Shown piece after piece: positions 1 to 20,000 of a stretch of DNA of 20,000 nt. Positions within the stretch are counted from its first letter, which is position 1. Every line of letters begins with the position of its first letter. The position numbers were made by a program, and so were the translations under genes. The DNA comes from an uncultured virus (IMG/VR IMGVR_UViG_3300035521_000126) (lineage: Duplodnaviria > Heunggongvirae > Uroviricota > Caudoviricetes), in the IMG/VR virus record IMGVR_UViG_3300035521_000126, positions 52,105 to 72,104 of that record; one strand, given 5' to 3'. The notes under the pieces are model-generated. The model ran no database searches. It was not told where the DNA came from and was given only the letters and a program-made list of their open reading frames with translations.

Positions 1-1960
1 TAACAATTGGATAGACGTTTTTACCACACGGTCGAATAAGAGCATTAATATATGCCATCAAATCAAATTTTGTCATATTTGGCACATTTTCTTTAATTTT
101 TGCCCAAATTTTGGGGGAGTACATTTTTGACGCAGTTCTTTGTCCATAATTACTATTCATTTGGAAAATCAAAGAAGTGTCTTCTCTTATCGAATCCCAA
201 ACATTATCATCGTCAAATGTAAGATTTCTTGGAGATATTCTTTCAATTCCAGCAAGTTTACAAGAATCATTTACAATTTGGACAGTATCTAATTGGAGAA
301 TATCTTCTTTTACGAATCCAAGCGCATCCAATTGCTTCATGTCCAAACAGCATACTTGATATGGATTTCCACTTAACATACAAGTACCAAGTTCTGTAAT
401 TATATCATGGTCTGTTACAAGAATTCCAGAGGGGTGAGTTCCTACGCTAACGATAGTGCCAATTACAATATCAACATATTTGAAAAGCTCTGGATATTTT
501 TCTCGCCATTCATCATCAATTACGGTTTCCTTATTTTCATCGTCATTGATTTCATGAACTGCTTTTGCAATTTCATCAACTTCTACTAACGACATATTTA
601 ATCCACGGCCAATATCTCTAATCGCTCCGCGTAATGCAATTGTGTTAAATGTGATAATTTGTGCTGTTTGAACTTTCTCTAGTCCCAAATGACCATCAAG
701 CATAAATTTTTTAATTTTTTCACTTGAACTTGGAGGCCAGTCTGTATCAACATCCGGGGCTGAATATTTATCTTTATCAAGAAAACGCCAGAAATAAAAA
801 CCATACTTTAATGGATTGACATCTGTAACACCTAACATATATAAAGCAAGAGAAGAAACCGCACTACCACGTCCCGGCCCGACAAAAATTCCGTTACTAT
901 TTGCCCACTGAATAATATAATCAATTAATAGAATATAGTCAACAGAATTAAGCGCGATAAACGTGTTAAATTCCAAATCAATTCTTTGCACGACTTCTTC
1001 CCTAGAAAATCCTTCATTCACAATTTTTTGAATTGCTTCTTCGGAATAAAGTTTGTTATAAAGAACTTCTTCTGGATTTTCATAAACTTTAGGAAACTTA
1101 AAGGATTTATCAAGTTCAAACGGCTCAATCATATCGGCCATAACATTTGTATTCTCAATAGCAGTCAAAAAAGTTTCTTCGTCTAAAACGCCCTGTATTC
1201 TAAAAGAAGAAACTAGCTCTTCGTATGTTTTAAATGTTAAATCCCAACCATCTTCTCCATCAAAATATACATTTTTGCCATTCTGCAATGCTTGGCGACC
1301 AATTTCATGTTCTTTGTTCAGGCAGTGCGTATCTGTTGCTGCAATTAACCGTATGCCAGTTTGTTTGCTAAGTTCATACATTTTTAAATTATATTCTTTT
1401 TGCGAATATGTATTATGATGTTGAATTTCAAGAAAACATCTGTTAGAATTATTCTTTAGAAAATCAATGAATCTCTTTTGTAATTCTTCGCTCCCTCTTC
1501 CCAAAATAGAAGCAATGCAAGCGGTACAAATAATAATATTATCACTTGTTTCAACAAGTTCGTCAAATGTAATGCGTGGATTATAATAATAATGTCCATC
1601 TTCGCGATTAAATGCGGCACTAGAAAGAGCATTTAGTTCTTTTACTCCCTCATAGTTTTTTGCAATTAAAACACAGTGATAATTGTCACGAACTTGTTTT
1701 GGCGTATCGCCTACATTCACAAATAATTTTTCTGTAACATAAAATTCCTGTGCATGAATATACTTCATACCAGCAGATTCTATGGCTTCTTTTTTTGCAG
1801 TCCACGACGCAATAGAACCGTGTTCTGAAAACGCGAGTGCAGTCATGCCGCATTCCTTTGCCTTTTGTATGTATTGTTCATACGTAGTAATAGAATCAAT
1901 ATTTGTAACAATGTTTGACAACATTGTATGACAATGATAGACTGTGTAATTTTTGTTCAT
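1..1960 (-). CDS. dnaE: DNA polymerase III alpha subunit (family C), 5' part; runs off the left edge
   Basis: Not in the ORF track because it has no stop in the window. Manual translation from ATG at 1960 gives PHP motifs (YHCHT, AFSEHG, HCVLIAKN), then VGPGRGSAVSSL, PDVDTD, GTHPSG, IFQMNS and ALIRPCG, with the spot-checked motifs in one frame. The ATG overlaps the upstream stop (ATGA). Confidence 0.95.
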   Translation of the reverse strand, partial: MNKNYTVYHCHTMLSNIVTNIDSITTYEQYIQKAKECGMTALAFSEHGSIASWTAKKEAIESAGMKYIHAQEFYVTEKLFVNVGDTPKQVRDNYHCVLIAKNYEGVKELNALSSAAFNREDGHYYYNPRITFDELVETSDNIIICTACIASILGRGSEELQKRFIDFLKNNSNRCFLEIQHHNTYSQKEYNLKMYELSKQTGIRLIAATDTHCLNKEHEIGRQALQNGKNVYFDGEDGWDLTFKTYEELVSSFRIQGVLDEETFLTAIENTNVMADMIEPFELDKSFKFPKVYENPEEVLYNKLYSEEAIQKIVNEGFSREEVVQRIDLEFNTFIALNSVDYILLIDYIIQWANSNGIFVGPGRGSAVSSLALYMLGVTDVNPLKYGFYFWRFLDKDKYSAPDVDTDWPPSSSEKIKKFMLDGHLGLEKVQTAQIITFNTIALRGAIRDIGRGLNMSLVEVDEIAKAVHEINDDENKETVIDDEWREKYPELFKYVDIVIGTIVSVGTHPSGILVTDHDIITELGTCMLSGNPYQVCCLDMKQLDALGFVKEDILQLDTVQIVNDSCKLAGIERISPRNLTFDDDNVWDSIREDTSLIFQMNSNYGQRTASKMYSPKIWAKIKENVPNMTKFDLMAYINALIRPCGKNVYPIV

Positions 1961-2919
1961 TTCAATTTCTCCAAAATCTTATATTGCACAACATCTAAAT
2001 CATTTGGGATATTTTTTAGAATAATTTGGTTTATTTTGTCACTATCTTCTCGACCAAATCCGATATATCTGATGTCTTTTCTAGGCCGACAATTTATTCC
2101 AAATTCATTTTTTAGATATTCAACAAATAATTCTTTCTCTTCTTTTGAAAATGACGCAATACATATATCCCAAAAGTTTGATTTTGAATTATATCCATCA
2201 TCCAAAAAAAATATGGCCAATTCAAATTCATTTAAGCCAGAAATAATTTCCGATTTCGACATACTTCTAATTTCTTTCAAACAATCAAGTTCTCTTGTAG
2301 CAACTCTATATTGGTCTTGGCAAACATATTCTTTGCCGTTTATTTTTATTGTTTTACCTGTAACATATCTTGGAGTGACGTTGCACAAATTTTTTAATAT
2401 ATCGTATTTCCAAAATAAATAATCTTTTTGATTAACAGCATGATTAACTATAAAAATCGGAGAATTTTCTCTTTTGTCTATATGCCCGTCTCCAAGCATA
2501 GAAGCCAAAATAAGCTCTCTTTGAGTTTCATTTAATTTAGTATTTTTCTTTATAAACCCCTTTGTGAGATGATGTTTTTCTGTACACCATTTTTCAATTA
2601 CACGGTAAGAACATCCAGCTTCTTCTGCCATTTCATGTGGATTTTTACCTTCCACTATTCTTTTTTGATAGCACCAATCATAATTTTGATATATTGCTTT
2701 ATAACGAGGGTCATTTTTGGCATATGCATAGTTTAGTTCAAATCCATATTTTTCTTTGTTTCTGCTTATAAAATCAGTGTATACACCCAAGTATTTACAC
2801 AATTCTATATCTCCTGTGAAATATTTGCTATTATCATTAATCCACCGAACGAGTTCTTCGTCAATGACCCAATATCCGCATTTATCTTTAACCAAATTGG
2901 GTTTTTCAATAGAATCCAT
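1957..2919 (-). CDS. Free-standing LAGLIDADG-family homing endonuclease with an N-terminal extension (possible HTH)
   Basis: Two LAGLIDADG-like helices (ILASMLGDGHI and LAIFFLDDGY) plus the QKDYLFWK motif typical of LAGLIDADG_2-type proteins. RBS GAGGTG upstream. Confidence 0.85.
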   Translation of the reverse strand: MDSIEKPNLVKDKCGYWVIDEELVRWINDNSKYFTGDIELCKYLGVYTDFISRNKEKYGFELNYAYAKNDPRYKAIYQNYDWCYQKRIVEGKNPHEMAEEAGCSYRVIEKWCTEKHHLTKGFIKKNTKLNETQRELILASMLGDGHIDKRENSPIFIVNHAVNQKDYLFWKYDILKNLCNVTPRYVTGKTIKINGKEYVCQDQYRVATRELDCLKEIRSMSKSEIISGLNEFELAIFFLDDGYNSKSNFWDICIASFSKEEKELFVEYLKNEFGINCRPRKDIRYIGFGREDSDKINQIILKNIPNDLDVVQYKILEKLK

Positions 2920-2949
2920 ACCGTCACCTCTATGCTATTTTACATATCT

Positions 2950-2978
2950 ATTATAACACAAAAATCCGCTTTTGTCAA
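2950..2978 (-). promoter_or_regulatory. sigma70/sigmaA consensus promoter for the endonuclease and dnaE
   Basis: TTGACA-17 nt-TATAAT with TG extended -10 (TTGACAAAAGCGGATTTTTGTGTTATAAT). Confidence 0.9.
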
Positions 2979-3016
2979 GCGGATTGGGAAAATTTTTATA
3001 TTATTTTTTATTAGAA

Positions 3017-4999
3017 TCAATACGGACAATGCTCTGTCATCTGTTCATAAGAAAGCAATCTGTCACCAATGATTTTGCCACCATTTGCGAACGTAATACC
3101 GTCATAATTGATACTTCTATCATCCCAAGAATACCGTCGCATTTTGGCGATATTGTTATCAAATAGCCTACGAGTTGCCCTGTCATAATACAGGCCAACA
3201 GTAGCACCCTTTGTGCCGAGTGTTCTATCCTTAAAAACCATTAACTGGCGGTCAAATCCATCGTCAACTAGCGGCTGCAATCTTGCTTTATCAAGGCCAA
3301 AAATTCTATCAGCCATATTTACAAATGAACTTGAACCCAAAATTGAATACTCGTTCAAGGTTTCTCCAACAGCAAGCTTTCTAGGATGGGCAACAATATG
3401 AACCTCTACCTGATTTTTCTTACAGAAATGAATCAGCTTATTAATGAAATCAACTTGTTTACCAGTAATTTCTTCGTTTGTCTGACCTTTGAAGTTCATG
3501 CACATCCAGTTATCAATAACAAAAACTTTTGCTCCACGCTTACGGTATGTATATTCCATTGTGTCAAAAACATCATCTGCGCTGGATAAAAGCAGATTAT
3601 CGTATACAAAGACTCTATTTCGATAATATTCTTTTATAGCCTGAATTGCTTGCGGAGTAACTTTATAATAATTAAATCCATTAGGAGAGGTGTATTCAAT
3701 TGTATGGTATCGACCAGCAGCCTGTGAAATAATCCAATTCAACATCTGAGCACAACTAAGTTCTGCGTTAAACCAATAAACCTTTTCTCCACGGTCAATG
3801 GCTTCAAGAACACAAGATTGTGAAAGAATAGTAGATTTACCAACGCCAGTCAATGCCGTCCAGATATTTAATGTGCCGTCAACAAATCCATAAATTTCTC
3901 TATCAAAAGAACTAATTCCAGAGGGAATATAACCAGTTTTTTCAATATCAAATTCTTCTGCGTCCATCAGGTCAACAATGTTTTCCAAAGGAATCTCTTC
4001 TGCGTTGTTAATCATTGCAAGAACTCGGCTTGCGCCGCATCCTAATAAGCAATTATTAGCATCGGTTTTACGGATAACCGATTCTGTAAATTGATGGTAA
4101 TATTTTTCAACAGCGTCTTCGTCTTCGCTCAAAGGCTTAACAATTTTACAACGATATTCTCCAAGGCGCGGAAGAACCTTTTTCGTGCCAGCATCACCAG
4201 CATTGTCGTTGTCAAACCAAAGAGTAATTTCTTCAAACTGTTCTAACCAAGAATAATTAAATCTAATCCAGTTATCATCATCAGCACCGCCGGGAATAGA
4301 TACGACATTGGTATATCCTGCTTCAATACAAGCTAAACAGTCATTATAACCCTCAACGATAAGTAGTGGTTTTGTCACGTCAACTTTGTCCATATTATAA
4401 AGAGAATGACAAGAACTCGCATTTTTCTGCCAGAACATCTTTGGTTCATCTGCCCTTAACGCATGAGACGGACGATATTTAACGCCAATAATTTTGCCAT
4501 CTAAATCACGAAGTTGATAAGCGACATTATTATAAGCATCCATTCGGAGGTCTACATACTGCATAGTTTTTTCCGAAATACCACGCTTTATCATATAAGC
4601 CTTGGCAGTACCATCAATCTTTCTAATTTCTTCTTTAGGATAAACATAATTTTTAAGCCAATTATCCTTATCATCATCTTTGGGATTAAATAATTTAGGA
4701 TTATACTCAATCTTTGCTAAATCAAGCATTCTGCGAACCGCTTTCATATACGATTCGTCGTTTTTAATCATGAAGTAATCAATAAGTCCAAATGTCTTTC
4801 CAGTAGAGAAATCCTTAAAATAATACTCCTTTTTATTCCACATCATAGATGGGGTATTATCATTTACATTAAAAATAGACTTCGCACTACCTTTTTCTGG
4901 ACTCCAATTCTCAAGAGGATAGCCAGTGGCAATTATCTCAGCGGCAGTATCACCGAGAACTTCTTTTGCTTCTTTAATTTTGTCAAAAAGTTCACTCAC
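3017..4999 (-). CDS. T7 gp4/Twinkle-type primase-helicase (TOPRIM + SF4 helicase)
   Basis: TOPRIM motifs LLIVEGYNDC and WFDNDNAG, Walker A ALTGVGKST, Walker B VFVIDN, and helicase motifs VAHPRK, GSSS and KDR. GTG start. Confidence 0.92.
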   Translation of the reverse strand: MSELFDKIKEAKEVLGDTAAEIIATGYPLENWSPEKGSAKSIFNVNDNTPSMMWNKKEYYFKDFSTGKTFGLIDYFMIKNDESYMKAVRRMLDLAKIEYNPKLFNPKDDDKDNWLKNYVYPKEEIRKIDGTAKAYMIKRGISEKTMQYVDLRMDAYNNVAYQLRDLDGKIIGVKYRPSHALRADEPKMFWQKNASSCHSLYNMDKVDVTKPLLIVEGYNDCLACIEAGYTNVVSIPGGADDDNWIRFNYSWLEQFEEITLWFDNDNAGDAGTKKVLPRLGEYRCKIVKPLSEDEDAVEKYYHQFTESVIRKTDANNCLLGCGASRVLAMINNAEEIPLENIVDLMDAEEFDIEKTGYIPSGISSFDREIYGFVDGTLNIWTALTGVGKSTILSQSCVLEAIDRGEKVYWFNAELSCAQMLNWIISQAAGRYHTIEYTSPNGFNYYKVTPQAIQAIKEYYRNRVFVYDNLLLSSADDVFDTMEYTYRKRGAKVFVIDNWMCMNFKGQTNEEITGKQVDFINKLIHFCKKNQVEVHIVAHPRKLAVGETLNEYSILGSSSFVNMADRIFGLDKARLQPLVDDGFDRQLMVFKDRTLGTKGATVGLYYDRATRRLFDNNIAKMRRYSWDDRSINYDGITFANGGKIIGDRLLSYEQMTEHCPY

Positions 5000-5000
5000 T

Positions 5001-5675
5001 TTATATACCCCTTAATCTATTATTAGCTGTATTAAAATACTCTTCGTTAATCTCACAACCTATAAACTCTCTATTTAATTCTATTGCTGCAACTCCTGTG
5101 CTACCAGAACCCATAAATGGGTCAAATACAATTTCTCCTTCATTACTACTATTAATAATAAAGTTCTTCAAAATAAATACGGGTTTACAGGTTGGATGAT
5201 TAAACTGATGCTTGTCTTTTACATTTAATTTAGTAATATAATACGTGGATTTAGTTGTATAATTACCATAAATTCTAACTCCACGTTCTCTGAAAAATAA
5301 GATAAACTCTTTATCTGTAATATATTTATTTCCACAATTGGGGATTGGGTTGCTTTTAATCCAATCAATTATATTCCAATTACAACCCTTTTCTTTTACA
5401 AAATAATCAAGTAATGGAATAATTTGTTTTTGACTACAAAATATATAACAGTTTATTTTCTTCATTACCCTGCACATTTCATCCAAGGTTTCACGAGAGA
5501 ATCCATTTTTCATTTTAATAAGCTCTTTTACATAACGCTTATCAGATTTTTTATACATTCCTCTGCCGTCTGTATAAATTTCGTATGGAGGGTCTGTGAC
5601 AATTAAATCAATGCAATTATCAGGAAGATTTTTCATATATTCTAAACAATCATTATTATATATTTTAAACCCCAT
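5001..5675 (-). CDS. N4-C/N6-A DNA methyltransferase (beta-type motif order)
   Basis: Catalytic TDPPY precedes HPTCKP and SAM-binding DPFMGSGSTG. Confidence 0.93.
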   Translation of the reverse strand: MGFKIYNNDCLEYMKNLPDNCIDLIVTDPPYEIYTDGRGMYKKSDKRYVKELIKMKNGFSRETLDEMCRVMKKINCYIFCSQKQIIPLLDYFVKEKGCNWNIIDWIKSNPIPNCGNKYITDKEFILFFRERGVRIYGNYTTKSTYYITKLNVKDKHQFNHPTCKPVFILKNFIINSSNEGEIVFDPFMGSGSTGVAAIELNREFIGCEINEEYFNTANNRLRGI

Positions 5676-5684
5676 AATTGCTCC

Positions 5685-6452
5685 TTAATCTTGACATTTA
5701 TATTTACAACTGTGTCTTATACCACAGAAATTATAACAAAACCAATCAAATTGATTATTATTTTCTTCTAAGATTGGAGCAAACACAAACTCTGATTGAA
5801 TTGTATTTATTCTATCTTCTGCCCAATCCATAACTTCATTTAACCTATCTAGGTCAAAATCAACCCAAGTCCATTTATTTATTCTAAACATAAAGAACGC
5901 CATTTTCTTAGGATATTCGCCATAGAGTTGTTTTACTGCATACGCATAAAAGTATAACTGCTTTTCATACTCTAAACGTTCAGCCTTAGACTTCCAATTT
6001 CCTTTGCTTTTATAATCCACAACAATTAGTCCGTCTTGGTCTTTATATTTAGCTATCAAGTCAATACGTCCATTAATTCTGAATTTATTCTCATACACTA
6101 AATCAAAATCTTGTTCCGCATCGACAACATCAAAATCAAATCCTTCAAAATTCTGAAAAAATTCTAATCCTTTATTATAGTAATTTTCTGAGAAATCTTT
6201 GTAAAAATTTTCTGTCATATACATAGTAAAATCAGAAGAAATGTTTTCCCAATAATGGTCTATGTAATAATCTAATAATTCAGAAAGTTGAAGTTCCCCT
6301 TTGTTCCATTTTTCAAGAATCATATGAACGTAAGTACCGAATTCACTTGTTCCATGACTTTCTTCTGGCAAAGTTTTGTCATAATAGTGCATATAATAAT
6401 AATACTTACAATTTCCAAATGACTTTAATTTAGAAAATGAATATGTTTCCAA
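5685..6452 (-). CDS. PD-(D/E)xK Cas4/RecB-like exonuclease with a probable Fe-S cluster
   Basis: SFSKL..F..C, GTYVH, GRIDL, VDYKS, QLYFY and C-terminal CYNFC.....C (1+3 Cys pattern). TTG start with RBS GGTGG. Confidence 0.88.
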   Translation of the reverse strand: METYSFSKLKSFGNCKYYYYMHYYDKTLPEESHGTSEFGTYVHMILEKWNKGELQLSELLDYYIDHYWENISSDFTMYMTENFYKDFSENYYNKGLEFFQNFEGFDFDVVDAEQDFDLVYENKFRINGRIDLIAKYKDQDGLIVVDYKSKGNWKSKAERLEYEKQLYFYAYAVKQLYGEYPKKMAFFMFRINKWTWVDFDLDRLNEVMDWAEDRINTIQSEFVFAPILEENNNQFDWFCYNFCGIRHSCKYKCQD

Positions 6453-6462
6453 ATAACCACCG

Positions 6463-7215
6463 TCAATTCTCTAACTCTTTCAACCTATTTTTTGCGATAT
6501 TAAAGTATTCTTCATCTAATTCCATACCGATAAAATTTCTATTAGTATTTAAACAAGCAACTCCTGTACTTCCACTTCCCATACAGTTGTCCAAAACAAC
6601 ATCCCCCTCATTAGAATATGTCTTAATTAAATATTCTAATAAGGCAACTGGTTTCTGTGTTGGATGCAATTTTTCTTTATCTAAATTGAATTTTTGAATA
6701 GAACGAGGGTATCTAACTCCTTCATTTACGGTAATAACTTGTTCAATTTTAGAACGGACTACACTATTTCCTGTGTCCATTTTTTGCTTGCCACTTTTTT
6801 GCGTGTAAGACTCCCCAACTTCCATTTGTGGATTGTATATCATATTTCCTTTTTTAGAATATGAAGTAGCCATTTTACCAAATATCATAATATCTTCATG
6901 TACTTTTGCTGGTTGATACTTAAAATTCAAAAAATTCGCCCCACTTGGTTTTTCCCATTTCCAATCGTATTTGTACATCTTAATATTGCTAATTCTAAGA
7001 TAAGAAGAAAATGGTTCACAACCGAACAATACAATGGCTCTATCATCTTTGATAATACGGTTATATTGTTCCCATAATTTGTCAAATGGAATAACAACAT
7101 CCCATTTACAGGCGCTTGTACCATATGGCAAATCACATAAAATCATATCAATGGACTTATCTGGAATATTTTTCATTAATTCAAGGCAATCACCATTATA
7201 AATTTTATAACTCAT
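6463..7215 (-). CDS. N4-C/N6-A DNA methyltransferase (DLPY variant, beta-type motif order)
   Basis: CDLPY, HPTQKP and DNCMGSGSTG. Start reassigned to ATG 7215 (MSYKIYNGD), which follows RBS AGGAGA. The longer start in the ORF track lies at the terminator. Confidence 0.92.
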   Translation of the reverse strand: MSYKIYNGDCLELMKNIPDKSIDMILCDLPYGTSACKWDVVIPFDKLWEQYNRIIKDDRAIVLFGCEPFSSYLRISNIKMYKYDWKWEKPSGANFLNFKYQPAKVHEDIMIFGKMATSYSKKGNMIYNPQMEVGESYTQKSGKQKMDTGNSVVRSKIEQVITVNEGVRYPRSIQKFNLDKEKLHPTQKPVALLEYLIKTYSNEGDVVLDNCMGSGSTGVACLNTNRNFIGMELDEEYFNIAKNRLKELEN

Positions 7216-7228
7216 ACTGTCTCCTAAT

Positions 7229-7262
7229 AAAAATAAAGGGCTGGGCGTTACCGCCCGCCCCA
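7229..7262 (-). terminator. Rho-independent terminator after ssb
   Basis: GGGCGGGCG-GTAA-CGCCCAGCCC (one bulge) followed by TTTATTTTT. Confidence 0.85.
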
Positions 7263-7297
7263 ATTAGCTTAAAGCATTATAAGCTATATTTTGTTCC

Positions 7298-7732
7298 TTA
7301 GAACGGAAGGTCGGAAGCGTTGTCAACAGGTGCATGAGTGCTATTCGTATAAGTACGAGCAGCAGGAGCAGAAGTGACAGTAGAACCGTCAGCAGCTCTC
7401 GGCTCAACAAACTCCGCATTGTCAACAACAACCACAACATCACGCAGCTTTGCAGGAACACCATTGGAATCGACGAACTTCTTACTGTCGAATTCATTCA
7501 CCTGTAAATGACCTTGAATTGCAACGCGATTGCCCTTATGAAAATACTTCGCAAGAAACTCAGCAGTAGCACCAAATGCAGTAAAGTTCACCCAGTCAGT
7601 GACGGTATTATCGCTATTGCGACTGCGACGGTCATGCGCCAGAGAAAAACTTGCGACAGAAGTTTCACCAGCAGTACGCAGTTCAATATCATTGCCGAGA
7701 CGGCCAATAAAAGTTACATTATTACTAATCAT
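7298..7732 (-). CDS. ssb: Single-stranded DNA-binding protein
   Basis: NNVTFIGRLG, TDWVNFTAFG, KGNRVAIQGHLQ and C-terminal DLPF tail. Confidence 0.96.
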   Translation of the reverse strand: MISNNVTFIGRLGNDIELRTAGETSVASFSLAHDRRSRNSDNTVTDWVNFTAFGATAEFLAKYFHKGNRVAIQGHLQVNEFDSKKFVDSNGVPAKLRDVVVVVDNAEFVEPRAADGSTVTSAPAARTYTNSTHAPVDNASDLPF

Positions 7733-7751
7733 ATTTTAATCTCCTAATCAA

Positions 7752-8792
7752 TTACTCAGCGAGTGAATTAAACTCGTTATAGATAGCTGTAAGAACGTCC
7801 ATGTCCTTAATCTCGCGGATATTAGGTGTTCCATCAGGATTCAAACTACGAACGATATTTGCAGCCTGTACACCGCTAACCTTGCCGCCCTTTACAAGAG
7901 CATTTCCAAGAGAAGCAACCTGTTCTGCGAAATCAGCAATTTCAACAGCAGATGCAACATTACTGGTTTTTGGAGCTTCACTTGCAGCGGTCATAATAGG
8001 AGCTTCTGTTTTCTTCTCAACAGCACCACCAGCCAACCAGTTAGCAAGTTCGATACCGAGTTGCGGAGTAATTAAGAAATATTTATTATTATTCTTTGAA
8101 TACTGTTCAATCACGCCAGAACGGTCTTTGGAAACCTCTGCCATATGATTAACATCCAAATCCAAGAACATAGACAGCTCATACTCAAATCCGTCACGAA
8201 TTTGAGGCGCTAGACCAACCTTACGAATGGTGGTATGCCCCTTTTCGTCCTTTTCCTGAACATATTCAGTCTTGGAACGAACAGTCACAATCATGTGCAT
8301 ATCAGTCTGCAAGATTGCATCAACAAACTTGTTCCACTGCGGAGTAATATCTCGCCATGAAGTATATCCATTACCAGTTCGCTTTGCGATATTACTTTGT
8401 TGCTCAAGCAACCCATTTTTGCCCATCCAAATATGCGAAGCACTATCCAGAACGCAAACCTCAATATCATTGTCCTTCGCAAGCTCAATAGCTTCAATAT
8501 ACTTATCGGCAGTAAACGGAGGCTGGAGAGAAATCACATTATACTCTCCAATTTTAATTCTACTTTCAGGAACAGTCATACCCACATAAAGCTCGGCAGA
8601 ACCGTTCTCGGTATCAATAACACAAATAGAACCCCAAATATCTTCTTCAGACCAATCAGGGTGTTCACCCTTTACAATGCCGTAAGCAAGAATAAGTGAA
8701 CTCAAAGTTTTTCCACCGCCACTAGGAGCGGAAATGCCAATCTTCAACTTAACTCGCTTACGCTGGGCGCGCTTAAATTGTAATGAACCCAT
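7752..8792 (-). CDS. AAA_24/Sak4-like P-loop ATPase (putative single-strand annealing recombinase)
   Basis: Walker A APSGGGKT, IDTE, Walker B VLDSASH, GFEYE and KDR. Lies directly upstream of ssb, the typical Sak4-SSB arrangement. Confidence 0.8.
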   Translation of the reverse strand: MGSLQFKRAQRKRVKLKIGISAPSGGGKTLSSLILAYGIVKGEHPDWSEEDIWGSICVIDTENGSAELYVGMTVPESRIKIGEYNVISLQPPFTADKYIEAIELAKDNDIEVCVLDSASHIWMGKNGLLEQQSNIAKRTGNGYTSWRDITPQWNKFVDAILQTDMHMIVTVRSKTEYVQEKDEKGHTTIRKVGLAPQIRDGFEYELSMFLDLDVNHMAEVSKDRSGVIEQYSKNNNKYFLITPQLGIELANWLAGGAVEKKTEAPIMTAASEAPKTSNVASAVEIADFAEQVASLGNALVKGGKVSGVQAANIVRSLNPDGTPNIREIKDMDVLTAIYNEFNSLAE

Positions 8793-8853
8793 AATTTTCT
8801 CCTTTGCTAGTTATTATATTTTACAATCACATAAAATATTATAAACTTTGGAA

Positions 8854-9177
8854 TTACTTGAACAGACTTGCAACGTGGTCATTGTACTCCTGTTCCATTT
8901 CTGCAATCCGCTGATTATGCAGAGCGACAAGATTCTCTTCAGCCTCTTTCTGGTTTTCACACCATGCAATCAGCTTATTTAGAGAACTAATTGCAGCCTT
9001 GTGGGAATCTCGCTTCGCCATCTTTTCGCGAATCTTGTACTTCCGAGTAGCAAGGTCAATACCTACGTTCTCGTCAAAGTTGTCCTCATTGCAAACTGCA
9101 ATTGCCTTAATCTTACGGCCAGCAATAGAGCCAGTAGCAATAACACGATTGTTGTCCTTCAAAACCTTAATACGCAT
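8854..9177 (-). CDS. Hypothetical phage protein with a C-terminal coiled coil
   Basis: 107-aa ORF with RBS AGAGG, first gene after a consensus promoter. Confidence 0.8.
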   Translation of the reverse strand: MRIKVLKDNNRVIATGSIAGRKIKAIAVCNEDNFDENVGIDLATRKYKIREKMAKRDSHKAAISSLNKLIAWCENQKEAEENLVALHNQRIAEMEQEYNDHVASLFK

Positions 9178-9229
9178 AATCTAATACCTCTCTTTAAATT
9201 TATTTTGTATTTGGATTTCTTACAGTGTC

Positions 9230-9258
9230 ATTATACCACAATTTTTTCTGTTTGTCAA
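9230..9258 (-). promoter_or_regulatory. sigma70/sigmaA consensus promoter
   Basis: TTGACA-AACAGAAAAAATTGTGG-TATAAT (17-nt spacer, TG extension). Confidence 0.9.
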
Positions 9259-9291
9259 GTAAAATTTTCAAATTTCTAAAAATATTTTTGA

Positions 9292-9897
9292 CTATATTCG
9301 GCTACGCCGACATTCTAGTTTAAATTCGATTGCCATTTTTTCCAAAACGCTTTCGACAGCTTTAAAAATTCCATTCTCTGAAAAATGAACTTCGTATTTA
9401 TCAGAGAGACTAATAATTTCCTTTGTTGCATTGTCATACGATAATCCAGCATTCTTGCGTTTCTTTACGTTGCCCTCTCCCATAGCATATATGTAAATCA
9501 TGTCATTTTTATTACTTGATTTACTTTTGGCGTATTTCAGCATCATAATTCCAGCAAGAATATTTGTTTTAGGATTATAAAGTTCACTGGCACTTGTTAA
9601 AACTCCGTTCTTCTTTAAGAAATTAATTACGTCAGAAGAAGTCGAAATTTGCATTAGGCCAACGTATTTAGTACCAACATTGTCTTTAAATCTTGATTCG
9701 TGATAAATAATAGCGATAACAACAGAATACGGAATATCATGTTCTTCGCATAAATTATTTGTATAAGTAATAAGTTCATTATCCCATTGCTCATACAATT
9801 CTAAATAATCATCTAAGTTGGATTGTGCATATGCACACGGCAATAATGCACTAATTAAAATAATAAATGAAATAAAAATGCAAACAATTTTTTTCAT
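9292..9897 (-). CDS. Secreted lytic transglycosylase (SLT-like) protein
   Basis: Signal peptide (MKK + hydrophobic stretch + AYA), catalytic AIIYHESRF, GLMQI, LYNPKTNI and YAMG (variant of YNAG). Confidence 0.82.
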   Translation of the reverse strand: MKKIVCIFISFIILISALLPCAYAQSNLDDYLELYEQWDNELITYTNNLCEEHDIPYSVVIAIIYHESRFKDNVGTKYVGLMQISTSSDVINFLKKNGVLTSASELYNPKTNILAGIMMLKYAKSKSSNKNDMIYIYAMGEGNVKKRKNAGLSYDNATKEIISLSDKYEVHFSENGIFKAVESVLEKMAIEFKLECRRSRI

Positions 9898-10006
9898 GCT
9901 AACACCTCATAATCGGTGTTGGTACTAAATCCTTGTCTGTAATGGGACTTTCACCCACATATACTAAGTGAAATCAATTTTGTATATTAATTTCCAGTAT
10001 TTAGAC

Positions 10007-10030
10007 AAAAAATAATGCCGTCTTTCCGGC
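10007..10030 (-). terminator. Probable terminator hairpin after the ncRNA operon and 71-aa ORF
   Basis: GCCG-GAAAGA-CGGC followed by ATTATTTTTT. The stem is short. Confidence 0.5.
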
Positions 10031-10101
10031 TGTCAACACATCTTTTTAGAAGTGTTTTGTAAATTAACAATTATACATGAATATAACTGTAATTAGCTAA
10101 A

Positions 10102-10317
10102 TCAAAAAACTTTGTCGATTGTCTTACCCTCATTGTTTAACAGGTAAGCCTTATCATGGATTGCGAGTACAATGCCCTTATCTTCCCTCATATCAACACA
10201 GATACACTCGGAATCCTTATCATAGTAGGTGGAACAATTATTCAGGCCGTCAATATAATTCCAACGGTCAAACGATTCACCATTCTTTTCAACTCTTGTC
10301 AAATACTTTAAAATCAT
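10102..10317 (-). CDS. Small hypothetical phage protein
   Basis: 71-aa ORF with a purine-rich RBS (AGAGAGGG) directly downstream of the tRNA. Confidence 0.7.
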   Translation of the reverse strand: MILKYLTRVEKNGESFDRWNYIDGLNNCSTYYDKDSECICVDMREDKGIVLAIHDKAYLLNNEGKTIDKVF

Positions 10318-10371
10318 TTTGCCCTCTCTCTTTCTATTAGAATTTGATTTAATGACTACATTTTGTAGTCA

Positions 10372-10458
10372 TGGTACGGCAGCTCGGAATCGAACCGAGA
10401 AAGGTGTAAACCATGACAGTTTAGAAGACTGTTCCTGTGTCCATTGAGGCACTACCGC
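10372..10458 (-). tRNA. tRNA with anticodon TCT (Arg) and an atypical long variable arm
   Basis: Acceptor GCGGTAG/CTGCCGT + A + CCA, D stem CCT/AGG, anticodon arm ACAGT-CTTCTAA-ACTGT, 16-nt variable region with a GGT/ACC stem, T arm CTCGG-TTCGATT-CCGAG. Confidence 0.85.
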
Positions 10459-10548
10459 ATATAAAAGTGGACGAAACCTTTTAACTCGTCCATTAATAAT
10501 AGTTTTAGAGGATGCACACCCAACATAATCTATTAGAATGTACACAAT

Positions 10549-10665
10549 TGGCACTTGGGGTTGGATTTGAACCAACAGTCTACGCCTTGATAATGGAAGA
10601 CTTTCTTGCTGTTACCGCCTAATAGACAGCATTTTCGTCGCTTTAACCAATTAAGCTACCCAAGT
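10549..10665 (-). ncRNA. 117-nt tRNA mimic whose anticodon arm is replaced by a structured insert (Y-RNA/YrlA-like candidate)
   Basis: Perfect acceptor ACTTGGG/CCCAAGT + G + CCA, canonical D arm TAGCTTAATTGGTTAAAGC and T arm GTTGG-TTCAAAT-CCAAC. The anticodon stem is reduced to ACG/CGT and encloses AAAA-TGCTGTCT-ATT-AGGCGGTA-ACAGCAA-GAAAGTCTTCCATTATCAAGG. Confidence 0.85.
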
Positions 10666-10674
10666 ATAATATTT

Positions 10675-10730
10675 AGACGCTATTTTCGTTTGAAACCAAA
10701 AACAAACCAAAATAATTGCTGTAAGCGTCT
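10675..10730 (-). ncRNA. Stand-alone stem-ACAGCAA RNA element
   Basis: AGACGCT-T-ACAGCAA-(U-rich region with GTTTG/CAAAC hairpin)-GAAAAT-AGCGTCT. The termini form a perfect 7-bp stem. Confidence 0.65.
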
Positions 10731-10932
10731 GTTTAAGATTCATAATGGTTTAATTTTAAATAACAATCCACGTTTTATGTAATAACATGGGGAAGAGAGC
10801 AACTACTTTGCAATCTTCTATGTAAAAAAGACTAAATTCAATTATTATAAATACACTATTAAATTTGCCTCACCACCCAAAAGACATCATTTATTAGTAA
10901 TTATATAATGTTTGAATCGTCTTTCTATCTAT

Positions 10933-10961
10933 ATTATAGCACAAAATTTTAATTTTGTCAA
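10933..10961 (-). promoter_or_regulatory. sigma70/sigmaA consensus promoter for the ncRNA/tRNA operon
   Basis: TTGACA-AAATTAAAATTTTGTGC-TATAAT (17-nt spacer, TG extension), with AT-rich upstream DNA. Confidence 0.9.
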
Positions 10962-10990
10962 GTGTTTTTTTAAAAAATTCTAAAAAATTT

Positions 10991-11461
10991 TTAATCTTCC
11001 TGATGCCGAGGTTTTAAAACCATGATTTTATGAGTTTCAAAATACCTGTTAAACTCGTCTCCATTACATAAAGTCATGACCTCAGATAGCTTATCCTTCG
11101 TCGCTTTAAAAGCCTCTTCAGGTGTAAAAAATTCACTAACTGCATTTTCATTTTCATCTATATTACGAAGCATGAAATAAACAGGAGAACATTCCTCATT
11201 AAAATCACCGGTAATAGCACAAAACCAATTATTGCTTTCTTTCAAACGTTTAATTGAATATTCCAAATAACCGTCTTTATTAAAAATTGTTTCTTTTAAA
11301 ATTCTAAGAAACAATTTCAGAAGATTACTTGTCTTATCCTCAATTTCGCCATAATAACCCGGCCATAACGGTTGAAAATAAAAATTTCCAACTTCATCCA
11401 TAAGAACATCTACTTCAAGGTCTTCGTAACCGTCATAGCATAAATTTCCGATAATTTGCAC
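10991..11461 (-). CDS. Hypothetical protein
   Basis: 156-aa ORF with GTG start and RBS GAGGT. No motif recognised. Confidence 0.75.
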   Translation of the reverse strand: MQIIGNLCYDGYEDLEVDVLMDEVGNFYFQPLWPGYYGEIEDKTSNLLKLFLRILKETIFNKDGYLEYSIKRLKESNNWFCAITGDFNEECSPVYFMLRNIDENENAVSEFFTPEEAFKATKDKLSEVMTLCNGDEFNRYFETHKIMVLKPRHQED

Positions 11462-11496
11462 TATTAATTACCTCAAATCAAATAATCCAACTCGAT

Positions 11497-12612
11497 TTAT
11501 TCATAAATCATAAAGTCTTTCCCATAAATTGAATTGCACATATCAAATACGCGCCCCATACCCAAACCAGATTCACTAGGCATCCAAATTTGTTTTGGAT
11601 TCCAAATATCTTTATTGGTATTTAAAGAATCATATTGTGGGTTGTCTACCCATTGACCTCCATTAATACAATAATCATATTGTTTTGGGTGCGTCCAAGC
11701 CAATCTCTGAAAACGTGTTTCGCCCTTTTCAAGATGTAAACCATAAGCACAAAAAATACATCCTGTTCTAGTACAACCAGTGCATAAAAATTTTCCAGAT
11801 TTTTCGTCTTTTATGATTTCACCATAAACAGAACAAATTTGAAGCCCATATTTTACAATATATTCAAATATATCCTGTTCTGTCCAAAACGACAAAGGAT
11901 TACTGACTGGTTCTTTCATATAGAAACCGTTACAGCCATTTTTCAACCATTGCTGTCTTCTAAGCCATCCTTCTTCTGCCATTTGTCCAGTAATAGGAAA
12001 AACTTGTTGTTTGTGGGCATAATGTTTTACAGGACGTTTTTTCATAACCTTACAGCACTCGGAAGAAATATTAAATGGTAAATCATAAAGTGGTCTATAT
12101 TTTTGTATATTAAATACGCTATCAATTTCGCCATCATTTAAACGTCTCATAGACACAGAATAATTTCCATGAGACATACTAACACGAGCATCTTTAATAG
12201 CTCCCGACACCTCTTTTGAAATAATCGGATAGCCATAAATAGAAACAACATCTTTAAATGATAAATTATCTATATTAGAATGACCGTTTCGCTTTCCGGC
12301 ATTTCCCCACTTTGGGTTTAATACAATTACTCCATCAAAAGACTGTGCAAATTTTTGAATTTCTGGATATTCCAGTCCAGTATTTACAAAAACCACTGGG
12401 ATATTTTTATCTGGCAATGTTCGGCGTACAATATCAAGAAGAACTGTACTATCTTTGCCACCACTAAAACTTACATATATTCTTCCTTTAAAATGATTAT
12501 ACCACTCTAAGATACGCGTCTGACTAATTTGAACTTTGCGCTCCAATGGTAGCGCTTGTAATTCTTTAAGACGAGTGGAATCATGAATACTTGTGTCTCT
12601 ATAGTCGCTCAT
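11497..12612 (-). CDS. PAPS-reductase/DndC-family PP-loop protein with Fe-S cysteines
   Basis: YVSFSGGKDSTVL, NTGLEYPE, ECCKVMKKRP, PLSFWTEQDI and RTGCIFC. Confidence 0.88.
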   Translation of the reverse strand: MSDYRDTSIHDSTRLKELQALPLERKVQISQTRILEWYNHFKGRIYVSFSGGKDSTVLLDIVRRTLPDKNIPVVFVNTGLEYPEIQKFAQSFDGVIVLNPKWGNAGKRNGHSNIDNLSFKDVVSIYGYPIISKEVSGAIKDARVSMSHGNYSVSMRRLNDGEIDSVFNIQKYRPLYDLPFNISSECCKVMKKRPVKHYAHKQQVFPITGQMAEEGWLRRQQWLKNGCNGFYMKEPVSNPLSFWTEQDIFEYIVKYGLQICSVYGEIIKDEKSGKFLCTGCTRTGCIFCAYGLHLEKGETRFQRLAWTHPKQYDYCINGGQWVDNPQYDSLNTNKDIWNPKQIWMPSESGLGMGRVFDMCNSIYGKDFMIYE

Positions 12613-12624
12613 ATAAACCTCAAA

Positions 12625-13044
12625 TTAAAGAAGCTTAATTACTTCAGACACAGGCTTTATCTTCCAATTCTTTGTCTTTTCTGCCCTATTGATAATTTTA
12701 ATAATATCCCTAGAAGTGGAGGAAACTGAGCGGTCATTCAGATATTTTTCACGATACGCATTCAGTGTTTCGGAATCAGAACAAGTATTTTCCACCAAAT
12801 TTTGTTCTACATTCAACATCTCCCACATTGTATGTGTGGCGACCGTGTTGTTTCGACAACGGCAAGTTACAACGCTAAAAGGAATATCCCAGTCAGGACA
12901 AGCATAAGCGCACATATCTCCGTCATAAAAATTCTCGACCTTCATCTTCCGTTCATCCGTAACTCTGCCATCACGTTCATCAATAAACGTAAAATAAAGA
13001 TGCTTCTTATCATCCGATGTGTCCCATACAAAAATTCTTTCCAT
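12625..13044 (-). CDS. Hypothetical protein
   Basis: 139-aa ORF with RBS AAGGAG, first gene after a consensus promoter. Confidence 0.8.
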   Translation of the reverse strand: MERIFVWDTSDDKKHLYFTFIDERDGRVTDERKMKVENFYDGDMCAYACPDWDIPFSVVTCRCRNNTVATHTMWEMLNVEQNLVENTCSDSETLNAYREKYLNDRSVSSTSRDIIKIINRAEKTKNWKIKPVSEVIKLL

Positions 13045-13107
13045 AGTTGTCTTTCTCCTTTGTTATATTTAAATACACAGGGGAGTTGCCTCCCCTTATG
13101 TACCTAT

Positions 13108-13136
13108 ATTATACCACATTCTTTAGGATTTGTCAA
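13108..13136 (-). promoter_or_regulatory. sigma70/sigmaA consensus promoter, followed by a leader hairpin at 13080-13095
   Basis: TTGACA-AATCCTAAAGAATGTGG-TATAAT. Downstream is GGGGAG-GCAA-CTCCCC. Confidence 0.9.
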
Positions 13137-13293
13137 GTGATTTCATCAGGTTTTCACTCTTTTTCTTGAAGAATTGACAGTAATTATCTGGCGCAGTATA
13201 ATCTGCGCACCACTCACTTTCTCCGCAGAAACAAACCCAGTTAAAATCTTCGTGCCATTCACAATTGCCACAGCACTCAGTCTTTTTAGTCAT
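13123..13293 (-). CDS. 56-aa Cys-rich putative metal-binding protein (below the ORF-track cutoff)
   Basis: RBS AAGGAG overlaps the upstream stop. Translation is MTKKTECCGNCEWHEDFNWVCFCGESEWCADYTAPDNYCQFFKKKSENLMKSLDKS*. Confidence 0.75.
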   Translation of the reverse strand: MTKKTECCGNCEWHEDFNWVCFCGESEWCADYTAPDNYCQFFKKKSENLMKSLDKS

Positions 13294-13302
13294 TCAAACT
13301 CC

Positions 13303-14760
13303 TTATGCCGTAATCATTGCATAACGCTCGTCACTCAGAGCCTTAATCATCGCCTCATAGCTATCATATCCGATAGATTCAAGAACATTCTTGAAAATCG
13401 CAGTAGACATACCAGAGAACTGACGAACTCCTTCTTGCTTTGCTCTTGCCTGAAAATTACCATAGCTATTTACGTTCCAGAACACAACTTCCGGCAAAGT
13501 ATAGCCATAAGTATTATACTTCTGCTTAATCTGGTCGTAGAACGTTAAACATCCCTTACGGAAACCAGTAACGCAATAATCCATCTGCATATCAGTAATA
13601 ACTACGATAGTCTTAGGCAAGTCCTCACTAGCTATGTTATTTTTGATTGCAGTCTTCAACACAAGCTCAAATGCCGCCTCAAGATTTGTATTATTACCCC
13701 AAGGAGCGCTTCTGACCTTATTAATCTTACTCCGCAGAGTACCTTCACGAAGTTCAATGAACTTAGGCCGCTCAGAGAAAGTCATAAACAGGTTGTGCCA
13801 ATCTCCCTTATTGCGCTCGGCAAAATAAATTGCCAAACCAATAGCAGCGTCCATAGGACGGCCATACATAGAACCAGAAGTATCTGCCATTACAAGAATA
13901 TTATTCTCGCCCTCGACATAGTTAGGCAGAGCTTTCCACTGCGCCTCTAAAACATCATCTTCCGCATAACTATTCTCGTATCTTTCAATGATGTCATAAG
14001 GGAACAACGTGGAAGCATTAATCTTCTTAGCGCCAGACTTCACAGCCTCCATGTACTTAGAAAAACCGATGTTGTCATGCTTAGAAAATGCCTTGGCGTA
14101 ATTCTTCATTGCATAAGAGGGAACAGCTTCGTAATTAATCTTAGACCACTCACGACCAGACATTTTAACTTCCGTAACATCAATGTACTTACGGAGTTTT
14201 GCAATAGTCTTCTGATAGGTGCGTGCGTCCATTCCCAGCTTCTTTGCGGTCAAATAACCAAGACGTACAGACTCCTTGGAACTGGTATTGACAGACTTGA
14301 CCCACTTAGCAGCCAGAGAAACAGACTTGCCAGCATTCATAGCCGCAATATCCTCAGAAATCTGCTCAACCAAAATCTGCCACATATCATTTTCAACGGG
14401 CGTTCCGATGAAAACATACATATCATCCCAACGACCGAAGAAAGGAACGTACTTCAAGTTCTTACGCATGACATCGGTATGGTTCGTAGCCAGCCAATGC
14501 CACATCTGACGAGCAGTCTCACGCTCACCCTGACCACCACGAGCATCACGACAATAGAACGTAATCTTCGTCGTTAAATCAGGACTTTCGTTAAAGGCCG
14601 CATAAAGCAAACTGGTCAAATCACTACGGTTCTCACGCATAGCGCCACACTGGGCAAACAAGTCAAGAACCGAACTACCAGTGGTATTAATAGCCAAAGC
14701 ACCATTAGTCGTAAGAGTACGAGAAGCTTCAGTACGTGCAGCATCAGTAAAAACACTCAT
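13303..14760 (-). CDS. DUF2828-type protein with a helical N-terminal region and a C-terminal vWA domain (TROVE/Ro60-like architecture)
   Basis: N-terminal TTNGA...TTG...LDLF, RDARGGQGER, FGRWDD, SLAAKW, INYEAVPS and INASTLFPYDI. vWA MIDAS residues: ADTSGSM, NTNL, ITDMQMD, and VFWNV. Family recognised from memory of these motifs. Confidence 0.8.
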   Translation of the reverse strand: MSVFTDAARTEASRTLTTNGALAINTTGSSVLDLFAQCGAMRENRSDLTSLLYAAFNESPDLTTKITFYCRDARGGQGERETARQMWHWLATNHTDVMRKNLKYVPFFGRWDDMYVFIGTPVENDMWQILVEQISEDIAAMNAGKSVSLAAKWVKSVNTSSKESVRLGYLTAKKLGMDARTYQKTIAKLRKYIDVTEVKMSGREWSKINYEAVPSYAMKNYAKAFSKHDNIGFSKYMEAVKSGAKKINASTLFPYDIIERYENSYAEDDVLEAQWKALPNYVEGENNILVMADTSGSMYGRPMDAAIGLAIYFAERNKGDWHNLFMTFSERPKFIELREGTLRSKINKVRSAPWGNNTNLEAAFELVLKTAIKNNIASEDLPKTIVVITDMQMDYCVTGFRKGCLTFYDQIKQKYNTYGYTLPEVVFWNVNSYGNFQARAKQEGVRQFSGMSTAIFKNVLESIGYDSYEAMIKALSDERYAMITA

Positions 14761-14763
14761 ATT

Positions 14764-14803
14764 AGATACTCCTTTAAATTCATTTTGTAGCTGTTTTGTA
14801 TCT
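14764..14803 (-). promoter_or_regulatory. 5'-UTR stem-ACAGCTA element overlapping the RBS of the DUF2828 gene
   Basis: AGATAC-AAA-ACAGCTA-CAAAATGAATTTAAAGGA-GTATCT-AAT-ATG. AGATAC pairs with GTATCT, and the Shine-Dalgarno AAGGAG runs into the 3' strand. Confidence 0.6.
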
Positions 14804-14816
14804 TCCGAACATCTAT

Positions 14817-14845
14817 ATTATAGCATATTTTTATTCTCTTGTCAA
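14817..14845 (-). promoter_or_regulatory. sigma70/sigmaA consensus promoter for the DUF2828 gene
   Basis: TTGACA-AGAGAATAAAAATATGC-TATAAT (17-nt spacer, TG extension). Confidence 0.9.
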
Positions 14846-14851
14846 GTGTTT

Positions 14852-16030
14852 TCAAGAATTTTCTTTTAGAATTTTTACAGTATCCACTAAAGCACCTATC
14901 AACGTGGAAATATTTTCAGTGGTAGTATTTTCATCGAAAGAAATTCTAATAGAAGAAGTGGGTATACTTATATCTTTCAAGGAATCATTTGACATTACAA
15001 TATTTGACAAAACATGACTTGCGCTCCCAGCTTCACAAGCAGAACCAGTGGAAACCTTTATGTCGTAAAGTTCATCCAAAGCAAGCATTAAAGATTCTGC
15101 ATGAACTCCATGAAACGCAATGTTAATAATACTACTAACACAATCATGTGAGGGAGAATTTACTCGGAAAGCATCTTTCCCAAGTCCATCTTCCAACCCT
15201 CTAATAATTGCTTTTTTAAAGTCATTATATTTAACGTCTATTTCATCAAAATTTACACAACGTAAATCATTAACGGCAGCGTTAAGGCCAGCAATACCAA
15301 GAATATTCTCTGTGCCACCACGTATTCCATCTTCTTGCTTGCCACCATAAATAAGAGTTGGTAGATGATAATATCTTTCATACTTCATTCCATCAGAAAT
15401 CCAGACAACACCAATTCCTTTAGGGGCATGAAATTTATGACCTGAAAATGTAGCAATATCAACTCCTAATTCCTGCATATTAATTTTCATATGAGGAAGA
15501 GCTTGGGTAATATCCGTATGGAAAATATACCCATGTGCATGAGCCATACTTGCCAACTTTTTAATGTCCTGAATCGTACCAATCTCATTATTTGCCATTA
15601 TGATTGATACCATTTTAACATACCATTCACTATCTTCTCCCCAGCTAAGAAATTGGTCGTACATATCAGGGTCTATAAAACCATATTCGTCTGTCTGTAA
15701 AATATTATAATTATAATCAAAATCTCTCTTATTTCCGTCAACACTCATAATAGAACTATGTTCGATTCCGCTTATAATTATTTTATCAACACTCTTATTG
15801 ATAACCCAAGTATTTGCTTCACTACCACTTGAGGTGAAATAAATTTTTCCGCCTCCACCATTCAACAGCAAATCAATATTTGTTTTAGTATCTTCAATAT
15901 ATTGCTTTACTTCCAGACCTTCTTTATATAAATTGCTAGGATTACAATTCAAACAATCCATAGCACGGTCAATTTCTTTTTTTACATTAGGACTTATAAA
16001 AGTCGTAGATGCTGAATCTAAATAAATCAA
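14852..16030 (-). CDS. iscS: Cysteine desulfurase (IscS/NifS family, PLP-dependent)
   Basis: IYLDSASTT, NPS, FTSSGSEAN, ANNEIGTIQ, HTD, SGHKFHAPKG (PLP lysine), RGGTEN and VSTGSAC (catalytic Cys). TTG start. Confidence 0.92.
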   Translation of the reverse strand: MIYLDSASTTFISPNVKKEIDRAMDCLNCNPSNLYKEGLEVKQYIEDTKTNIDLLLNGGGGKIYFTSSGSEANTWVINKSVDKIIISGIEHSSIMSVDGNKRDFDYNYNILQTDEYGFIDPDMYDQFLSWGEDSEWYVKMVSIIMANNEIGTIQDIKKLASMAHAHGYIFHTDITQALPHMKINMQELGVDIATFSGHKFHAPKGIGVVWISDGMKYERYYHLPTLIYGGKQEDGIRGGTENILGIAGLNAAVNDLRCVNFDEIDVKYNDFKKAIIRGLEDGLGKDAFRVNSPSHDCVSSIINIAFHGVHAESLMLALDELYDIKVSTGSACEAGSASHVLSNIVMSNDSLKDISIPTSSIRISFDENTTTENISTLIGALVDTVKILKENS

Positions 16031-16047
16031 AATTAACCACCAACCTA

Positions 16048-17307
16048 TTACATCTTATTGGCAATCTCCGCAATACGGCTACGATAAATCTTCTGCAATT
16101 CAACCTCGCCATAGATGTCCTCACCACGGAAAACCTCGGACATACGACGCATACCATTGTTGCTTCCCGCATACTGTGACATATCAACCTGAGTTTCATA
16201 GTCACCATCAATAATACAAATGCTATCAGAAGAAATTCTCTGTAATGCCAATTTCATAAGGGAAATATCAAGATTCTGAGCTTCAGTAATATACACGCCG
16301 CACTTTGTACCACGAGTATCAAATCCACGAATATCACACATAGGAAGAAGCTGAATCTTATGGTCATCAATAGCACGCTGTAATGCAATACTATCACCCA
16401 ACTTAGAAGTTAGCATAGTACCAATGGAGGCATCTGCCAACTTCTCGGAACGTGAGCCGGGGTAATAGCCGAGCTTTGCACTATTAATAGTTGCAACAGT
16501 ATTACAGAAAATGATAATAGTCTCAATCTTATGTTTTTCCAACAAAGAGAACAAATATGCCAGTGATAACAAACTCTTGCCAGTACCACTATCGCCCTTT
16601 ACCATGTTAATCTGGTTTGTACAAAGAGAATCAATGAAAATTTCCTGATAAATGTCCTTTGGCTTAATTTCGCCCTTTGCATCTCCAATGGTAGTAGTCT
16701 TTAAATTCTGGCGTTTAATTGCAACAAATTGAGTACCATTCCATTTCATAGCGTCAATTACAGAACCGTCAGGACGCTTCAAAATCAAATACTCATTCAT
16801 GATACAATTACAGAAATTATTATCTAAGTTCTGATAAATTTCAGCAAGAGCTTCATCGGAACTCACAATGACTTCTTCAAATCCTGTATATTTGTCATCT
16901 TCATTTTCTCTGATACCAAAAACAGGAAGCTCAAAAACATTCTTTGCGATATTTTTACAACTAATATCATCTGTAATAAAGTTTATAAACACGCCATCTT
17001 CTTGCTCTTTCTGATTATAAAGAAATGCTTCTGCAATAATAATATTATCAGGAGTACATTCAATTCCTTTATTAGAAAGTAATTCAAGAATTGCATTATA
17101 ATCAAAATTACAGACATAATAATTATCGTTATTGTCAAACAATCGAGCAAGTCTACGAGCCTTAAACTTCGTATCTTCGTCCTTGTGTCCAGAAGTTTTA
17201 ATATGCTCAATTTCTTCAAGAGTTTTATGAGAACAAACAAAAAAATCTTCAAAAGCCTTTTCTCCGAGATTTAATAGTGCGTTGGTGTCATAAAACTTTT
17301 CTACCAT
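16048..17307 (-). CDS. PIN-domain + PhoH ATPase fusion (PhoH2-like)
   Basis: PIN motifs YDTNAL, LEE, DNII and TDD. PhoH motifs GDSGTGKS, LGYYPG, IRG, TEAQN, GDYETQVD and RSRIA. Confidence 0.9.
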   Translation of the reverse strand: MVEKFYDTNALLNLGEKAFEDFFVCSHKTLEEIEHIKTSGHKDEDTKFKARRLARLFDNNDNYYVCNFDYNAILELLSNKGIECTPDNIIIAEAFLYNQKEQEDGVFINFITDDISCKNIAKNVFELPVFGIRENEDDKYTGFEEVIVSSDEALAEIYQNLDNNFCNCIMNEYLILKRPDGSVIDAMKWNGTQFVAIKRQNLKTTTIGDAKGEIKPKDIYQEIFIDSLCTNQINMVKGDSGTGKSLLSLAYLFSLLEKHKIETIIIFCNTVATINSAKLGYYPGSRSEKLADASIGTMLTSKLGDSIALQRAIDDHKIQLLPMCDIRGFDTRGTKCGVYITEAQNLDISLMKLALQRISSDSICIIDGDYETQVDMSQYAGSNNGMRRMSEVFRGEDIYGEVELQKIYRSRIAEIANKM

Positions 17308-17333
17308 ACATTCTATCCCCTTATTTTTATATT

Positions 17334-18248
17334 TTAATGTGATTCAACATCACAATAATGCAAATTTTGTACCTCTTCGTAAAAATCTTTACCCCACTTT
17401 TTCTCATACTTAGAACACTGCCCATTATTCCAGCCATAAGGCTTCATGTGCTGATTTACTAAGAAAAGAACGTGAAGTAATCCCTCTAAACTCAAATCAG
17501 AAAATTTCATGAACATACCGTCATACGCACTAATATTTTCGTGATTATAATAATGAGCTTCCTCAGTCTTTACACCGTCTCTATTACAAAATACCTTAGT
17601 CTTAGCTTTCCCAATATCATGAATCAATGCCGCATATCTCACATACTTGGAAAAATTATTCTTTTCTGCAATCTTATACGCCATTTTCATGTGTGAACCT
17701 AAAGACAAGGTATGATGGTGATTGTCCTGATTAAAGTCAGTCAAAGAATTTACAACTTCAACAGGGTCATAAGTTTCAAATTCAAGACCATTAACGAAAT
17801 TAATACTATCCCATCCCTCATTCCAATAAGGAATGTTAAAATTTTTGTACATACGATAAATTACATAATCAGGGACATCCTTTGACCGCATATGAGAACG
17901 GGCAATGCAATCATTGTACGAAGTGCGCATAATCATGCAGCTTGCATGAATCTTTCCGATACGCTTTTCAAGTCCTTTAACTCTTTGTAAGAGAGCTGTC
18001 CGATACCGAGAAGAAACATTACAAGCATCAAAGATTACGCTATTGCCACATTCAAGATTGACTTTAATACGTCTCTCTACTTCCTTAAAGACTTCCGAAT
18101 TATGGTCTTGATTTCCTTCGTCTCCATAAAATTCCTCACGAATTGCATCAGAAGAAATTACCACAAATCCTTCTTTTCTCCGCAAATTACAATAAGTAGA
18201 CTTGCCACTTGCAGGAAGTCCACACATCACAATAAACTGCAAAACCAT
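17334..18248 (-). CDS. Polynucleotide kinase (AAA_33) + HD phosphohydrolase fusion
   Basis: MCGLPASGKST, SSDAIR and FDACN, followed by HH...H, HDIGK, HYYNHE, HM and a terminal D (HD domain). Confidence 0.88.
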   Translation of the reverse strand: MVLQFIVMCGLPASGKSTYCNLRRKEGFVVISSDAIREEFYGDEGNQDHNSEVFKEVERRIKVNLECGNSVIFDACNVSSRYRTALLQRVKGLEKRIGKIHASCMIMRTSYNDCIARSHMRSKDVPDYVIYRMYKNFNIPYWNEGWDSINFVNGLEFETYDPVEVVNSLTDFNQDNHHHTLSLGSHMKMAYKIAEKNNFSKYVRYAALIHDIGKAKTKVFCNRDGVKTEEAHYYNHENISAYDGMFMKFSDLSLEGLLHVLFLVNQHMKPYGWNNGQCSKYEKKWGKDFYEEVQNLHYCDVESH

Positions 18249-18260
18249 TTCTATCCTCCT

Positions 18261-19547
18261 TTACTCAAAATTCGCCAATAATTTTACATCGTTATCAGTA
18301 GTTCCAAAACTACCATAAACTTTATAAAAAATGTTTGGATTTTGACCAATCATTTCTTCAAAAAAATTGTCAATACTACCAGTTTTGATATTATTACCGT
18401 CTTTATACTTTAGAATATTTCCATTTGTCTGGTCTAAATGGCTGATTGCTAAACTATAATCCCACCTAAAATCGCCAGTTTTTGGAAATTTTTCACGACA
18501 TTTACGAGAATCGGCAGCAATTCTTGTATACAAACTACTAGGACTAATTAAACCAAATTTTGGTTCTCCACACCATAAAGTTTTTACGTTAGTATCTTCT
18601 TTGATTTTATCCGAAATAAAAAATTTATTATATTCTTCAAATCTGCCAGTACCATACCTCATATTGTACCAACGGGAACAATAAATAACTTCAATGTCAT
18701 GGCTACAATCAAGTTCATTGTGAGCAATGTATTTATTGAAGAAATTAAGACCAGTATGATACGCACAGCAATCATCTACGCCATAAAAAGCAACAGAATT
18801 TCTCAAACCAAGAGAGCCTTCAAAAATAATATTTTTAAAATTATACAAAATGCAATACTCTCTTTTGTTAGAAACAAGTGTAAATACCGATGAATGAGTA
18901 GTTATATGACTAAGAAAAAACATTAAATCATCAATGTACTTGTCAAGGTTTGAATCACTATGCAAATACGAATAATTGTTTAGAATTTCAAGCACTCCAT
19001 TCGGAGCATTTTTAAGAACTATCTCATTGATATATCCGTCCCTTAATCCATGCAAATAGTTCTTAAAACTATCAACTGTCATATTAAGACAATCAGAAAC
19101 TTTCAGCCTATATTTTGCGTCTCCATTATTACGCTGAATAGTATTAGTGATTCCAAATCCACTTGTGCTTCTTTTTCCTTTATTATAATCATACAAAGTA
19201 CGACAAATAGCAACATCAAAAGGAGTGGTAATTCTGCAATTTTCATTTACATAAATAATTGGCGTTACACCAAGTTTTTCCAACTGCTCCCACTCGCTTC
19301 TAAACTCACTTGGATTAACAATAAATTCATCGGCAAGATAGGTAGGAGCGCCCTTTAACGTACCAGAACCAAAATGATGAAAAATATGGCGAATCCCATT
19401 ATGACAAACTGTGTGACCAGAATTTACTCCACCGTTACACCTCACAACAAGAGTATCTTTATCAGCGAAATAATTGACCATATGCCCGACACAAGAATTG
19501 CCATATCCAGAATCAAGAATAACTTTTACAAATCCAGTTCTTACCAT
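18261..19547 (-). CDS. Divergent adenylosuccinate synthetase (PurA) homologue with a degenerate active site
   Basis: RCNGGVNSGHTV, FHHFGSGTL, IVNP, ITTPFD, IFEGSLG, EDTN and ISHLD match PurA-family motifs. The P-loop GDEGKG reads GNSCVG here. Confidence 0.8.
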   Translation of the reverse strand: MVRTGFVKVILDSGYGNSCVGHMVNYFADKDTLVVRCNGGVNSGHTVCHNGIRHIFHHFGSGTLKGAPTYLADEFIVNPSEFRSEWEQLEKLGVTPIIYVNENCRITTPFDVAICRTLYDYNKGKRSTSGFGITNTIQRNNGDAKYRLKVSDCLNMTVDSFKNYLHGLRDGYINEIVLKNAPNGVLEILNNYSYLHSDSNLDKYIDDLMFFLSHITTHSSVFTLVSNKREYCILYNFKNIIFEGSLGLRNSVAFYGVDDCCAYHTGLNFFNKYIAHNELDCSHDIEVIYCSRWYNMRYGTGRFEEYNKFFISDKIKEDTNVKTLWCGEPKFGLISPSSLYTRIAADSRKCREKFPKTGDFRWDYSLAISHLDQTNGNILKYKDGNNIKTGSIDNFFEEMIGQNPNIFYKVYGSFGTTDNDVKLLANFE

Positions 19548-19585
19548 TTTGAATCTCCTATCTACTCAGCTTTATTTGTGCTTAT

Positions 19586-19614
19586 ATTATACCACACTTT
19601 CTATGTCTTGTCAA
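19586..19614 (-). promoter_or_regulatory. sigma70/sigmaA consensus promoter for the purA-like/PNK/PhoH/iscS operon
   Basis: TTGACA-AGACATAGAAAGTGTGG-TATAAT. The -35 element contains the upstream gene's TGA stop. Confidence 0.9.
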
Positions 19615-20000
19615 GTGTTTTCGTTCTTAAATTTTTCAAGATTGTACTCTCGAATAATATCATATGCAATTTGCATAATATCGTAATTTTTTCTGAATCC
19701 TTCGGCAGACCATTTGGCTTGTTCTATTACACCATCCTGAACCATTCTATCAATACTTTCTTTAACCCTACTTAAACCATTATCAACAGCGCTCAAAAAA
19801 CAAAGATTCAGTTTGATTTTTCTTAGAGTAACAGCTATTTTTTCTTCTACCCAAAATGGATTTTGTTTATTTTCTCTATAATAAGCAATATCCTTAAAAA
19901 GTTTGGCAGTTCTAATAGTAGAAGCAAATTTCTTACCGTCAAAACCATCTTTGTCTATTTTGATATAATTACGGTTTGTTCTCTTTTTAGTTTCTACAAT
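19611..20000 (-). CDS. C-terminal 129 aa of a gene entering from the right edge, possibly a Pol-beta-superfamily (Nuc-transf-like) nucleotidyltransferase
   Basis: The frame is open from 20000 to the TGA at 19611. GFDGKKFASTIR loosely resembles the GYDxKxxxHxxR motif. The product call is weak. Confidence 0.5.
   Translation of the reverse strand: MVETKKRTNRNYIKIDKDGFDGKKFASTIRTAKLFKDIAYYRENKQNPFWVEEKIAVTLRKIKLNLCFLSAVDNGLSRVKESIDRMVQDGVIEQAKWSAEGFRKNYDIMQIAYDIIREYNLEKFKNENT

Follow-up and report, generated by a model that had tools for sequence, protein, structure and literature searches.

The stretch of DNA analysed here (20,000 nucleotides, referred to below as the window) is the final 20 kb of a 72-kb virus record that is 68% complete. 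Profile matches among its minus-strand genes comprise phage replication, NifS-type, PAPS-reductase-type, PhoH, kinase-HD and DUF2828/DUF7788 proteins, and the open reading frames at 10991 and 10317 flank a small-RNA cluster made up of a promoter, a 56-nt free stem with ACAGCAA, the tRNA-shaped element that is the subject of this study and a tRNA-Arg. A BLAST search of the region against cultured phages returned tRNA-Arg fragments only. The features discussed below are as follows.

13303 to 14760, minus strand: DUF2828/DUF7788 (vWA) protein, 485 aa, a predicted Ro60-like ring and likely partner of the element (profile, AlphaFold model, co-occurrence)
10933 to 10961, minus strand: putative sigma70-type promoter, perfect consensus with an extended -10, upstream of the small-RNA cluster (consensus match)
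10675 to 10730, minus strand: free handle RNA, 56 nt, a 7-bp terminal stem around ACAGCAA and an inner hairpin (folding)
10549 to 10665, minus strand: 117-nt tRNA-shaped RNA gene with the handle in the anticodon stem and an encoded CCA (sequence, Rfam tRNA model)
10659 to 10665, minus strand: 5' strand of the acceptor stem, pairing with 10553-10559; discriminator G at 10552, CCA at 10549-10551 (sequence, folding)
10640 to 10656, minus strand: D arm (Rfam model, family alignment)
10636 to 10638, minus strand: top of the anticodon stem (positions 27-29), pairing with 10582-10584 (family register; disfavoured by ViennaRNA)
10613 to 10631, minus strand: 8-bp handle hairpin; tail and head of a free handle RNA meet in its loop (shuffles, alignment, folding, related contig)
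10606 to 10612, minus strand: single-stranded ACAGCAA motif, predicted protein-binding site (family conservation)
10585 to 10596, minus strand: 2-bp CC/GG stem closing an 8-nt loop with a displaced anticodon-like UU-AUC-AA (ViennaRNA, family)
10560 to 10581, minus strand: 5-nt variable loop and T arm (Rfam model, folding)
10372 to 10458, minus strand: tRNA-Arg(UCU), downstream of the element in the same cluster (tRNA callers)

In the tRNA-Arg(UCU), the variable region is unusually long (~18 nt) and the D stem is weak, and two strong hairpins (14 and 8 bp, within 10459-10545), both without ACAGCAA, separate it from the element. The DUF2828 gene is flanked by the PAPS-reductase-type and NifS-type genes (11497-12612 and 14852-16030), a pair reminiscent of DndC and DndA that may point to the modification of DNA or RNA with sulfur. 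At 17334-18248, an AAA_33 kinase fused to an HD domain forms a polynucleotide kinase/phosphatase-like end-healing enzyme, and a LAGLIDADG endonuclease gene (1957-2919) is flanked by primase-helicase and DNA polymerase III alpha genes. Reading TAG as sense lifts coding coverage across most of the structural-gene half of record G000 (G000:C1 1-32000; e.g., from 0.62 to 0.78), a gain that would fit late genes in which TAG is recoded. The tRNA calls for the 72-kb record include no suppressor, and no phage CCA-adding enzyme was found in records G000 or G001.

The first-pass annotation, made from the letters of the window, had described a CCA-ending tRNA mimic in which a ~50-nt insert replaced the anticodon arm. 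Its account of the body was borne out, with an acceptor stem of 7/7 Watson-Crick pairs, U8-A9, a D arm with GG, a 5-nt variable loop, a canonical T loop and the CCA all intact. The Rfam tRNA model scored the element at 50.3 bits with 51 bases unmodelled, the discriminator is G73 (minus strand), and the bases for the tertiary contacts A15:U48, G26/A44 and U12-A23-A9 are present. Also as proposed, the insert holds ACAGCAA and an 8-bp hairpin (including three G.U pairs), an equally good version of which arose in 0/100 shuffles of the insert; these two parts make up the insert module, or handle. In relatives, G.U pairs of the hairpin are replaced by G-C. The rest of the anticodon region had to be redrawn. 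At 39 nt, the insert proper lies between tRNA positions 29 and 30 and leaves a split anticodon stem and an 8-nt loop instead of the canonical 5-bp stem and 7-nt loop. Where no anticodon loop had been seen, positions 32-38 (counted back from the variable loop) read UU-AUC-AA and are the last seven bases of the 8-nt loop, which is closed by CC/GG with a ViennaRNA pair probability of 0.9. A proposed TCTT/AAGG hairpin gained no support, having a probability of 0.02 (ViennaRNA) and being disrupted in a related contig. The proposed ACG/CGU stem stood in part: ViennaRNA gave it a probability near zero, but a stem of at least 3 bp occurs at the top of the anticodon stem in exact register in 31/42 family members and in no more than 10 at slid registers, a feature outside the filter that defined membership. 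The folding energy of the element alone is weak (z -1.54; 12/200 shuffles equally good). An alternative pairing of the hairpin 5' strand with ACAGCA (probability 0.38) was rejected because both relatives break it, and a TGA-suppressor reading of the loop was rejected as well, TGA ending 5 of the 18 window genes.

In a set of 11 loci that encode DUF2828 relatives, ACAGCAA stems turn up repeatedly next to the DUF2828 gene and among tRNAs. Scanning for the pattern D-loop..ACAGCAA..T-loop..CCA gave 122 viral loci (62/64 parts scanned) and 89 GTDB loci. The 94 unique viral matches include 53 un-permuted tRNA bodies, 100-155 nt long; in 49, the enlarged body has a hairpin whose end lies 0-5 nt ahead of the motif. 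A control heptamer of the same composition gave 13 matches, none of them an un-permuted hairpin-bearing body (0/13). From GTDB, 11/88 were added, of which three Nitrosopumilus matches (L275, L328 and L341), archaeal intron tRNAs by eye, were then dropped, as were tandem-tRNA matches; the remaining eight lie on clostridial contigs and mostly resemble viral members. All scans combined gave 57 distinct viral member sequences, the window element included, and clustering at 0.9 similarity reduced the family to a non-redundant set of 42. A covariance model added eight members outside its training set (62 sources), namely three without an encoded CCA, three with motif variants and two nested forms. 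The selection of members favours hairpins: the pattern requires ACAGCAA, the T loop and CCA, the filter requires a hairpin, and of shuffled inserts 37% pass this filter and 6.7% reach the observed score; many members also come from related phages, and the counts therefore overstate independence.

Several carriers are cultured phages, in which the members are annotated as ordinary, intron-bearing or pseudo tRNAs: Serratia BF (tRNA-Pseudo), the Erwinia pEa_SNUABM phages (identical sequence, tRNA-Lys), Aeromonas PX29 (a two-piece tRNA-Leu), Aeh1 (a 122-nt tRNA-Val, 2.75 kb downstream of its DUF2828 gene) and LAh_6/8/9. A metagenome scan for close relatives produced one match, in the permuted form. 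Among the sequencing runs, none listed as containing the element is an RNA run, which has no bearing on its expression. The un-permuted class is undescribed in the mostly open-access literature that we searched; in the searched supplements of Chen 2014 (PMC4201824), neither the ACAGCAA motif nor the member phages were matched.

The first-pass annotation had argued that so clean a body spoke against decay and had called for an alignment of homologues; family, covariation and structure-preserving variants now agree with it. In an unfitted MAFFT alignment of 44 sequences (38 of the 42 members plus six added, four long or truncated ones being omitted), 93% of 965 cells are paired, compared with 43-46% when slid. 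The insert hairpin is conserved, pairing in 80-83% of cells, with double changes at 6/6 positions, and RNAalifold predicted five hairpin pairs unprompted from the family alignment. The Levitt pair, which like the anticodon-stem register lies outside the filter, is kept in 39/42 members (20 G:C, 19 A:U) against a shuffle mean of 19.5, and the acceptor stem is 7/7 in 41/42. A contig from run X4 (depth 5.3) that spans the element carries seven substitutions and one deletion: two of the changes turn a hairpin G.U into G-C, the others fall in loops and linkers, so that acceptor, D arm, split stem and CCA, as well as the loop and the motif, are unchanged. The DNA contigs showed no joints. In five Aeromonas orthologues (78-91% identity), the CCA is conserved and a hairpin pair is swapped between A-U and U-A; their discriminator alternates between G and U, motif position 3 varies and no anticodon-like loop is present. 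The comparison shows that selection holds the elbow, the acceptor stem and the CCA, but not amino-acid identity.

The handle also occurs outside tRNA bodies. Free handle RNAs mostly start with AG and end with CT(T/C/A)GT, and the loop of the embedded hairpin joins both signatures. The closest relative of the window (L001, 97%-complete) carries a free handle RNA 300 nt upstream, with whose 3' end its embedded hairpin has nine bases in common and with whose 5' start it has six. In this relative, the handle hairpin combines the 3' tail and the 5' head of a free handle RNA, joined end to end, which makes the element the un-permuted, CCA-ended counterpart of YrlA-type RNAs. Permuted forms, with the order handle, T arm, looped acceptor and D arm, account for 29/100 free sites at the same loci and carry the same handle; judged from their order of parts, the two layouts are circular permutations of each other, and tandem duplication or head-to-tail fusion could interconvert them. 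Two permuted RNAs (L005:12610-12730 and L487:1298-1410) have a CCA inside the acceptor loop and are candidates for opening by RNase P in the manner of Mycobacterium smegmatis YrlA. The embedded handle resembles the free handles of its own phage in 22/30 cases, a weak and non-independent signal. By eye and by tRNA identity rules, the tRNA bodies are Gly-, Pro-, Tyr-, Leu- and Glu-like, and the insertion points vary; as body origin and insertion point differ, repeated births are suggested. A nearest-neighbour assignment of isotypes was uninformative. In two members (L090:7856-7994, Leu-type; L207:1501-1629, Tyr-type), the 5' anticodon strand is duplicated on both sides of the handle, so that looping out the handle allows the whole anticodon arm to form. 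At 10730, the window is without 237 nt that are present in its closest relative (L001:11986-12222, a second free handle RNA and a tRNA-Ser GCU); this deletion runs between two handle starts, and handles therefore appear to act as recombination points.

A candidate partner for the handle is encoded 2.6 kb upstream of the element, on the same strand. We searched 50 of the ~80 member-bearing viral loci, choosing long contigs and adding one by eye, and found DUF2828 on 40 of them, including 17/17 records that are at least 90% complete. It occurs in 3/44 control tRNA-bearing contigs of at least 40 kb and in 1/23 near-complete ones; the controls include small temperate phages, and restricting the near-complete set to at least 80 kb gives 1/13. 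The AlphaFold model of the protein (pLDDT 91.5) found as its best match among 48,161 chains Ro60 with RNA (Z 21.0, rmsd 3.9, 411 residues aligned), followed by phage Ro60 (Z 14.5) and Rsr (12.0), with vWA-only matches at 10.1 or below, and the ESM Atlas agrees with this Ro60 fold. Its sequence identity to Ro60 is only 12-17%, a sequence search of the PDB with it returned no Ro60, and the window protein has no Pfam TROVE match; Pfam TROVE was found in 0/18 member records and 2/13 controls. The predicted fold is Ro60-like, and a shared fold shows no function. RNA ligases scored over the cut-off in 10/17 members versus 8/13 controls, which is no enrichment, with RtcB in 1/17.

The element is a complete tRNA body with a conserved handle, and we consider it probable that this RNA is neither spliced nor used for decoding and instead docks, as a partner, on the DUF2828 protein with its predicted Ro60 fold. 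The underlying mechanism could proceed as follows. First, the element would be transcribed from the promoter at 10961-10933 together with the free handle RNA and the tRNA-Arg, cut by host RNase P and trimmed at its 3' end to the encoded CCA, in the manner of engineered anticodon-arm tRNA scaffolds, which are processed in E. coli (PMC3753655). The intact body makes processing by RNase P, also proposed at first pass, plausible. Second, as the comparison of members shows, selection keeps the elbow, the acceptor stem and the CCA, but not amino-acid identity. Third, as seen in the closest relative, fusion of the free handle RNA's 3' tail to its 5' head gives the un-permuted YrlA-type counterpart. 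Finally, the DUF2828 ring may bind the handle and display an uncharged tRNA look-alike.

Given these steps, the most likely job, which we put forward tentatively, is to bait the host enzymes that, in anti-phage defence, target the ends, elbows or loops of tRNAs; a defence that cuts CCA ends has been described (PMC12851939). No host anticodon corresponds to the AUC loop, and in the Aeromonas members such a loop is absent, which weakens the case for bait aimed at anticodon-specific nucleases. Close behind, the RNA could possibly anchor the ring on a nuclease of the host, for example PNPase; phage Ro60 is reported to bind both Yrl RNAs and host PNPase (PMC12135203). The third job, as a platform for the repair or quality control of tRNAs, is also close behind, although it is the one that we expect least.

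The alternative that survives best, though we think it unlikely, takes the tRNA body as a mere device for processing and stability, a natural tRNA scaffold: it would release and protect a handle RNA whose task is to gate or titrate the DUF2828 ring, and its CCA end would play no outward part. Engineered scaffolds of the same design accumulate in E. coli (PMC3753655), cargo and discriminator vary freely in the family, and the L229 member has lost the entire 3' anticodon region. However, free handle RNAs are already present in the same phages, and the in-register loops keep R37 in 28/31 and A38 in 23/31, more than a bare scaffold needs.

Less probable still is an intron-containing tRNA gene, in which the handle is excised and the halves are ligated to give tRNA-Asp(AUC) or similar. 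The first-pass annotation expected gene finders to return an undetermined, pseudo or intron call; ARAGORN made no call at its default settings, and the intron call appeared under relaxed settings, as a tRNA-Asp(atc) with a 40-nt intron. The discriminator G73 fits the identity rule for Asp, and the PX29 member is annotated as a two-piece tRNA. When the cut points were left free, a 5-bp arm with U33 and R37 was attainable in 10/42 members (pyrimidine at 32) or 19/42 (any base at 32), against nulls of 5% (strict) and 13.5% (relaxed), and a variant allowing long variable arms and requiring a pyrimidine at 32 gave 5 pairs in 13/42. These arms are reachable above the null, and many members therefore keep a real anticodon arm or remnants of one. 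However, the cut points needed spread over 0-7 nt without a common splice site, and 11-20/42 members yield no arm. The best excision of the window element leaves 4 pairs and an A.G mismatch with the anticodon AUC, which is no canonical tRNA, and neither AUC nor AGG is found among 1,250 ordinary tRNAs from member loci. Orthologues that are 91% alike are annotated as different isotypes and are without a usable loop, the element has no group I intron match (39 nt being too short for one), and no RNA ligase reaches the cut-off in the 97%-complete relative. Splicing of the element is unlikely.

A working, unspliced tRNA is very improbable. In such a molecule the split stem would stack and the handle hang sideways, and the charged RNA would decode or donate amino acids outside the ribosome. 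A subgroup does combine a split stem with an in-register loop, and the Gly-type members keep U73 and GCC-AA, the Pro-type members NGG-GA. Against this, the window element has an 8-nt loop and AUC, U33 is present in only 15/31 in-register loops, and the triplet is uncoupled from the acceptor, one acceptor stem bearing UUC, GUC or GUU loops in different phages. This uncoupling and the discriminator that varies among orthologues also disfavour the specific aminoacylation that had been envisaged at first.

We give just as little credence to the idea that handle repeats and tRNA genes recombined in a plastic cluster and left the element behind as a by-product, which now drifts. The 237-nt deletion between handle starts, the likeness of embedded to same-phage free handles (22/30) and the varying insertion points would fit this idea, but covariation, in the compensated stems and the Levitt pair, largely refutes it, and the structure-preserving variants and the orthologues retained at 78-91% identity also speak against it.

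The reading that we prefer, a CCA-ended partner RNA docked on a Ro60-fold protein, bears on an existing problem, as the role of the tRNA-like module in bacterial Y RNAs is presented as an open question in the discussion of PMC4201824. Because the element has a true CCA end, culturable carriers (Aeh1, PX29, Serratia BF, LAh_8), a defined handle and a candidate protein, its binding, charging, splicing and anti-defence activity are directly testable. The un-permuted class explains some mis-annotated phage tRNAs and is a natural version of the engineered tRNA scaffold. If the decoy reading is true, genome records would conceal an unrecognised anti-defence ribonucleoprotein under the label of pseudo or intron tRNA, and a common mechanism would follow for DUF2828 and possibly for amoebal Class I RNAs. 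In its furthest form, this reading has phages from Firmicutes to Gammaproteobacteria repeatedly remaking real tRNA genes as CCA-ended decoys that dock on a Ro ring. Fusion would place a mobile handle in the anticodon stem, and the displayed loop would be exchanged to suit the tRNA-targeting defences of the host. We regard this generalization as doubtful.

Several known systems resemble parts of the element. The T4 rnaC and rnaD RNAs (species 1 and 2) are likewise stable non-coding RNAs in a phage tRNA cluster, and rnaC has a T arm, but by eye neither has a hairpin-ACAGCAA handle inside a tRNA body. The Dictyostelid Class I RNAs, compared by their description (PMC7919456), have a short stem beside an unpaired 11-nt motif whose invariant T3, C6, C9, A10 and A11 fit the element, although T3 is present in only 24/42 family members, and their reported start AAG and end CUGU resemble the head and tail of the handle. 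At ~60 nt, with a 5'-3' terminal stem and no tRNA body in that description, they resemble the free neighbour at 10675-10730 rather than the element, which gave no Rfam match to a Class I-like family. In the engineered tRNA scaffold, as reported in PMC3753655, the acceptor, D and T arms are likewise kept and the anticodon stem-loop is the insertion site, including for a protein-binding hairpin; that scaffold is synthetic, whereas the phage element is natural and conserved, and its family often keeps a displaced anticodon loop. Thermus phage phiLo (PMC12135203) also encodes a Ro ring (the structural match at Z 14.5) with adjacent small RNAs, but for its Yrl1 and Yrl2 the available text describes a CGAA motif and 5'-3' stem closure and no CCA-ended tRNA body.

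The closest comparison is with YrlA (RF02553; PMC4201824), with which the element has in common the tRNA-like D and T arms and their tertiary contacts. The differences are in layout and sequence. In YrlA the T arm precedes the D arm and the acceptor is loop-closed, whereas the element runs from D to T with open ends and a CCA, and it is the handle that is closed by a loop; M. smegmatis YrlA is reported to gain a CCA end only once RNase P cuts it into two pieces (PMC4201824). The YrlA motif GNCGAAN0-1G near the 5' end has no match in the element, where the motif is ACAGCAA; a GNCGAA core in the element overlaps the anticodon stem and is changed in the related contig. Against a YrlA model threshold of 69 bits, the element gave no match at E <= 10 and the permuted relatives reached only 31-35 bits. 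YrlA lies within 4 kb of a Ro60 orthologue on the same strand, the element 2.6 kb from a DUF2828 gene with a predicted Ro60 fold and no Pfam TROVE match. Since the element fails three of the defining features of YrlA, we do not file it as a member. The analogy with YrlA drawn at first pass has nevertheless become stronger than proposed, the insert being a conserved handle that is common to free and permuted small RNAs and that co-occurs with a Ro60-fold protein. By this analogy, the element could work like a YrlA-type Y RNA, and its co-occurrence with DUF2828 makes that protein a candidate for binding it.

Follow-up and report, generated by a model that had tools for sequence, protein, structure and literature searches.

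The leader of the DUF2828 gene in the phage DNA analysed here is a minimal copy of a stem-plus-ACAGCAA RNA handle that is laid over the ribosome binding site (RBS) of the gene, and the same arrangement recurs among homologues. On balance we consider it probable that this leader handle acts as an autogenous translational repressor site for the DUF2828 protein, with both the binding and the sign of control being predictions. The RBS-overlapping handle is a minority design; most DUF2828 genes have a handle farther off or none.

A handle copy covers the RBS of the DUF2828 gene

The window, i.e. the whole stretch of 20,000 nucleotides that was analysed, is the terminal 20 kb of a 72-kb virus record. 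The earlier note had described a consensus promoter before the DUF2828 gene and a short leader consisting almost entirely of a motif copy named C. Both descriptions hold: the promoter is a perfect TTGACA-17-TATAAT on the minus strand (12/12 matches), and the 40-nt element makes up ~80% of a leader of ~50 nt, as counted from a start site inferred from the promoter (Table 1). The junction with the gene is also as described, the last G of the Shine-Dalgarno sequence (SD; AAGGAG) being the first base of GTATCT, which stops 3 nt short of the ATG, and copy C is indeed imperfect, with a 6-bp stem (AGATAC/GTATCT) and the core ACAGCTA. The leader element overlaps the SD and start region of its own gene, as is expected of an autogenous translational operator.

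Table 1. Positions in the window of the DUF2828 gene, the parts of its leader and RNAs A and B
Feature	Position	Strand	Remark
-35 hexamer TTGACA	14840..14845	-	12/12 consensus
TG-extended -10 hexamer TATAAT	14817..14822	-	17 nt from -35
Transcription start	near 14810-14811	-	inferred from promoter position
Leader handle stem, 5' strand AGATAC	14798..14803	-	followed by 3 nt, then the core
Unpaired core ACAGCTA	14788..14794	-	variant of ACAGCAA
Shine-Dalgarno AAGGAG	14769..14774	-	inside the loop; last G is first base of 3' stem strand
Leader handle stem, 3' strand GTATCT	14764..14769	-	forms the SD-ATG spacer; ends 3 nt before ATG
DUF2828/DUF7788/vWA gene	13303..14760	-	485 aa; PHROG 850; ATG at 14760
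RNA A	10675..10730	-	free-standing handle; 7-bp stem, perfect ACAGCAA core, inner hairpin
RNA B	10552..10665	-	tRNA-like gene; permuted handle in anticodon arm

Two stronger copies, RNAs A and B, lie ~4 kb downstream of the leader. A stretch of ~51 nt in the anticodon arm of RNA B holds the handle in circularly permuted form, with a hairpin (10631-10613) that is followed by the core ACAGCAA (10612-10606). The stem and core of the leader match those of RNAs A and B and of the handles found in arrays. We infer that RNAs A and B and the array handles are targets of the DUF2828 protein, and propose RNA A as its candidate main ligand and competitor, and RNA B as a candidate ligand.

Taken alone, the stem of the window leader is weak (-3.5 kcal/mol); its fold has a z of 0.11, with 102 of 200 shuffles folding equally well, and its predicted pairing probability ranges from 0.47 to 0.87 with the ends chosen. 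As the stem by itself is marginal and not above chance, the case rests on the homologues. Across the 72-kb genome a loose handle detector gave 11 matches, and 30 shuffles averaged 2.7. Only one of these 11, the leader, enclosed an SD and had an ATG no more than 6 nt away (list read by eye), and none of the 30 shuffled genomes gave such a match. Among the six 12/12 promoters of the minus strand, that of DUF2828 alone was followed by the core in the next 70 nt. Three metatranscriptome contigs (X1-X3) contain small pieces of a related phage, their coverage falling outside the leader and RNAs A and B.

The window has seven perfect TTGACA-17-TATAAT promoters in all, and the six on the minus strand are all TG-extended; the plus-strand promoter (13174-13202) lies inside a 56-aa ORF and points back to the DUF2828 gene. 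A strong 7-bp GC-rich terminator-like hairpin (13079-13096, minus strand), which could be an attenuator or a 5' stabiliser, is situated between a 12/12 promoter (13136-13108) and a 139-aa ORF at 13044. The minus strand carries replication, methylase, PhoH and IscS-like genes. The group at 5001-5675 and 6463-7215, 11497-12612 and 14852-19547 comprises two N6/N4 methylases and a PAPS-reductase-domain protein together with further genes (IscS-like, PhoH, AAA-HD and adenylosuccinate-synthetase-like), and a role of the IscS/PAPS pair in DNA or tRNA modification is possible.

The DUF2828 protein is Ro60-like by predicted fold

The domains found in the DUF2828 protein are DUF2828, DUF7788 and VWA_2, and it belongs to PHROG 850. 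An AlphaFold model built with 58 homologues had a pLDDT of 90.4, and all 13 best Foldseek matches to this model were Ro60 structures. The likeness to Ro60 spans the entire length of the model; VIA-align of the model with 2i91 gave a Z of 24.2 and an rmsd of 3.8 over 411 aligned residues. The predicted architecture is a helical-repeat ring closed by a vWA domain, as in Ro60/TROVE proteins, and the MIDAS DxSxS residues of the vWA domain (D293, S295, S297) are invariant in the 58 homologues. At the level of sequence, a Pfam search at E 0.1 found DUF2828, DUF7788 and VWA_2 and no match to the TROVE family, and a phmmer search of the PDB found no Ro60 chain. The DUF2828 protein is, by its model, Ro60-like in predicted fold and outside the Ro60 family by sequence. 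The family comprises 4239 clusters at E values up to 1e-30; the papers found on DUF2828, as judged by title, were on plants or tardigrades only.

Handles are linked to DUF2828 genes

Loci were taken from viral, genome and metagenome contigs and from 25 annotated phages; 429 loci yielded 422 called DUF2828 genes, which fell into 138 clusters at 70% identity. To keep selection bias out, 103 loci that had been picked by leader patterns (99 + 4) were left out of the counts. As controls we used 682 other same-strand ORFs, excluding those starting within 450 nt before a DUF2828 gene; start codons were picked by script and some are possibly wrong. Handles were called with a relaxed detector lacking the outer-pair requirement, as the stricter form misses the KVP40 type.

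A handle was present within 400 nt upstream of DUF2828 in 99 of the 138 clusters, compared with 1.7 in shuffles and with 43/682 control ORFs; downstream of the gene it was found in 24 of 125 clusters. The last stem ended within 6 nt of the DUF2828 start or covered it in 6 clusters, 7-12 nt from it in 5, 13-20 nt in 19 and farther than 20 nt in 69, and no upstream handle was detected in 39/138, a count that is an upper bound since the relaxed detector still misses some handles (L024, phiM12). In the 6 clusters of the closest class the SD is enclosed by the stem, which either stops 2-4 nt short of the start codon or takes that codon into its pairing; shuffles predict 0.13 of 138 for this form. 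Closeness to the start set DUF2828 apart from the controls both within 20 nt (30/138 vs 4/682) and within 6 nt or over the start (6/138 vs 2/682; Fisher p 4e-4, a p value that, like those of the other position tests, overstates the significance because the clusters are related). The two control genes with a handle within 6 nt look like chance pairings. When only handle-bearing genes were compared, DUF2828 genes still had more handles within 20 nt (30/99 vs 4/43; p 0.009, with the same reservation), and the two groups did not differ within 6 nt (6/99 vs 2/43; p 1.0).

Other collections gave further counts. In an earlier, smaller set, 34/77 DUF2828 genes had a handle within 20 nt as against 3/24 others. 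Among 29 further clusters, mostly reached from the motif side, 19 had a handle, 4 of them within 20 nt and one overlapping (L598), and in 10 none was detected. Starting from the motif, DUF2828 was in the locus for 31 of 44 distinct motifs (loci of at least 15 kb), and the gene was found in 58 of 111 motif loci, always on the strand of the motif (58/58). Two random genome samples gave few DUF2828 genes (5/401 and 3/401). Among 84 distinct exact-pattern motifs, 2 had their end no more than 25 nt from the start of a gene; in one case this gene is DUF2828.

Handles ending 16 nt before genes other than DUF2828 were seen at L015 10066 (a 133-aa unknown protein) and at L364 703 (a DUF3307 protein), and these genes may be further targets of regulation, or the positions may reflect packing. 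In L175 and L024 (~40 nt before 5917) a promoter-proximal solo handle ends 15 nt before the start; in the L024 leader the stem is kept and the core has decayed.

The RBS-overlapping form recurs among homologues

The earlier note had reasoned that regulation would be doubtful if the leaders of homologues lacked the stem and the core. On inspection both are kept, and the overlapping form is found at five separate places on the protein tree, a distribution that we read as convergent: the window clade, the KVP40 clade, L445, L143 and L598, each having non-overlapping sister lineages (trees by FastTree only, midpoint-rooted). The window clade consists of the window, L013, L015 and L018 (50-52% identity to the window protein; support 0.93-0.99), and its SD-ATG spacer is GTATCT or GTGTCT, accompanied by a matching AGATAC or AGACAC. 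KVP40-like Vibrio phages (5/5 fetched; gene 0300 in KVP40) show the order promoter-like sequence, GACAT, core, SD, ATGTC, and GACAT pairs with ATGTC such that the start codon itself forms the 3' strand; ATGTC is partly fixed by Met-Ser and is also present in homologues without a leader handle. The L598 handle is promoter-proximal and its 3' strand again shares the last G of the SD. In one tree L185 branches as the sister of the window clade; its promoter leader contains no handle.

Comparison of 11 leaders revealed that pair 4 is T-A or C-G and pair 6 is C-G, T-G or T-A, i.e. two stem positions vary on both sides or by wobble across the overlap leaders; MAFFT set four short leaders out of register, and pairs were counted by script. 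The stem energies of the overlap leaders range from -0.8 to -5.3 kcal/mol, and predicted pairing is low in L013, L018 and L445 (0.11-0.17). AGATAC and GTATCT form a perfect inverted repeat that closely follows the promoter, and the folding z is near zero (0.11), as would fit a DNA operator or mere chance; the spacer of 25-41 nt, the G-U pairs and the one-sided core speak against this, as do the shuffle expectation of 0.13 of 138 and the RNA-binding type of the predicted fold. We regard a DNA operator or chance as highly improbable, and the DNA-operator reading was rejected given its variable spacer and G-U pairs.

The overlap could also be a relic of compaction: the final RNA of an array that lay upstream in an ancestor would have shifted over the RBS, where it is tolerated with no regulatory role. 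Upstream arrays are the norm (99/138), in L143 the overlap copy is the last of two upstream copies, and, among handle-bearing genes, overlap is no more frequent for DUF2828 than for the others (p 1.0). However, the window and KVP40 clades have a solo copy, often 11-17 nt behind its own promoter and kilobases away from arrays, and stem and core have been kept with compensatory change over ~50% protein divergence while the loops differ. A relic is in our judgement unlikely, and we favor a regulatory site.

Scans with window-type patterns returned 99 stretches, 18 of them with a start within 8 nt, and all 10 with AGGAG were DUF2828 genes; these scans found only the three lineages that had been used for writing the patterns, plus mostly chance matches. 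The KVP40-type scan gave 4 matches, KVP40 itself and 3 in an unrelated ORF. Free handle copies elsewhere in the locus or genome accompany the leader copy in the window, L013, L015, L018 and KVP40. Those of KVP40 (L642), a cultured phage, at 176087 and 179558 lie in the tRNA cluster near annotated pseudo-tRNAs.

The imperfection of copy C had been taken to indicate a lower-affinity operator, and this part of the earlier proposal fits weakly. The overlap copies (n=6) have on average slightly shorter stems than the other upstream copies (6.0 vs 6.9 pairs), and the core is perfect in 3/6 as against 109/144, the number of overlap copies being tiny.

A literature search covering mainly open-access papers turned up neither a description of this RNA handle nor one of autoregulation in Ro60-type genes, and no paper showing the RBS-overlapping form. 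The handle was not found in the parts of the PMC10690425 supplement that were searched; the catalogue of PMC10690425 or that of PMC5737381 could include the motif unnamed.

Discussion

The fold, the genetic linkage and the analogy to Ro60 and Y RNA suggest that the DUF2828 protein binds handles. The naked leader stem would be too weak to stop the 30S subunit, so that ribosomes would enter, while a bound ring would hold the stem shut and cover the SD, and initiation would be blocked. RNAs A and B would bind tighter and take the protein first, and the leader would be bound once the partner RNAs are saturated. Once the ring had become about as abundant as the RNA, its synthesis would cease, a feedback that would match the amount of ring to that of RNA. 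This titration-plus-leader logic is that of the ribosomal-protein operators. Because the SD lies within the handle, as does the spacer or start codon, excision of the handle would destroy or truncate the RBS, indicating that the handle is part of the mRNA.

Negative feedback might instead work through decay or processing, a nuclease cutting or degrading the message once its leader is bound, or maturing the leader into a handle RNA at the expense of the RBS. Ro60/Y RNA particles recruit PNPase (PMC4201824, PMC12135203), array handles presumably must be excised from longer transcripts, and a cut at the 3' end of the stem would remove the SD in the window and the start codon in KVP40. The leader copies, however, have minimal loops, free of the tRNA-like inserts that many array copies carry, and most of them are without the 3' TG/AG tail of array copies; we think this route quite unlikely. 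The protein could even act positively, by opening the stem or shielding the 5' end, leading to more translation or mRNA stability. In PMC12135203 Xenopus Ro60 is described as entering the stem of the Y RNA and splitting the helix, and the Ro60-Yrl of a Thermus phage as slowing PNPase. Stems of -0.8 to -5.3 kcal/mol seem too weak to need opening, though, and a ring of 55 kDa next to the SD would be expected to impede the 30S subunit; positive control thus appears very unlikely to us. Vertebrate Ro60 is reported (PMC4201824, PMC12135203) to contact mainly the 5' strand and to pull the helix apart, and given this mode of contact the sign of leader control could be either.

Returning to autogenous repression, a broader reading that we offer tentatively, and with less than even confidence, is that the DUF2828 rings form a second lineage of Ro60 and keep count of their partner RNAs, that phages have grafted the handle onto the RBS of the ring gene itself at least five times, and that the much commoner handles ending 13-20 nt from the start act alike. 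If true, the handle tethers tRNA-like RNAs and also serves as a portable translation switch gated by the protein; no earlier autogenous operator would be known for a protein of Ro60 fold, and the leader would give an in vivo read-out of what the orphan RNAs bind. So far the protein partner of this widespread, uncatalogued handle has been inferred from gene neighbourhood alone; the repeated occurrence of the handle on the RBS of DUF2828, and not on that of other genes, provides independent genetic evidence that the DUF2828 protein reads it. The 50-nt leader is usable as a reporter, which would make a simple assay of handle binding. A feedback of this kind would mean that matching quantities of ring and RNA are required, in a family that includes one anti-defence member.

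Autogenous operators that mimic the main RNA target of the protein are known from the L1, S8 and S15 leaders, E. coli thrS and T4 gene 32. The leader handle resembles these operators in being a weak copy of the presumed site on the RBS of its own gene, with stronger sites elsewhere, and differs from them in its predicted regulator, a Ro60-fold ring, and in having small handle RNAs as the predicted competitor.

The anti-defence member is gp130 of Bas63 (Felixounavirus), which counters the ppl defence (PMC11482910) and is the only homologue with a phenotype. It is a homologous protein (34% identity over the full length), and Bas63 has handles among the tRNA genes downstream; its leader, in contrast, has no handle, so that leader control is absent there. 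Felixounavirus leaders without a handle (L643 ~10250-10295, which is Bas63, and L355 ~1430-1470) carry a 9-bp inverted repeat, TGACAGACT / AGTCTGTCA, over the promoter, which is possibly a DNA operator or a hairpin.

Dictyostelid Class I RNAs (RF01414; PMC7919456) share with the leader handle a short terminal stem, a conserved unpaired motif by the 5' strand and a variable loop. They are eukaryotic, are encoded by genes of their own with a DUSE promoter and have an RRM partner, whereas the leader copy is part of an mRNA. At the five invariant positions of their 11-nt motif (T, C, C, A and A at 3, 6, 9, 10 and 11; PMC7919456), and in the register chosen here, the leader agrees at 3/5 and RNA A at 5/5. 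Covariance models of Class I RNA (RF01414) and YrlA (RF02553) gave no match to the handle, and an Rfam search at gathering and E-value thresholds found only tRNAs, with weaker matches attributable to chance.

The closest relatives in fold are the Ro60 systems. The DUF2828 protein shares 11-17% identity with solved Ro60 structures and has no TROVE Pfam match, and the handle core is ACAGCWA, not the GGUCCGA/CGAA of the Ro-binding terminal stem of Y RNA/YrlA (PMC4201824, PMC12135203). A term search of the main text of these two papers found no instance of 'autoregul'. The likeness is in the organization: Ro60/Rsr with Y RNA (YrlA/YrlB, RF02553; PMC4201824) and the Ro60 of Thermus phage phiLo with Yrl1/Yrl2 (PMC12135203) likewise combine a helical-repeat ring closed by a vWA domain with small RNAs that have a terminal stem and often tRNA parts, and that lie beside the gene and often upstream of it.
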